Origin: an uncultured Trueperaceae bacterium
GTDB taxonomy: Bacteria > Deinococcota > Deinococci > Deinococcales > Trueperaceae
Assembly: GCA_963727505.1 (NCBI GenBank)
Contig: CAVSGP010000004.1
Span: 352,001-416,000, forward strand
Direction of reading: 5' to 3'
DNA length: 64,000 nucleotides
Both the position numbers and the translations under genes were made by a program. A model generated the notes under the pieces. The model ran no database searches and was not told the DNA's origin. It saw only the letters and a program-made list of their open reading frames with translations. Numbering within the stretch: the stretch's first letter is position 1; each line of letters opens with the position of its first letter. Shown here one piece after another: positions 1-64,000 of this stretch.

Positions 1-682
1 CCCGGTCGCACAGCTCGGCGACGACGCCCAGGCTGTGCGAGACGTAGAGAACCGCGGTGTCGCGGTCGCGCACCAGGTCCCGGACCAGGTCGAGGATCGT
101 GGCTTCGGTCGTGACGTCGAGATTGGTGGTGGGCTCGTCCAGCACCAGCAGATCGGGCTCGCCGGCGAGCGCCATGGCGATGAGCGCGCGCTGCTGCATC
201 CCACCCGAGAGCTGGTGGGGGTAGGAGCGCGCCACCCTCTCGGGGTCGGCCATCCCCACGGCCTGCAGCATCTCCAAAGCGCGTGACCGGGTCCCCGAGC
301 CGGACCCACCGGTTGGGTCGACCACCTCCTCGATCTGACGTCCGATCCGCCGGGCCGGGTTGAGCGACGGCAAAGGATCCTGGGGAACGAGCGCCACGCT
401 GCGATAGAAGTCGCGGAGCTCGTCGGACGTGAGATCGGCCAGCACGCGACCACGGTAGCGGATGGTCCCCTCGATGACCCGGCCGTTGGGGGGCAATACC
501 TGCAGCAACGCCAGCGCCAGCGTGCTCTTCCCGCTGCCGCTCTCCCCCACCAGCCCGTAGGTCATGCCCGCACGGATGCGGAGGTCGACGCCGCGCACGG
601 CGCGTGACCAGTGCCGACCACGCCGGTAGGCGACGGTGACGCCGTCGAACTCGACCAGGGGGGTGTCAGCGGCGCCGCTCAC
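1..682 (-). CDS. Peptide/nickel ABC transporter ATP-binding subunit (runs off the window edge)
   Basis: Reverse translation gives Walker A GESGSGKS and LLVLDEPTTNLDVTTEA, H-loop YVSHSLGVV; GTG start overlaps the upstream permease stop (GTGA, 679-682). Confidence 0.9.
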   Translation of the reverse strand, partial: MSGAADTPLVEFDGVTVAYRRGRHWSRAVRGVDLRIRAGMTYGLVGESGSGKSTLALALLQVLPPNGRVIEGTIRYRGRVLADLTSDELRDFYRSVALVPQDPLPSLNPARRIGRQIEEVVDPTGGSGSGTRSRALEMLQAVGMADPERVARSYPHQLSGGMQQRALIAMALAGEPDLLVLDEPTTNLDVTTEATILDLVRDLVRDRDTAVLYVSHSLGVVAELCDR

Positions 683-1548
683 GGCCCGGCTCCGACCTGC
701 AGGACGCGCTTGAGCCCGTCCGCCAGGAGGTTGACGCCGATCACCAGCAGCGAGATCGCCAGCGCCGGAAAGGTCAGCGTCCAGGGCGTGATGTAGACGA
801 AGTCCCGCGCCTCGCTGACCATGAGACCCCAGTCGGGGTTGGGGGGCTGCACCCCGACCCCCAGGAACCCCAGCGACGCGACCAGGAAGATGGCGTAGGA
901 GAAGCGAAGGGCCGACTCGACCGCCAGCGCGGGCAGCACACTGGGGAGGATCTCACGACCCAGGATGAAGGCCGTGCTCTCCCCCTGCATCCGCGCGGCG
1001 AGCACGTACTCCTTGGTCTTGGTGTCGAGCACCACGCTCCGCACAACGCGCGCGACGATCGGGGTATACGCCACCGCGATGACCGCCAGCACACTGCTGC
1101 GTGACGGCCCCAGCGAGCCCAGCAGCAGCAGCGCCAGCAGCAGCGCTGGAACCGCCAGCAGGCTGTCGAAGAAACGGTAGGTGATCTCATCGGCCCAACC
1201 GCCGCGGTAGGTGGCGAACAACCCCAGCAGCGTTCCCACCAGCACGGCGATGAGCGTTCCGCTGCCGGCGAGGAGGAAGATGTCGCGGTCGCCGACCACC
1301 ACCCGACTGAAGACGTCGCGGCCGAGGTGATCGGTGCCGAACAGATGCTGCATGGACGGGGGCTGGCTGCGGTCGGTGAAGACCTGCTCGGTGGCCCCGT
1401 AGGGCGTCGCCAGCGGTCCCAGCACCGCCAGGACCAGGAAGACCGCTACCAGGCTGGTCCCGAGAGCGGACGACGGCTTGCCGTAGAGCTCGAGCAGGCC
1501 ACGCAGCCAGCCGCTGCGGCGCACGGTGGCCCGCGCGGAGCTAGCCAT
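679..1548 (-). CDS. Peptide ABC transporter permease (DppC/OppC type)
   Basis: HLFGTDHLGRDVFSR, EYVLAARMQGES (EAA loop) and SLGFLGVGVQPPNPDWG motifs. Confidence 0.92.
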   Translation of the reverse strand: MASSARATVRRSGWLRGLLELYGKPSSALGTSLVAVFLVLAVLGPLATPYGATEQVFTDRSQPPSMQHLFGTDHLGRDVFSRVVVGDRDIFLLAGSGTLIAVLVGTLLGLFATYRGGWADEITYRFFDSLLAVPALLLALLLLGSLGPSRSSVLAVIAVAYTPIVARVVRSVVLDTKTKEYVLAARMQGESTAFILGREILPSVLPALAVESALRFSYAIFLVASLGFLGVGVQPPNPDWGLMVSEARDFVYITPWTLTFPALAISLLVIGVNLLADGLKRVLQVGAGP

Positions 1549-1593
1549 GGCCGATGCCCGCATGCGAATGGGTCATCGTGGGGGGCATCGGAA

Positions 1594-1627
1594 GCTCGTG
1601 GGCATGCCGTTCAGCGTGCCCACGAGC
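1594..1627. other. Stem-loop between the substrate-binding protein and permease genes
   Basis: GCTCGTGGGCATGC-N6-GCGTGCCCACGAGC inverted repeat with one imperfect pair; typical mRNA-stabilising or attenuating position. Confidence 0.55.
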
Positions 1628-1634
1628 CACGTAC

Positions 1635-3164
1635 CTACTGGGCGTGGACGGCCGCCAGGTCGGTGCGACCGGCGAACGCCTTCATCTGGAAGCCGGTGAA
1701 GCCATCTCGGATGGCGCCGAGCTGCGGGAAGAAGTACGGGATCACGATGGGACCGCTGCTCGCCAGCAACTGCTGGATCTTGTGGTAATCGTCGATGCGC
1801 TTCTGGGTGTCCAGGGTGTTGCCGGCCTCCTTGGCCAGCTTGTCGAACTCCTGGTTACAGAAGTGGCTCTCGTTCCACTTGGCCCCGCACTCGAGCATCA
1901 CGTTCAAGTAGAACTGCGGGTAGGGGCGCGAGCCCCAGCCGGTGATGCCGAAGTCGACCTGCAGCCACTTGTTGTCCCCGTAGTAGACGCTCTCGGGCTC
2001 GACCACGACGTTGATGTCGAACCCGGCCTTGGCGAGCTGCTGCTTCAGCACGACGGCCAGGTCGGGCCTATCGCCGGTGTTGGGGGTGTACAGGTCGAGC
2101 TTGAGGCCGTTGGGGTAGCCGGCTTCCTTGAGCAGCTCCTTGGCCTTGGCGGGATCGGTAGCGGGCGGCGTGGCACCGGCGTCGAAGTACTTCTTGTACA
2201 GCGGGCCGATGGGGCTGTCGTTGCCGACGACGCCCAGCCCCTGGGTCACGGCCTCGGTGATGGCCTTGCGATCGACCCCCAGCTTCAAGGCCTGGACGAC
2301 CCGGGGGTCACTGCCCGGCTTGTGGTCGCTGCGGAGCCGCACGACGTTGAAACCGTTGGTGGGCACGTCGACCCGCGTGACCCCGTTCACGCCCTTGAGG
2401 GACTCATAGAGCGAGCTCGGAAGGCGCATCGCGAGGTCGATCTGTCCGCCCCGAAGGGCCGAAACCTCGGCCGACTGGTCGCTGAAGAAGATGAGTTGCA
2501 GCGTGCCGACCCCGGGTTTGCCGGCCATGAAGTAGTCCGGGTTGGCCTTGAGCACCATGCGGTCGTCGGGGTGGTAGCTCTGCACGACGAACGGGCCACT
2601 GCCGTCGAAGTTCGAGCCGAAGTCGGTGGTTCCGTTCTTGACGATGACGGCGTGGTTGTCGCTGAGGTCGTAGAGGAAGAAGGGATTGGTCTGCTTGAGC
2701 GTGAAGGTGACCTCGTGCGTGCCGGTGGCCTTGATGGTGTCGATATCGGAGTACAGGTCGGACGTCGGCAGCTTGAGGTCCGGGTTGCGGAGGCGATCGA
2801 AGGTGAAGACCACGTCCTGTGCCGTGACCGGGCTGCCGTCGTGCCAGGTGGCGTTCGGAGCGAGCTGGAAGGTATAGGTCAGCCCGTCCTGAGACACCTT
2901 CCAGGAGCTCGCCAGCCGCGGTTGGATGTTGTTCTCCGCGTCGACATCGACCAAGTAGTCGTAAACGGCGTTGAGGACCGCGATCTCAGCGTCGCTGGAG
3001 GCGTAGGCAGGGTCGAGCTTCGAGGGGGACTCCATCCCCACCCGCAGGGTGCCCGCGGGAACCGACTGCGCCGTCACGCCCCCCAGCATGACCAGGCCCA
3101 GCAGCGCGGCCAGCCCCAAACGCAGACGCGTCAGACGGACGTTCCGAAGGATGTGCATGTACAT
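1635..3164 (-). CDS. Peptide ABC transporter substrate-binding protein (family 5)
   Basis: Signal peptide, LDP, WHDGSPVTAQDVVFTF, DPRVVQAL motifs; RBS GGGAGG before ATG 3164. Confidence 0.93.
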   Translation of the reverse strand: MYMHILRNVRLTRLRLGLAALLGLVMLGGVTAQSVPAGTLRVGMESPSKLDPAYASSDAEIAVLNAVYDYLVDVDAENNIQPRLASSWKVSQDGLTYTFQLAPNATWHDGSPVTAQDVVFTFDRLRNPDLKLPTSDLYSDIDTIKATGTHEVTFTLKQTNPFFLYDLSDNHAVIVKNGTTDFGSNFDGSGPFVVQSYHPDDRMVLKANPDYFMAGKPGVGTLQLIFFSDQSAEVSALRGGQIDLAMRLPSSLYESLKGVNGVTRVDVPTNGFNVVRLRSDHKPGSDPRVVQALKLGVDRKAITEAVTQGLGVVGNDSPIGPLYKKYFDAGATPPATDPAKAKELLKEAGYPNGLKLDLYTPNTGDRPDLAVVLKQQLAKAGFDINVVVEPESVYYGDNKWLQVDFGITGWGSRPYPQFYLNVMLECGAKWNESHFCNQEFDKLAKEAGNTLDTQKRIDDYHKIQQLLASSGPIVIPYFFPQLGAIRDGFTGFQMKAFAGRTDLAAVHAQ

Positions 3165-3234
3165 GGTGTCCTCCCAGATCCTGATGCTAAGCGGCCATCG
3201 TAGCCGACTTGACGGTGGTCGATGCGAACGCGGC

Positions 3235-3876
3235 TCACGCGCGCGGCGTGTTCCAGCCGTTCGCGGGCAAGCACTCCCCGGCTTCCAGCGCCATGTCGAC
3301 GCGGTTCTCGGGGGGTGCCAGTGGGCAGTCCCACCGCGGGCTGTAGGCGCAGCTCGGGTGGTAGGCATAGTTGAAGTCGAGGACCATGCGTCCGTCCTCG
3401 ACGCCGAGGTCGGCGTGCTTGCGGGTATCGATCAGGTAGCGACCGCCACCGTAGGTGCGGTCGCCGGCGGAGCCGTCCCGGAACGGCAGGAAGAGGCCGC
3501 CCCCGTAGCCCAGGAGACGGTAGAGGGCAAGCCGGAAGCGCCGTCCAGCGAGGTCGAACGCCAGGTACGCCAGACGCTCCAGCTGCAACACCCCGTCCTC
3601 GTGCAAGGTGATCTGGAAAGCCTCCCCCGGCGCGTCCTCCGCGTCCGCCAACACCCGGTAAGCGGGGTCGAACGAGAAGTAGGGCACGCTCGTCATCGAC
3701 GCCCGGTCCTCGGTACGGAGCGGCGAGCACGGATGGTGGGCGAACAGCTCGTCGCGCAGGGCGCGGAAGTGCCTCCATCGGACATCGGCCGGGCCGGCGC
3801 CACGCGCCACCTCGTACATCCCAGCCACCCGCCGACGGAAATCGACGAGTTGCAGTGCGCTGGCGGTGGCGTCCAG
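3235..3876 (-). CDS. DUF1684 family protein
   Basis: LFLPFRDGSAGDRTYGGGRYL, LDFNYAYHPSCAYSPRWDCPLAPPENR; start uncertain (CTG after GGGGAGG). Confidence 0.85.
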   Translation of the reverse strand: MDATASALQLVDFRRRVAGMYEVARGAGPADVRWRHFRALRDELFAHHPCSPLRTEDRASMTSVPYFSFDPAYRVLADAEDAPGEAFQITLHEDGVLQLERLAYLAFDLAGRRFRLALYRLLGYGGGLFLPFRDGSAGDRTYGGGRYLIDTRKHADLGVEDGRMVLDFNYAYHPSCAYSPRWDCPLAPPENRVDMALEAGECLPANGWNTPRA

Positions 3877-3943
3877 GATGCAGCCTCCCCTTGGAGAACG
3901 AGCCACGAGACGGTGCCACAAGACGGACCCGTAGAATGAGCCT

Positions 3944-4720
3944 ATGCAACCCATCCTAACGGACCGGCAGGGGGCAGTCCGTATTCTCACCTTGAATCGA
4001 CCGACCGTTAGGAACGCCCTCAGCACGGAGCTTCGCGGCGCCCTGGCGGAGGCGCTGCGGGAGGCGGCCGACGACGAGGAAACCCGTGCGGTGGTGCTCA
4101 CCGGCGCGGGCGAGGCCTTCTGCGCCGGTCTCGACCTCCGGGAGTTGGAGGGGATGAGCGAACGCAGCGCCGAGGAGAACCGCACCGACTCGCGCCGCCT
4201 GGCCGACCTCCTGCTGCAGATCGCGACGTTCCCCAAGCCGGTCGTGGCGGCCGTCAACGGGCCGGCGGTGGCGGGCGGGGCGGGGATCGTGACCGCTTGC
4301 GATCTCGCCGTGATGGACCGCAACGCACGTATCGGTTACACGGAGGCGCGCATCGGCTTCGTCGCGGCGCTGGTGTCGGTGTTCCTGGTGCGCCAGGTGG
4401 GCGAGAAGCACACCCGCGATCTGCTGTTGAGCGCGCGCCTGGTCACGGCCGAGGAGGCCGCGGCGATCGGCCTGGTCAACGAGGTCGCGGCGCCCGGCCA
4501 GGCCCTGGCAGCCGCGCTCGACCGGGCGCGGGGACTGGCCCGGAATGCCCCCGGATCCCTGTCGATGACCAAGACGCTGCTGGCCGGGGTGCCCTCGATG
4601 AGCCTGGAGGACGGCCTGCGCTATGCCGTGGAGGTGAACGCCGCCGCACGGGAGCGCGACGAGCTGCGCGAGGGCGTACGCGCCTTCCTGGAGAAGCGCG
4701 AGCCGCGCTGGCGCTCGTAA
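3944..4720 (+). CDS. Enoyl-CoA hydratase/isomerase (methylglutaconyl-CoA hydratase-like)
   Basis: LNRPTVRNAL, FCAGLDL, KPVVAAVNGPAVAGG, EARIG crotonase motifs. Confidence 0.9.
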   Translation: MQPILTDRQGAVRILTLNRPTVRNALSTELRGALAEALREAADDEETRAVVLTGAGEAFCAGLDLRELEGMSERSAEENRTDSRRLADLLLQIATFPKPVVAAVNGPAVAGGAGIVTACDLAVMDRNARIGYTEARIGFVAALVSVFLVRQVGEKHTRDLLLSARLVTAEEAAAIGLVNEVAAPGQALAAALDRARGLARNAPGSLSMTKTLLAGVPSMSLEDGLRYAVEVNAAARERDELREGVRAFLEKREPRWRS

Positions 4721-4725
4721 CGCGC

Positions 4726-4754
4726 TTGACCCGCTGGCCGCACGGTCCTACGAT
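4726..4754 (+). promoter_or_regulatory. Sigma70-type promoter for ddl
   Basis: TTGACC-N17-TACGAT. Confidence 0.7.
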
Positions 4755-4793
4755 AGCCAGCATGTGTAACTTACACAACTTAGGCGGGACGCC

Positions 4794-5846
4794 GTGACGT
4801 CTGGCAGCGTCGCTCCGCGCGTGTTGCTCCTGTGCGGCGGACGCTCCGAAGAGCACGACGTGTCGCTGGCCTCCGCCCGCTCGGTGCTCGAGGCCGTGGG
4901 CGGCTCGCTCGATGTCACGCCGCGCGTGATCGACCGGAGCGGGCGACTGCTCACGGGCGAGGCCTCTCGTCGCGCCCTGGTCGAGGGGGCCGTCACCGCC
5001 GACGCTCCCGAAGCCGGCGAGGGCGAGGAGCTCACGGGCGGACTGGCCCGCCTCACCGGCGATGGCGTCGACGTGGTGTTCCCGCTGCTCCACGGTCCCT
5101 TCGGGGAAGACGGCAGCGTCCAGGGACTGCTGAGGTTGCTGGGTGTCCCCTTCGTGGGGTCCGACGTGCTGGCGAGCTCGGTTGCGATGGACAAACTCAT
5201 GATGAAGGCGGTCTTCGCCGCCCACGGATTCCCGCAGGTTGGCTACGGGGGTGTGCGCCGCGACGGTTGGACGCTTGACCGCGAGGCGAGCCTGAGCTCC
5301 CTGGAGGCCCTGCCCTGGCCACGTTTCGTCAAGCCCGCCAACCTCGGCTCGAGCATCGGCATCCGCCGGGTCGATACCGCCCTTGCCCAGCAGGAGGCCA
5401 TCGAGGACGCCTTCCGCTTCGACCGCCGCGTCATCGTCGAAGAGGGCGTCCACCCCGTGCGCGAGCTCGAGGTGGCGGTGCTCGGCAACGACGCGCCGGC
5501 GGTGAGCCCGGTCGGCGAGATCCGCCACCGTGCGGACTTCTACGACTACGCCACCAAGTACACCGACGGGCGGGCCGAGTTGCTCATTCCGGCACCCGTG
5601 CCCGCGTCGGTGGCGGAGCGGGCACGGAGCCTGGCCGAACGGGCGTTCCGCGCTCTCGACGTCGCCGGCCTGGCGCGCGTCGACTTCCTCTACCGTGCCG
5701 ACGGCGATGACCTGCTGCTCAACGAGGTCAACACCATGCCGGGCTTCACGCGCCACAGCATGTACCCCAAGCTGTGGGAGGCCGCCGGCGTCCCCTACCC
5801 GGAGCTGATCCGCAGGTTGATCGCACTCGGCATGGAGACGCGCTGA
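4794..5846 (+). CDS. ddl: D-alanine--D-alanine ligase
   Basis: GGRSEEHDVS, LHGPFGEDGSVQG, KPANLGSSIG, FYDYATKY, NEVNTMPGFT. Confidence 0.96.
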   Translation: MTSGSVAPRVLLLCGGRSEEHDVSLASARSVLEAVGGSLDVTPRVIDRSGRLLTGEASRRALVEGAVTADAPEAGEGEELTGGLARLTGDGVDVVFPLLHGPFGEDGSVQGLLRLLGVPFVGSDVLASSVAMDKLMMKAVFAAHGFPQVGYGGVRRDGWTLDREASLSSLEALPWPRFVKPANLGSSIGIRRVDTALAQQEAIEDAFRFDRRVIVEEGVHPVRELEVAVLGNDAPAVSPVGEIRHRADFYDYATKYTDGRAELLIPAPVPASVAERARSLAERAFRALDVAGLARVDFLYRADGDDLLLNEVNTMPGFTRHSMYPKLWEAAGVPYPELIRRLIALGMETR

Positions 5847-5904
5847 TCGCGTCCGCGGGGGCCGAGGGACGAGGACGGGCTGCTATACTCCTCCCAAGTC
5901 CAAT

Positions 5905-6537
5905 CTGGAGGTAACGGCCGCCGCCCGAGCTCCGCACAACACGCCCGACGACATTCCTGCCGCCACCGGGGCCGGGGGCGGGACGCTGGCGCCCGGCGCG
6001 GACGGCGCAGCGCGCCGCACCCCGCTCCTCAACGTCAACCACGCGCGCGTCCTGATCCTCAACGCCAGCTTCGAACCGCTCCACGTCTGCTCGCTCAAGC
6101 GGGCGGTAGGGTTGCTCATGCACGAGGTGGCCGAGCGCGTCGAGGACGGTGACAAGGTCCTCAGGTCGGTCAACCAGGCGTTCCCCGTGCCCAGCGTGAT
6201 CCGACTCAAGCGGTTCGTGAAGCGCCCGTTCCGGCAGCGCGTCGCGTTCAACCGTCGCAACCTCTTCAAGCGCGATGACCACACCTGCCAGTACTGCGGC
6301 ACGCGCAGCAACGACCTCACCCTCGACCACGTCGTTCCGCGCAGCCGTGGCGGCCCCACCAACTGGCACAACGTGGTCGCCTGCTGCAAGCGCTGCAATG
6401 CGCGCAAGCGCGACCGCACCCCCGACGAAGCGAGGATGGCGTTGCGGCGCGATCCGTACGCGCCGCGCTTCATCTTCTCGAGCGCCTACGGCGTGCTTCC
6501 CGACATCGATCCGATCTGGGAGAAGTACCTTCCCTGA
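5905..6537 (+). CDS. HNH endonuclease (McrA-like, zinc-binding); start codon uncertain
   Basis: VLILNASFEPL N-terminal motif at 6049, RRNLFKRDDHTCQYCG, TLDHVVPRSRGG, NVVACCKRCNARK. Confidence 0.85.
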   Translation: MEVTAAARAPHNTPDDIPAATGAGGGTLAPGADGAARRTPLLNVNHARVLILNASFEPLHVCSLKRAVGLLMHEVAERVEDGDKVLRSVNQAFPVPSVIRLKRFVKRPFRQRVAFNRRNLFKRDDHTCQYCGTRSNDLTLDHVVPRSRGGPTNWHNVVACCKRCNARKRDRTPDEARMALRRDPYAPRFIFSSAYGVLPDIDPIWEKYLP

Positions 6538-6606
6538 CGTCGACCGCTCGTCGGGGGCCGGCGCGCGGAAGCGCTCGGCTGCTGGCCGACACGCGCCCGA
6601 CCGGGG

Positions 6607-6969
6607 CTAGATGCGACGGTTGCTGCGCTTGTCCTTGAACAGCCGAGACAAGACCGCGCTGATGACGGTGAGCACGAGCGCCCCGAGCACCGCGCCCCCG
6701 AAGCCACTGACCGTGAGCGGCGTCAACGCGGCGACCACAAGAATCGCGACCGCGTTCACCACCAACAGGAACAAGCCGAAGCTCAGGATGGTGAGCGGGA
6801 GCGTGAGCAGGACCATCAGTGGCCTCACCACGGCGTTCACCAGCCCCAGGACGAGGGCGGCCACCAGATAGGCGCCCACCGTCGGAGGCACGATTCTCAG
6901 CCCCACATGGAGCGCGACGGTAAGCCATAGCGCCAGGGCGTTGAGCGCCCATCGTAAGAGGAGGTTCAT
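6607..6969 (-). CDS. YvlD/phage-holin-like (superfamily IV) membrane protein
   Basis: LVLGLVNAVVRP..LLTLPLTILSFGLFLLVVNA signature; four hydrophobic segments. Confidence 0.85.
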   Translation of the reverse strand: MNLLLRWALNALALWLTVALHVGLRIVPPTVGAYLVAALVLGLVNAVVRPLMVLLTLPLTILSFGLFLLVVNAVAILVVAALTPLTVSGFGGAVLGALVLTVISAVLSRLFKDKRSNRRI

Positions 6970-7021
6970 GGCGTGAGTATAGCTGTCCAGGTCCGGGCAA
7001 CCTCCGCGAACGGCGCTGGGC

Positions 7022-7909
7022 TCACGCCGGCATGCGCACCAGCAGCGCGTAGCGTTCCACGGTCGTGAAGCCCAGCGACATCAGGATGTCGATCAGCTTC
7101 GGGTCGGACGTGCTGAGTTCGGCCACCATCGTGCCGAACGGGCTGACGCCCGCCAGCTCGTTCAGGGTGGAGACCACCAGGCGCCTGAGCATCTCGCTCG
7201 ATTCCCGGTGCTCCTGCAGCACGCCCACACCGTTCAACATGTAACCGGCGTCCAGGCCACGCCGTTCAGCGCCGCAGAAGGCATAGCCGACCGGCTCCTG
7301 GTCGAGCGTCTCACGCGCCACGAACCAGAGGTCGGGCCGGAACGAACCATGTCGGCGCTTCAGGTAGGCCCAGAGGCGATCACTGACGCGGCGGGCTTCG
7401 GCCCGCTCATAGAGATCCCGGAACGCCCGGTCGACCGGCAGGGACCAGGACTCCAACACCAGCGGCAGGCCCAGCGGAGGAACATCGGCGAGCTCGAAGC
7501 GCACCCGTCGGATCTCGTCGGGCAGGAAGCCGAGGGGTTCCAGGACGGACGCCAGTTCGGTCGACCGACGCTCAGGCACGGCGTGGAGCGGGGCGACCGC
7601 CGCCTCGTGAGGGAAACGCTCGAGCATCGCGCCGATCAAGTCCCGGAGCCCGTCCGGATCGTCGTCGTGCCAGGGGCTGACCAACGTCAGCGTCTGGTCG
7701 TCGTCCTCGGACCCGGGAGAGCGCACGTAGACGCCGGCCGACGGCTCGTTGCCGGCGCCGTTCACGAAGCAACGCGAGGCGTCGGTGGTCGGATCGCGCA
7801 GGCGCGGCGCGAGCCGCTGCGACAATCCACGCGGGTCGGAGTGGCCGAGATAGGCCACCGCCCTGCTCACGAACCAGGCCACCTCGTCGGGCGTGAGGCT
7901 TCGAATCAC
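7022..7909 (-). CDS. Hypothetical protein with probable GNAT-like fold
   Basis: PVGYAFC...[13 protein letters not shown] and C-terminal SLGF resemble GNAT motifs; GTG 8 nt after TAGACT. Confidence 0.55.
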
Positions 7910-8108
7910 GGTCGACCAGTCTACCCGATGGCTCGCGGCATCCTCGGGCCGAGGCGTGCCCCCACGCCTGCCCACGGACGCGCCGGCGCGCGAGCGCATT
8001 GCGGTGTACCCGCGACCGCCCTGCATGACGGGACCGTTGGCACGGTATGGTGACATGAGTTCACGCTTCTTTGGCGCGGCCGCTCCGCGCCGAAAGGGGG
8101 AAGGTCGG

Positions 8109-9311
8109 ATGCGAACCTTCAAGTTCGTCGTCGCTGCCTTGGTGCTGGCCCTCGTAGGGTTCGGCGCCATGGCCTCCGCTCAAACCATCACCTTCGGTAC
8201 GTCGCTGCAGCTCACCGGCAGCCTCGCCAACACCGGGCGCTACTACAAGGACGCCTTCCAGATGGCGATCGACACCATCAACCAGCAGGGCGGGGTCACG
8301 GTGGGCGGCAAGACCTACCAGCTCGCGCTCAAGGTGCTGGACAACCAGTCGGACAACAACCTCGCCGTGCGCCAGTACACGCAGCTGCTGACGCAGGACA
8401 AGGTCGACTTCCTACTCGGGCCCTACGCGAGCGACTTCGTGCTGGTGACCTCGGCCGTGGCCGAGAAGTACCAGGTCCCCATGATCGAGGGGGGCGGCTC
8501 CTCCGGCCAGATCTTCAGCCGCGGCTACAAGTACATCTTCGGGACCCTCCCGGCCGCCGGCTCCTACTTCAAGAGCACCATCGACATGATGGGCCAGTTG
8601 AACCCGCCCGTGAAGACGATCGGGCTCCTCTACGCCGACGACTCGTTCGACGTCAGCGTCGCCGAGGGCACCAAGAAGCTGGCGCAAGCCGCTGGTATCG
8701 ACGTGGTGCTCGATCAGCGCTACAGCACCAACGCTTCGGACTTCAGCACCGTCATCTCGCAGCTCAAGAGCAAGAACCCTGACGCCGTGCTGGTCGCGGG
8801 GCATGAGACCGAGTCGCTCAACTTCATCCGTCAGGCCAGGAGCCTCAACTTCAGTCCCAAGATGTACTCCTTCACCGTGGGCGTGCCGACCGCCGACTTC
8901 CGTAAAGCGCTCGCCGCCGACGCGAACTACGCTTTCGGCATGACGCCCTGGCTGCCGCTGGCGAGCCTCAAGGACAGCTACTTCGGGGACGCCGCGCAGT
9001 TCGAGCAGGCCTACAACAAGCGCTTCGGCTACGAGCCCGACTACCACGCCGCATCCGGCGTCGCCGATGTCGAGGCCTTCGTGAAGGCGTTCGAAGCGGC
9101 CGGCAGCCTGGATCCGACAGCGGTGCGCGACGCCATCGCCAACGTCTCGTTCGACAGCCTCTACGGGCACGTGGCGTTCGGCGCCACCGGTCAGATCGAC
9201 CTGCCGCAGACCGTCATCCAGGTCCAGGACGGTAAGCTGGCCACCGTGTTCAGCGGTAGCAACTTCGAGACGCAACCCCAGTACCCGATGCCGGCATGGA
9301 GCGCGCGCTAG
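8109..9311 (+). CDS. Branched-chain amino acid-type ABC substrate-binding protein
   Basis: Signal peptide, [23 protein letters not shown]; first gene of a liv-like operon. Confidence 0.9.
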
Positions 9312-9336
9312 CGCCCTCCGACGCCGGAGTCCGCGT

Positions 9337-9363
9337 GCGGCCCGTCCGTCCAGGACGGGCCGC
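9337..9363 (+). other. Stem-loop after the substrate-binding protein gene
   Basis: GCGGCCCGTCC-GTCCA-GGACGGGCCGC perfect 11-bp stem. Confidence 0.55.
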
Positions 9364-9438
9364 CGCACAGGCGCGCCGCGATCGACCCGGGGGCCGGTCG
9401 CGGCGCCGCCTCGCGCGTACCCTGCGCGGGCCTCGAAC

Positions 9439-10299
9439 GTGCTAGTCCTCCAGGTCCTCACCAACGGCATCCTGCTGGGCGGCCTCTACGCCGTCGTCGC
9501 GCTCGGGCTCGCCCTGGTGTGGGGCGTGCTGGACATCATCAACCTCGCCCACGGCGCCTTCATCATGCTGGGCGGCTACCTCGCCTACTACCTGTTCACC
9601 GGACTCGGTCTCGACCCCTTCGCGGCCCTGCCGCTCGTGATGGCGGCGATGTTCGTCTTCGGTTATCTGATCCAGTGGGGGCTGCTCAACTTCCTGGTCC
9701 GCGCCCCCATGTTCAACATGCTGCTCGTCACCTTCGGCATCGACGTGGTGCTGACCTATCTTGCGCAACTCCTGTTCTCGGCCGACCTGCGGACCATCCG
9801 CCCCGCCTACGCCGGGAGCAACTTCCAGTTCCTGGGCGTCACCATCCCCTGGGCCAACCTGATGGCGTTCGTGGTAGCGATGCTGCTCACCGGCCTGCTG
9901 GCGCTGTTCCTGCAACGCCAGCGCTGGGGACGTGCCATCCGCGCCACCGCCCAGAACCTCGGGGCGGCGCGACTGCACGGCGTCCCTCCCCGCTTCGCCT
10001 ACGCCTTGACGTTCGGCATCGGTGCCGCGCTGGCCGGCGGCGCAGGCACGCTCTACGGTGTCGTCGCCCAGCTCACGCCCTACGTCGGGGTCCCCTTGAC
10101 GGCCAAGTCCTTCGCGATCGCCATCATCGGCGGCCTGGACAACCCGCTCGGCGTCATCGTCGGCGGCATGGTGCTGGGCTTGGCCGAAGCGTTCGGCAGC
10201 CTGTGGCTGGGCCCGACCTACCGTGACGCGGTGAGCCTGGGCCTGCTGGTGCTGGTGCTCATCGTGCGCCCCACCGGCATCCTGGGGAGGGCGGCATGA
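9439..10299 (+). CDS. livH: BCAA ABC permease (LivH-like)
   Basis: GLALVWGVLDIINLAHG, GRAIRATAQN, IIGGL. Confidence 0.88.
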   Translation: MLVLQVLTNGILLGGLYAVVALGLALVWGVLDIINLAHGAFIMLGGYLAYYLFTGLGLDPFAALPLVMAAMFVFGYLIQWGLLNFLVRAPMFNMLLVTFGIDVVLTYLAQLLFSADLRTIRPAYAGSNFQFLGVTIPWANLMAFVVAMLLTGLLALFLQRQRWGRAIRATAQNLGAARLHGVPPRFAYALTFGIGAALAGGAGTLYGVVAQLTPYVGVPLTAKSFAIAIIGGLDNPLGVIVGGMVLGLAEAFGSLWLGPTYRDAVSLGLLVLVLIVRPTGILGRAA

Positions 10300-11243
10300 A
10301 GGCCCTCCCCTGGGTCCTGTCGCTGGTGGCTGTCGCGGCGCTCGCCCTGGTCCCCTTCACGCTCTCCCCGGTGATCGTGCAGTTCGGCATCAGCACGCTG
10401 CTGCTGGCCGTGCTGGCGCAGGGGTGGAACATCATCGGCGGCTTCACCGGCTACGCCTCGTTCGGCAACTCGGTGTTCTACGGCCTCGGTACCTACGGCA
10501 CGGCGGTCGCCATGGTGCAGCTCCATCTGCCGTTCTGGCTGGGGCTGGCGATCGGGGCCGTGGTGGCAGTCGCGTTCGCGCTGCTGCTCGGCCTGCCCGT
10601 GTTGCGCCTGCGAGGCCACTACTTCGCCATCACCACCCTCGCCCTGTCCGAGGCGGTTGCCGCCATCATCTCCAACCTCGACATCGCGGGACGCAACACC
10701 GGCCTGATCCTGCCGCTCATCCGTGGGGACACCATGTTCTACGAGCTCAGCCTGGGGCTGATGGTGCTGGCCACCCTGACCGTGCTGTGGCTGTCGCGCA
10801 GCCGCTTCGGGTTCGGGTTGATCGCCATTCGCGAACGTGAGGACGCTGCCGAGGTCATGGGGATCCCGACGACCCTCTACAAGACGCTCGCCTTCGGGCT
10901 GGCGGCCCTGTTCAGCGCCCTGGCCGGGGGCATCCACGCCTACTGGATCACGTTCATCGACCCCGCCAGCGCCTTCGACATCTCGCTCAACGTGCGCATG
11001 ATCATCATGGCGGTCTTCGGCGGCGCCGGCACCGTCATCGGCCCGGTCGTCGGCGCCCTCCTGCTGTCGGGCGTGTCGGAGGTGCTGGCCTCCTACATCA
11101 CCGGCGTCGCCAGCCTGTTCTTCGGGCTCGTCATCATCGCAGCGGTGGTGTTCACGCCGCGCGGGGTCATCGACGCCATCCGCCGCCTTCCCAGCCGCGG
11201 CCTGGCGACGTTCCTCGACTCGGTCCGGGGGACCCGGCTGTGA
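10296..11243 (+). CDS. livM: BCAA ABC permease (LivM-like)
   Basis: WNIIGGFTGYASFG, LRLRGHYFAITTLA, AIREREDAA. Confidence 0.88.
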   Translation: MKALPWVLSLVAVAALALVPFTLSPVIVQFGISTLLLAVLAQGWNIIGGFTGYASFGNSVFYGLGTYGTAVAMVQLHLPFWLGLAIGAVVAVAFALLLGLPVLRLRGHYFAITTLALSEAVAAIISNLDIAGRNTGLILPLIRGDTMFYELSLGLMVLATLTVLWLSRSRFGFGLIAIREREDAAEVMGIPTTLYKTLAFGLAALFSALAGGIHAYWITFIDPASAFDISLNVRMIIMAVFGGAGTVIGPVVGALLLSGVSEVLASYITGVASLFFGLVIIAAVVFTPRGVIDAIRRLPSRGLATFLDSVRGTRL

Positions 11244-11983
11244 CGGTGCAGCCCGGCGCCCTCTTCGAGGCGCGCCATGTCACCAAGCGCTACGGCGGCC
11301 TCGTGGCTGTGTCGGACGTGTCCTTCCGCCACGCAGAGGGCGAGATCCTGGGCCTCATCGGCCCCAACGGCGCCGGCAAGACGACCCTCATCAACCTGAT
11401 CAGCGGCACGCAGGAACCCACCAGCGGAGCGCTGCTGTTCGAAGGACGTTCCCTGCGGGGGGTCCCCCCCTACCGCCGCGCCCACCTGGGCATCGGCCGC
11501 ACCTTCCAGATCATGAAGCCGTTCCCCGGCCTGAGCGTCCTCGACAACGTCACCGCCGGCGCTCTCTTCGGCCGCCGGCCGGAACGCGCCATGGCCTCGG
11601 CACGCGCCGCGGCAGCTCACTGGCTGGAGTTCGTGGGGCTCGGCGACAAGCTCGACCAACCCGCCGACGCCCTCGGCGGACCCGACCGCAAGCGTCTGGA
11701 GCTGGCCAAGGCCCTGGCGCTGAAACCCCGGCTGCTGTTGCTCGACGAGGTGATGGCCGGGCTCAACACGGTGGAGATCGACGAAGTGGTCGACCTCATC
11801 CGCCGCATCCGTGACAGCGGCACCACCATCCTGGTCATCGAGCACGTGGTGAAGGCCATCCGCCAGCTCTCGGACCGGCTGCTGGTGCTGCAGTACGGTC
11901 AGCTCATCGCCGAAGGCACGGCCGAGGACGTGCTCGACGATCCCAAGGTGATCGAAGCGTACCTGGGCAGGAGGCGGCACTAG
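11240..11983 (+). CDS. livG: BCAA ABC ATP-binding protein (LivG-like)
   Basis: GPNGAGKTT, GIGRTFQ, LLLLDEVMAGL, VIEAYLG. Confidence 0.9.
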   Translation: MTVQPGALFEARHVTKRYGGLVAVSDVSFRHAEGEILGLIGPNGAGKTTLINLISGTQEPTSGALLFEGRSLRGVPPYRRAHLGIGRTFQIMKPFPGLSVLDNVTAGALFGRRPERAMASARAAAAHWLEFVGLGDKLDQPADALGGPDRKRLELAKALALKPRLLLLDEVMAGLNTVEIDEVVDLIRRIRDSGTTILVIEHVVKAIRQLSDRLLVLQYGQLIAEGTAEDVLDDPKVIEAYLGRRRH

Positions 11984-12691
11984 ATGGCGCTTCTGGAGGT
12001 CTCCGGCCTGAGCGCGGGCTACGGCGACGCGGTGGTCTTGCACGACCTGGAGCTGCGCGTGGAGGAGGGCGAGATCGTCGCCGTCGTCGGCAGCAACGGC
12101 GCCGGCAAGACGACGCTGCTGCGCGCCCTGTCCGGCGTGATCCCCAGCCGCGGCGAGGTCCGCTTCGCCGACCGGCCGGCGTCGTCGATCAGCCCCGACG
12201 AGGCGTTCGGCCGCGGCCTGGTGCAGGTCCCCGAAGGGCGTCAACTGTTCGACCGCATGACGGTGGAGGACAACCTGCGGATGGGCGCGTTCCGACGGCG
12301 CGACGCCGCGGCGGTGCGGCGCGACTTCGAGCGGATGTACGAGCTCTTCCCCGTCCTGGCCGAGCGGCGGCGCCAGCTCGCCGGCGACATGTCGGGCGGG
12401 GAGCAGCAGATGTGCGCCATGGCGCGCGGACTGATGGCGGCGCCCCGCCTGCTGATGGTCGACGAGATGAGCCTGGGCCTGGCGCCGGTGATCGTGGAGC
12501 GACTGCTGGAGGTGCTCGGCGACATCCACGAGCAAGGAGTCACGGTGCTGCTGGTCGAGCAGGACGTCAACAGCGCGCTCTCCATCGCGCATCGCGGCTA
12601 CGTACTCGAGCACGGGAAAGTGGCCCTGACGGGAAACGCGGACAGCCTGCTCGACGACCCGCGCGTCAAGGAGGCGTACCTCGGCTTGTGA
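11984..12691 (+). CDS. livF: BCAA ABC ATP-binding protein (LivF-like)
   Basis: GSNGAGKTT, VPEGRQLF, MSGGEQQM, DEMSLGLAP. Confidence 0.9.
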   Translation: MALLEVSGLSAGYGDAVVLHDLELRVEEGEIVAVVGSNGAGKTTLLRALSGVIPSRGEVRFADRPASSISPDEAFGRGLVQVPEGRQLFDRMTVEDNLRMGAFRRRDAAAVRRDFERMYELFPVLAERRRQLAGDMSGGEQQMCAMARGLMAAPRLLMVDEMSLGLAPVIVERLLEVLGDIHEQGVTVLLVEQDVNSALSIAHRGYVLEHGKVALTGNADSLLDDPRVKEAYLGL

Positions 12692-12750
12692 AGCGTGCGT
12701 GTGTTGCGCACTGGTAGCATGTCGGCCGTGACCGACGCCGAGGATCTCCC

Positions 12751-13290
12751 GTGAGCCGCCCCCGCATCCTGGGCGGTAGCGCCAAGGGCCGCGAGCTCGA
12801 CGCTCCGCGCCGCGGAACGCGGCCGAGCCCGTCGCGGCTGCGTGAGGCGCTCTTCGACATCCTCGCGTTCGAAGAAGTAGGCCCCTTCCTCGATCTCTTC
12901 AGCGGCTCCGGCGCGGTCGGGCTGGAAGCCGCCAGCCGCGGCTGGGACGCCACCTGCGTCGATCTGTCGCGTGAGGCGGTCAGCGTCATCCGTCGCAACG
13001 CCGCCCGCGCCGCCCTGCAAGTCGAGGTGGTCCGGGGCGACGCATTGCGATTCGCGCGCGAGCACCGGGGCGCCTTCGGCGTGGTGTTCGCTGCACCGCC
13101 CTACGATCTGGAACTGACGCCCGTCTTCCAGGCGATCCTGGACGCAGGCACGGTACGGGCCGGCGGGCTCTACGTGTTCCAGCACCCCAGCCGGGAACCT
13201 CCGTCGCTCGAGCCCCAGGAAGGTCTGGAGGCGCGGCGCGAGAAGCGATACGGGACCAATGCCGTGACGTTGTTTCGCCGTTCGCGCTGA
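12751..13290 (+). CDS. rsmD: 16S rRNA (guanine966-N2)-methyltransferase RsmD-like
   Basis: RILGGSAKGR, TRPSPSRLREALF, LDLFSGSGAVGLEAASRG, APPY. Confidence 0.88.
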   Translation: MSRPRILGGSAKGRELDAPRRGTRPSPSRLREALFDILAFEEVGPFLDLFSGSGAVGLEAASRGWDATCVDLSREAVSVIRRNAARAALQVEVVRGDALRFAREHRGAFGVVFAAPPYDLELTPVFQAILDAGTVRAGGLYVFQHPSREPPSLEPQEGLEARREKRYGTNAVTLFRRSR

Positions 13291-13440
13291 GGCCCCCGCA
13301 GCACCCACGGAACGCCCCGGAACCCTGTCTCCGACTACCGGCAGGCCTGTGAGGGCGTGCTAGAGTAGCATGTTACCGTCGCGCCCGGAGACGGGTAAGG
13401 CACGAGTACCGCCCCGCCGGCGCGCGCTGGAAGGTCTTGA

Positions 13441-16203
<2,763 letters not shown>

Positions 16204-16230
<27 letters not shown>

Positions 16231-16426
16231 GAACGACAACGGGCAATGCATCCCCACCCGGCAATGCCCATTGCCATGGGAGGGCCGCCGCTTAGGAACG
16301 ACAACGGGCGATGCATCCCCCACCCGGCAATGCCCATTGCCATGGGCGGGCCGCAGCCTGACAGCAACCTCAGGCGGCGTCACGTTGCGCGGCAATGCCC
16401 ATTGCCACGGGAGGGCCGCAGCCTAG
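16204..16426 (+). repeat. Array of secA 3'-end repeats (27-nt core x4; 36-nt unit x3) with 29-30-nt spacers
   Basis: GGCAATGCCCATTGCCAYGGGMGGGCCGCMGCYTRR at 16260, 16326 and 16391; 27-nt core also at 16204 inside secA; period 65-66 nt. Confidence 0.92.
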
Positions 16427-16470
16427 GGGGACCGCCGGCGGCGCGCCCCGCGAATCCGCCTAGACTGTCC

Positions 16471-16497
16471 GCGGCCCGCCATCGAGCGGGCCGCTTC
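16471..16497 (+). terminator. Possible terminator hairpin after secA and the array
   Basis: GCGGCCCGC-CATCGA-GCGGGCCGC followed by TTC (weak U tract). Confidence 0.4.
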
Positions 16498-16568
16498 AAC
16501 GTGCTGCGGCCGCGGGGCCGGCGCCCGCCCGTCGGCCGACGCCCCTACTCTGCTAAGCTGAGCGCCGC

Positions 16569-17459
16569 ATGGACTTCGTCCGCAGCCTGCACGACCGCAT
16601 CCGCGCCACGGACTCGCGCGTCTGTCTCGGCATCGACCCGCGCCCCGCGCTGAGTCCGCTGACCGATCCGGCGCGGCTCGACGACGACGCCGAGCGCGTT
16701 GCCCACGCGGTCGAGGCGAGCTTCGCCGCCATCTTGCGTGCCAGCGCAGACGCCATCGCCTGCTGCAAGCCGCAGGTCGCCTTCTTCGAGGCCCTGGGCC
16801 TGCCGGGGCTGCGTGCGCTTGTCGGGCTGCTGCGTACGGCCCGCGAACTCGGGGTACCGGTGATCCTCGACGGCAAACGCGGCGATATCGGCAGCACCGC
16901 CGAGGCGTACGCGCACGCCTACCTGGCGAACGGCACGTTCGCTGCCGACGCCCTCACCGTCAATGCCTACCTGGGGCTCGACACCCTCGAACCCTTCCTC
17001 GACGCCGCACTGGAGCACGGCCGGGGGCTCTTCGTGGTACTCAAGACCTCGAACCCGGGCAGTGCCGACCTGCAGGACCTCGTCCTCGCCGACGGCCGCC
17101 TGCTCCACGAGGCCCTCGCCGACCGGCTAGCGGCACGGGCGAGCGACCTTCCCCGCGGTCCGGACGGCTACAGCGCTCTCGGCGTCGTGGTCGGCGCGAC
17201 CTATCCGGAGGCGCTGGCGGCACTGCGGAGTCGCGTCCCCGCCAGCGTCGTGCTGGTCCCCGGATACGGCGTCCAGGGCGGGCGAGCCGGGGACGTCGCC
17301 GCCGCCTTCGACGCCGACGGTCTCGGAGCCGTGGTGAGCGCCAGCAGGTCCCTCACCTACCTTCCAGCGACGAACGAGCAGGAGCTCGCTTCAGCCGCCC
17401 TGGCGGCCGTCCGGGAGATGCGCGACGCCATCAATCGCGCACTCGACGCGCGCGCCTGA
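16569..17459 (+). CDS. pyrF: Orotidine-5'-phosphate decarboxylase (type 2)
   Basis: CLGIDP, KPQVAFFE, DGKRGDIGST, KTSNPGS, VVGAT, VPGYGVQGG. Confidence 0.95.
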   Translation: MDFVRSLHDRIRATDSRVCLGIDPRPALSPLTDPARLDDDAERVAHAVEASFAAILRASADAIACCKPQVAFFEALGLPGLRALVGLLRTARELGVPVILDGKRGDIGSTAEAYAHAYLANGTFAADALTVNAYLGLDTLEPFLDAALEHGRGLFVVLKTSNPGSADLQDLVLADGRLLHEALADRLAARASDLPRGPDGYSALGVVVGATYPEALAALRSRVPASVVLVPGYGVQGGRAGDVAAAFDADGLGAVVSASRSLTYLPATNEQELASAALAAVREMRDAINRALDARA

Positions 17460-17486
17460 CGCACCTCGCGGCTCAGGAACCGCCCG

Positions 17487-18401
17487 TCAGGGCGTCTTCA
17501 TGTAGCTGAGGAAGCGTGTGGGCGACATGTTCGTCCGCAGCTTGGGGAGCAGCCCGAGGACGGTCCGGAACCCCACCTCCGGGCCATCGAACACCGCAGC
17601 GTAGCTGTCGAGGCTCTCGACCAGCGCCGTGCGGAACGCGAAGGTTTCGAGCTCCTTACCGGCCGCGACCTGCTTGGGCCAGCTCGCGACGCCGCCGGGA
17701 ACACTGCCCACCACGTACATGCGCGATTGGTTGGTCGCCAGGAAGAGCTGCGAGGCGTCCCGCTCAGGCGCCATCACGTAGCTGGAGATGTGCACGGCGC
17801 AGTCGCCCATGTGTTGCAACACCGGCTTCGGTCCGTTCGCCAGCGTGACGTCGTTCCTGGGGTGCAGCACGATGAGCCGCGGGTACACGGTCCAGTTCCA
17901 GATGATGGCCCAGAAGGCAATGCGCTTCGGATCGTTGGGGTCGGAGGCGAGCAGGGCGGCCGGGCGGATCGCCTGCGACACGCGATCGAGCGCCGTGCCA
18001 CCGTCGAGGAGAAGGTCGCTGACGCGCGCGGGCGCATGGACCGGGAAGGGCTTCACCTTGTACCAGCTCTGGAAGCGGTCGAGCATGGCCTGCCAGGTCT
18101 TGGCGTCGATGGGACCCGGCTTCCAGCTCCCGGGCAGCAACCGGCGTTCGGCCAGGTAGAGCACGTCGGCGTAGTGCGGAGCGTCCTTGGCGATCGGGAC
18201 GTCGTTCACGGCGACCATGCGGGGCAGGGCCGGCTCCACCAGGCGGACCGCCCGCTCCACCACCAGCGCCGCGTCGACCCCGGTCGCGGGCCGGTCGGTA
18301 CTCAGATCGGTGAGCGCGTCACGGAGCTCCGGGACGCAGATCGGGGCGGCGGCGGCCGAGGACACGAGAACCGCGAGGAGGAGGAGAAGGAAACGCCGCA
18401 T
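17487..18401 (-). CDS. Secreted hypothetical protein, possible degenerate SLH-like segment
   Basis: Signal peptide MRRFLLLLLAVLVSSAAAA; DVPIAKDAPHYADVLYL; leaderless TAGACT-N6-ATG. Confidence 0.7.
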   Translation of the reverse strand: MRRFLLLLLAVLVSSAAAAPICVPELRDALTDLSTDRPATGVDAALVVERAVRLVEPALPRMVAVNDVPIAKDAPHYADVLYLAERRLLPGSWKPGPIDAKTWQAMLDRFQSWYKVKPFPVHAPARVSDLLLDGGTALDRVSQAIRPAALLASDPNDPKRIAFWAIIWNWTVYPRLIVLHPRNDVTLANGPKPVLQHMGDCAVHISSYVMAPERDASQLFLATNQSRMYVVGSVPGGVASWPKQVAAGKELETFAFRTALVESLDSYAAVFDGPEVGFRTVLGLLPKLRTNMSPTRFLSYMKTP

Positions 18402-18469
18402 GGCCCGAGTCTATCGGGCCATGCGGCGTGCGTCATGTGAGGCACCGGCACATCCTGCGCCGGCGTAGC

Positions 18470-19297
18470 TCAGTAGGAGAGGTCGTACCGGCTCACGCCG
18501 GAAGAGCCCGCATATCCGTTGACGGACTGGACCATCAGGTAGTCCCCGGCCAGGACCGAGATGGTCGCGGAGTTCGAGGGGCTGTACGTGTTGATATAGT
18601 CACCGTTGCTGGCGTACAGCTCCGCCTCCAACGAGATCGCGCTCGACACCTTGGTGAAGGTCAGGTTACCTGTTGACGAGATGTGCCACCAGTCAACGTC
18701 ACCGAGCGTCTCGATCGCCCCGGAGTCCGGCGAACCGGAGTACAGCGGCACTGCCCCCGACCGCACATCGTTCCCGCTCTCGTAGGAATCCTGATAGTCG
18801 TAGCCGTAGGCGTACAAGTCAACGGTGGTGGACGAGCTACCCGTGTTCTCGATCCCAACATAGACGTGGCTCTCGCCGCTCATCGGCCAGATGACGCACG
18901 AGCCATGGCAGTTGTAGTTGACTCCGACGGCCTGCGGCGCAAGCCCTCCGGCCGCCGAGAGCGACGTCAGACCCACGGTGCCCGACGCGAAGAAGCCGGA
19001 GCTGTGGCTCGACGCCAGGGTGTGGTAGGTACTGTAGCTGATGAGGCTCAGGTTCAGGTTCGAGTCGAGCTCGACGTAGAGCAACGGGTGCGCCCTAACC
19101 GAGCTGGGGAGCGCGACGTCGAAGTAGACGGTCGAGTTCCCGGGCACGGTCACGTTCGGAGCGACCGGCGTCGTGTTGTCGGTGTTCGCCGTCGCCGGGT
19201 CTGGATTGGGAGGCGCACTGTAGGTGACGGTGATGGTACAAGCCGCCAGGACGCCTGCGAGCATGAGGAGCGCTGCGAAGAGTCCGAATCGTCTCAT
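18470..19297 (-). CDS. Ser/Thr/Tyr-rich lipoprotein with a C-terminal PPC-like domain
   Basis: Lipobox LAAC; DSYESGND...SGAIETLGDVDWWHI; RBS GGAGG. Confidence 0.7.
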   Translation of the reverse strand: MRRFGLFAALLMLAGVLAACTITVTYSAPPNPDPATANTDNTTPVAPNVTVPGNSTVYFDVALPSSVRAHPLLYVELDSNLNLSLISYSTYHTLASSHSSGFFASGTVGLTSLSAAGGLAPQAVGVNYNCHGSCVIWPMSGESHVYVGIENTGSSSTTVDLYAYGYDYQDSYESGNDVRSGAVPLYSGSPDSGAIETLGDVDWWHISSTGNLTFTKVSSAISLEAELYASNGDYINTYSPSNSATISVLAGDYLMVQSVNGYAGSSGVSRYDLSY

Positions 19298-19412
19298 GAT
19301 GGAGCCTCCTTGTCGCAGTGTAGCGAGCCCACACGGACCGCGGTTGCGAGCACCTTCACCCTTCACTCATGACGGGTCTGAAATGCCGCTCTGCACCGTC
19401 GCCTTCGCCCCC

Positions 19413-21017
19413 TCACTCCAGCGACATCAGGTAGGGATACAGGTCGGGCGCGCCGGCCAGCACCTCCAGCTCCAGCTCCGGGAAACGCTCGCGGATCGTC
19501 TCGGCCACGGCCTCGGCGCGCTCCTTGCCGAGCGACGCACTGTAGAACAGCGTGCCCAGCTCGTAGTCGTTCGCGCGCTCTTCGAGCAGCGCGAGTAGGC
19601 AGCCGTCGGCGTCCTCGTCGGCGACCTTGAGCTGGCCGTCGACGAGTCCGATGGAATCGCCCTGAGCGATGTCGACGTCCTCGATGGTGGCGCTGCGGCT
19701 GGCCGTCGTGATCTCGAGGGTGAGCGAGGCGTCCGCCGCCTCCTGCATGGCCTCGAGCAGCGGGCCGATGTCCTCACCCTCCTGGAACAGCACGGCGGCC
19801 GCCAGACCCTGGCCCAGCGTCCGCGTCGGAAGCACCTCGACGCGCTTCTCCGGGACCACCTCGCGCACCCGCTCGGCCGCCATGAGGATGTTCTTGTTGT
19901 TCGGCATCACGATGACGTCGGGCGCACCCACCGAACGCACTGCATCAGCGATGTCCTGCACGCTCGGGTTGTCACTCTGACCGCCGCCGACCACGCGCGC
20001 ACCGAAGCTGCGGAACACCCGCGTCACGCCGTAGCCGCTCGACACCGTCACCAGGCCCGTGCGGGGAGGCTCGGCCTCCTCCGGCTCCACGTTGGCCAGG
20101 ATCTCGTGGTGCTGCTCGCTCATGTCTTCGACCTTGGAGCGCACCATGGTGCCGTAGTGCGCGACGTCCGCCAGCAGCTTCTCGGGGTCCTCGGTGTGGA
20201 TGTGGCCCTTGACGAATCCCTCGGCGCCCACCACCAGCAGGGAGTCGCCGTAGGGCTCGACCAGCTTCTGGATCTCGCGCGTCGGTACCGTCACGTCAGA
20301 GAGGAGAAACTCGGTGCAGAAACCGAACTCCTCCTCACCGAACTGCTGTTGCGCCCGCACCGTCACCTCGGGCGGCGCCGGGAGGTCGAGCCCGTCGAAG
20401 TAGGCGAGGACCCCTTCGAGGACCCGCACGAAGCCCTTGCCGCCGGCATCCACCACCCCGGCCTGCTTGAGGATGGCAAGCTGGTCGGGGGTGCGCACCA
20501 GCGCTTCCTCGGCGGCCTGGAACGAGACGCGCAGCACCTCGAGCGGCGGGCGCGCCTCGACCTTGCGGGCCGACTCCGCGGCGGCCTTCACGACGCTCAG
20601 GATGGTGCCCTCCACCGGCTTCATGACCGCGTGGTAGGCGCTCTTGGTGCCGGCGCCGAGGGCGGCGGCGACGTCGCGTCCGCCGAGGCGCTTATGCTTC
20701 CGAGCCACTTCGCCGAAACCCTTGAGCACCTGCGACAGGATCACCCCGGAGTTGCCGCGAGCGCCGAGCAACGAGCCGTAGGCCAGGGCGTGCGCGAAAC
20801 CCTCCATGGTGCCCGGGTTCTCGTCGGTGAGCTGGCGCCGCACCGACTGCATGGTGAGGTGCATGTTGGTTCCGGTGTCGCCGTCCGGGACCGGGTAGAC
20901 GTTGAGGGCGTTGACCTCGTCCACGTACACACCGAGCCACTCGGTGGCGTAGCTGAAGGCGTGGCTGAGCTGCCGCGCCCCCAGCGTCTCGGGTTCCTTG
21001 GTCGCGACATCAGCCAC
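19413..21017 (-). CDS. fakA: DAK2-domain fatty acid kinase catalytic subunit (FakA/YloV)
   Basis: VNALNVYPVPDGDTGTNM, GARGNSGVILSQ, KPVEGTIL, VVDAGG, GFCTEF. Confidence 0.92.
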   Translation of the reverse strand: MADVATKEPETLGARQLSHAFSYATEWLGVYVDEVNALNVYPVPDGDTGTNMHLTMQSVRRQLTDENPGTMEGFAHALAYGSLLGARGNSGVILSQVLKGFGEVARKHKRLGGRDVAAALGAGTKSAYHAVMKPVEGTILSVVKAAAESARKVEARPPLEVLRVSFQAAEEALVRTPDQLAILKQAGVVDAGGKGFVRVLEGVLAYFDGLDLPAPPEVTVRAQQQFGEEEFGFCTEFLLSDVTVPTREIQKLVEPYGDSLLVVGAEGFVKGHIHTEDPEKLLADVAHYGTMVRSKVEDMSEQHHEILANVEPEEAEPPRTGLVTVSSGYGVTRVFRSFGARVVGGGQSDNPSVQDIADAVRSVGAPDVIVMPNNKNILMAAERVREVVPEKRVEVLPTRTLGQGLAAAVLFQEGEDIGPLLEAMQEAADASLTLEITTASRSATIEDVDIAQGDSIGLVDGQLKVADEDADGCLLALLEERANDYELGTLFYSASLGKERAEAVAETIRERFPELELEVLAGAPDLYPYLMSLE

Positions 21018-21411
21018 GACTGACCCCGTCCACGTGGACGCGTACGTCGTCGAGGGTGATCCCGGCGTACCGACGCGCGGCGTAGCGGGCGCGATCACGC
21101 ACGGATTCGGCGACGACCGGGATGTTGACGCCGTAGGCCACCACCACGTGGATATCGACGTTGGCGCGCGTCTCCCCCTTGGGGTGCTCGATGACCACGC
21201 CCTCGTCGACCTGGGACAGTCCGAGCACGCGGCGCAGGCCCTCGCCGATGTTGGCTGGCGCCATGCCGACCACGCCGGGGACCTCGTGCGCAGCCAGGCC
21301 GAGGATCGACGCCAGGGCGCCGTCCGAAACGTGGACCTGGTCGATCTCGCGCTCCTTGATCTTGCGCTTGGTGGGGCGGGGCGCGTCTTGCCCTGCCTTG
21401 CCTTCCTCCAT
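21010..21411 (-). CDS. Asp23/Gls24 envelope stress family protein (YloU-like)
   Basis: LAAHEVPGVVGM, HVVVAYGVNIP, VRVHVDGV; canonical position upstream of fakA. Confidence 0.9.
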   Translation of the reverse strand: MEEGKAGQDAPRPTKRKIKEREIDQVHVSDGALASILGLAAHEVPGVVGMAPANIGEGLRRVLGLSQVDEGVVIEHPKGETRANVDIHVVVAYGVNIPVVAESVRDRARYAARRYAGITLDDVRVHVDGVSRG

Positions 21412-21576
21412 GACACGTCCCTCCCGTTCACGCTCCGTCGCCTCGTGATCCGGCCCCGATCGTGCGGACCAGCGAGTCACGCGAGACTCTATCGCGTCGT
21501 CAGCGCATTCTAGCCCGTGCCGTGACGACGTCCCGTGGTGTCCCCCGCACGCCGAGCGTCGGCGCTGTCCGGCCGC

Positions 21577-21885
21577 TCATCCGTCGTCCCAGACGTCGAC
21601 CTCGATGCTCGACGTGCGCACGCTCAGCCCGCGCCCCTCGACGAAGGCCAGTGCCGAGCCCAGTGTCCTCTCGAGCCAGCTCGGGTCGGCGCTGATGGCG
21701 CTGACACCGATGCGCTCCCAGGCGTGCGCGTTCAGCCCCTCGAGCCGTGCGACCGACACCGGGAAGCGCGCCTTGAGGCGCTCGGTGATCGGAAGGATCA
21801 GGGATCGCTTCTCCTTGAGGCTGCGGACGCCGGGCGTTTCCAGGGTGACGAGCAGGACCCCTACGTACACGGGGTTGCCGGCCAC
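21577..21885 (-). CDS. DUF503 (YlxP-like) protein
   Basis: YVGVLLVTLETPGVRSLKEKRS, RFPVSVA. Confidence 0.85.
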   Translation of the reverse strand: MAGNPVYVGVLLVTLETPGVRSLKEKRSLILPITERLKARFPVSVARLEGLNAHAWERIGVSAISADPSWLERTLGSALAFVEGRGLSVRTSSIEVDVWDDG

Positions 21886-21890
21886 CGAAG

Positions 21891-22115
21891 CTACTCCATC
21901 CCGGCGAGGAAGCCGAGCCGCCGAAGTGCGCGGATCAGGTCCATCACCGTGACCTCGCCGGCGTCGTACTCCACCGCCACCTGCAGGTCGCTGCTGGCCT
22001 CGACGGCAAGCACGCCGCGAACCGAGCGCAGGGTCTCCTCGACGCGGGTGCGGCTGGCAGCGGTGTCCATGCCACGTACGCCCAGCAAGACGCGGGTCAC
22101 CTCGGGCTCAGCCAC
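21891..22115 (-). CDS. Small HMA-fold protein lacking the CxxC motif
   Basis: VRGMDTAASRTRVEETLRSVRGV...VAVEYD...LIRALRRLGF matches the HMA pattern; start approximate. Confidence 0.7.
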   Translation of the reverse strand: MAEPEVTRVLLGVRGMDTAASRTRVEETLRSVRGVLAVEASSDLQVAVEYDAGEVTVMDLIRALRRLGFLAGME

Positions 22116-22611
22116 GCCCGGCACCACCCTTCGCGCCACTATCGTCGCTGCGGGCACTGGCGGCTGCAGCCACGGCGTCGGCACGCGAACCGAGCTGACG
22201 CGTGAAGACGGAGGTGACCGCAGGCCGGTAGCTCTCGGCGTCGAGAGCGGCCGCCCCCGCCGCATCCTCGGCGGGCAACTCGACGCGCAGGTCGTACACG
22301 CCGGCGTCGTACGCGCTCTTGGTCAAGGCGCGGAGCAGCGCCAGCAGGGCCTCCCCGTCGCCCGGCGGCGGGCTCGCGAAGCGGCTCGCGAAGAGCGTGG
22401 GGCGCTCGCCGTCGAACACTGCCTGCGCCAGCACGTAACCCCTCACGCCCCCCTCCCCGACGGCCACGAAGGCGTGGCCGGTGCGCGCGAAGAAGCGCAG
22501 GCTGGCCTCGCCGGCGCGTGGCTCGAGCCCGTAGGCCCGCGCGTAGGCGCCGTCGATGGCGCGAACGACCGGAGCGTCGTCAGGCTCTAATGGTCTGGCG
22601 TGCGTGTCCAT
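22108..22611 (-). CDS. DUF1999 family protein (GNAT-like, Deinococcus-Thermus)
   Basis: SLRFFARTGHAFVA, LAQAVFDGERPT, LLRALTKSAYDAGVY. Confidence 0.75.
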   Translation of the reverse strand: MDTHARPLEPDDAPVVRAIDGAYARAYGLEPRAGEASLRFFARTGHAFVAVGEGGVRGYVLAQAVFDGERPTLFASRFASPPPGDGEALLALLRALTKSAYDAGVYDLRVELPAEDAAGAAALDAESYRPAVTSVFTRQLGSRADAVAAAASARSDDSGAKGGAGRG

Positions 22612-23057
22612 GAGCCGGAACGGCCCCCCTCCTTGTGAAGCAGCCTGACGGCCTCGATCACGATGTCCTTGCTGGCGCCCTTGAGCATATCGTAGAGGGT
22701 CAACGCGGCCACGCTGGCGGCCGTCAGTGCCTCCATCTCCACCCCGGTAGACGCCGTGGTGCCGCACGAAGCCTCGAAACGAACGCGCCCCGCCAGGCGC
22801 TCGGCGCGCACGCTCACCGACGTCAGCGGCAACGGGTGCGCCAACGGGATCAGCTCAGGGGTACGCTTCGCCGCCATGATGCCGGCGAGTTCGGCCACCT
22901 GCAACGCATCCCCCTTGGGAGCGCCGTCCTCGAGCCAGCGTGCGGCCTCCGCCGGCAGCGTCACGATCGCCTCGGCCACGGCGCGGCGCACGGTGGCGGG
23001 CTTGACGCCCACGTCCACCATGGTCGGGTGCCCGTCCTCGAAGTGGTTCGACGGCAT
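22587..23057 (-). CDS. moaC: Cyclic pyranopterin monophosphate synthase MoaC
   Basis: MVDVGVKPATVRRA, GIMAAKRTPELIPLAHP, TGVEMEALT, YDMLK, KEGG. Confidence 0.95.
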   Translation of the reverse strand: MPSNHFEDGHPTMVDVGVKPATVRRAVAEAIVTLPAEAARWLEDGAPKGDALQVAELAGIMAAKRTPELIPLAHPLPLTSVSVRAERLAGRVRFEASCGTTASTGVEMEALTAASVAALTLYDMLKGASKDIVIEAVRLLHKEGGRSGSWTRTPDH

Positions 23058-23079
23058 GGGCTCATTGTACGGCCGTGCG

Positions 23080-23871
23080 CTACAGGACGAGCCCTTCCAA
23101 GGCGGCCTCCGACCGCTGCGGGTGCCAGGGAGCGTAGCCCGCCTCGACGAAGTACAGGCCGTGCGGCGCCACGTTGCGGCCCGCCAGCGTCCGATCGCGG
23201 GCGGCCAGCAGGCCGGGGATGGCGTCGGGACGGAGCTTCCCCTTCCCCACCCATAGCAGCGTCCCCACGACGGTGCGCACCATGCCGCGCAGGAAGCCGT
23301 CGGCGGCGATGTGCAGGCGCAGCTCACCGCCTTCCTCGCGCAGCTCGCACAGGTGGAGCGTGCGTTCGCGTGTGCGGGTCTCACGCGTGGCGAAGGTGCT
23401 GAAGTCGTGCCTGCCCAGCATCGGGACGCAGGCCGCCTGCATCGCCGTCACGTCGAGATGGCGGAACACCGGAAGGACCCTGTAACGCTGCAGTGCCAGC
23501 CCTCGAGGATCGTTCCGCGTCACGCGCAGGCGATAGAGGTAGCGACGGTAGCGGCAGTCGAACTGCGCGTGGAAGCCCTCGTCCGCCGTCTCCAGGCGAA
23601 GTACCACCACGTCCTTCGGCAGGTGGGCGTTGAGGGCGAGACGCAACTTCTCGTCGGGGATCGTCGAGCCCGTGTCGACGTGCGCGACCATGGCCAGCGC
23701 ATGTACGCCCGTGTCGGTGCGCCCGGCGGCCACCACGCTGCCGTGGTCGCCCGGGAGCTTCGCCAGCGCCTCCTCCACGACGGCCTGTACGGTTCGTTCC
23801 CCGGCGGCCTGCCGCTGCCAGCCGTAGAAAGCGGTCCCGTCGAACTCGAGCGTGAAGCGGATGCGGCGCAC
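23080..23871 (-). CDS. truA: tRNA pseudouridine(38-40) synthase
   Basis: FDGTAFYGWQ, AGRTDTGVHA, HDFSTF, GFLRGMVR, APHGLYF. Confidence 0.95.
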   Translation of the reverse strand: MRRIRFTLEFDGTAFYGWQRQAAGERTVQAVVEEALAKLPGDHGSVVAAGRTDTGVHALAMVAHVDTGSTIPDEKLRLALNAHLPKDVVVLRLETADEGFHAQFDCRYRRYLYRLRVTRNDPRGLALQRYRVLPVFRHLDVTAMQAACVPMLGRHDFSTFATRETRTRERTLHLCELREEGGELRLHIAADGFLRGMVRTVVGTLLWVGKGKLRPDAIPGLLAARDRTLAGRNVAPHGLYFVEAGYAPWHPQRSEAALEGLVL

Positions 23872-23875
23872 GGGC

Positions 23876-24736
23876 TCAACCGTCGGCGACGGCGGGCGTC
23901 AAACGCAGACCGCGCCCCAGGGCGGGCACCAGGACGGTTCCGGTGAGCCCGACACTCAGGTAGCGGGCGAAGGCCACCAGCGGTGCGTGTCGTACCGCAT
24001 CCGAGAGCAGCAGGCCGCTGCCGAACTGGACCGCGAACACCAGCACGACCCCCACCACCGTCAGCACCGCGCGTCCCTGCCAGGGTCCTCGGGTGCTGTG
24101 GGGGAGCAGCTCGGGACCGACCACGAAGGCCGCCAGCGCGCCCATCAGCACACCCGACTCCGGCGTCGGCAGCAGCAGGTGCACGGCAAGCGGCAGGCCC
24201 AGCCCGAGCAGCAGCACCGTGCTCCGGCGGGGCTCCAGGCGCAACCGGTCGATGGCGGCGGCGGCGCTCACCACCGCCAGTCCCACCAGGATGCCGCCAG
24301 CGATGTCGACCGGCAGGTGGACGCCCAGGTAGAGGCGCGAGAGCGACACCAGCAGCACCAGCAGCACGGCAACGATCGTGAGCCACGTGCGCTTGCCGTA
24401 CACCGCCGCGAGGCCCCAGAAGGTCGTGCTCGACTGGGCGTGCCCGGACGGGAAACCGTTGCCCTGTGCGGTGGCGAGCGCGGCCGGCGACCTAACGATG
24501 CCGGGCTCGAGCGTGAAGGGGCGGGGCGTGTGGAACAACGCCTTGAGTTGCTGGTTGAGGTAGAAGCCGGCAAGGAAGTAGATCGCCAGGCGCCGGCCGA
24601 CGCGGGCGTCCACGCCGATGTAGGCGATCAGCAGGAGCACGATGTAGGCCTGCTCCGACCCGAGCTGGGTGACGAACAGCATCAGCCGATCGAGCGCAGG
24701 GCTGGCGGCGGATTGCAGGGCGTGGATGACCTCCAT
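23876..24736 (-). CDS. PAP2-family membrane phosphatase
   Basis: KALFHTPRP, FPSGH, SRLYLGVHLPVD. Confidence 0.9.
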   Translation of the reverse strand: MEVIHALQSAASPALDRLMLFVTQLGSEQAYIVLLLIAYIGVDARVGRRLAIYFLAGFYLNQQLKALFHTPRPFTLEPGIVRSPAALATAQGNGFPSGHAQSSTTFWGLAAVYGKRTWLTIVAVLLVLLVSLSRLYLGVHLPVDIAGGILVGLAVVSAAAAIDRLRLEPRRSTVLLLGLGLPLAVHLLLPTPESGVLMGALAAFVVGPELLPHSTRGPWQGRAVLTVVGVVLVFAVQFGSGLLLSDAVRHAPLVAFARYLSVGLTGTVLVPALGRGLRLTPAVADG

Positions 24737-24865
24737 GCGCTCCTCCCGGCACGAGCGCAGCACGGCGCACCCTCTGCCTCCCGGGATTGTAGCAGCCCCG
24801 CGTGGGTGGCGGTCGCGTCGCCCAGGTCCGTTGCGGCGCCCGGGGAGGCGTGCGATTCTACGCCC

Positions 24866-26164
24866 ATGGACACGGCTCGATCGGACAGCCTCTTCGAACG
24901 CGCCCGCAGGGTCACGCCCGGCGGGGTCAACTCCCCGGTCCGCGCCTTCGGGTCGGTGGGCGGCTCGCCCCGCTTCATGCGCTCCGGTAGCGGTTGCCGC
25001 CTCGAGGACGTCGATGGCAACCTCTACATCGACATGGTGGGCTCGTGGGGGCCGCTGCTCATGGGGCACGCGCACCCGGACGTGGTGGCCGCGTTGCAGC
25101 GCTCGCTGGCGCGTGGCACCTCCTTCGGCGCCCCCATCGAAGACGAGGTGACCCTGGCGGAGACGGTCCTCGAGCGGGTCCCCTCGATGGACCGAGTGCG
25201 CTTCGTCAACTCCGGGACCGAGGCGACGATGAGCGCGATCCGGCTGGCGCGCGGTGTCACCGGCCGCGACCTGCTGGTGAAGTTCGAGGGCAACTATCAC
25301 GGGCATGCCGACAGTCTGTTGGTCGCTGCCGGCTCCGGCGCGCTCACGACCGGCGTTCCCTCGAGCGCCGGCGTTCCCGCCGGGACCGCTGCCGACACGC
25401 TGGTGGCCGGCTTCAACGATCTCCCGAGCCTGCGCGCGCTCTTCGACACCCACCGAGACGCCATCGCAGCGGTGATCGTGGAGCCGGTCGCGGGGAACAT
25501 GGGAGTGGTCCCCCCCGCCCCAGGCTTCCTGGAAGGGATGCGGGAGCTGACACGCGCGCACGGCACCGCGCTGATCGTCGATGAGGTGATGACCGGCTTC
25601 CGAGTCGCCCGCGGGGGCGCCGTCGAACGCTTCGGTCTCGAGCCCGACCTGATCGCGTGGGGGAAGGTGATCGGCGGCGGTCTGCCGGTGGGCGCCTACG
25701 GCGGCACGGACCGGTTCATGGACCGCGTCTCCCCTCTCGGCCCCGTCTACCAGGCGGGCACGCTCTCCGGCAATCCACTGGCGATGGCCGGTGGCTTGGC
25801 CACGCTGCGTGCCATCGACGACGCCGGCGACGTCTATGAAGCGCTGGAAGCGCGCGGCCGGCAGCTCCAGGAGGGGCTGCGTCGGGCCGCCCGCGGCGCT
25901 GGCGTGGACGTGCGCATCAACCGCGTGGGCTCGATGATCACCGTGTTCTTCACCGGCTCCGAGGTCACCGACTACGCCACGGCCACCAGTAGCGACCGCG
26001 ACCGGTTCGCGCGCTGGTTCCACGGGCTGCTGCAGCGCGGTGTGTACTGGCCGGCCAGCCCCTTCGAGTCCGCCTTCCTCTCCTACGCTCACACTCCGAA
26101 CGACGTCGACACGGTCGTCGAGGCCGCAGCCGGCGCGTTCGAGGACCTCGCAACGGGGGCTTGA
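24866..26164 (+). CDS. hemL: Glutamate-1-semialdehyde 2,1-aminomutase
   Basis: PGGVNSPVRAF, NSGTEATM, YHGHAD, DEVMTGFR, GKVIGGGLP, YQAGTLSGNP. Confidence 0.97.
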   Translation: MDTARSDSLFERARRVTPGGVNSPVRAFGSVGGSPRFMRSGSGCRLEDVDGNLYIDMVGSWGPLLMGHAHPDVVAALQRSLARGTSFGAPIEDEVTLAETVLERVPSMDRVRFVNSGTEATMSAIRLARGVTGRDLLVKFEGNYHGHADSLLVAAGSGALTTGVPSSAGVPAGTAADTLVAGFNDLPSLRALFDTHRDAIAAVIVEPVAGNMGVVPPAPGFLEGMRELTRAHGTALIVDEVMTGFRVARGGAVERFGLEPDLIAWGKVIGGGLPVGAYGGTDRFMDRVSPLGPVYQAGTLSGNPLAMAGGLATLRAIDDAGDVYEALEARGRQLQEGLRRAARGAGVDVRINRVGSMITVFFTGSEVTDYATATSSDRDRFARWFHGLLQRGVYWPASPFESAFLSYAHTPNDVDTVVEAAAGAFEDLATGA

Positions 26165-26165
26165 C

Positions 26166-27530
26166 GTGCCGCTGCCGCCTACCGGAGACACCATCGCCGC
26201 CATCGCCACCGCACCCGGGGCGGCGGCGATCGGCATCGTGCGGGTCTCGGGACCGGCGGCATACGACGTTGCGGACCGGTTGTTCCGGCCGCGACGCGGC
26301 GAAGCCCCCAGCCGGCACCCGGCGGGCCGCGTGGTACACGGGCGCATCGTGGACGGGCGCGCGGCAGGGGCGCCCGATGACGTGATCGACGAGGCTCTTC
26401 TGCTCACCTTTCGCGCGCCGCACTCCTACACAGGCCAGGACGTGATCGAGCTGCAGACGCACGGCGGGCCGGCCGTGCTGCGCACGGTGCTCGACCTGTG
26501 CGTGGCGGCGGGGGCGCGGCTGGCGGGACCGGGCGAGTACACGCTGCGCGCGTTCCTGGCCGGGCGGCTCGACCTGGCCCAGGCCGAGAGCGTGATGGAC
26601 CTGGTCGGGGCCCAGACCGACAGCGCCCGCCGCAACGCCGCGCTGGGACTTTCGCGGGCCCTCGGCGAGCGCCTCGACCGCATCCAGACCGACGTCACCC
26701 AGGCCTACGCGGCGCTGCAGGCGAGCCTCGACTACCCTGAGGAGGGCGTTCCAGAGGCCGAGTTGGAGGCGCCGTTGGCGCAGGCCCTGCGCCAGGTCGA
26801 GGAGCTTCTGGCCACAGCCGAAGCGGGTCGGATCAGTCGCCACGGCGCGCGGCTCGCTCTGCTGGGCCGTCCCAACGCCGGCAAGTCGAGCCTGCTGAAC
26901 GCGCTGCTGGGGTTCGAACGCTCGATCGTCAGCGCCACGCCGGGGACCACGCGCGATTACCTCGAGGCGCCGCTCTCGCTGGGCGGCATCCCGCTGACCG
27001 CCATCGACACCGCCGGGATCCGCAACGCCGAAGACGCCGTCGAAGCGTCCGGCGTGAGGATCGCCAAGCAGATCGCCGAGGCGTCGGATCTGTGCCTGCT
27101 GCTCCTCGACCGGTCGGTCCCCCTGGACCCCGACGACCTGGCGCTGACCGCCGAGTTGCCACCCGAGCGGACGCTGGTGCTCGCCAGCAAGGCCGACCTG
27201 GCCGCCGTGTGGGGCGACGATGCGCTGCCGATACCGGTCCTTCCCGTGTCCGCGCGAACCGGCGCCGGCCTCGACGCACTCAAGGCGCGGCTGCGCGAGC
27301 GTCTGCTGGGGGACGCCGCGGGCACGGAGCTGTGGATCTCCAACGAGCGACACGCGCAGGCTCTCGAGGCGGTGCGCGCCCACCTGACGGGTGCGCGGGG
27401 CGCTAGCCCCGACATCGCGTCGCTCGAGTTGCAGGACGCACTCGACGCGCTCGGCCAGATCACCGGCCGCTCGGGCGTGGCCGAGGAGACGCTGGCCGCG
27501 ATCTTCGCGAACTTCTGCGTGGGGAAGTGA
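26166..27530 (+). CDS. mnmE: tRNA modification GTPase MnmE
   Basis: DTIAAIATAPG, GRPNAGKSS, PGTTRD, DTAG, C-terminal FCVGK. Confidence 0.97.
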   Translation: MPLPPTGDTIAAIATAPGAAAIGIVRVSGPAAYDVADRLFRPRRGEAPSRHPAGRVVHGRIVDGRAAGAPDDVIDEALLLTFRAPHSYTGQDVIELQTHGGPAVLRTVLDLCVAAGARLAGPGEYTLRAFLAGRLDLAQAESVMDLVGAQTDSARRNAALGLSRALGERLDRIQTDVTQAYAALQASLDYPEEGVPEAELEAPLAQALRQVEELLATAEAGRISRHGARLALLGRPNAGKSSLLNALLGFERSIVSATPGTTRDYLEAPLSLGGIPLTAIDTAGIRNAEDAVEASGVRIAKQIAEASDLCLLLLDRSVPLDPDDLALTAELPPERTLVLASKADLAAVWGDDALPIPVLPVSARTGAGLDALKARLRERLLGDAAGTELWISNERHAQALEAVRAHLTGARGASPDIASLELQDALDALGQITGRSGVAEETLAAIFANFCVGK

Positions 27531-27539
27531 GGCGCGTCG

Positions 27540-28049
27540 TCAGGCCCAGGCGGCCTCGACCTCGCGCGCCGCAGCCCGCACGGCGGCGGGGAAGCTGGCC
27601 ATCACGCCCTGCAAGACGCTCTTGGCGGTGAACTCGATCATGCTGAGCAGCGCCCGCCCACCCCACTTCTCGGGCGCCGGAAGGGCCAGATGGATGGTGA
27701 TGCAGAAGCGATACTCCACGCGACAACCCCGCTCCGCGTGCAGCACCCGGGCGTCGCCCGATACCTCGGCCCATCCGGGTCCCTCGGGAGCGAGCGGCAG
27801 GCCCGTCAGACGGGCGCCGGCGTCGGTGTAGGTGAGCTCGGAGCGGAAGGGCAGCTCGCGCTGGCCGAAGAGCGCAGCGTTGACCGGCAGCGTGGCCGTC
27901 ACGACCTTCGGCGAACCCTCCACGACCTGCAGGTCGGCCAGAAATGTCGCCTGCGAGAGCGACCGAGGTACGTCCCGGACGAAGCTCCGGCCCGCCTCGG
28001 GGGGCAAGTCCAGGTCCAGGATGAAGCTCACCTCGTGCGTCAAGTCCAC
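27540..28049 (-). CDS. DUF3809-like protein
   Basis: ELPFRSEL, WAEVSG, PEKWGGRAL; paired with a DUF3248-like gene. Confidence 0.7.
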   Translation of the reverse strand: MDLTHEVSFILDLDLPPEAGRSFVRDVPRSLSQATFLADLQVVEGSPKVVTATLPVNAALFGQRELPFRSELTYTDAGARLTGLPLAPEGPGWAEVSGDARVLHAERGCRVEYRFCITIHLALPAPEKWGGRALLSMIEFTAKSVLQGVMASFPAAVRAAAREVEAAWA

Positions 28050-28053
28050 GCCT

Positions 28054-28341
28054 TCACCTCTCGGCCTGGCCACGCGGACGCGGCCCGACCCACTCGACCC
28101 GCAACGCGCTCTCTTCCACCGCGGCCTCGATCTCGCTGTCGCTGGCCGTCCTCAGGCGAGGTAGCTCGTGGAAGAGCCCGGCGCTCGACGCCAGGCCCAC
28201 CCGCACGGTGACGGGGCCGTCGTCGCTCACGCGGCCGATGCGCCACAGCAACTGACCTGCCAGGTCGTCGAGCTGAGGCAGGCTCACACCCGTCCCCGAC
28301 AGCAATTCGCTCTTGCGCTCCTGAACCTCGGCTTCGCTCAC
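28054..28341 (-). CDS. DUF3248-like protein
   Basis: LLWRIGR..VTVRVGLAS..LPRLRTASDSEIE..LRVEWV. Confidence 0.7.
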   Translation of the reverse strand: MSEAEVQERKSELLSGTGVSLPQLDDLAGQLLWRIGRVSDDGPVTVRVGLASSAGLFHELPRLRTASDSEIEAAVEESALRVEWVGPRPRGQAER

Positions 28342-28468
28342 CGGCCGGCCCCTTCCTGGCATCAGACTACCGCATTCGACCGGCGCTCGCTGGCACGGCC
28401 GCCCTCGCTCCACGACCTTCGAAACGCCGGCCTGCCGCCCGCCACCGGGCGCGTGGTAGCTTACGCGG

Positions 28469-29380
28469 GTGTCCGCGCCCTCATCGCCTAGCCCTCGAGC
28501 GCGGCATCGCTCGACCCTCCCCGGCCCCCTGGGCCTGTACCTGCGCGGGGTCGCCATGGGCACCTCCGACCTGATCCCCGGCGTTTCGGGCGGAACGATG
28601 GCGCTCATCCTGGGCATCTACCAGGAGCTGATCGCCAGCCTGGGGGCGTTGACCTCGGGCCCGTTCCTGGCCGCGGTCGGGCGCCTACGCCTGCGGCGCG
28701 CCTTCCGGCTTGCCAACGGCGGCTTCCTGGTCGCGGTGCTGCTGGGGATCGCGACCGCGGTGGGTGCGCTCTCCCGGCTGATGCACTGGCTCCTCACCGC
28801 CCATCCGAGCGGCGTGCATGCCTTCTTCTTCGGGCTCATCCTGGCATCGGCCGGACTGGTCGCCAGGCTCGTCGGCCGCTGGACGGCCGGCGGCATCGTC
28901 GGCGCCCTGGTGGCGACGGCCGGGGCGTTCTGGCTGGTGGGTCTGACGCCGGCGGTCACGCCCGACGCTCCCGCCTTCCTGCTGCTGAGCGGCGCGCTGG
29001 CGGTGTGCGCACTGATGCTCCCGGGCATCTCCGGCGCGTTCGTGCTGGTGCTCCTCGGCAAATACGACACGGCCCTCGCGGCCGTGACGAACCTCGACCT
29101 GGCCGTGCTGCTGCCGCTGGCGGTCGGCGCGGTCCTGGGCCTGCTCACGTTCGCGCGCCTGCTGGCGTGGTTGCTGCACCGCGCCCACGACACGACGCTG
29201 GCCATCCTTGCCGGCTTCATGCTCGGCAGCCTGCGCAAGGTGTGGCCCTTCGTGGCACCGAACGGGCATGTCACCTGGCCCTGGCTGAGCACCGGCACCG
29301 CCCTGCTACTGTTGTTGTTGGTGATGGGCGCAGCCCTCGTGGCATGGCTGGAGCGCGCCGGATCCCGACGCGACGCCTGA
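28469..29380 (+). CDS. DUF368 family membrane protein (undecaprenyl-phosphate translocase family)
   Basis: Two repeats of PGVSGG/PGISGA: GVAMGTSDLIPGVSGGTMA, MLPGISGAFVL. Confidence 0.88.
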   Translation: MSAPSSPSPRARHRSTLPGPLGLYLRGVAMGTSDLIPGVSGGTMALILGIYQELIASLGALTSGPFLAAVGRLRLRRAFRLANGGFLVAVLLGIATAVGALSRLMHWLLTAHPSGVHAFFFGLILASAGLVARLVGRWTAGGIVGALVATAGAFWLVGLTPAVTPDAPAFLLLSGALAVCALMLPGISGAFVLVLLGKYDTALAAVTNLDLAVLLPLAVGAVLGLLTFARLLAWLLHRAHDTTLAILAGFMLGSLRKVWPFVAPNGHVTWPWLSTGTALLLLLLVMGAALVAWLERAGSRRDA

Positions 29381-29553
29381 CCGGCGCCCTCCCCCTCAGG
29401 AAGTTCATTGTGGTCTCCGCTCACGTTAACCCTGCGCCCGTACAGTAGCGGTGGTAGGCGGGTTGTGCGGGCCCGCTCCCCAAGGCGCATCCCGCGTCCG
29501 ACAGACACCGCGACCGGAAGCCGGGCGACGGCTTTTCGAAAAGGAGGAGGACC

Positions 29554-30876
29554 TTGTTTCGCAAGCGCATAGCCTTCGGCTTGGGAACGTTGATCGTGGC
29601 AGTGGGGCTGGTGCTGGTCGGCGCCAACCTGTTCCCGGCAGTGAGTGCGCAGTCGAGCACCACCCCGTCCGGGAATCAGCCTTCGGCGCTCCTACAGAAC
29701 GAGCAGAACACCGTCAACATCGTCAACACCTACGGCCCGAGCGTGGTGGCGATCAACGTCACCGTGCAGGGTCAACGGGTCAACCCGTTCCAGCAGCAGG
29801 GCGTGCCCCCGCAGTTCCAACAGTTCCTGCCGCAGCAGCCGCAGGTCATCCAGGCGGCCGGCTCAGGCTTCGTGATCGACGCCCAGGGGCAGATCATCAC
29901 CAACTACCACGTGGTGCGCGACGCCCTTCAGAAGGGGACGGTGCAGCTCCAGAGCAGCGCCAAGATGACGGTCACGTTCCAGGGCAGCCAGAAAGAGCTA
30001 CCGGTGCACGTGATCGGCGCGGATCCCGACTACGACCTCGCCCTGTTGCAGCTCGACAATCCCAGCAACCTGCCGAGCAACGCCACGCCGATCCCCGTCG
30101 GCAACGCCGCCAACGTGAAGGTGGGCCAGAAGGCCATCGCCATCGGCAACCCGTTCGGGCTCCAGTCGACCGTGACCGAAGGGATCGTGTCGGCCATGGG
30201 GCGTGAGCTGCCTTCCGTCGGCCAGGTGAAGATCTCCATGATCCAGACCGACGCGGCCATCAACCCCGGCAACTCCGGTGGTCCACTGCTCGACTCCGCG
30301 GGTCAGGTCATCGGCATCAACACGATGATCATCCCCGGCATGAGCGCCAACGGCCAGGCCGGCAACATCGGCATCGGCTTCGCCGTGCCGTCCAGCCTCA
30401 TCCAGAAGGCGTTGCCCGATCTGAAGAAGGGCGGCCTCACCGGCATCTACGCGCAGGCCCTCGACATCCAGAACAAGCCGCGGATCGGCGTGTCGGTCAT
30501 CGGCGTCGACAACTTCCCGAACGACGTCCGCAAGACGCTCAACATGCCCGACCAAGGTGCCGTGGTGATGCAGGTGGCCCCCGGCGGTCCCGCCGACAAG
30601 GCCGGGCTGCAGGGCCCCGGCTACCAGGCCAACGTCAACGGGCAGAACTATCCCGCCGGCGGCGACATCATCCTGCAGGCCGACGGCACCGCGATCAACA
30701 CGGTGACCGACCTCCAGCGCATCGTCCTCAGCAAGAAGGCGGGCGACAAGCTCGAGCTGCAGGTCGAACGCAACGGTAAGACGCGCAACGTCACCGTCAC
30801 GCTCGAGGTCGTGCAGCCGAGCCCGAACTCGAACGGCTCGGGCAACTCCAACGGGTCCGGCGGCTCCGGGCAGTGA
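29554..30876 (+). CDS. htrA: HtrA/DegP-like S1C serine protease with PDZ domain
   Basis: GSGFV, TNYHVV, DLALL, QTDAAINPGNSGGPL; C-terminal PDZ. Confidence 0.93.
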   Translation: MFRKRIAFGLGTLIVAVGLVLVGANLFPAVSAQSSTTPSGNQPSALLQNEQNTVNIVNTYGPSVVAINVTVQGQRVNPFQQQGVPPQFQQFLPQQPQVIQAAGSGFVIDAQGQIITNYHVVRDALQKGTVQLQSSAKMTVTFQGSQKELPVHVIGADPDYDLALLQLDNPSNLPSNATPIPVGNAANVKVGQKAIAIGNPFGLQSTVTEGIVSAMGRELPSVGQVKISMIQTDAAINPGNSGGPLLDSAGQVIGINTMIIPGMSANGQAGNIGIGFAVPSSLIQKALPDLKKGGLTGIYAQALDIQNKPRIGVSVIGVDNFPNDVRKTLNMPDQGAVVMQVAPGGPADKAGLQGPGYQANVNGQNYPAGGDIILQADGTAINTVTDLQRIVLSKKAGDKLELQVERNGKTRNVTVTLEVVQPSPNSNGSGNSNGSGGSGQ

Positions 30877-30906
30877 TGGACTGAGACGGCCCATGCAACC
30901 GGAATG

Positions 30907-30942
30907 GAAGGGAGGGCGGCCTCGAGCCGCCCTCCCTTCTTC
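30907..30942. terminator. Terminator hairpin between convergent htrA and oxidoreductase genes
   Basis: GAAGGGAGGGCGGC-CTCGA-GCCGCCCTCCCTTC perfect 14-bp stem, then TTC. Confidence 0.75.
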
Positions 30943-30960
30943 GTGACGCATGGGTGCGCC

Positions 30961-32151
30961 TCAATCCTCCGTCGGCGGCCATGGTGCCGAGACGCCGGCG
31001 ACACGCGCCGCCACCTCCGCGACCACGCCGGCCACACCGGCCAGGTCGTGGAGCAGCCCGACGCCGGAACCGGCAAGCAGCCACCAGCGCTCGGCCACGC
31101 GACGTGCGACCGGAAGCCCGTCCGCGGGCACGCTGGTGCGTGCCCCACGCACCGCACGCACGCTCTTACCGAGATCCAGGCGGCCGGAGGCCAGCAGCGC
31201 TTCGAGCTCCGGCGCGTCGAGGAGCGCCTCCACCAGTTCGCGCCGAAGCCCCACGGGGACCCCTAGCAGGCGCCCGCCGACGGGCTCGTAGCCTACCGGA
31301 TCGGGAGGCAGCGCGGGGGCCACCAGCCGCGCCCCGCCAGGCGCCGGCCGGAACCGCCAGTTCCCCAGGCTCACGACGGGCAGCGTGACGCCGGCCGGGA
31401 ACGGCTCCAGGCGCACCCGCGGGTACTGCTGGAAGGCGGTGTCGAGACGCACCGGCCGATCCAGCGCCGACTCGGCCACCTCGGCACCGTCGGCTCCGCA
31501 CGCCACCACCACGGCCCGCGAGGCGACCGTGTGGCGGGCGCGAACCTCGAGCGTCATGCGACGGTCGAGGGCCAGCCGCTCCAACACCAGCTCCTCACCG
31601 CTCCGCGGCCGGACCCGGGTGTTGAGCATCAGGTCGGCCCCGCTACGCACGGCCTCCCGGGCGAAACGGTACGCCAGCGCGTCCCCGCCCAGGTAGCCGC
31701 CCGCCTCCAACACAGCCGGGCGGTCGGCGGCAACGCCGGTCATTGCGCGGACCGCCTCCACCGCCGGCGCCGTCAGCAGGCGATCGAGAGGCCGGGCCGC
31801 GGCGCCCTGACCGGGTGCCAGCTCGAGCCACCCCGCACGCACCCCGCCCTCCGAGGGCAGCGCCGCCTCGACCAGCGAGCGCGCCCAACGCAACGCGGCG
31901 ACCGGCACGCCCCCGCCGTCCTCGGAGATCGGCGGCAGCAGCCCGGGCGACGCCACCGTGGCGCCGCCCTCGTTGGGGATTCCGGCGGCCTCGATGAGCA
32001 CCACGTCGAGCGCGGGCGCCCAGCGGCGCAGCAGCGCCGCGGTCGCGGCGCCCATGAGCCCACCGCCCAGGACGACAATGTCGTAGGCCGCCCGCGGCGG
32101 CGGCCGATCCGGGGTGGCGCAGACCCGTCCCGGGCGGTTCCCGGTCGTCAT
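30961..32151 (-). CDS. FAD-dependent oxidoreductase (DAO-like)
   Basis: YDIVVLGGGLMG Rossmann motif, VVVACG, ADGLP; leaderless TAGACT-N5-ATG. Confidence 0.8.
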   Translation of the reverse strand: MTTGNRPGRVCATPDRPPPRAAYDIVVLGGGLMGAATAALLRRWAPALDVVLIEAAGIPNEGGATVASPGLLPPISEDGGGVPVAALRWARSLVEAALPSEGGVRAGWLELAPGQGAAARPLDRLLTAPAVEAVRAMTGVAADRPAVLEAGGYLGGDALAYRFAREAVRSGADLMLNTRVRPRSGEELVLERLALDRRMTLEVRARHTVASRAVVVACGADGAEVAESALDRPVRLDTAFQQYPRVRLEPFPAGVTLPVVSLGNWRFRPAPGGARLVAPALPPDPVGYEPVGGRLLGVPVGLRRELVEALLDAPELEALLASGRLDLGKSVRAVRGARTSVPADGLPVARRVAERWWLLAGSGVGLLHDLAGVAGVVAEVAARVAGVSAPWPPTED

Positions 32152-32242
32152 ATCGGAGTCTACCGCCGGGCGCGCGGTGGGCCCATGAATGCCGTCTACA
32201 GCGCCACGGAAGCGCCCGAAGACGCATGCTAGGCTGACCATC

Positions 32243-33160
32243 ATGGAGTCACCGATCGACCACGGACGGCTGGGGCTGGTGCTCTCGGGCGGTGGCGCAC
32301 GAGGCTTCGCACACATCGGGGTGCTGCGGGTGCTCGAACGCGAGGGGGCCCGCTTCGACGTCATCGCCGGAACCTCGATGGGCGCCATCCTGGGCGCGTT
32401 CTACGCCAGCGGCCACCGCGCCGACGACCTCTACCGCCTCGCCGACACCACAAGCTGGCGCGAGGTCGTGGACCTTTCGTTGCAGACCGGCCTGTTCAAG
32501 GGCGACCGACTCGAGGCGTTCCTTGCCGACCACCTGCCCGCCACCTTCGACCGGCTCGACGTGCCGCTCGCCGTGACCACGACCGACATCGAGACCGGCG
32601 AGGGAGTCGTTCACATGGAGGGCGATCTCGTGCGCGCGGTGCGTGCCTCGAGCAGCTTCCCCGGAGCCTTCGAGCCGATCCAGTTCCAGGGGCGCACGCT
32701 GGCCGACGGCGGGATCGTCAACAACCTGCCGGTGGGGGCCGCCACCCTGCTCGGCGCCACGCGCTGCATCGCCTCGGACGTCACCGCCCCGCGCCGCTCC
32801 GTCTACGCGTCGGCGCCCAATGACGGCAACTGGTGGGAGCGGATGGTCCAGACCGTGCGACTCGAGCGCCGCACGCCCATGGCGCAGATGCTGTTCCGCA
32901 CGAGCGACATCACGCAGGCCATCCTGGTCGACATCCAGTACAGCCTTCATCCGGCCGATCTTCGCATCCGACTCGACATGCCCGAGGTGCGCATGGAGTC
33001 CTTCCGCGACTTCCGCAAGATCGTGAGTTACGGGGAGGAGACCGCGGAACGCGCGCTGGACGCAGTCGGCGGGCTGGACGCCCTGCTCGCGCCACCGCGC
33101 TCCGATACGCCCGAGCGCACGGTGACCAGGCCCCGCGACCCGAGCCCCCGCACCCGCTGA
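32243..33160 (+). CDS. Patatin-like phospholipase
   Basis: LSGGGARG, GTSMG, DGG motifs. Confidence 0.92.
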   Translation: MESPIDHGRLGLVLSGGGARGFAHIGVLRVLEREGARFDVIAGTSMGAILGAFYASGHRADDLYRLADTTSWREVVDLSLQTGLFKGDRLEAFLADHLPATFDRLDVPLAVTTTDIETGEGVVHMEGDLVRAVRASSSFPGAFEPIQFQGRTLADGGIVNNLPVGAATLLGATRCIASDVTAPRRSVYASAPNDGNWWERMVQTVRLERRTPMAQMLFRTSDITQAILVDIQYSLHPADLRIRLDMPEVRMESFRDFRKIVSYGEETAERALDAVGGLDALLAPPRSDTPERTVTRPRDPSPRTR

Positions 33161-33216
33161 CCCGAACCGTTCGCAGGCTGCAGACCGGGCTCCTGCACGG
33201 CGTTAGACTGCTCGCC

Positions 33217-33933
33217 GTGAGCCGAGTGAACGGGAAGCCCCCGAACGACGGCGTCCCGTCCGGAGCGGTCGTGACGGCCGGCGGCCGCGCAGCGCGCCCA
33301 GCCGCCGTGCGTTGGCTGACCCTGGGCCTGGCGTCGGTCCTGGTCGGTCTGCTGTTCAGCCTGTTCGTCGCCGGCGTGGTCGTGGTGCACGGTCACTCCA
33401 TGGAGCCCACGCTCCACAACAACGAGCGCGTGCTGGTGCTGCGCACCGGGTCCTGGCTGCACAGGCTGGGATGGGACGCCTTCGAACCCGGCGACATCGT
33501 GTTCTTCCCCGACCCCACGCGCAAGGCGCCAGCGTTCGCCCGCCTGCTGAGCCCGCACCTGCTCATCAAGCGCATCGTGGCCGGGCCGGGCCAACGCGTC
33601 GGCATACGGGCGGGTGTGCTGTACGTCGACGGGCGGGCACGGCCGGAGCGCTACCTCGCCGGCGCGTTCCGAGGCCTCGGCAGCGTGCCGGCGACGCGCG
33701 TCCCGGCAGGTCACGTCTACGTCATGGGGGACAACCGCCGTCCGACGGCATCGTTCGACTCACGCAGGTTCGGGGCCGTGCCGACCGGCTCCATCGAGGG
33801 GCGGGCGATCCTGGTGGTGTGGCCGCTGCTCAGGCGCTCCACCGACGGCTGGAGCTGGAATGTCCGCCTCCTGAACGCACGGCGCGACAGCGCTGCCCCG
33901 CCGGCGACCCGCCGTGCCGCTGCCGCCCGCTGA
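33217..33933 (+). CDS. lepB: Signal peptidase I
   Basis: TM helix, GHSMEPTL (Ser), IKRIV (Lys), GDNR..SFDSRRFG. Confidence 0.92.
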   Translation: MSRVNGKPPNDGVPSGAVVTAGGRAARPAAVRWLTLGLASVLVGLLFSLFVAGVVVVHGHSMEPTLHNNERVLVLRTGSWLHRLGWDAFEPGDIVFFPDPTRKAPAFARLLSPHLLIKRIVAGPGQRVGIRAGVLYVDGRARPERYLAGAFRGLGSVPATRVPAGHVYVMGDNRRPTASFDSRRFGAVPTGSIEGRAILVVWPLLRRSTDGWSWNVRLLNARRDSAAPPATRRAAAAR

Positions 33934-33986
33934 CACCCGATCGACACCCGATCGACACCGAGGACGGCCGGCGGTCGGGCGCCGCG

Positions 33987-34580
33987 CTAGCCCGCCTCGG
34001 ACAGCCGCCCGTCAAGACCGAGCGCGTCGGCGCGCTCCTGCATGGCGGCCAGCACGAAGCCCACGTGATCCCACAACTCGACGCCGAGCTCCGATGCGCC
34101 GACACGTACGTCCTCACGGTTGACGCCGCGCGCGAAGGCCTTGTCCTTGAACTTCTTCTTGAGGCTCTTGACCGTCTGGTTGGCGATGTCGCGGTCCGGG
34201 CGCACCAGCACCGCCGCCGTGATGAGCCCGGTGATCTCGTCGCAGGCGAAGAGGGTGCGGGCGAGCGGCGTGCGGCGCGGCACGCCGGTGTAGTCGGCAT
34301 GGCCGAGGATGGCGTCCGTCACCACCTCGGGGTAACCGAGCTCCTTCAGCTTCGCGACCCCCACCCAGGGATGACCGCTCGCGTCCCGGTCGGGATTGGG
34401 ATAGCGCTCGTAGTCGAAATCGTGGAGGATCGCAGCGACCGACCACAGCGTCTCGTCCTCGCCCTGGGCGCGAGCGTAGGCGGCCACCGCCGCCTCCACC
34501 GCCAGCATGTGCTTGCGGAGGCTGTCCGACTCCGTCCAGGACTCCATCAACGCAAGGGCATCGTCACGTGTCGGCGTCAT
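33987..34580 (-). CDS. HD (HDIG) domain protein
   Basis: SLRKHMLAVE, LHDFDYE, ACDEITG, KKKFKDKAFARGVNRE. Confidence 0.88.
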   Translation of the reverse strand: MTPTRDDALALMESWTESDSLRKHMLAVEAAVAAYARAQGEDETLWSVAAILHDFDYERYPNPDRDASGHPWVGVAKLKELGYPEVVTDAILGHADYTGVPRRTPLARTLFACDEITGLITAAVLVRPDRDIANQTVKSLKKKFKDKAFARGVNREDVRVGASELGVELWDHVGFVLAAMQERADALGLDGRLSEAG

Positions 34581-34627
34581 GCGCCAGTGTAACCGAGCCC
34601 TCCGCCGAGCCCCCGTATACTCGCGCC

Positions 34628-35320
<693 letters not shown>

Positions 35321-35361
35321 CCTCGCGCCGCGGACGAGCCGGCCGTGGCGCGCCCGCCGCG

Positions 35362-37902
35362 TCAGGCCCAGCGCACCGCGTGCGCGTCCACCGGCGTGGC
35401 CAGGAGCGGGTGCACCGCGTAGGCGCGCACGCCGTACGCCAGCCGCCCGCTCGCGTCGGGCCGGAACCGCACCTGGTAGTGCGTCCCGCCGTCCGAAAAA
35501 GCGTCGACCTTGCTCATGGGCACCACGTGAAGGTTGCGCTGGAGGGCATCCTCCTCGGGGCTGTAGACCACCTCGACCCGGATCTCGTCGTCCGACAGAC
35601 CCCGCGGGTTGAGAACAGCACTCACCTCGAGCTCCTCACCGATGCGGCGGAGCTGGCCCTCGACCGGCTCGGCGCTGAAGTACACCTCGGGCCACTGATC
35701 GGCCACGTGCTTCTTCCACGCGGCCAGCTCGGTCGCCTTGCGGTAGCCGTTCGCCGCCATCGCCTCACCGCGTCGCGCTGCCGGCGCGTAGTACGTGGAC
35801 ACGTAGTCCTTCACCATGCGCTGCGCGTTGAAACGCGGCGCCACCGTGGCGATCGCCTCCTTGACGCGCGTCAGCCAGTCGAGGGGAACGCCGTTGCCGT
35901 CACGGCGATAGTAGAGCGGGATCAGCTCACGCTCCAGGATGGCGTACAGCGCGTCGGCGTCCTCGGCGTCGGCCCGTTCGTCGTCCTCGAAGGTGCGCGC
36001 CCCGCCGATGGCCCAGCCGTTGGTGCCGTCGTAGCCCTCGGGCCACCAGCCATCGAGGATGGAGAGGTTCAGGATGCCGTTCATGGCTGCCTTCTGGCCG
36101 CTCGTGCCCGAGGCCTCCAGGGGCCGGCGTGGATTGTTGAGCCACACGTCCACGCCGCGCGTAAGGGCCCGCCCGATCGCCATGTCGTAGTCCTCCACGA
36201 AGAGGATGCGCCCGGCGAAGCGGGGGTCTTTCGAGAGGTTGTGGATGTGCGCGATGAGCGCCTGTCCCGCCTCGTCCGCCGGGTGCGCCTTGCCTGAGAA
36301 CACCAGCTGCACGGGCCGATCGGGATCGCCGAGGATGCGCTCGAGCCTGTCCAGGTCGCGAAAGATCAGGGTGGCACGCTTGTAGGTGGCGAAGCGCCGC
36401 GCGAACCCGATGGTGAGCGCTCCCGCGTCGAAGAGCTGGCCGGTGTCCTTGAGGGCGGTGGGGCTGGCCTCATGGCGGTCGAGCTGGCGCAGCACACGCC
36501 GGCGCAGGAACCGCACGCTCTGTGCCTTCAGGCTCTGCCGCACCTTCCACAGCGCGCCGTCGTCGAGTTCGCGCACGCCGTCCCACATAGCGAGGTCGTC
36601 GAAGCGCTCGGGCCAGTCCTCCGGCAGCACCGTCCCCAGCAGATCCTGCACCTCAGGCGCCATCCAGCTCGACAGATGCACGCCGTTGGTGACGTGGCGA
36701 ATCGGGATCTCGTCGACCGGCACGTCGGGCCACAGGTCGTTCCAGATGCGCCGGCTGGTCTCGCCGTGCAGTCGTGCGACGCCGTTGCGCCCGGACGAGA
36801 AACGCAGAGCCAGCGCCGGCATGCTGAACACCGCCCCCCAGCCGTGGTCGGCCTTGCCGAGCTCATGGAACTCCTGCTGCTTGAGGCCAAGGCTCCCCCA
36901 GAAGCCGCCGAAGCCCTGGTTCACGAGATCGAACGGGAAGGCGTCGTTGCCGGCAGCGACCGGGGTGTGCACCGTGAACAGGGTGTTGGCGGTGACCACT
37001 TCCCTCGCCTGCGCGAACGACAGGCCGTCGGCCACCAGCTCGCGGCAGCGCTCCAGCACCATGAAGGCGCTGTGCCCCTCGTTCATGTGCCAGGCGCTGG
37101 GGCTCACACCGAGGGCGCGCAGCATACGCACGCCGCCGACGCCAAGGATGATCTCCTGCGCCACGCGGGTGCGCTGATCGCCGCCGTAGAGCCGCCGCAA
37201 GATCTGCCGGTCGTCGGCGTGGTTGTCGCCGAAGTCGACGTCGAGCAGGTAGACCCGGGCGCGCCCCGCGCGGACCGTCCAGGCGCGCAACGCGACCTCG
37301 CGCCCGAACACTTCGACGCGCGCGGTCACCGGCTCCCCTTCGCCGTCAACGGCTAGCGTCAAGGGCAGGTCGGCGGGACTGTGCCGTACGTACACCGCCT
37401 CCTGCCGGCCGTCGCTGGCTACCCGTTGGTGGAAGTAACCCTCCGGGTAGAAGAGTCCCACCGCGACCAGGGGCACGCCGAGGTCGGAGGCGGCCTTGGT
37501 GTGATCGCCGGCGAGCACGCCGAGGCCCCCCGAGTACAAGGCGACAGCCTCGTGCCAGCCGTACTCCGCGCAGAAGTAGGCGTAGAGGTCGTCCGGTTGC
37601 CCGATGTGGTGCTGGAACCAGCTCGGCGCGGAGAGGTAGGCGTCGAAGCGCTCGACCACCCTCGCGTAGGCCTCCAGGTACTCCGGGTCGGCTGCGGCGG
37701 CGTCCAGGCGCTCCTGGCCGATGTCACGGATCAGCACGATGGGGTTGTGGTTCGACGCCTCCCAGAGCTCGCGATCGAGCTGCCGGAAGAGGCGGCGAGC
37801 GTCGGGCTCCCACGTCCAGTACAGGTTGTGCGCCAGGTCCTCGAGGCGTTGGATAGGCTCGGGTATGCGGGGAAGTACGGTGATGTGTCCAAGTATGTTC
37901 AT
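35362..37902 (-). CDS. glgP: Alpha-glucan (glycogen/maltodextrin) phosphorylase
   Basis: YSGGLGVLAGD, HMNEGH, FARRFATYKRA, EASGTSGQKAAMNG. Confidence 0.96.
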   Translation of the reverse strand: MNILGHITVLPRIPEPIQRLEDLAHNLYWTWEPDARRLFRQLDRELWEASNHNPIVLIRDIGQERLDAAAADPEYLEAYARVVERFDAYLSAPSWFQHHIGQPDDLYAYFCAEYGWHEAVALYSGGLGVLAGDHTKAASDLGVPLVAVGLFYPEGYFHQRVASDGRQEAVYVRHSPADLPLTLAVDGEGEPVTARVEVFGREVALRAWTVRAGRARVYLLDVDFGDNHADDRQILRRLYGGDQRTRVAQEIILGVGGVRMLRALGVSPSAWHMNEGHSAFMVLERCRELVADGLSFAQAREVVTANTLFTVHTPVAAGNDAFPFDLVNQGFGGFWGSLGLKQQEFHELGKADHGWGAVFSMPALALRFSSGRNGVARLHGETSRRIWNDLWPDVPVDEIPIRHVTNGVHLSSWMAPEVQDLLGTVLPEDWPERFDDLAMWDGVRELDDGALWKVRQSLKAQSVRFLRRRVLRQLDRHEASPTALKDTGQLFDAGALTIGFARRFATYKRATLIFRDLDRLERILGDPDRPVQLVFSGKAHPADEAGQALIAHIHNLSKDPRFAGRILFVEDYDMAIGRALTRGVDVWLNNPRRPLEASGTSGQKAAMNGILNLSILDGWWPEGYDGTNGWAIGGARTFEDDERADAEDADALYAILERELIPLYYRRDGNGVPLDWLTRVKEAIATVAPRFNAQRMVKDYVSTYYAPAARRGEAMAANGYRKATELAAWKKHVADQWPEVYFSAEPVEGQLRRIGEELEVSAVLNPRGLSDDEIRVEVVYSPEEDALQRNLHVVPMSKVDAFSDGGTHYQVRFRPDASGRLAYGVRAYAVHPLLATPVDAHAVRWA

Positions 37903-38050
37903 GGGTAGGGGGGGACTTCCCGGAAGCGGGAATCGCCGATCAGTCTAGCACCCGGCCCCGGTCGCTCCGGAAGGGGCTGGCCTACACGCCGCCCGCCGTG
38001 GCGGGCCCGCCACTGGCCTCGGCGCCCGCTCAGGAGGCACACTGGAGTCC

Positions 38051-39022
38051 ATGGCACGCGCCCCCCGCTTCCTTCCTCGCCTCGCGTTCGCAGCCCTTCT
38101 CCTCGCGCTCGCCGTGCCCGCGGCGGCCCGCGCCCAGACGCTGCGCCTCGGCGTGGCCGTCGGCGACCCCGGCATCGCCCCGCGGGCGTCGCTACGCGTG
38201 GAGAACGCCCGCGTCGGAAGCAGCCGCGTGATGCTCGGCCTTGCCTACGACGGCGCCGCTCAGCTCGATCTGGGGATGCAGGCGAACGAGACCTTCGGCC
38301 CACTGGGCAACGTCGTCGGGGAGGCAACGATGGCGCTGCGGACCGACGGCGCTGTTCAGGGCGCGCTCGGCGTGCGCGGCGTGCTGGGCCCGGTGGCCTT
38401 GGGCGTTCGGCTGTCGGGCTTCACGGATCCACCCGAGCGCTTCGACCCGCGGATGGTGGCCGGCGCCACGCGCCCCACCTTCGCCGCCGGGGGCTGGGGC
38501 CTGGCGCTCGACGCCAGCGGCCGCCCCGCTCGATCGTGGATCGTGGAGGCGAGCCCGCAGCTCTACCTGCTCCCAACCGGCGCTGCCTGGCGCGCCGACG
38601 CCCGCCTGCGCCGGCTGCGCGCCATCGGCCCGCACGAGCTGTCGCTCCGCCTCCGGGGCTACTTGCCGCCGGGAGCCGGCGGCGACGCCGCCGTCGGGCT
38701 GGGGTTCACCTACCACCGGCGCCGTGCGCCCGACCTCGACGGAGCGCTCTACCTGGGGGTGGGAGCGAGCGGCTTCGCCCCCGGCGCCACGGCATCGCTG
38801 TCACAAGCGCTGGGTCCGGTGCAGGCCACCCTCGGGGTGGACGCCGAACCGTACCGGCGCGACGTGCCCCCCTACCGCGCACACCTCGACCTGTCCTTCG
38901 ATCTGGGAGCGGGGAACGCCACCGTGAGCGGGGCGGCCGCTTCGGGTCCGGGCGGGTCGTCGGCAGTGCTGGCCCTGAGCTACGCACTGGCCGTCGCGCT
39001 GCCGAGAGCGCCTGCACCGTAG
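38051..39022 (+). CDS. Secreted hypothetical protein, possible outer-membrane beta-barrel
   Basis: Signal peptide ending AAARA-Q; many alternating beta-strand segments; C-terminal VLALSYAL. Confidence 0.55.
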   Translation: MARAPRFLPRLAFAALLLALAVPAAARAQTLRLGVAVGDPGIAPRASLRVENARVGSSRVMLGLAYDGAAQLDLGMQANETFGPLGNVVGEATMALRTDGAVQGALGVRGVLGPVALGVRLSGFTDPPERFDPRMVAGATRPTFAAGGWGLALDASGRPARSWIVEASPQLYLLPTGAAWRADARLRRLRAIGPHELSLRLRGYLPPGAGGDAAVGLGFTYHRRRAPDLDGALYLGVGASGFAPGATASLSQALGPVQATLGVDAEPYRRDVPPYRAHLDLSFDLGAGNATVSGAAASGPGGSSAVLALSYALAVALPRAPAP

Positions 39023-39055
39023 GCAACGCGGCGAGGGCGCGACCCTGGGCCGCGA

Positions 39056-40264
39056 TCAGCGCGGAACGGCGATCAGCTCACCGCTGTTGAGATCGAGGCG
39101 GAACACGCCATGCTCCGGGACCGCCCGCAGCACCTTGGTGGAGCCGTCGGGGCCGCGCAGCTCGAAGGTGTGCAACCCCGGCTGCAGGCTCACGGCGAAG
39201 CCGCCGTTCTGAACGACACCGTCGATCGACACTACCTGCGCGCGGCTCTCCGACCAGAACACCAGCGGGTCGCTCACCGGTTTGAGCGTCACAGCGACGC
39301 GGGTGACGCGGTAGTTCCTCACCAGGACAGCGAAGCTCTCGGCGTCGAAACCCGAGCGCTCGAGCCTGACCGTGTGGTTGCCGGGCAGTGCGGGCAGCGT
39401 CAGCGGCGTCATCCCCTCGCGCGCGCCGTCGAGGAACACACGCGCCTCGGGCTTGGCCGAAAGCTGGATGCTGCCGCCCGAGATGGCGGTGAGGATGACG
39501 TGCACGAAGCTGGTGTCGTCAGCACGGATCTCGACCGAGCGCGTCTCGGGGAGGAAGCCCTCCTTGCGGACCTCGAGGTCGTGGCGTCCGGGCTCGAGCA
39601 TCAGCACGTCGAGCTTCGAGGTGCGCCCCACCGCCACCCCGTCGAGGAACACCTCGGCGTCCCCCGGCTCGCTGGAGATGAAGAGCCCGGCGCTGCCCTT
39701 CGGAAGGCTCACGGCCGCGCCCGTGAAGCCGGCGACGGCGGCGGCGAGCGCTTCGGCAGTGCCGTCGACGGCACTCGGCTGCAAAGGCCGGCTGATGAGG
39801 TCGGTGTTGCGCTTGCGCTGCGCGTCCACCACGATGAGGTTCACGGTGTAGGGCTCGCCGCCCTGCACCTGGCTCCGCGCGATCTCGCCGGACACCGCGT
39901 AGCGCGCGTTATCGAGCTCCGCGATGAGCATGGCGAACTCCGGCTCGAGGCTGCCCGCGATGCCGGGCGTGATGAGCTCTCCGGTCCTCACGCTCAAGCC
40001 GGTGGCCTGGGCGATCGCCTGCCTCAGGGCCGGCATGAAGCTGTCGACCACCTCCGCGGGTACGCCGCCCCGGGTGCCGAAGGTCGGCACCGAGATCTGT
40101 GCCGCGGCCGAGGACAGCAACGCCAGCAACGCCGCCAGCGCAAGCACCCGCAGGCTCCGCACGCCGACCACGCCCGCTCCCGCGGCCGCTCGCGTACAGG
40201 GATGAAGCCAACAGGAACGACGTCGCTCGGCCAGAAGCCCGCGGCGCTGGGACGGGCTGTGCAT
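39056..40264 (-). CDS. PEGA domain-containing secreted protein
   Basis: LFISSEPGDAEVFLDG..GRH..EVRKEGF and a second PEARVFLDG..TPL..GNHTVRLERSGF repeat. Confidence 0.85.
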   Translation of the reverse strand: MHSPSQRRGLLAERRRSCWLHPCTRAAAGAGVVGVRSLRVLALAALLALLSSAAAQISVPTFGTRGGVPAEVVDSFMPALRQAIAQATGLSVRTGELITPGIAGSLEPEFAMLIAELDNARYAVSGEIARSQVQGGEPYTVNLIVVDAQRKRNTDLISRPLQPSAVDGTAEALAAAVAGFTGAAVSLPKGSAGLFISSEPGDAEVFLDGVAVGRTSKLDVLMLEPGRHDLEVRKEGFLPETRSVEIRADDTSFVHVILTAISGGSIQLSAKPEARVFLDGAREGMTPLTLPALPGNHTVRLERSGFDAESFAVLVRNYRVTRVAVTLKPVSDPLVFWSESRAQVVSIDGVVQNGGFAVSLQPGLHTFELRGPDGSTKVLRAVPEHGVFRLDLNSGELIAVPR

Positions 40265-40338
40265 CGCCTCAGTATAGCCCTGCGCGTCGTCCCTTCTCCT
40301 GTCGGAACGGGGACGGCGGAATGGTATCCTCAGCGCAC

Positions 40339-41097
40339 ATGCGGCATCTGGTCTTGAGCGACGTGCACGCCAACGCTCCCGCGCTCGAGGCGGTGTTGCG
40401 CCACGCCGACTACCGCGGCTACGACGACGTGCTGTTCCTGGGCGATGCCGTGGGCTACTATCCCGACGCCGAGAAGGTGGTCGCGCTTCTGCGCTCGTTG
40501 AAGCCCAGGGCGAGCATCCTGGGCAACCACGACGCCGCGTTGCTCGCCATGGCGGGCGGGCAGAACGCCGGCCACCGCGAGGAGGGTGTCGTCACCGAGG
40601 TGTTGGCCAAGCAGCTCCCCATGCTCTCCGACGACAGCCTGCAGTTCCTCCAGGAGCTCCAGGACCACGTCGTGGACGAAGGCTGGGAGGCGGCGCACGG
40701 GGCGCTGCGCAACCCCTGGGAGTACCTCGCCACCGTTCAGAGCGCGCAGGCCAACTTCCCTCTGCTCGAGCAGCAAGTGTGCCTGGTGGGCCACACCCAC
40801 GTCCCCAAGGTCTTCGCCGCCGTCGAGACGGAGGCCGGTCCCATGTGGCGCACGGTCCAGTTCCGGCAGGAGCGCACGCTCTACCGCATCCCCCCGCGCG
40901 CCCGCCTGTTCGTCAACCCGGGCTCCGTTGGACAACCACGTGACGGCATCCCCCTGGCCGCCTACGCCCTCTTCGACGACGCGGCGAGCACCTTCGAGCT
41001 GTTCCGGGTGGAGTTCGACATCCTCGCGGCGCAGCAGTCGGTCCGCTCGGCGGGCTATCCCGAAGTCCTGGCGGCGCGACTGGCGGTGGGCCGCTGA
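40339..41097 (+). CDS. Calcineurin-like metallophosphoesterase
   Basis: SDVHAN, LGDAVGY, GNHD, GHTH, NPGSVGQPRD. Confidence 0.92.
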   Translation: MRHLVLSDVHANAPALEAVLRHADYRGYDDVLFLGDAVGYYPDAEKVVALLRSLKPRASILGNHDAALLAMAGGQNAGHREEGVVTEVLAKQLPMLSDDSLQFLQELQDHVVDEGWEAAHGALRNPWEYLATVQSAQANFPLLEQQVCLVGHTHVPKVFAAVETEAGPMWRTVQFRQERTLYRIPPRARLFVNPGSVGQPRDGIPLAAYALFDDAASTFELFRVEFDILAAQQSVRSAGYPEVLAARLAVGR

Positions 41098-42026
41098 ACG
41101 CTGCCCAGGACATCCTCGGGCACCACTCGGCCCGCGAGTCCCTACGGAGCCTGTACCGCACCGAGGGTCCGCACACCCTGCTCCTGGCCGGTCCCGACGG
41201 GGTGGGGCGGCGTCCCGTGGCGCGCTGGCTTGCCGCAGCGCTCAACTGCGAGGCACCCGACGCCGCGGCCCGCCCCTGCGGGCACTGTTCGAGCTGCCGA
41301 GCGCAGGCGGCGGGCGAACACCCCGACGTGCGCGAGGTGACGCCCTCGCAGACCACACGCAGCGGGCGGCAGCGCCGCCAGCTCGAGATCACCATCGATC
41401 AGCTCGTGACCAGGCCCAACGCCGACCCGGACCCGCTGGGCCCGTGGCTGGAGCATCGCCCCCGCTTCGCGCGCCGTGTCGGGATCATCGACCACGCCGA
41501 AGCGCTCAACGCCAGTGCCGCCAACGCGTTCCTGAAGATGCTGGAGGAACCGCCTCCTTGGGCCGTGATCGTGCTGGTCGCCACCGGCCCCGACGCCCTG
41601 CTCCCCACCGTCGCCTCTCGCTGCGCCACCGTGCGACTGGGCGCGGTCGACGTCAGCTCCTTCGCCGATCTCGAACGGCATCCGGGGTTCCGGCTCGGCC
41701 TACCGGGCCCGCTCGTGCGGGCACGCGAAGAAGAAACCGACTACCGCGCGCTGCAAGACGACGTCGACCGGCTGATCGACGCGCTCGACGGCGAACTCCG
41801 GGAAGCTATCGACGCCGCCGAGGCGCTCGCCAAACGCCTGGACCGCAGCGAGGTCGTCGCACCGATGGCGCTGCTGCGCGAGGCGCTGCGCAAGGCTCCA
41901 CCGTCGGCCTACGCCGCGGCGCTCGACGCTGTGGAACGCTGCGAGAACGCGCTCGAGGCCTACGTCAGCCCGCCGCTCGCCCTCGTCGCACTGGCGCTCG
42001 ATCTGCGCGCCGCGCTCCGCAGGTAG
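41094..42026 (+). CDS. holB: DNA polymerase III delta-prime subunit
   Basis: DILGH, LLAGPDGVG, PCGHCSSC, HPD, AANAFLKMLEEPP, LLPTVASRC; apparent CTG start. Confidence 0.88.
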   Translation: MNAAQDILGHHSARESLRSLYRTEGPHTLLLAGPDGVGRRPVARWLAAALNCEAPDAAARPCGHCSSCRAQAAGEHPDVREVTPSQTTRSGRQRRQLEITIDQLVTRPNADPDPLGPWLEHRPRFARRVGIIDHAEALNASAANAFLKMLEEPPPWAVIVLVATGPDALLPTVASRCATVRLGAVDVSSFADLERHPGFRLGLPGPLVRAREEETDYRALQDDVDRLIDALDGELREAIDAAEALAKRLDRSEVVAPMALLREALRKAPPSAYAAALDAVERCENALEAYVSPPLALVALALDLRAALRR

Positions 42027-42038
42027 GGCCCGACCGGG

Positions 42039-42833
42039 TCAGGCGCGCGTGCGGCTGACCTCGGACGCGGGGAACTCCTCCACCGCGCCCTCCTCGGTTC
42101 GAAGATCGACCGTGCCCTTGAGCGGATTCAGCTTGACGACCCGTCCGCAGGTGCCGCTCTCGTCGTGGCAGGCCCGCCCGCCTTTCTTGGGCATGCCCTT
42201 GAGAAGCTCGCGGTACATGTCGTGCTCGTACTGCAAGCAGCACATCAGGCGCCCGCACGGCCCGCTGATCTTCTCGGGGTTCAGCGGGAGCTGCTGGTCC
42301 CGCGCCATACGGATACTGACGGCGCTGAAGCTCTGCAACCAGGTCGAGCTGCACGAGGCGTCACCGCACGCCCCGAGGGTACCCAGGATGCGGGCCTGGT
42401 CTCGGGGTCCGACGTTGTTGAACTCGATGCGGGCCCGGGTGTGCTGGATGAGCTCCTGCGCCAGCACCCGGAGCGGCGGGTGTTCCTCAGCCGAGTAGCT
42501 CACCAGCATCAACTCCTCGTCGATGGTGAACTCGGCCGCCACGATCTTGACGTCCGCCCCGTTCTGGCGGGCTCTTGCCCGCAGGAGCCACTTGAGGTCG
42601 TCGGCCCGGCGCCTCAGCTCGTCGTAACGGTGCATGTCGTCCTCGAGAGCGTCGCGCACGTAGTGGCCGTGCGCCTTGGAGACGTCCCGCGGCTCCGTGC
42701 GCACGCGCCCCAGCTCCAGCCCGCGACGGGTGCTCACCACGCAGCGAGTGCCCACCTGCGGTGGGGTCGGCGGCGCCTCCATGTAGTGGATCTTCGGTCC
42801 GTTGTCGAACTTCACACCGATGCACTCGGGCAT
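42039..42833 (-). CDS. PSP1 domain protein (RicT/YaaT-like)
   Basis: LGACG..CS, SIRMARDQQLPLNPEKISGPCGRLMCCLQYE. Confidence 0.9.
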   Translation of the reverse strand: MPECIGVKFDNGPKIHYMEAPPTPPQVGTRCVVSTRRGLELGRVRTEPRDVSKAHGHYVRDALEDDMHRYDELRRRADDLKWLLRARARQNGADVKIVAAEFTIDEELMLVSYSAEEHPPLRVLAQELIQHTRARIEFNNVGPRDQARILGTLGACGDASCSSTWLQSFSAVSIRMARDQQLPLNPEKISGPCGRLMCCLQYEHDMYRELLKGMPKKGGRACHDESGTCGRVVKLNPLKGTVDLRTEEGAVEEFPASEVSRTRA

Positions 42834-42949
42834 GGTCCTCTCTCCCTCGCTCCCCGTCGGTCCAGCCTGCTTCGCGACGACGCGCTCGATGCAACGTAGC
42901 CGCGGGAGCGCCGCGCGGGGGCGCCTCCCACCGAGGGGGACGCACCATT

Positions 42950-43600
42950 CTACGGCCCGAACAGGCGGGCCTGGGCAACCGGCGCGAACGTGCGGCGGTG
43001 CTCCGGGCAGGGCCCGAGCCGCGACAGCGCCGCGAGGTGCTCGGGGGAACCGTAGCCCTTGTGGGCCCCGAAGCCGTACGCCGGGTAACGACCGGCCAAG
43101 GCTCGCATCCGCTCGTCCCGGACCGTCTTGGCGAGGATGCTGGCGGCGGCCACCTGCAGGCTGCGGCCGTCGGCTCGGGGCACGGCGAGCTCCGCCAGCC
43201 CGGCGCCCAGTCTCAGGTAATCGGTCACCAGCGCACTCGGCACCACGGTGGCAGCCAGCCCTGCGACCGCCCGACGCGAGGCCAGGCGCGTGGCCTCCAG
43301 GATGTTGAGCCGGTCGATCTCCTCGGGACTGGCTTCCGCCACGCACCAGGCCAGCGCGCTGTCGCGCACCCGTAGCGCGAGCTCCTCACGCCGGCGGGGT
43401 GAGAGCACCTTCGAGTCGCGGAAGGGGTGCTCCCCCGGCGGCAGCACGACCGCGGCGGCCACCACCGGTCCGGCCAGCGCGCCACGGCCCGCCTCGTCGA
43501 CGCCGGCCACCGGCGTGTAGCCGCGCTGCCACAGCAGGGCCTCCAGGGACCACGAGGGGAGCGCGGCGGCGCGACGGTAGGCCGGCGGCGCCGTCGTCAC
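42950..43600 (-). CDS. rnhB: Ribonuclease HII
   Basis: [36 protein letters not shown]. Confidence 0.95.
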
Positions 43601-44772
43601 ACGCTGCCGACGGCCACGCCGTCGTCGGTGGACGCCGGTACGTTCGCGGGGATGGTGAAGAAGAAGGTGCTGCCGCGCCCGACCTTCGACTCCACCCAGA
43701 TGCGGCCGCCGTGCTTCTCGACGGCGAGCTTGCAGAAGGTGAGGCCCATGCCGGTGTCGTAGCGGTCGTGAACGGTGTGGCGCGACTGCTCGAAGGCGTT
43801 GAAAACACGCTTCTGGTCGGCCTCGGGGATGCCCTCGCCGTCGTCGCGCACGCTGAGCACGAAGTCGTCGTCCTGCTTCCAGGCCCGGAAGTCGATGTAG
43901 CCGCCGCGGCGGGTGTGCTTGATGGCGTTCGCCATGAGGTTGGCCAGCACGCGCCGGAGCAGTTTGGGGTCGGCCTGCAGGCTCTCCGCCTCGGGGCGCA
44001 CCAGGAAGCCGAAGTTGCGATCGCGCGGTCCGCCGCTGACGTCGCCCAGCGACTCCTTCGCGAGGTCGGTGAGGCTGGAAATGGCCTGCGGCTCGAAGGG
44101 CATGTGCCCTTCCTTCATGCGCCGCACGTCGAGGATGTTCGCCGCGAGGTTCAGCAAGTGTTGCGACTCGCTGCGTGCCAGCCCCAGCAACTCCTCGATG
44201 CCCGTCTCACCGGGATCGGCCTTGATCATCTCCAGGCTGTGGTCGAGCAGCCCCATGACGCTCGCGATGGGGCTCTTGAGGTCGTGGACCAGCATGTGGA
44301 TGAGGTCGTCCTTGACGCGCTCGCTCTCCTTGTAGGCCTGTTCGAAGCTGCGGGAGTGCTCCAGCGTCTCGCGGAGCGTCCTCTCCATCTGGTGCCGGTC
44401 GAGCAGCCGCTCCAGGTGCGCCTTCACCACCTCGGGTCGGGTAGGCAGCGCCAGGTAGGCGTCGGCACCGGAGTGCATGACACCCGCATGCACCTGGGGG
44501 TCGGGGGGCCCGAGGTAGATGAAGGGCACCTCGGCCAGGGCCTTGCGCCGCCGCAGCAGCGCCACCAGGTCGAGCTGGGGCACCTTGGCCGCCAACCCAT
44601 GCTCGAGCACCAGCGCGGTCGGGACCGACACGCGCGTGTGGTAGAGAAGCTCCTCCACGTCGCTGAACATGGTGGCCGCCAGGCCCATCTCCGTGACCAC
44701 GCCCCGGAGCCCCTCACCACGCTCCTCGGTGGTCATGGCGACGAGCACGTAGGGCTGCTGGGCCACGGTCAT
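43597..44772 (-). CDS. Soluble histidine kinase with an N-terminal receiver-like domain
   Basis: H-box HDLKSP, N-box [10 protein letters not shown]1 DDGEGI, G2 TGMGL; N-terminal GADAYL. Confidence 0.9.
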
Positions 44773-44892
44773 CGTGCAGATCATACCAGGGCACCGGCAC
44801 GTCCCCAGGGCGAAAACTTCGCGTCTGGCGCGAGCGCGCTCGCGCAGTCGCCAGCGCCCCGGAGCCGGCTCGGGGGACTGCTAGCATGAGGC

Positions 44893-47340
44893 GTGCTCCC
44901 CGCGGGCCTTCACTTGGGATTTCCCTGGGCGCTGCTGGCGTTGCCGCTGCTCCTGCTCCTGCCGCGGCGGCCCTGGTGGTGGCTGAGGGCACTGGGACTG
45001 GCGCTGCTGGTGGTGGCCCTGGCCCAGCCTTCGCTGCCCAAGGCAGGCGGGAGCCTCGCCGTGCTGGTCGACGTCTCCGACAGCGTCGGCAACGGCGCCC
45101 TGCAGGCCGTTCGGGCGCTCGATCGCCGCGGTGCGGCCGCCCGTCCCGAGGTCTTCTATCTCGCCGGCGACGCCGCCCGCGTGCCGACCCTGAGCGCCGA
45201 AGTGCCTTCGGTCCTCACGACCGGATCGACCGACCTGGCGCGCGCCCTGCAGGTGGCGGCGGCCTCGGGAGCGCGCCGGGCGCTCCTGGTGAGCGACGGC
45301 GTCCAGTCGAGTGGGAACGCCCTGGACGCCCTTCCCGACATCCCCATCGATACGCTGACGGTGCCCCGCCGGCCCAATGCGCGCCTGTCGCAGCTCCTCG
45401 CTCCCGACCAGGCGGCGCCCGGCCAGAAGGTCCAGGTCGTCGCCGTCGTCGACAGCGATCGTGCCGGCACCGTGACCCTGCGGCCGAGCGTCGACGGGCG
45501 CGTCCTCGATCCCATCACGAAGGACGTCGCCAAGGGACGCACCGCCATCCCGTTCAGTTTCCAGGTGGGCACCGACGCCTCCTCCGTGGAGGTCGATGCC
45601 TCGCTCGCCGCCGACTTCGCGCAGCCGACGGCCGACGACGCCCAGCGCACCGAGATCACGGTGCGGGCGAAGCCCCCCGTCCTGATCATCGGCGACCCCG
45701 CCCTCGCCAGGCTGCTCGGCGCGCAGGGCATCGACGTGCGCAACGGAACGGTCGCCGACATCAAGGCGCCGCTCGACGCCGGTGCCGTGGTGCTGCGCGG
45801 GAGCGCGGCCCAGTTCACCCCGGGCCAGCTCGTGTTCCTCAAGCAGTACGTGGAGAGCGGCGGCGGCCTCTGGATGACCGGAGGGCCGCACAGCTTCGGG
45901 CTCGGCGGCTGGTACCGCACACCGGTCGAGGACGTGCTCCCCGTCACCACCGACGTTCGCACCGAGGTCACCCTCCCGCAGGTGGCGATGGTCATCATCC
46001 TGGACCACTCCCAGTCGATGAGCGCGGGCTCGCCTTCGAAGCTGGAGCTCGCCAAGCGGGGGGCCGTCAAAGTGGTCGAGCTCGCCTACCAGGAGGACCT
46101 GATCGGCCTGATCGCCTTCAGCGACCCGTCGAGCACCAGCTGGGTGTTCCAGCTGCGCAAGGCGACCGAGCGGGGCAAACGCGAGATGCTGCAGGGCATC
46201 CTCGGCATCGCCACGGCCGGCGGCACCGTCCTCGGCCCCGCCTATACCGACGCCCTGGACGCGCTGCGCAAGGCGCGCGCCTCGGTCAAGCACATCATCA
46301 TCCTGTCCGACGGCAAGCTCTACGACGGGCAGGGACCGTTCAACAGCGGCCCCGCGACCGACTTCGGCGCGCTGGCGTCGCGCGCCCGCGCCGACGGCAT
46401 CACCACCTCCACCATCGCCATCGGCGACGCCGCCGATTTCCAGCGACTCGCGGCCATCGCGCAAGCGGGCGGCGGCCGGTACTACCAGGCGTTGGACGCC
46501 AACACGCTCCCGTCCATCTTCACCAACGAGGCGCTCACCGCCACGCGCAAGCTTCTGGTAGAAGATCCGACCGTACCGCAAGCCCGCCCCAACGCGCTGC
46601 TGCAGTTCCCCAACGCACTACCGCAGGTCGACGCCTACGTCGCGACCAGCCTCCGGCCGGACGCCCAGGGGCTGCTCGAGGGCAAGCGTCAGGAACCGAT
46701 CCTGGCCATCCGGCACGTCGGCCTGGGGCGCACGGCGGCGCTCACCACCGACCTCAACCAGTGGGCCGGGCCGTTCGGCGCGTGGCCGGGCCTGCCCGGC
46801 GATCTCGCGACCCTCACGCGCTGGCTCCAGGCGAGCCCGCTCGTGTACCAGGCGCGCGCGAAGCGCGACGGCAACGGATTGCAGGTCGTGGTGGACGCCG
46901 TCAAGGGCGGCCAGTACGTCAACAACAAGTCGCTCACGGCGCGTTTCGCCGGCAACGCCGCGACCATGGAACAGGTCGCCCCGGGCCGCTACCAGGCCCG
47001 TCTCCCCTATGGTGCCGGGAGTCGCGGTGACGTGGTGGTCTCCGAAGGCTCCGAGGTGGTTGCCCGGGCCGGCGTCGGCGGCCCCGACCCGGAGTTCACC
47101 GACACCGATGGGACCGCTCTGCTGGCCGAGATCGCGCAGCGCACGGGCGGCAACGTGGTGACGCCCTCCGAGGTCTACGCGCCGTCGGTGGGCGGTGGCC
47201 GCTTGCCGCTGTGGCCTCCGTTGACCATGGCGGCGGCGCTGCTGTTCCTGCTGGAGCTGCTGGCTCGGCGGTTGGGACCGCGGGCCGAGCGCCGCGACGG
47301 CCGACGCAAACGCGGCGCGCAGGGCGCCGCGTCGGACTGA
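44893..47340 (+). CDS. Membrane-anchored vWA domain protein with a GATase-like segment
   Basis: MIDAS-like DVSDS and DHSQS motifs, GGGLWMTGGPHSFGLGGW, LSDG; N- and C-terminal TM segments. Confidence 0.82.
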   Translation: MLPAGLHLGFPWALLALPLLLLLPRRPWWWLRALGLALLVVALAQPSLPKAGGSLAVLVDVSDSVGNGALQAVRALDRRGAAARPEVFYLAGDAARVPTLSAEVPSVLTTGSTDLARALQVAAASGARRALLVSDGVQSSGNALDALPDIPIDTLTVPRRPNARLSQLLAPDQAAPGQKVQVVAVVDSDRAGTVTLRPSVDGRVLDPITKDVAKGRTAIPFSFQVGTDASSVEVDASLAADFAQPTADDAQRTEITVRAKPPVLIIGDPALARLLGAQGIDVRNGTVADIKAPLDAGAVVLRGSAAQFTPGQLVFLKQYVESGGGLWMTGGPHSFGLGGWYRTPVEDVLPVTTDVRTEVTLPQVAMVIILDHSQSMSAGSPSKLELAKRGAVKVVELAYQEDLIGLIAFSDPSSTSWVFQLRKATERGKREMLQGILGIATAGGTVLGPAYTDALDALRKARASVKHIIILSDGKLYDGQGPFNSGPATDFGALASRARADGITTSTIAIGDAADFQRLAAIAQAGGGRYYQALDANTLPSIFTNEALTATRKLLVEDPTVPQARPNALLQFPNALPQVDAYVATSLRPDAQGLLEGKRQEPILAIRHVGLGRTAALTTDLNQWAGPFGAWPGLPGDLATLTRWLQASPLVYQARAKRDGNGLQVVVDAVKGGQYVNNKSLTARFAGNAATMEQVAPGRYQARLPYGAGSRGDVVVSEGSEVVARAGVGGPDPEFTDTDGTALLAEIAQRTGGNVVTPSEVYAPSVGGGRLPLWPPLTMAAALLFLLELLARRLGPRAERRDGRRKRGAQGAASD

Positions 47341-47364
47341 CCTGCGCCGCGACCGGCCCTTCGC

Positions 47365-48510
47365 TCAGGCGTCTCGCTCGTCATCGTCCCCAGCTCCCTC
47401 ATCTTCCGCTCCCTCGTCCCCAGCGGCGCCGCCACCCGGTTCAACCGGGGCGTCCACGTCGACTTTCATCAGCTCACGCAGCACCACCGTGGCGTAACTC
47501 CCCTTGGGGAGCAGGAAGGCCACGGCGAGTGCGCCGTCGTCCTCCCGAACATCGACCTCTTCGAGCACCAACCGGCTCGGACGGCGGTCGCCCCGACGGG
47601 AGCCGAAGGCGCTCCAACGCAACCCGAAATGCTCCAGGATGCGGGCCTCCAGCGCGCCGGCCTCGTCCTCGGAGAGGCGGACACGGCGCCCGTAGAGCGG
47701 CAGCGTGGCGCTGATCTCCAGACGGGCCGCTCGCGCGGACTCCAGCGCCCCATCCTCGACCCGGAACACGCCGCCGGTATCGTGCTTGCGCGCCCAGTCT
47801 CCGGTGATCACGCTGCGGTACAGCCCGCCCTCGATGCGTTCGGCCAACATGGCATTGAACAGCAGCGATTGGAGCGCCGACACGAAGAACCGGCGCAGCC
47901 GATGCCCCCCGGGCACGCGCTCGCCGCGAAGCACCCGCAGCCCGTCGACGGCATTGTTGCCGAAGCGGCCGAAGCGTTGCGGCCCGAAGTAGTTGGGAGC
48001 GCCACGCTCGGCCAGCGCCTGCAATACGGCGCGCGCCCGCTCCGGCGCCACCGCGGCATCGTCGACGTCACGGATCGTCACGACGAAGCGGTTGCCCCGC
48101 AAGTGACCGATGCCGAGCTTGTTGCGATGGTAGGCGCGCTCCAGCACACGGACCCCCGGCAACGCCTCGAGGGCGGCCGCTGCCGCTTCGCCGCGCTTGG
48201 GGATGCTGATCCACTGCACGGTCACGGCACTCTTGTCCTTCAACCCGGCCACGCCGATCTCGTTCTCGCGCAAGCCGTGACGCATCAGCGCGGCGACCAG
48301 ATCGCGCGTGGTGAGGTTGCGCTTCTCGACCCTCAGGTAGAGGTGCGACCCGCTGCCCTGCGGCAGATAGGCGGGCACCTCCTCGACACGGAAGTCGTCG
48401 GGGCGTTGCCGGATGCGCCCCCCGGTGCCGGGCAAGTCCTCGGTCACGCTCGGAAGTTCGTGCCATCGGAAGCGCAAGCGAACGGGATCGACCGGCGGGA
48501 GCTCGCTCAC
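47365..48510 (-). CDS. truD: tRNA pseudouridine(13) synthase
   Basis: DFRVEE, AGLKDKSAVTVQ, GNRF, PNYFGPQRFG, LPKGSYATVVLREL. Confidence 0.95.
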   Translation of the reverse strand: MSELPPVDPVRLRFRWHELPSVTEDLPGTGGRIRQRPDDFRVEEVPAYLPQGSGSHLYLRVEKRNLTTRDLVAALMRHGLRENEIGVAGLKDKSAVTVQWISIPKRGEAAAAALEALPGVRVLERAYHRNKLGIGHLRGNRFVVTIRDVDDAAVAPERARAVLQALAERGAPNYFGPQRFGRFGNNAVDGLRVLRGERVPGGHRLRRFFVSALQSLLFNAMLAERIEGGLYRSVITGDWARKHDTGGVFRVEDGALESARAARLEISATLPLYGRRVRLSEDEAGALEARILEHFGLRWSAFGSRRGDRRPSRLVLEEVDVREDDGALAVAFLLPKGSYATVVLRELMKVDVDAPVEPGGGAAGDEGAEDEGAGDDDERDA

Positions 48511-49151
48511 GCTTCCCTGCCGGAGGCGGCGCTGAGCTGCTCGCCCATCATCTTGCGGGCGAGCTCGAAGCGCTCGCGCAGTGATTCCGCCTCGAGCAGC
48601 ACCTGGCGCGACGCCAGCGGTACACGCATGTTGGCGCACACGAACGATGCCTGGTAGAGCGGCTCCTCCGGAAGATTGGCCTCGACCTGTGCCACCGCGC
48701 CGTCGGCGAAGTACGCCGACGCGTACTCGCGGAAGGTGTCGAGCGCGTCCCAGGCCGCTACCTGCTCCTGGTTCGGGTCGTCGCGTCCGATCGGCGTCGG
48801 AACGTCGTCCAAGAAGAACAGCGGTCGGTGGCCGCCGTCCACCTCCTGCACGTCCTCGCGCCGCAGCACGTCGACCCGGCAGCGCTCCTGGCCATGCACC
48901 AGAAGATCGAAGGTGCCGTCTGCGTTCTCCTGCACGCTCAGGATGTCGACCAGCGCCCCCATGTCGGCGATCCCGACCGGCGTGTCACGGATCGGTGCGT
49001 TGTGCGTGACCAGCACCACCACGAAGCGCTTGTGCTCCTGCTCCAAGCAGAAGCGCACCAGACGCTTGTAGCGTTCCTCGAAGACGTGGATCGGCACGGT
49101 CATGCCGGGGAACACCACGGCCTCGAGCGGGAACAGCGGGACCTCGGCCAC
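48507..49151 (-). CDS. Lon N-terminal substrate-binding domain protein
   Basis: PLFPLEAVVFPG..IHVFEERY, RQVLLE. Confidence 0.85.
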   Translation of the reverse strand: MAEVPLFPLEAVVFPGMTVPIHVFEERYKRLVRFCLEQEHKRFVVVLVTHNAPIRDTPVGIADMGALVDILSVQENADGTFDLLVHGQERCRVDVLRREDVQEVDGGHRPLFFLDDVPTPIGRDDPNQEQVAAWDALDTFREYASAYFADGAVAQVEANLPEEPLYQASFVCANMRVPLASRQVLLEAESLRERFELARKMMGEQLSAASGREA

Positions 49152-49220
49152 GCCTGCTACGGTAACAGGTCCGCTCGGCAGCACCGTTCCCCGGCACCCG
49201 GTCGCGCGGGGGTCGCGGGT

Positions 49221-50093
49221 TCAGCCGTGCAGAGCCAGACCGCCGACGATGCCGAGCAGGATCAGGAGTCCCACCACGAGGTTGGCGTTGAACGACCGCA
49301 GCACTACCGCGGGATCGAGCCTGCGTACCGCCACCTGCTCGTAGATCAGCACCGCAGCGGTAGCCGCGAGCGCCAGGCCGTAAGGCCATCCCAGATCGAC
49401 CCACAGCAACACGGCGGCCAGCGCCAGGAAGCTCACCAGGTGCGCTCCGGCCGACACCGCGAGGGCTCGCCGCACGCCGAAGCGCGCCGGGATGCTGTGC
49501 AAGCCCGCGCTTCGGTCGAACGACAGGTCGAGCACGCCGTAGATGATGTCGAAGCCGGCGATCCAGGTGCCCACGGCCAGCCACAGGGCCACGGCGGTGT
49601 AGGAGAACGCACCCGTCACCGCGATCCACCCGCCGGCGGCCGCAGCGCCGATGGTGGCGCCGAGCCAGAAGTGGCACAGCCAGGTGAAGCGCTTGAGGTA
49701 GGGGTAGACGACCAGGAAGGCCACGGCGAGCGGCAACAGCGCCAACGTCAGAGGGTTGAGGAGCGCCCCCGCCACCGCCAGCAGCCCCAACCCCATCGCA
49801 GCCAGCACCAGCCCGTCGCGACGCGTGAGCCTGCCGGCCGGGATCTCACGGTCGCTCGTCCGGGGGTTCTTGGCATCGATGCGTGCGTCGATGACGCGGT
49901 TCAGGGCCATGGCGGCGCTGCGTGCACCGATCATCGCCAGACTCACCAGGACGAACACACGCCAACCGGGCCAGCCGTCTGCCGCCAGCAGCATGCCGCC
50001 GTAAGCGAACGGCAGGGCGAAGAGGGTGTGCTCGAACTTGACGAAGGCGAGGTAGCGGCCCAGGGACCGCGTGCCGGGAGTCTCGCGTGTCAC
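49221..50093 (-). CDS. mqnP: UbiA-family menaquinone prenyltransferase (futalosine pathway, MqnP-like)
   Basis: KFEHTLFALPFA, NRVIDARIDAKNPRT..REIPAG, YPYLKRFT, GFDIIY, SIPARFG. Confidence 0.82.
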   Translation of the reverse strand: MTRETPGTRSLGRYLAFVKFEHTLFALPFAYGGMLLAADGWPGWRVFVLVSLAMIGARSAAMALNRVIDARIDAKNPRTSDREIPAGRLTRRDGLVLAAMGLGLLAVAGALLNPLTLALLPLAVAFLVVYPYLKRFTWLCHFWLGATIGAAAAGGWIAVTGAFSYTAVALWLAVGTWIAGFDIIYGVLDLSFDRSAGLHSIPARFGVRRALAVSAGAHLVSFLALAAVLLWVDLGWPYGLALAATAAVLIYEQVAVRRLDPAVVLRSFNANLVVGLLILLGIVGGLALHG

Positions 50094-50144
50094 GCCAAAG
50101 AGGCTACCACGCGTGCAACGCCGCGAGCGTCCCCGGGCAGCGCG

Positions 50145-51560
50145 TCAGTGCTGCTTGGACGCTTCCTTGACCGCGTGGGTGCTGAAGCCGAAGGACGGCA
50201 GGTCAGGCTGCGCCGAGCCCTGCAGCACCGCGCGCGCCAGCCGACCGAGGGTCGTACCGCCGGTGTGAACGGGCATGGCCAGGCGCTGCTGCACTTCCCC
50301 CAGCGTGGTGTCGTCGAGGAAGGACTCGGTGCCGTACTTGAGCATGTTGGGCGAGAGGAGCAGGAGGTCGGCCTCGCGCGGCTCCACGGCGGCAAGGAGA
50401 TCCCGGCCGGCCAGCAGACCCGCCACCGTAGTGACCTCACCGAAGGTGCGGTTGGTCACCGTGCGCACCTCGAGATCGAGCCCTGGGATGGCGGCCAGCG
50501 GCGCGACCGCCCTGCTGAGCACGGGCGCGAAGAGGCGCCCCGTCGCGAGCACCACACGCCGTGGCGGATCGACGCGGTCGGGAAGTGCCGGTAGGCCCTC
50601 GTCCAGGAAGTCGCGCACCATGCCGATGCCGTTCTCCAGCATGGGGAACCCCTCGTAGGCGTCGGTGTCGGGCAACGGGACGCCGGCGCGCAGGTAGAAC
50701 TCGTCGCTGGCGAACACGAAGCGGGTGCCGCGCTCCGCGAGCATGCGCTGCTGGAAGGCATGGACCCGGCGCAGCACGTCCGCCGCCTGCTCGGGCGTGT
50801 GCGGCTCGAGCCGCGGCAGATGGTCGCGGTGCGCGGTCAGGCCGACGGGCACGGCAGCCACCGCCTGCACGTTAGGCCTGCCGGCGAGGTACTCCAGGGT
50901 GGACTGGAGATCCTCCTCGTCGTTGCGCCCCGGCAGCACCACCATCTGGGTGTAGAGGTCGATGGGCGCCAGACGCTCCATCATGGCGCGGAGGTGCAGC
51001 GCACCGGGGTGCGGCACCTTGTGCGGCCACGGCTTCATGAGACCGTCGCGCATGGCCTCGTCGGCACTGTGCACCGAGACGTACAGGGGGCTCAAGTGCT
51101 CGTCGAGGATGCGCTGGACGTCGTGCTCGGTGAGATTGGTCAGCGTCACGAACGAGCCATAGAGGAAGCTCGTGCGGAAGTCGTCGTCCATGATGTAGAG
51201 GCTCTTGCGCATGCCCTTGGGCATCTGGTGGATGTAGCAGAAGTCGCACTTGTTCGCGCACAGCCGGATGCCGTCGAAGATGACCTCGTCGAACTCGAGG
51301 CCGGGGTCCTCCCAGGACACATCGAAGGTGCTCACCCGGCCGCTCGTCGGCTCGCGCACCTCGACCGCGACGTCACCGCGCTCCAGCTCACGCCGGTACG
51401 CAAGCACGTCGGGGATGGCGCAGCCGTTGACGCGCAGCAGCTCCCAACCCGAGCGCACGCCCGCACGTTCCGCTGGCGAGCCCGGCTCGACCCGGACGAT
51501 CGCGGCCGGCGTGACCTCGAGGGGGCGGGGGGACTTGCGGCTGAGCACGACCTTCGGCAT
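50145..51560 (-). CDS. DUF512 family Fe-S/radical-SAM-like protein with an N-terminal PDZ-like domain
   Basis: VEPGSPAERAG, CANKCDFC (CxxxCxxC), SFLYGSFVTLTN, LENGIGM. Confidence 0.85.
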   Translation of the reverse strand: MPKVVLSRKSPRPLEVTPAAIVRVEPGSPAERAGVRSGWELLRVNGCAIPDVLAYRRELERGDVAVEVREPTSGRVSTFDVSWEDPGLEFDEVIFDGIRLCANKCDFCYIHQMPKGMRKSLYIMDDDFRTSFLYGSFVTLTNLTEHDVQRILDEHLSPLYVSVHSADEAMRDGLMKPWPHKVPHPGALHLRAMMERLAPIDLYTQMVVLPGRNDEEDLQSTLEYLAGRPNVQAVAAVPVGLTAHRDHLPRLEPHTPEQAADVLRRVHAFQQRMLAERGTRFVFASDEFYLRAGVPLPDTDAYEGFPMLENGIGMVRDFLDEGLPALPDRVDPPRRVVLATGRLFAPVLSRAVAPLAAIPGLDLEVRTVTNRTFGEVTTVAGLLAGRDLLAAVEPREADLLLLSPNMLKYGTESFLDDTTLGEVQQRLAMPVHTGGTTLGRLARAVLQGSAQPDLPSFGFSTHAVKEASKQH

Positions 51561-51618
51561 GACCGGTCATTCTAGCAGACGGCCTCGCGGGCCGGCGTCG
51601 CTGGGAGCGCGCAGGCGC

Positions 51619-52095
51619 CTACATGGCCTCGTCGGCGCTCTCGCCCGCGTCAGGGCGGTGGGAACGCGACGTGTCCGGCACGATGAAGCCATGGACCGGC
51701 GGCATCCCCTCGAAGCGCACGAAGCGGCCCTCATCGAAACGCTCGCCGCCGTCGTCCATCGCCGCGATGACCAGGGGTACGCCGCAATCGACGACGGTAA
51801 GGCGCCCCTCCCCCCCGATCACGCGACCGGCGCCGCGCAGCTCACCGAGCCCTGTCACCTCCAGCTCCACGTCCTCTCCCTCGGCCTCGGCGAGCCGTTC
51901 GACCATGGGGTTGAGGATGACGCGGTACGTCCCCGGTCCGGCGAGGTAGGGGCCGGTGCGATCGAGGAGCTGAAGGATCACCCCGTCGGCCATGCACTCG
52001 AGCAACGGCGAACCCTCGGTCCGCGCGAACAGCTGGACCTCGGCGGCGAACGCACGCCAGCGTTGGATGAACGCCTCGGGGGAGTCTTCGATCAT
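51619..52095 (-). CDS. Hypothetical protein
   Basis: 158-aa ORF filling the gap, with TAGAAT upstream; no motif recognised. Confidence 0.6.
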   Translation of the reverse strand: MIEDSPEAFIQRWRAFAAEVQLFARTEGSPLLECMADGVILQLLDRTGPYLAGPGTYRVILNPMVERLAEAEGEDVELEVTGLGELRGAGRVIGGEGRLTVVDCGVPLVIAAMDDGGERFDEGRFVRFEGMPPVHGFIVPDTSRSHRPDAGESADEAM

Positions 52096-52226
52096 GCCGT
52101 CGGCATTCTACCGCTGCAGCGGCGGTCCTTCGCTCCGCGGCGTCGCCACGCACGGCCGGTCGCGCTCGGCCGCCGCCGTGCTAAACTCGTTTCCGTGAAG
52201 CGACCGTTCACGAAGGCGCATTCATG

Positions 52227-52260
52227 AACTCCGTTCGGGTCCGGGTGAACGGAGTTTTTT
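52227..52260 (+). terminator. Intrinsic terminator within the 5' leader of the zinc-ribbon gene
   Basis: AACTCCGTTC-N10-GAACGGAGTT followed by TTTT. Confidence 0.7.
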
Positions 52261-52276
52261 ATTGTCTGGAGGCGGC

Positions 52277-52981
52277 ATGTTGGAGAAGTTGAGCGAAGTC
52301 CAGGGGTTCGACCTGCAGCTCGACGCCCTCCGGGAAGAGCGGGCGCAGACGCCGCCCGAGCTCCTGGAGACGCGCGAGAAGCGGCGCGACCTGGTGCGCC
52401 GCCTGGAGCGGAAGCAGCAGGAGCGCGACGATCTGCGCAAGCGGGTCGCGAGCACCGAGCTCGAGCTCAAGACCCTGCAGCAGAGGCGCAAGGATGCCTC
52501 CGAATCTTCCCTTCGCGCCAGCAGCGCCAAGGAAGCGTCGCAGTACCAGAACCAGGAGCTGCAGTTCGCTACGCGCGTGCAGGAGCTGGAGGAGGACGCG
52601 CTCCCGTTGATGGAGAGCCTCGAGACCTTGGAGCAGGAGGTGGACGGGCTCCAGGCCGAACTCGACGAGCTCCAGCCCACGCTCGACGCCATGGTCGCCG
52701 ACGAGGATGCCCGCGTCGCGGCGGTCGACGAGAAGACCGCGGACCTCAAGACGCAGCGCGACGTGCTGGCGGGCACGCTCGATCGGAGCCTGTTGAAACA
52801 GTACGAGCAGGTGCGCCGGGCGCGCCGCGGGCTGGGCCTGGTGGAGATCGTGGACAACCAGCGCTGCGGGGGCTGCAGCGTGCGTCTGCCGATCCACGTC
52901 ATCCAGAAGGCCCGCCGCGGCCGGGGCGTGGTGCGCTGCCCGAGTTGCGGGCGCATCCTGTGGCCGAAGGCCGACGGCTAG
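52277..52981 (+). CDS. Coiled-coil C4 zinc-ribbon protein (DUF164/CT398-like)
   Basis: Long coiled coil, then YEQVR, CGGC, CPSCGRIL; RBS GGAGG. Confidence 0.88.
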   Translation: MLEKLSEVQGFDLQLDALREERAQTPPELLETREKRRDLVRRLERKQQERDDLRKRVASTELELKTLQQRRKDASESSLRASSAKEASQYQNQELQFATRVQELEEDALPLMESLETLEQEVDGLQAELDELQPTLDAMVADEDARVAAVDEKTADLKTQRDVLAGTLDRSLLKQYEQVRRARRGLGLVEIVDNQRCGGCSVRLPIHVIQKARRGRGVVRCPSCGRILWPKADG

Positions 52982-53017
52982 ACCGACCCCAACGAGCCTT
53001 CGAACGCCACCACGGTC

Positions 53018-53047
53018 ACGGCCGGCGCCCCGAGGGGCGCCGGCCGT
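53018..53047. terminator. GC hairpin between convergent genes
   Basis: ACGGCCGGCGCCC-CGAG-GGGCGCCGGCCGT. Confidence 0.5.
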
Positions 53048-53120
53048 CGTCTTGCGTGCTCTCGGTTCCGCCAGGTCCTGGGCCCGTCCCGGCGCGGCCT
53101 GTCCTGGCGGGCCGGAACGG

Positions 53121-54116
53121 TCAGTGCAACAGGGTCATGGGGTCGACGGCACGACCGTGCACGTGCACCTCGAAGTGGACGTGCGGTCCGGTCGAGATGC
53201 CCGTCGACCCTTCGCGACCGATGATCGCGCCCTGGTCGACGTACTCGCCCACGCGCACCAGGATCTTGCTGAAGTGCCCGTACCACGTCTCGTCGCCGTC
53301 CGGATGCCGGATCCTCACCAGATTTCCGTACCCCTCGGTCGACCAGCCCGCGAACACCACCACGCCCGAACGTGAGGCGTGGACCGGCGTTCCCCACGGC
53401 GCCGCGATGTCGATACCGCGGTGGAAGTTGGAGGTACCCATGCCGAGGTGCCGGGGCCCGTAGGGGGAGGTGATGCGCCCCTGGATCGGCCAGATGAAGC
53501 GGTGCTCGGCCTCGCGCACCTTCTTGAGTCGGGCGAGCGCCTGGGTCGGCTGGACGCCCGGAAGGAACAGCATCATGCCCGGCTGAACGTCGAACGGCGA
53601 ACGCAGGTGGTTGGCCCGGGCAACGGTGGCGGGATCGACGTGGTACTCCGCCAGCACGTCAGCCAGCGACGTTCCGGCCTCGAGCGTGACCACCAGCCCC
53701 TCGCGCGGCGGGATGAGGAGGTCTACGCCGGCCGGCAGGCTGTCGAGTGACGAGATGGTGGGATTGGCGCCGACGAGCGCCTCCAGGCTGAGCCCGTATG
53801 CGGTCGCCACCGACGACAACGTCTCCCCCGGCCTCAGCGTGTGCCAGCTGAAGCCGGGCGGGGTGCGGGGGCCGGCTTCGACCGGTCCGCCGATCGCCTC
53901 GACGTAAGGGATCTTGAGGGCTTCGCCCGGTCGGATGACCGACCCGTTGAGGTCGTTGGCCGCCATCAGGGCGTCCACCGAGATGCGGTAGTCCGATGCG
54001 ATCGACCCCAGGGACTCGCCCGGTCGAACGGTGTGCAGCGCGTAACCGTCGGCAACGGCAACAGGCGCCAGCAGGAAGAGAGCCATAGTGGCCCATGCAA
54101 CGATTCGGTGCTGCAA
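53121..54116 (-). CDS. LysM-repeat M23 family peptidoglycan endopeptidase
   Basis: Signal peptide, LysM repeats (HTVRPGESL, HTLRPGETL), HRGID, YGH, GISTGPHVHFEV. Confidence 0.92.
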   Translation of the reverse strand: MQHRIVAWATMALFLLAPVAVADGYALHTVRPGESLGSIASDYRISVDALMAANDLNGSVIRPGEALKIPYVEAIGGPVEAGPRTPPGFSWHTLRPGETLSSVATAYGLSLEALVGANPTISSLDSLPAGVDLLIPPREGLVVTLEAGTSLADVLAEYHVDPATVARANHLRSPFDVQPGMMLFLPGVQPTQALARLKKVREAEHRFIWPIQGRITSPYGPRHLGMGTSNFHRGIDIAAPWGTPVHASRSGVVVFAGWSTEGYGNLVRIRHPDGDETWYGHFSKILVRVGEYVDQGAIIGREGSTGISTGPHVHFEVHVHGRAVDPMTLLH

Positions 54117-54352
54117 CGGTCGTTCCCCTCGTTGGAACTCGCTGGAGATCCAGCTCTGAAGCAATGTACCAGCCTGGGGTTTAGAGAGTGATGAGATGCT
54201 TCATGTTCATGAACCATGCCCGCTGACCGCCCACGGCCAGGTAAGAACGTTCAGTACAACGCAAAGCCTCGGTCGGGGGCCGACGCGAGCGACCGCCGTC
54301 GCTGTGACGCCCGTCACGTTCCGGCCTTCCATCGGCTCGCCGGCCGCCCGGC

Positions 54353-54766
54353 TCACACCTCTGCCGCGCGCCGCTTGGGGACCTCCCGGCGCAGGTACTC
54401 GACCACGGCGTGCGTGTTGGCGCCGGGCGTGAAGATGGCGCCCACGCCCAGGGCTTCCAATGCGGCCCGGTCCTGGTCCGGCACGATGCCGCCGCCGAAC
54501 ACAAGGATGTCCTCGCCGCCGCGCGCGGTCAGGCCCTCCACGACCTCGTTGAAGTAGTGCATGTGGGCGCCGGACAGAACGCTCAGTCCAACTGCATCCA
54601 CATCCTCCTGGATGGCGGCGTTGACGATCATCGGGCCGGTCTGTCGCAACCCCGTGTAGATGACCTCCATGCCTGCGTCGCGCAGGGCGCGGGCGATGAC
54701 CTTGGCTCCGCGGTCGTGGCCGTCCAGGCCGGGTTTCGCGATCAGTACGCGGATGGGTCGTTCCAT
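54353..54766 (-). CDS. Methylmalonyl-CoA mutase small (cobalamin-binding) subunit
   Basis: [13 protein letters not shown] (DxHxxG), [13 protein letters not shown]. Confidence 0.93.
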
Positions 54767-54809
54767 GCACACTCCTCGGGCCTTCGCCCCACGGATCCGC
54801 CCAGGCGGA

Positions 54810-56456
<1,647 letters not shown>

Positions 56457-56523
56457 GCGGGCATTATAGGTCCGGGTGGACGTGCGGCCCTGTTTGTACG
56501 GCCCCGAGGGCGCCTCTGCACTC

Positions 56524-57570
56524 TCACGCCGACGCACTCTCGACCGGGTCGAGGCGGCCGCGCGCATCGCCCACGGCGATGGAGGCATCGGACGGCAGGT
56601 CGCGACGGAGCACGGCCAGACCCCACCAGCTTCCGTCCGGAGCGCGCGCCACGCTGCCGAGCCGGCCCACGTCGCGGTCGTCGACGCGCAGACCGCGGTC
56701 CTCGCGCTCGGCCAGCGAGGCCAGCACCGCGCCGGGACCCTCGAGCCGGAGGCGGGCGAGCCCCTTGCGCACGGCGCCGCGTCCCTCGATGCGCGCCATG
56801 ATCTCCTGCCCCAGGTAGCACCCCTTGTGGTACGAGAGCGCGTCCTCCAGGCCGATCTCCTGCGGGAGCGACCCGGAGCCCCCCTCTCGGATCACGCTCG
56901 GGACGCCCCCCAGCACGCGCCCAAGCGTCAGCGCGGGGACGCCTGCCAGGCGCGCGCCGGCCCCGCGCAGCGCGCCGACCACCTCGGGAAGCTGACGCGT
57001 TAGCAGGTGGACGTCGAACCCGCCGGCCCGCGAACGCTTCCGCGCCACGGCCAGCACCTCGGCGTCCCCAACGGCGTAGCGGGCGAACGTTCCAACATCC
57101 GGCGGCGTCCCGAGGGCGCGGGCGAGCACTTCGGCAGCGCCGTTTCCCTGCAGGGTGATCGCGGCGAGTTCAGCGCCGAGATCGTGGATGGTGACGTCGT
57201 CGAACACCACGTGCCCCTCGAGCGACGCGCGCACGGCCTCGCCGCGCCCGTCGTCGACGGCCAGGAAGAGATCGTTCTCGCGGACGCAGAGCACCCCTTC
57301 GCCGACCACCTGGCCGCGCACGTTGAGCTGCAGCGTATGGTTGCATGCACCCGGCGCCAAACCCTCGACGCGGTTGCTGAGCTGACCGTGGAGGAAACCT
57401 GCGCGATCGCCGCCCGTGATCTGCAGCGACGTTAGCGAGAGCAGCGGCACGAGAAGCGCACCGTCGCCCGTGGCGGCGGCAGCGGCCTCGTCCTGGGGAG
57501 CGCCGAAGTGCGCAACGTCCTCGCCTTCGAATGCGGCCCCGAGGTCGCGGTAGAACGCTAGCGGGTCCAT
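56524..57570 (-). CDS. ygfZ: Folate-binding YgfZ/GcvT-like protein
   Basis: [21 protein letters not shown] signature. Confidence 0.88.
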
Positions 57571-57644
57571 GCCCGCGATTATGCCAGAGCGAAGCCGCTG
57601 CCCGCGCCGCGTGGCCGACGGCACCGCACGCCGGGGTCGCGCCC

Positions 57645-58283
57645 TCAGGGGGTCGCCGGAAGGTCGACCAGAGCGAAGTCGTAGGCGTTCACCACGCGCA
57701 CGCCCTCCTCGGTCACGTACTCGCGGGGCGCATTGGCGCCCGAAAGGTGGACGTGCCCGTGGACGTGCAGCCGCGGTCGCCAGGCCCGCTGGAAGCGGTT
57801 GAAGGCCCCCACGCCGCGGTGCGGGTAGTCCTCTCCCGCATGCGGACCCTTCGGCGGGGCGTGGGTGAGCAGCACGTCGACGGCCCTACCGGTGCGCCAG
57901 CGGTTGTACAGCAGCCGCGGCCCCAGGCGCGCCGTGAACAAGCGCATCTCGAGCTCGGAGTACTGCTGGGGTCCGGGCCGGTAGCGCAGGCAGCCCTCGA
58001 TGCCTGCGACCAGCAACCCTCCGACCTCCACCACGCGGCCGTGCGCGTTCAGGCATCCGCCCGGGAGGCGGGCCACACTCCCGTCGGCCGGGCGCACGTA
58101 GCCATTGCCGTGGTTGCCCAGCACGTAGATCGGCTGCACCCTCGTCTTCGTCGCCACGAACTCGAGCAAATAGCCAGGCAGGTCGCCGGCGGCGAGCACC
58201 GCGTCGAACGGCGGCAGGTTGTCAGGGAAGTTGCGCGAGTAGATGATGGGCGACACCACGTCCGACAGGACCAGGATCTTCAC
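57645..58283 (-). CDS. Metallophosphoesterase
   Basis: ILVLSD, AGD, GNH, THAPP, HGHVH. Confidence 0.88.
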   Translation of the reverse strand: MKILVLSDVVSPIIYSRNFPDNLPPFDAVLAAGDLPGYLLEFVATKTRVQPIYVLGNHGNGYVRPADGSVARLPGGCLNAHGRVVEVGGLLVAGIEGCLRYRPGPQQYSELEMRLFTARLGPRLLYNRWRTGRAVDVLLTHAPPKGPHAGEDYPHRGVGAFNRFQRAWRPRLHVHGHVHLSGANAPREYVTEEGVRVVNAYDFALVDLPATP

Positions 58284-58382
58284 GCGCCCGTCGCCCCCGG
58301 CGCGGGAGCGCCTCGGCGTACGGCGCACGCGATCACGCACGCGCGGCGGGCAGCCCCGCGCACGGCGCGAGGCGCTCGGCGC

Positions 58383-59472
58383 TCAGCCCGTAGCACGGCT
58401 CTGAGCCGCCCACTCCAGACCGGACCAGATCAGGTCGTCGATGTCGCCGTCGAGCACGTGGTCGGGGTCGTGGCGCATGGCGGCCGAACGATGATCCTTG
58501 ACGTACTGCTTGTCCAGCACGTAGCTGCGGATCTGCGAGCCCCACTCGATCGCCTTCTGCTCGCCGCGCGCCTTCGTCTGCTCCTCGCGGCGACGGCGCT
58601 CCTCGCGCTCGAAGAGCCGGCTACGGAGGACCGTCATCGCCTTCTCGCGGTTCTTGATCTGCGACTTGCCGTCCTGGCAGGTCACCACGATCTCTTCGGG
58701 GGTGCCGCTGCGGTACACCACCCGCACCGCGGAATCGGTGGTGTTCACCGACTGCCCGCCGGGGCCGCTCGAGCGGTAGACGTCGACCCGCACGTCCTTG
58801 GGATCGATGTCGATCTGGATGGCCTCGTCGATCTCGGGCATCACCTCGACCGAAGCGAAGCTGGTGTGGCGACGGTTCTGGGCGTCGAACGGGCTGACGC
58901 GCACCAGCCGGTGCACGCCGCTCTCGACCGTGAGCAGCCCGAAGGCGCGTTCGCCGCGCACGATCATCTGCGCATAGTCGATGCCGCTGGGCGCGTCGCT
59001 GTTGCCGACCAGGTCGAGGAGCTCGACCTTGAAGCCGTGCCGCTCGGCGAAACGCCGGTACATGCGGAGCAGCATCCCCGCCCAGTCGGAGGACTCGGTG
59101 CCGCCGGCCCCGGGCTTGACCGTGACGATGGCCGCGGCATCGTCGTGATCCCCGACGAACAGCGCCTCGCGGTAGAGCGTCTCGAGATCCCGCTCGACAC
59201 GCACGCGCTCGCCCTCGAGCTCAGCGACATCCTCGTCGCTGGCGCCCTCCAGCAGCTCCGCCAACCCGTCGACGTCTCCTTCGAGAGATGCGAACGCGTC
59301 GACCACGCGCTTCAGGCGCGTCGCCTCCTGCGTGACCACGCGCGCGCGGTCCGGGTCGTTCCACAGATTGGGGTCGTTCAACTCGGGGTCGAGCTCGCTC
59401 AGCCGGGAGGCCTTCCCAGCCAAGTCAAAGATACCCCCGTAGGGCGTCGAGTCGGGTCTTCAGTTCGTTCAT
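58383..59472 (-). CDS. prfB: Peptide chain release factor 2 with programmed +1 frameshift
   Basis: SPF and GGQ motifs; 15-codon first frame ending CTT TGA C at 59430-59424, preceded by an SD-like GGGGG. Confidence 0.97.
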
Positions 59473-59753
59473 CATCGCCTCCAGCCACGCAGTGTACCCC
59501 ACGCGCGCCCTCACCCCGCCGGCGCTCCACCCGACCGATCCGACGCCGGCCCCCCGTTCCGTCGCCGACGCGAGCCCATCGGTCACGTCAGGCACGGCGA
59601 ACGCACCCGTCTGTGGTATCGTCGCCGTAACGAACGGGTTTCCTGTGCACTCGCACGCGCGAGCGACCGGGTCACGCTCACCACACGCTTCCGCGGCGGC
59701 CGTCTTCGCCCGCGAAGGCCGCTAGCGTACCGAACGAGGGTGGAGGCTAGGGT

Positions 59754-60494
59754 TTGGCTGCACTTAGCGGCTTCCGCGTCCAGGACGTCGTAGACATCCT
59801 CATCATCGCGGTTCTGTTGTATCAGGCATATGTCCTGCTCATCGGTTCCCGCGCCTGGAACGTTCTGAGGGGCCTGCTGGCGTTGGGTGCGCTGTGGTTT
59901 CTGGCCGCACAACTCAAACTCGAGGCTACCAAGTGGCTGTTCGACCGCGTGGCCCCCGTCGGCTTCATCGCTATCGTGGTGGTCTTCCAGCCCGAGCTGC
60001 GGGCCGCGCTGGAACGAGTCGGGCGCGGTCGGCTGACGCGTACCAGCCACGGCGGTCCGGTCCAGGAGATCATGAGCGCCGTGCGTGAGCTCGCCACCCA
60101 GCGCCGCGGCGCCCTCATCGCGGTGGAGCGCCGGACTCCGCTGCGCGAGTACGGCGAATCCGGGACCTCCGTCGGCGCGCCGGTCAGCAGCGCACTGCTG
60201 CAGACCATCTTCGCGTCCAAGGGTCCGCTGCACGACGGCGGCGTGATCGTCCACGAGGACACGGTCACCCACGCCGGCGCCATCTTCCCCCTCTCCGACC
60301 GACACGAGGGCTGGTCCGTCAAGCACGGCACCCGGCACCGGGCGGCGCTCGGACTGTCCGAGGTCACCGACGCGCTGGTCGTCGTCGTCAGCGAGGAACG
60401 CGGAACCGTCAGCATCGCCCGCGGCGGTGAGCTGGTGAGCGACATCGCGCCCGCCGACGTCCTCAAGGCCCTGCGCGAGGTCTACGCGGAATGA
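59754..60494 (+). CDS. cdaA: Diadenylate cyclase CdaA
   Basis: Three TM helices, FQPELR, GALI, PLHDGG, GTRHRAA, VSEERG. Confidence 0.93.
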   Translation: MAALSGFRVQDVVDILIIAVLLYQAYVLLIGSRAWNVLRGLLALGALWFLAAQLKLEATKWLFDRVAPVGFIAIVVVFQPELRAALERVGRGRLTRTSHGGPVQEIMSAVRELATQRRGALIAVERRTPLREYGESGTSVGAPVSSALLQTIFASKGPLHDGGVIVHEDTVTHAGAIFPLSDRHEGWSVKHGTRHRAALGLSEVTDALVVVVSEERGTVSIARGGELVSDIAPADVLKALREVYAE

Positions 60495-61411
60495 TCGTCC
60501 TCAAGCGCATCTTCGGTCTGGCGACCCACAACTGGCCGCAGAAGCTGGGCGCCCTGCTGCTGGCCTTCGTGATGTGGCTGTTCGTCACCACGAGTTCCGT
60601 CACGACGACCCAGCGCAGCCTGCTGGTCCCGCTCACCGTCGAAGGCGTCAACCAGAGCCAGGTCGCGGTCGGGGTCCCGAAGGTCGTGGAGGTCAACGTG
60701 TCGGGCCCCAGCAGCCGCGTCGACCGCCTCAGCCCGGACAGCATCACGGTCACCCTGGACCTCAGCGGGCTCAGCGGCGAGTTCCAGCAACAGATCAACG
60801 CCCAGCCCCCGCGCGGCATCCAGCTGGTGAACGTCTCCCCCAGTGACGTCATCGGCTTCCTCGAGACCGTCGGCAACCGCGACATGGCGCTCACGGTGGC
60901 GCTCGGCGGCAGCCCCCCGGGCAACCAGCTGCTGTCGGTCGTCTCCGATCCCGCCACGGTGACCCTCACAGGGCAGGAACAGCTCCTTCAGAAGGTCGCC
61001 CGCGTCGAGGTCGTGGCGCCCGCCAAGGAAGGTAGCTTCCAGGAGCATCCGTTCGTCGTCGACGATGCCGGGGTGCCCATCAACAACGTGAAGATCGCGC
61101 CCTCGACGGTCACGATCCAGGTGAGCGCGCGCACCGCCATGGTCACCAAGAGCGTGCCCATCGATCTTGCCCAACCCAGTGCGCCCAACCTTCAAGAGGC
61201 GACGCTCAGCCAGCCCGACATCACGCTGACGGGGCCCCCCGACGTGCTCGCGGGCATCGATAGCGTCAAGGGGACGGTACAGCCGCCGACGGGAAACGTG
61301 GACGCCGGCCGGTATACTCTGCCTGTCCGGCTCGAGCTTCCGGCGGGTGTGGCGGCGTTGTCGACCCCCACCGCGGTGTTGAGGTATGCGCCCCCGCCCA
61401 GTAGCCCCTAG
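60491..61411 (+). CDS. cdaR: CdaR (YbbR-domain) regulator
   Basis: NWPQKLGALLLAFVMWLFV anchor; repeated V.VSGP/V.LTG YbbR-like units; coupled to cdaA by ATGA. Confidence 0.85.
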   Translation: MIVLKRIFGLATHNWPQKLGALLLAFVMWLFVTTSSVTTTQRSLLVPLTVEGVNQSQVAVGVPKVVEVNVSGPSSRVDRLSPDSITVTLDLSGLSGEFQQQINAQPPRGIQLVNVSPSDVIGFLETVGNRDMALTVALGGSPPGNQLLSVVSDPATVTLTGQEQLLQKVARVEVVAPAKEGSFQEHPFVVDDAGVPINNVKIAPSTVTIQVSARTAMVTKSVPIDLAQPSAPNLQEATLSQPDITLTGPPDVLAGIDSVKGTVQPPTGNVDAGRYTLPVRLELPAGVAALSTPTAVLRYAPPPSSP

Positions 61412-61438
61412 CTCGAACCCCCTGGAGGACCTGCAGAC

Positions 61439-62104
61439 GTGATCCACCCGATCCGCTACTTCGGCGACCCCGTGTTGCGCCGCCGCGCGCTCCCCGTGAC
61501 GCGCTTCGACGAGGCGCTGGCACGGCTCGCCGACGACATGATCGAAACCATGTACGACGCCGCCGGCGTCGGCCTTGCGGCCCCGCAGATCGGGGTCCCC
61601 AAGCGCCTGTTCGTGGCGCTGGAGCTCGAGCCCGAGGCCGAGGAGGACGAGGTCGGCCAGGAGCTCGTCAGCGCCGACGACGAGGCGCCCATCCCCGAGG
61701 ACGAAACACCCGAGCAGATGCGCCGCCGCCTCGGCGTGGTCGCCGAGCACGTCATGGTCAATCCCTCCTTCCTCGTGCGCGAGGACGTGCAGTACGGCCA
61801 GGACGGCTGCCTCAGCGTGCCCGGCGTGTACGTCGATGCGCTGAAGCGCGACCTGCGGGTGCGTGTGCGTTACCAGGACGTCCGCGGCGCCTGGCATGAG
61901 ACCGACGCCCAGGGACACTTCGGGCACGTCCTCCAGCACGAGTACGACCACCTCGAAGGGGTGCTGTTCTTCGACCGGCTCCCTGACGGCGAGCGCCAGA
62001 CCTTCCTGGAGGAGCACCGCGGCGCGCTCGCCGACATCCAGCGCCAGGCCAAGGCGCTGCTCAAGGAGTTGCGCGCGTCCCCGATCCCGGTGTCGGTACA
62101 GTGA
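61439..62104 (+). CDS. def: Peptide deformylase
   Basis: GVGLAAPQ, GCLS, QHEYDHLEG. Confidence 0.95.
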   Translation: MIHPIRYFGDPVLRRRALPVTRFDEALARLADDMIETMYDAAGVGLAAPQIGVPKRLFVALELEPEAEEDEVGQELVSADDEAPIPEDETPEQMRRRLGVVAEHVMVNPSFLVREDVQYGQDGCLSVPGVYVDALKRDLRVRVRYQDVRGAWHETDAQGHFGHVLQHEYDHLEGVLFFDRLPDGERQTFLEEHRGALADIQRQAKALLKELRASPIPVSVQ

Positions 62105-63066
62105 AGGGCAGCCCCTCCTCGCCCGGGCTCCGCGTCGCGCTGTTCGGGTCGCCCGCCTTCGCGCTGCCGTCGCTCGATGCGCTCGCCGAACGCCATCAGC
62201 TCGCTCTCGTGGTGGCGCAGCCGGACAAGCGCGCCGGCCGAGGGATGCGCCGCTCGTCCCCGCCGACGGTGGAGCGCGCCCGCGCGCTGGGCGTGCCCGT
62301 GCTGCAGCCGGCGCGCCTCAAGGGCAACGAAGAGGTGGCCGAGCGCCTGCGCGGGCTCGATGTCGCAGTCACCGCCGCCTACGGCAAGATCCTGCCGGCC
62401 GGCCTGCTAAGCATCCCCCGCCACGGCTTCCTGAACGTGCACGCCAGCCTGCTCCCCGCCTACCGCGGCGCCGCTCCGGTGCAATGGGCACTCATCCGCG
62501 GCGAGGGCGAGACCGGCATCACCATCATGCAGACCGAGGCCGGCCTCGACACGGGCCCGATCCGCCTGCAGCGACGCCAGCCCATCGCGGCCGACGCGAC
62601 CGCCCCGGAGCTGCTCGCGGCGCTGGCCGACCTCGGGGCACAGGCCCTGCTCGAGGCGCTCGAGCTGCTGGCGGACGGTCGGCTGCCGTGCGAGGCACAG
62701 GACGACGCACAGGCCAGCTACGCCCCGATGCTGACGAAGGAGGACGGACGGATCCGCTGGGACGATCCTTCGGACGCCGTCTACGCCCGTCACCGGGGCG
62801 TGGCCGGCTGGCCGGGGAGTACCTTCGTGCTGGACGGTGAAGCGGTGAAGGTGCCGGCCCTGCGGCCCGCAGCGCGAGGCACGCTCGATGCCCCCGGCTC
62901 TACGCCTCCCGGCACGGTGCTGGCGATCGAGGAGGGCGTGGTGCGCGTCGCCTGCGGTGCCGGAGCGATCGAGCTCGAGCAGGCGCAGAGCGCCGGCCGA
63001 CGGGCCCTGCCGGCACGCGACTGGGCCAACGGCCGCAGGGTGCGGCCGGGGGTGTGCCTTGGCTAG
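62101..63066 (+). CDS. fmt: Methionyl-tRNA formyltransferase
   Basis: FGSPAFA, QPDK, AAYGKIL, NVHASLLPAYRGAAP, WPG. Confidence 0.96.
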   Translation: MKGSPSSPGLRVALFGSPAFALPSLDALAERHQLALVVAQPDKRAGRGMRRSSPPTVERARALGVPVLQPARLKGNEEVAERLRGLDVAVTAAYGKILPAGLLSIPRHGFLNVHASLLPAYRGAAPVQWALIRGEGETGITIMQTEAGLDTGPIRLQRRQPIAADATAPELLAALADLGAQALLEALELLADGRLPCEAQDDAQASYAPMLTKEDGRIRWDDPSDAVYARHRGVAGWPGSTFVLDGEAVKVPALRPAARGTLDAPGSTPPGTVLAIEEGVVRVACGAGAIELEQAQSAGRRALPARDWANGRRVRPGVCLG

Positions 63067-64000
63067 CGTCGCCATCGTTGGCCGCCCCAACGTAGGCAAG
63101 TCGAGCCTGTTCAACCGGCTGGTGGGCCGGCGCGAGGCGATCGTCGCCGATCAGCCCGGTGTCACCCGCGACGTCAAGGAAGCCGACGTCGTCACCGACG
63201 AGGGTCGCGTCTTCCGGCTGCTCGACACCGGCGGCCTGTGGTCGGGCGACGTGTGGGAACAGCCGGTGAAGCGCCGCATCGAGGCCGCTATCGCCGGCAC
63301 CGACCTGGTGCTCCTGTGTGTCGACGGCCGCTTCGGCGTCAGCAACGCCGACCACGAGGTGGCCTCCTGGCTGCGTTCGCTGGGCAAGCCGGTGTTGCTG
63401 GTGGCCACCAAGATCGACGATCCGCGCCACGAGGAGGCGGCCGAGCTGTTCGAGCTCTACGCGCTCGGCTTCGGGACTCCGCTGGCGGTCTCGGCGCTGC
63501 ACGACCGCGGCACCTACGAACTCCTCGACGCCGTCCTCGAGCATCTTCCGAGCGAGGCCGAGGAGGCCGAGGAGGAGGCGGTGCGCGTCGCCATCATCGG
63601 TCGCCCGAACGTCGGCAAGTCGAGCCTGCTGAACGCCCTGATCGGCAGCGAGCGGGTGATCGTGGCCGACGAGCCCGGAACCACGCGCGACAGCGTCGAC
63701 GTGCGCTTCGCCTTCGCGGGTCGGCCGTTCGTGCTGGTCGACACCGCCGGCATCCGCCGCAAGGCCGAGGTCGACGTCGAGTATTACGCCCGACTGCGCT
63801 CCGAGAGTGCGCTGCGGCGCTCCGACGTCGCCATCCTGGTGGTCGACCCGTTCGAGTTCGGCGACCACGAGATGCGCCTGGCGAACCTCGCTTTGAGCTG
63901 GGGCAAGCCGGTGGTGCTGGCGATCAACAAATGGGACCTGGTCACCGATGAGGAGCTGGAGCCCCTGCGTCGCGACATCGACCAGGCGCTGAGTCACCTG
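63059..64000 (+). CDS. der: Ribosome biogenesis GTPase Der (runs off the window edge)
   Basis: TTG GCT AGC GTC GCC ATC GTT GGC CGC CCC AAC; two GRPNVGKSS P-loops, PGVTRD/PGTTRD, DTGG/DTAG, NKWD. Confidence 0.95.
   Translation, partial: MASVAIVGRPNVGKSSLFNRLVGRREAIVADQPGVTRDVKEADVVTDEGRVFRLLDTGGLWSGDVWEQPVKRRIEAAIAGTDLVLLCVDGRFGVSNADHEVASWLRSLGKPVLLVATKIDDPRHEEAAELFELYALGFGTPLAVSALHDRGTYELLDAVLEHLPSEAEEAEEEAVRVAIIGRPNVGKSSLLNALIGSERVIVADEPGTTRDSVDVRFAFAGRPFVLVDTAGIRRKAEVDVEYYARLRSESALRRSDVAILVVDPFEFGDHEMRLANLALSWGKPVVLAINKWDLVTDEELEPLRRDIDQALSHL

Follow-up and report, generated by a model that had tools for sequence, protein, structure and literature searches.

The 3′ end of secA in an uncultured member of the Trueperaceae is followed by three further copies of itself, and this array is probably a gene-end minisatellite, each unit of which is made of nine codons and 38–40 nt of flank, with a terminal inverted repeat at its ends. 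Such units would be gained and lost through slippage guided by hairpins and through unequal recombination, while recombination between strains would stack former gene ends behind the live one, and the array is likely renewed without an enzyme of its own. It lies in a 64,000-nt stretch of DNA (contig CAVSGP010000004.1, positions 352,001–416,000, assembly GCA_963727505.1), hereafter called the window.

Structure of the secA array

All features of this region are on the forward strand of the window. The secA gene (13441..16230) encodes 929 amino acids with a SEC-C motif at the C-terminus, and scored above the cut-offs of NF009538 and TIGR00963. Its last 27 nt (copy 0; 16204..16230) are the live secA end and the left arm of unit 0, and were seen again at 16269, 16335, and 16400, with spacings of 65, 66, and 65 nt. 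As an earlier note made from the sequence had described, GGCAATGCC stands directly before every downstream copy, at 16260, 16326, and 16391, and the spacers measure 29, 30, and 29 nt. Specifically, unit 0 continues with spacer 1 (16231..16259; 29 nt), which belongs to the duplicated 3′ flank and the final 3 nt of which are part of the terminal stem, and with a right terminal arm (16260..16268) of GGCAATG plus CC, which repeats the unit's opening 7 nt in inverted orientation. Unit 1 (16269..16334; 66 nt) comprises copy 1 (16269–16295), exactly the same as the gene end, spacer 2 (16296–16325), and a right arm (16326–16334). A single substitution and a single inserted base set spacers 1 and 2 apart, and the unit is a recent duplicate of unit 0. 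Unit 2 (16335..16399; 65 nt) comprises copy 2 (16335–16361), with four synonymous codon changes, spacer 3 (16362–16390), and a right arm (16391–16399), and is an older allele. Copy 3 (16400..16426), with three synonymous codon changes, is likely the oldest former secA end. Copies 2 and 3 together showed eight nucleotide differences from the gene end, every one synonymous, and the four copies had no amino-acid change among them, again as first reported.

The array is followed by a tail (16427..16568) that represents old 3′ flank: 122 of 145 nt are identical to the tail in the sister genome G004, and its first part shows homology with the spacer of that genome (21/38). Within this tail, TGCTAAGCT (16551–16559) is a putative −10-like box of pyrF, for which the promoter search returned no sigma-70 match. 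The tail leads into pyrF itself (16569..17459), encoding orotidine-5′-phosphate decarboxylase (TIGR02127, above cut-off).

In the 3.26-Mb genome to which the window belongs (G000), the 16-nt junction occurred three times at up to two mismatches, each time inside the array; the 27-mer of the secA end had no further match at up to four mismatches, and the array palindrome had no other occurrence. Rfam models gave three matches over the array with E-values of up to 5, all under the gathering score, and none to a CRISPR repeat family.

An assembly artefact, which the earlier note had named as a ground for discarding its reading, is rejected because independent runs and independent assemblies contain the array. 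Logan contigs of run X5 spanned 16215–16298 and 16280–16465 with 0 differences, those of X1 spanned 16318–16609 with one difference, and those of X3 spanned 16325–16470 with two; in all, read support came from four runs in two studies, one of which runs may be the source sample itself. Additionally, one contig each from X1 and X4, belonging to a related strain, joined the secA end straight to the tail (16244 to 16432), a hint only, given a short side of 32 nt and a low likeness setting.

Distribution and order of copies among relatives

We recovered secA from nine of the ten genomes of the genus, and six of the nine had extra copies of its end. Total copies were four in G000, three in G003, two in each of G004, G008, and G001, and at least four in G006 (counted across a gap); G005, G007, and G002 had no extra copies. 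Seven metagenome contigs added arrays of two to three copies each, and L158 bears the same kind of array; in genomes and contigs alike, the copies always lay directly behind secA. Among 128 genomes of the family, 39 matched the secA-end pattern and six had more than one match, always within an array. The arrays fell in two clades of the secA tree that are 0.30–0.36 apart at fourfold sites, and had units of 65–67 bp throughout.

Comparison of secA-pyrF regions confirmed that copy number varies among relatives: L154 has two copies and L114 three, in near-identical strains with 8 differences in the 3.9 kb upstream. G006 (at least four) likewise differs from L140 (two, a value that possibly reflects assembly collapse). 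The ordering proposed at the outset, with the youngest copy at the gene, also held. The first copy was identical to the host's own gene end in nine of 11 arrays, even as the encoded ends differ between species; the last copies were the most decayed, with additional worn remnants downstream in G006 and L058. Separately, the secA-pyrF gap in L004, L007, L008, and L058 is a slot for gained genes (0.8–3.2 kb; GNAT-like, MFS-like, and others by our own reading), which, at loci with an array, lie behind it.

In seven of nine arrays, the DNA after the last copy resembled the preceding spacer plus arm (21–38 of 38–40 nt), and in the remaining two it matched at 10 and 16 of 38. Neighboring spacers were often duplicates, and those of G000, G004, G008, and G003 were mostly homologous. 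Therefore, the unit consists of gene end, flank, and right arm, and not of a repeat and a foreign spacer. The third spacer of the window, at first thought unrelated in origin, belongs here as well: spacers 1 and 3 each aligned with the G004 spacer at a score of 18, and 0 of 200 shuffles scored as high. Between G000 and G004, spacers have diverged faster than the tail (about 60% versus 84% identity). Their length stays at 29–31 nt, yet their sequences are at chance similarity between some lineages, and slippage alone fails to explain constant length with such fast divergence.

The terminal stem

The palindrome at the junctions was present as originally described, but the description was incomplete. 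The right arm pairs with the 7 nt that open the unit, and beyond a 2-nt bulge come three more pairs, for a stem of 10 bp in all. Across the arrays, 92.7% of 110 stem cells were paired. At two stem pairs both partners have changed, in each case at a third codon position of secA where the change is synonymous, namely His CAT/CAC in G001 and G006, and Gly GGG/GGC in L058; this covariation amounts to two events in related sequences, with the structure derived from those same sequences. The partner arm matched at 5–7 of 7 positions at +56 to +58 in the six array genomes, and at most at 5 of 7 anywhere in 22 single-copy secA loci. These same pairs can also fold as a small hairpin that spans the junction.

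Further inside the unit, pairing did not differ significantly from that of shuffled sequences (mean z −0.56 to −0.69; p 0.059). A reading of every unit as one imperfect hairpin over its full length was rejected: single folds predict inner pairing, but only the terminal stem holds. A resemblance between the arm and a type IIS restriction site was likewise dropped, such hexamers being common.

Synonymous alleles and recombination between strains

Over all arrays, seven copies differed from the gene end of their own host, and 12 of 18 non-redundant codon changes were synonymous, an excess (p 0.009) over 0.36, the fraction that a neutral copy next to a constrained gene would be expected to show. 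Four of the seven diverged copies, all of them last copies, carried amino-acid or stop changes, such that the random non-synonymous decay put forward as a counterargument is there in part, and the synonymous excess persists beside it. It is likely that the copies once served as real SecA ends, as had been suggested from the window; the excess and the X1 and X4 contigs that join the secA end to the tail both point this way.

Spacers 1 and 3 of G000 are near chance similarity, and the coding arms beside them have no amino-acid change. Such diverged spacers next to unchanged protein ends would be hard to produce within one lineage, and fit units each of which was once the gene end of a different lineage. 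Moreover, between G000 and G004 six of the nine end codons differ, versus 16 of 155 upstream (p 1e-4, for the best of 66 pairs), and secA differences between near-identical strains cluster in mosaic tracts, with 6 of 8 within 76 nt in one case and 6 of 8 within 226 nt in another. G000 encodes ComEC, DprA, and NucS; MutS1 was not found in this genome, which is 97.4% complete. The last codons that unit 0 has in common with L075 are at most suggestive of a transfer from clade B, to which the spacer alignment gave no support.

Enzymes and dispersed copies

Searches of G000 returned no Cas1, reverse transcriptase, Y1, IS110, or serine resolvase, the transposase families covered being Y1 and IS110. 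The two tyrosine recombinases of this genome (L262:1465-2499 and L271:1405-2538), one Xer-like and one prophage-like by our own reading, scored 65 and 43 bits against the TIGR02249 cut-off of 265, and neither reached a named NCBIfam cut-off. Tyrosine recombinases were present in all ten genomes of the genus.

Scans of metagenomes and genomes gave 171 junction matches in 168 loci. Fourteen of these matches continued like a secA end, of which 13 were in ten secA loci and one (L173) was unrelated; a match in G020 had no secA end behind it. In IMG/VR there were 0 junction matches and seven matches to the end pattern, none of them secA, and the best E-value in BLAST searches of phages and plasmids was 0.7. 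Away from secA, neither the unit nor the junction was found, whether among the 128 genomes of the family or in the three scans of sequence collections, and no island with a second secA end was found in the family. These results count against the proposal of the earlier note that the unit is a mobile cassette handled by a site-specific enzyme, as do the lack of an integron integrase in G000, alongside that of the enzymes named above, and a similar architecture of unrelated sequence elsewhere.

Similar duplications at other genes

Three more stop-spanning duplications, of 62–77 bp, were present in G000, at an ABC permease gene, a roadblock-like gene pair, and mreD; gene names at all loci but secA and pyrF are our own reading of translations. 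The ABC permease end (L210:2618-2817; G000:C8:52117-52316; minus strand) is present in three copies, with units of 69 and 74 bp and a GCATGC palindrome at the joint. The last copy differs only synonymously and the middle copy has two inserted bases; the same gene end is single-copy in the five relatives examined. The roadblock-like gene junction (L211:2327-2467; G000:C4:651826-651966; minus strand) has a 62-bp duplication that forms a coupled mini-ORF, and is shared by G000, G004, G003, and G008 (the last with an assembly gap beside it) and absent from five other genomes of the genus. Its copies are 0–1 nt apart within each of the four species and 2–4 nt apart between species, and its junction palindrome is kept even where the downstream gene start has lost it. 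The 77-bp duplication of the mreD end (L212:2780-2901; G000:C14:107279-107400), before a penicillin-binding-protein gene, also forms a coupled mini-ORF, and was found as a decayed copy in G009, as a remnant in G006, and not at all in six others.

Terminal inverted repeats of 6–8 bp bound five of ten non-coding duplications, and the other five had no 6-bp repeat. For a fixed window, a 6-bp terminal repeat was present at 0.28% of gene ends; with all rotations allowed, P was 0.02–0.16 per locus at the other loci. The sequences of the terminal repeats are unrelated among loci, and therefore structure is indicated, not a recognition site, a pattern that would favor a process guided by structure over one that depends on a site-specific enzyme. 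The copying of gene ends is not widespread in G000, because the count at ORF ends (16 of 7873) is near the 11–12 at internal offsets; an earlier count had given 9 of 3763 versus 8–36. In G003, of which 1.2 of about 3.3 Mb were scanned, the secA case alone was found.

Two other repeats were noted in G000. The leader of a gene for a YmdB-like metallophosphoesterase (G000:C4:593934-594022) contains three units of 26–28 bp, bounded by GCATGC arms and each with a −10-like hexamer. Between flotillin-like and PhoH-like genes, at G000:C4:90337-90475, lies an intergenic tandem repeat of 57 bp that has an imperfect palindrome inside it.

Origin of the array

Each step of the minisatellite mechanism given here is a reconstruction. 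In single-stranded DNA, the ends of a unit would pair and thereby mark the segment that is recopied by slippage or template switching. Gain or loss of whole units would leave SecA intact and hence be tolerated, with selection on the protein acting on the first copy only. Through expansion and contraction by unequal recombination, copy 1 could stay the same as the gene. A unit without its stem would no longer duplicate and would decay at the distal edge of the array, and the stem may thus be maintained by this mechanistic filter, or else by template switching between the arms. Incoming DNA would recombine upstream within secA and downstream, out of register, in the 27–36-bp repeat, placing new gene-end alleles in front and pushing former true ends downstream. 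We infer that neither a dedicated enzyme nor a benefit to the cell is required. Two studies describe template switching as able to create and maintain stems (PMC8794818, PMC8604942). Homology-facilitated illegitimate recombination is reported to use 3–10 bp at the second end and to be rare (PMC3240628); this rarity counts against our explanation, as does a first duplication without microhomology to the DNA upstream of the His codon.

Several observations would also be expected if the unit were a non-autonomous 65-bp hairpin cassette, attC- or IMEX-like, that a tyrosine recombinase acting in trans joins, as folded single-stranded DNA, to the secA end, where it would supply a gene end of its own and displace the old one. 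The insertion point is fixed at the His codon, unit length is fixed, and the newest unit comes first; the stem has a conserved 2-nt bulge and covaries, divergence is concentrated in the 27-nt end, and G000 has its Xer-like recombinase, as every genome of the genus has tyrosine recombinases. However, no integron integrase reached the cut-off, attC core boxes are not in the unit, no copy occurs away from secA, the spacers derive from host flank, and similar duplications at other genes have unrelated terminal repeats. We consider this cassette unlikely, and equally so its more specific form, in which a selfish 65-bp cassette that arose from a host secA end would move between strains and species, and be inserted at the SEC-C His codon by the host's Xer-like recombinase. 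Were the cassette real, the array would be a chronological record of gene-end replacements by an element without a gene of its own and, given such a recombinase, the smallest kind of gene-end-replacing mobile unit. The synonymous alleles would also fit gene ends borne by donors, as would be left if a larger phage or island had integrated at the secA 3′ end, restored it, and later been lost, leaving its attachment arms joined. Yet among the 39 family genomes that match the end pattern, the only second matches are those of the six arrays, adjacent units are often identical duplicates, and the viral and plasmid searches were empty of secA ends, which renders such scars improbable.

The stem might instead be under selection, with duplication doing no more than multiply it. 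It could act in RNA, as a hairpin that shields or terminates the secA mRNA, or in DNA, as a palindrome repeated before pyrF to which a protein binds. Conservation of the stem across the two distant clades agrees with this idea, as do the hairpins over the stop codon predicted in many units and a pair of weak minus-strand sites that resemble terminators. We nevertheless hold it unlikely, in that the stem is absent from three of the nine genus genomes and from 22 other single-copy loci, where pyrF often starts 5–50 nt behind secA, the fold of the whole array reached a z of only −1.24, and the palindrome is nowhere else in G000. Finally, a CRISPR array, or an off-target array made by Cas1-Cas2, would account for a 36-nt palindromic repeat, spacers of 29–31 nt, and the newest-first order, and the array had initially been labeled CRISPR-like. 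The label does not stand, since the spacers are not unique foreign sequences and are duplicated and homologous to secA's own 3′ flank, and G000 has no Cas1; in addition, the repeat tracks the secA of each host and matches no Rfam CRISPR repeat. An origin of this kind is highly implausible.

Comparison with known repeat systems

Integron attC sites and IMEX hairpins are about 65 nt long, have an end-to-end stem with unpaired bases, and are ordered with the newest unit first. The secA unit shares this size, stem, and order, but is without integron integrase, cargo, or core boxes, the last as judged by the general consensus for such boxes. Integrative elements at the 3′ ends of housekeeping genes can accrete in tandem, restoring the gene end and displacing old ends downstream. 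The gene end is restored and old ends are displaced likewise in the secA array, but there is no integrase, no cargo, and no distant second copy of the gene end, and the units are host flank. E. coli tyrT-type repeats carry the 3′ end of a tRNA gene, in longer units. They resemble the secA array as tandem units that hold the end of the upstream gene, and differ from it in that the latter holds a protein-coding end with synonymous alleles; our literature search found no paper on tyrT-type repeats. As in MITEs or other non-autonomous insertion sequences, the unit has terminal inverted repeats (7–8 bp, or 10 bp with the bulge), but it occupies a single locus, with no dispersed copies and no Y1 or IS110 transposase in G000.

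Mycobacterial interspersed repetitive units (MIRUs) are described in PMC12548453 as short repeats at gene junctions that leave the neighbors intact, and in G000 the duplications at the roadblock-like pair and at mreD similarly give rise to coupled mini-ORFs. MIRUs, however, are dispersed and insert at start codons with a translationally coupled mini-ORF, whereas the secA unit is confined to one locus, has lengths of 65, 66, and 67, has no coupled ORF, and consists of host gene sequence. The closest likeness is to bacterial VNTRs, or minisatellites, which change by slipped-strand mispairing and unequal crossing-over. Like these, the array has head-to-tail units of local sequence and a copy number that varies among close relatives, along with concerted evolution and decay at one edge, and we infer the same type of change here, by slippage and unequal recombination without a dedicated enzyme. 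PMC12418385 describes tandem repeats in prokaryotes as enriched beside start and stop codons. Unlike a typical VNTR, the secA array includes in its unit the live terminus of an essential gene, has a covarying stem at the unit ends, and stacks synonymous alleles. No published secA-end repeat was found in the literature searched, with subscription journals largely outside its scope; genus-wide persistence, the covarying terminal stem, and the ordered synonymous alleles are what is new in this array.

Implications

The secA array is a clear case of a false CRISPR, with a 36-nt palindromic repeat, 30-nt spacers, and polarity, and array finders could miscall it. The repeat persists across the genus inside the end of an essential gene, where each gain or loss rebuilds that gene. 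Its ordered old alleles would be a readable record of recombination between strains, as well as a typing marker. Together with the other duplications, the array makes it possible to ask, at several natural loci, whether the boundaries of tandem duplications are set by terminal inverted repeats in bacteria with NucS and without MutS1.
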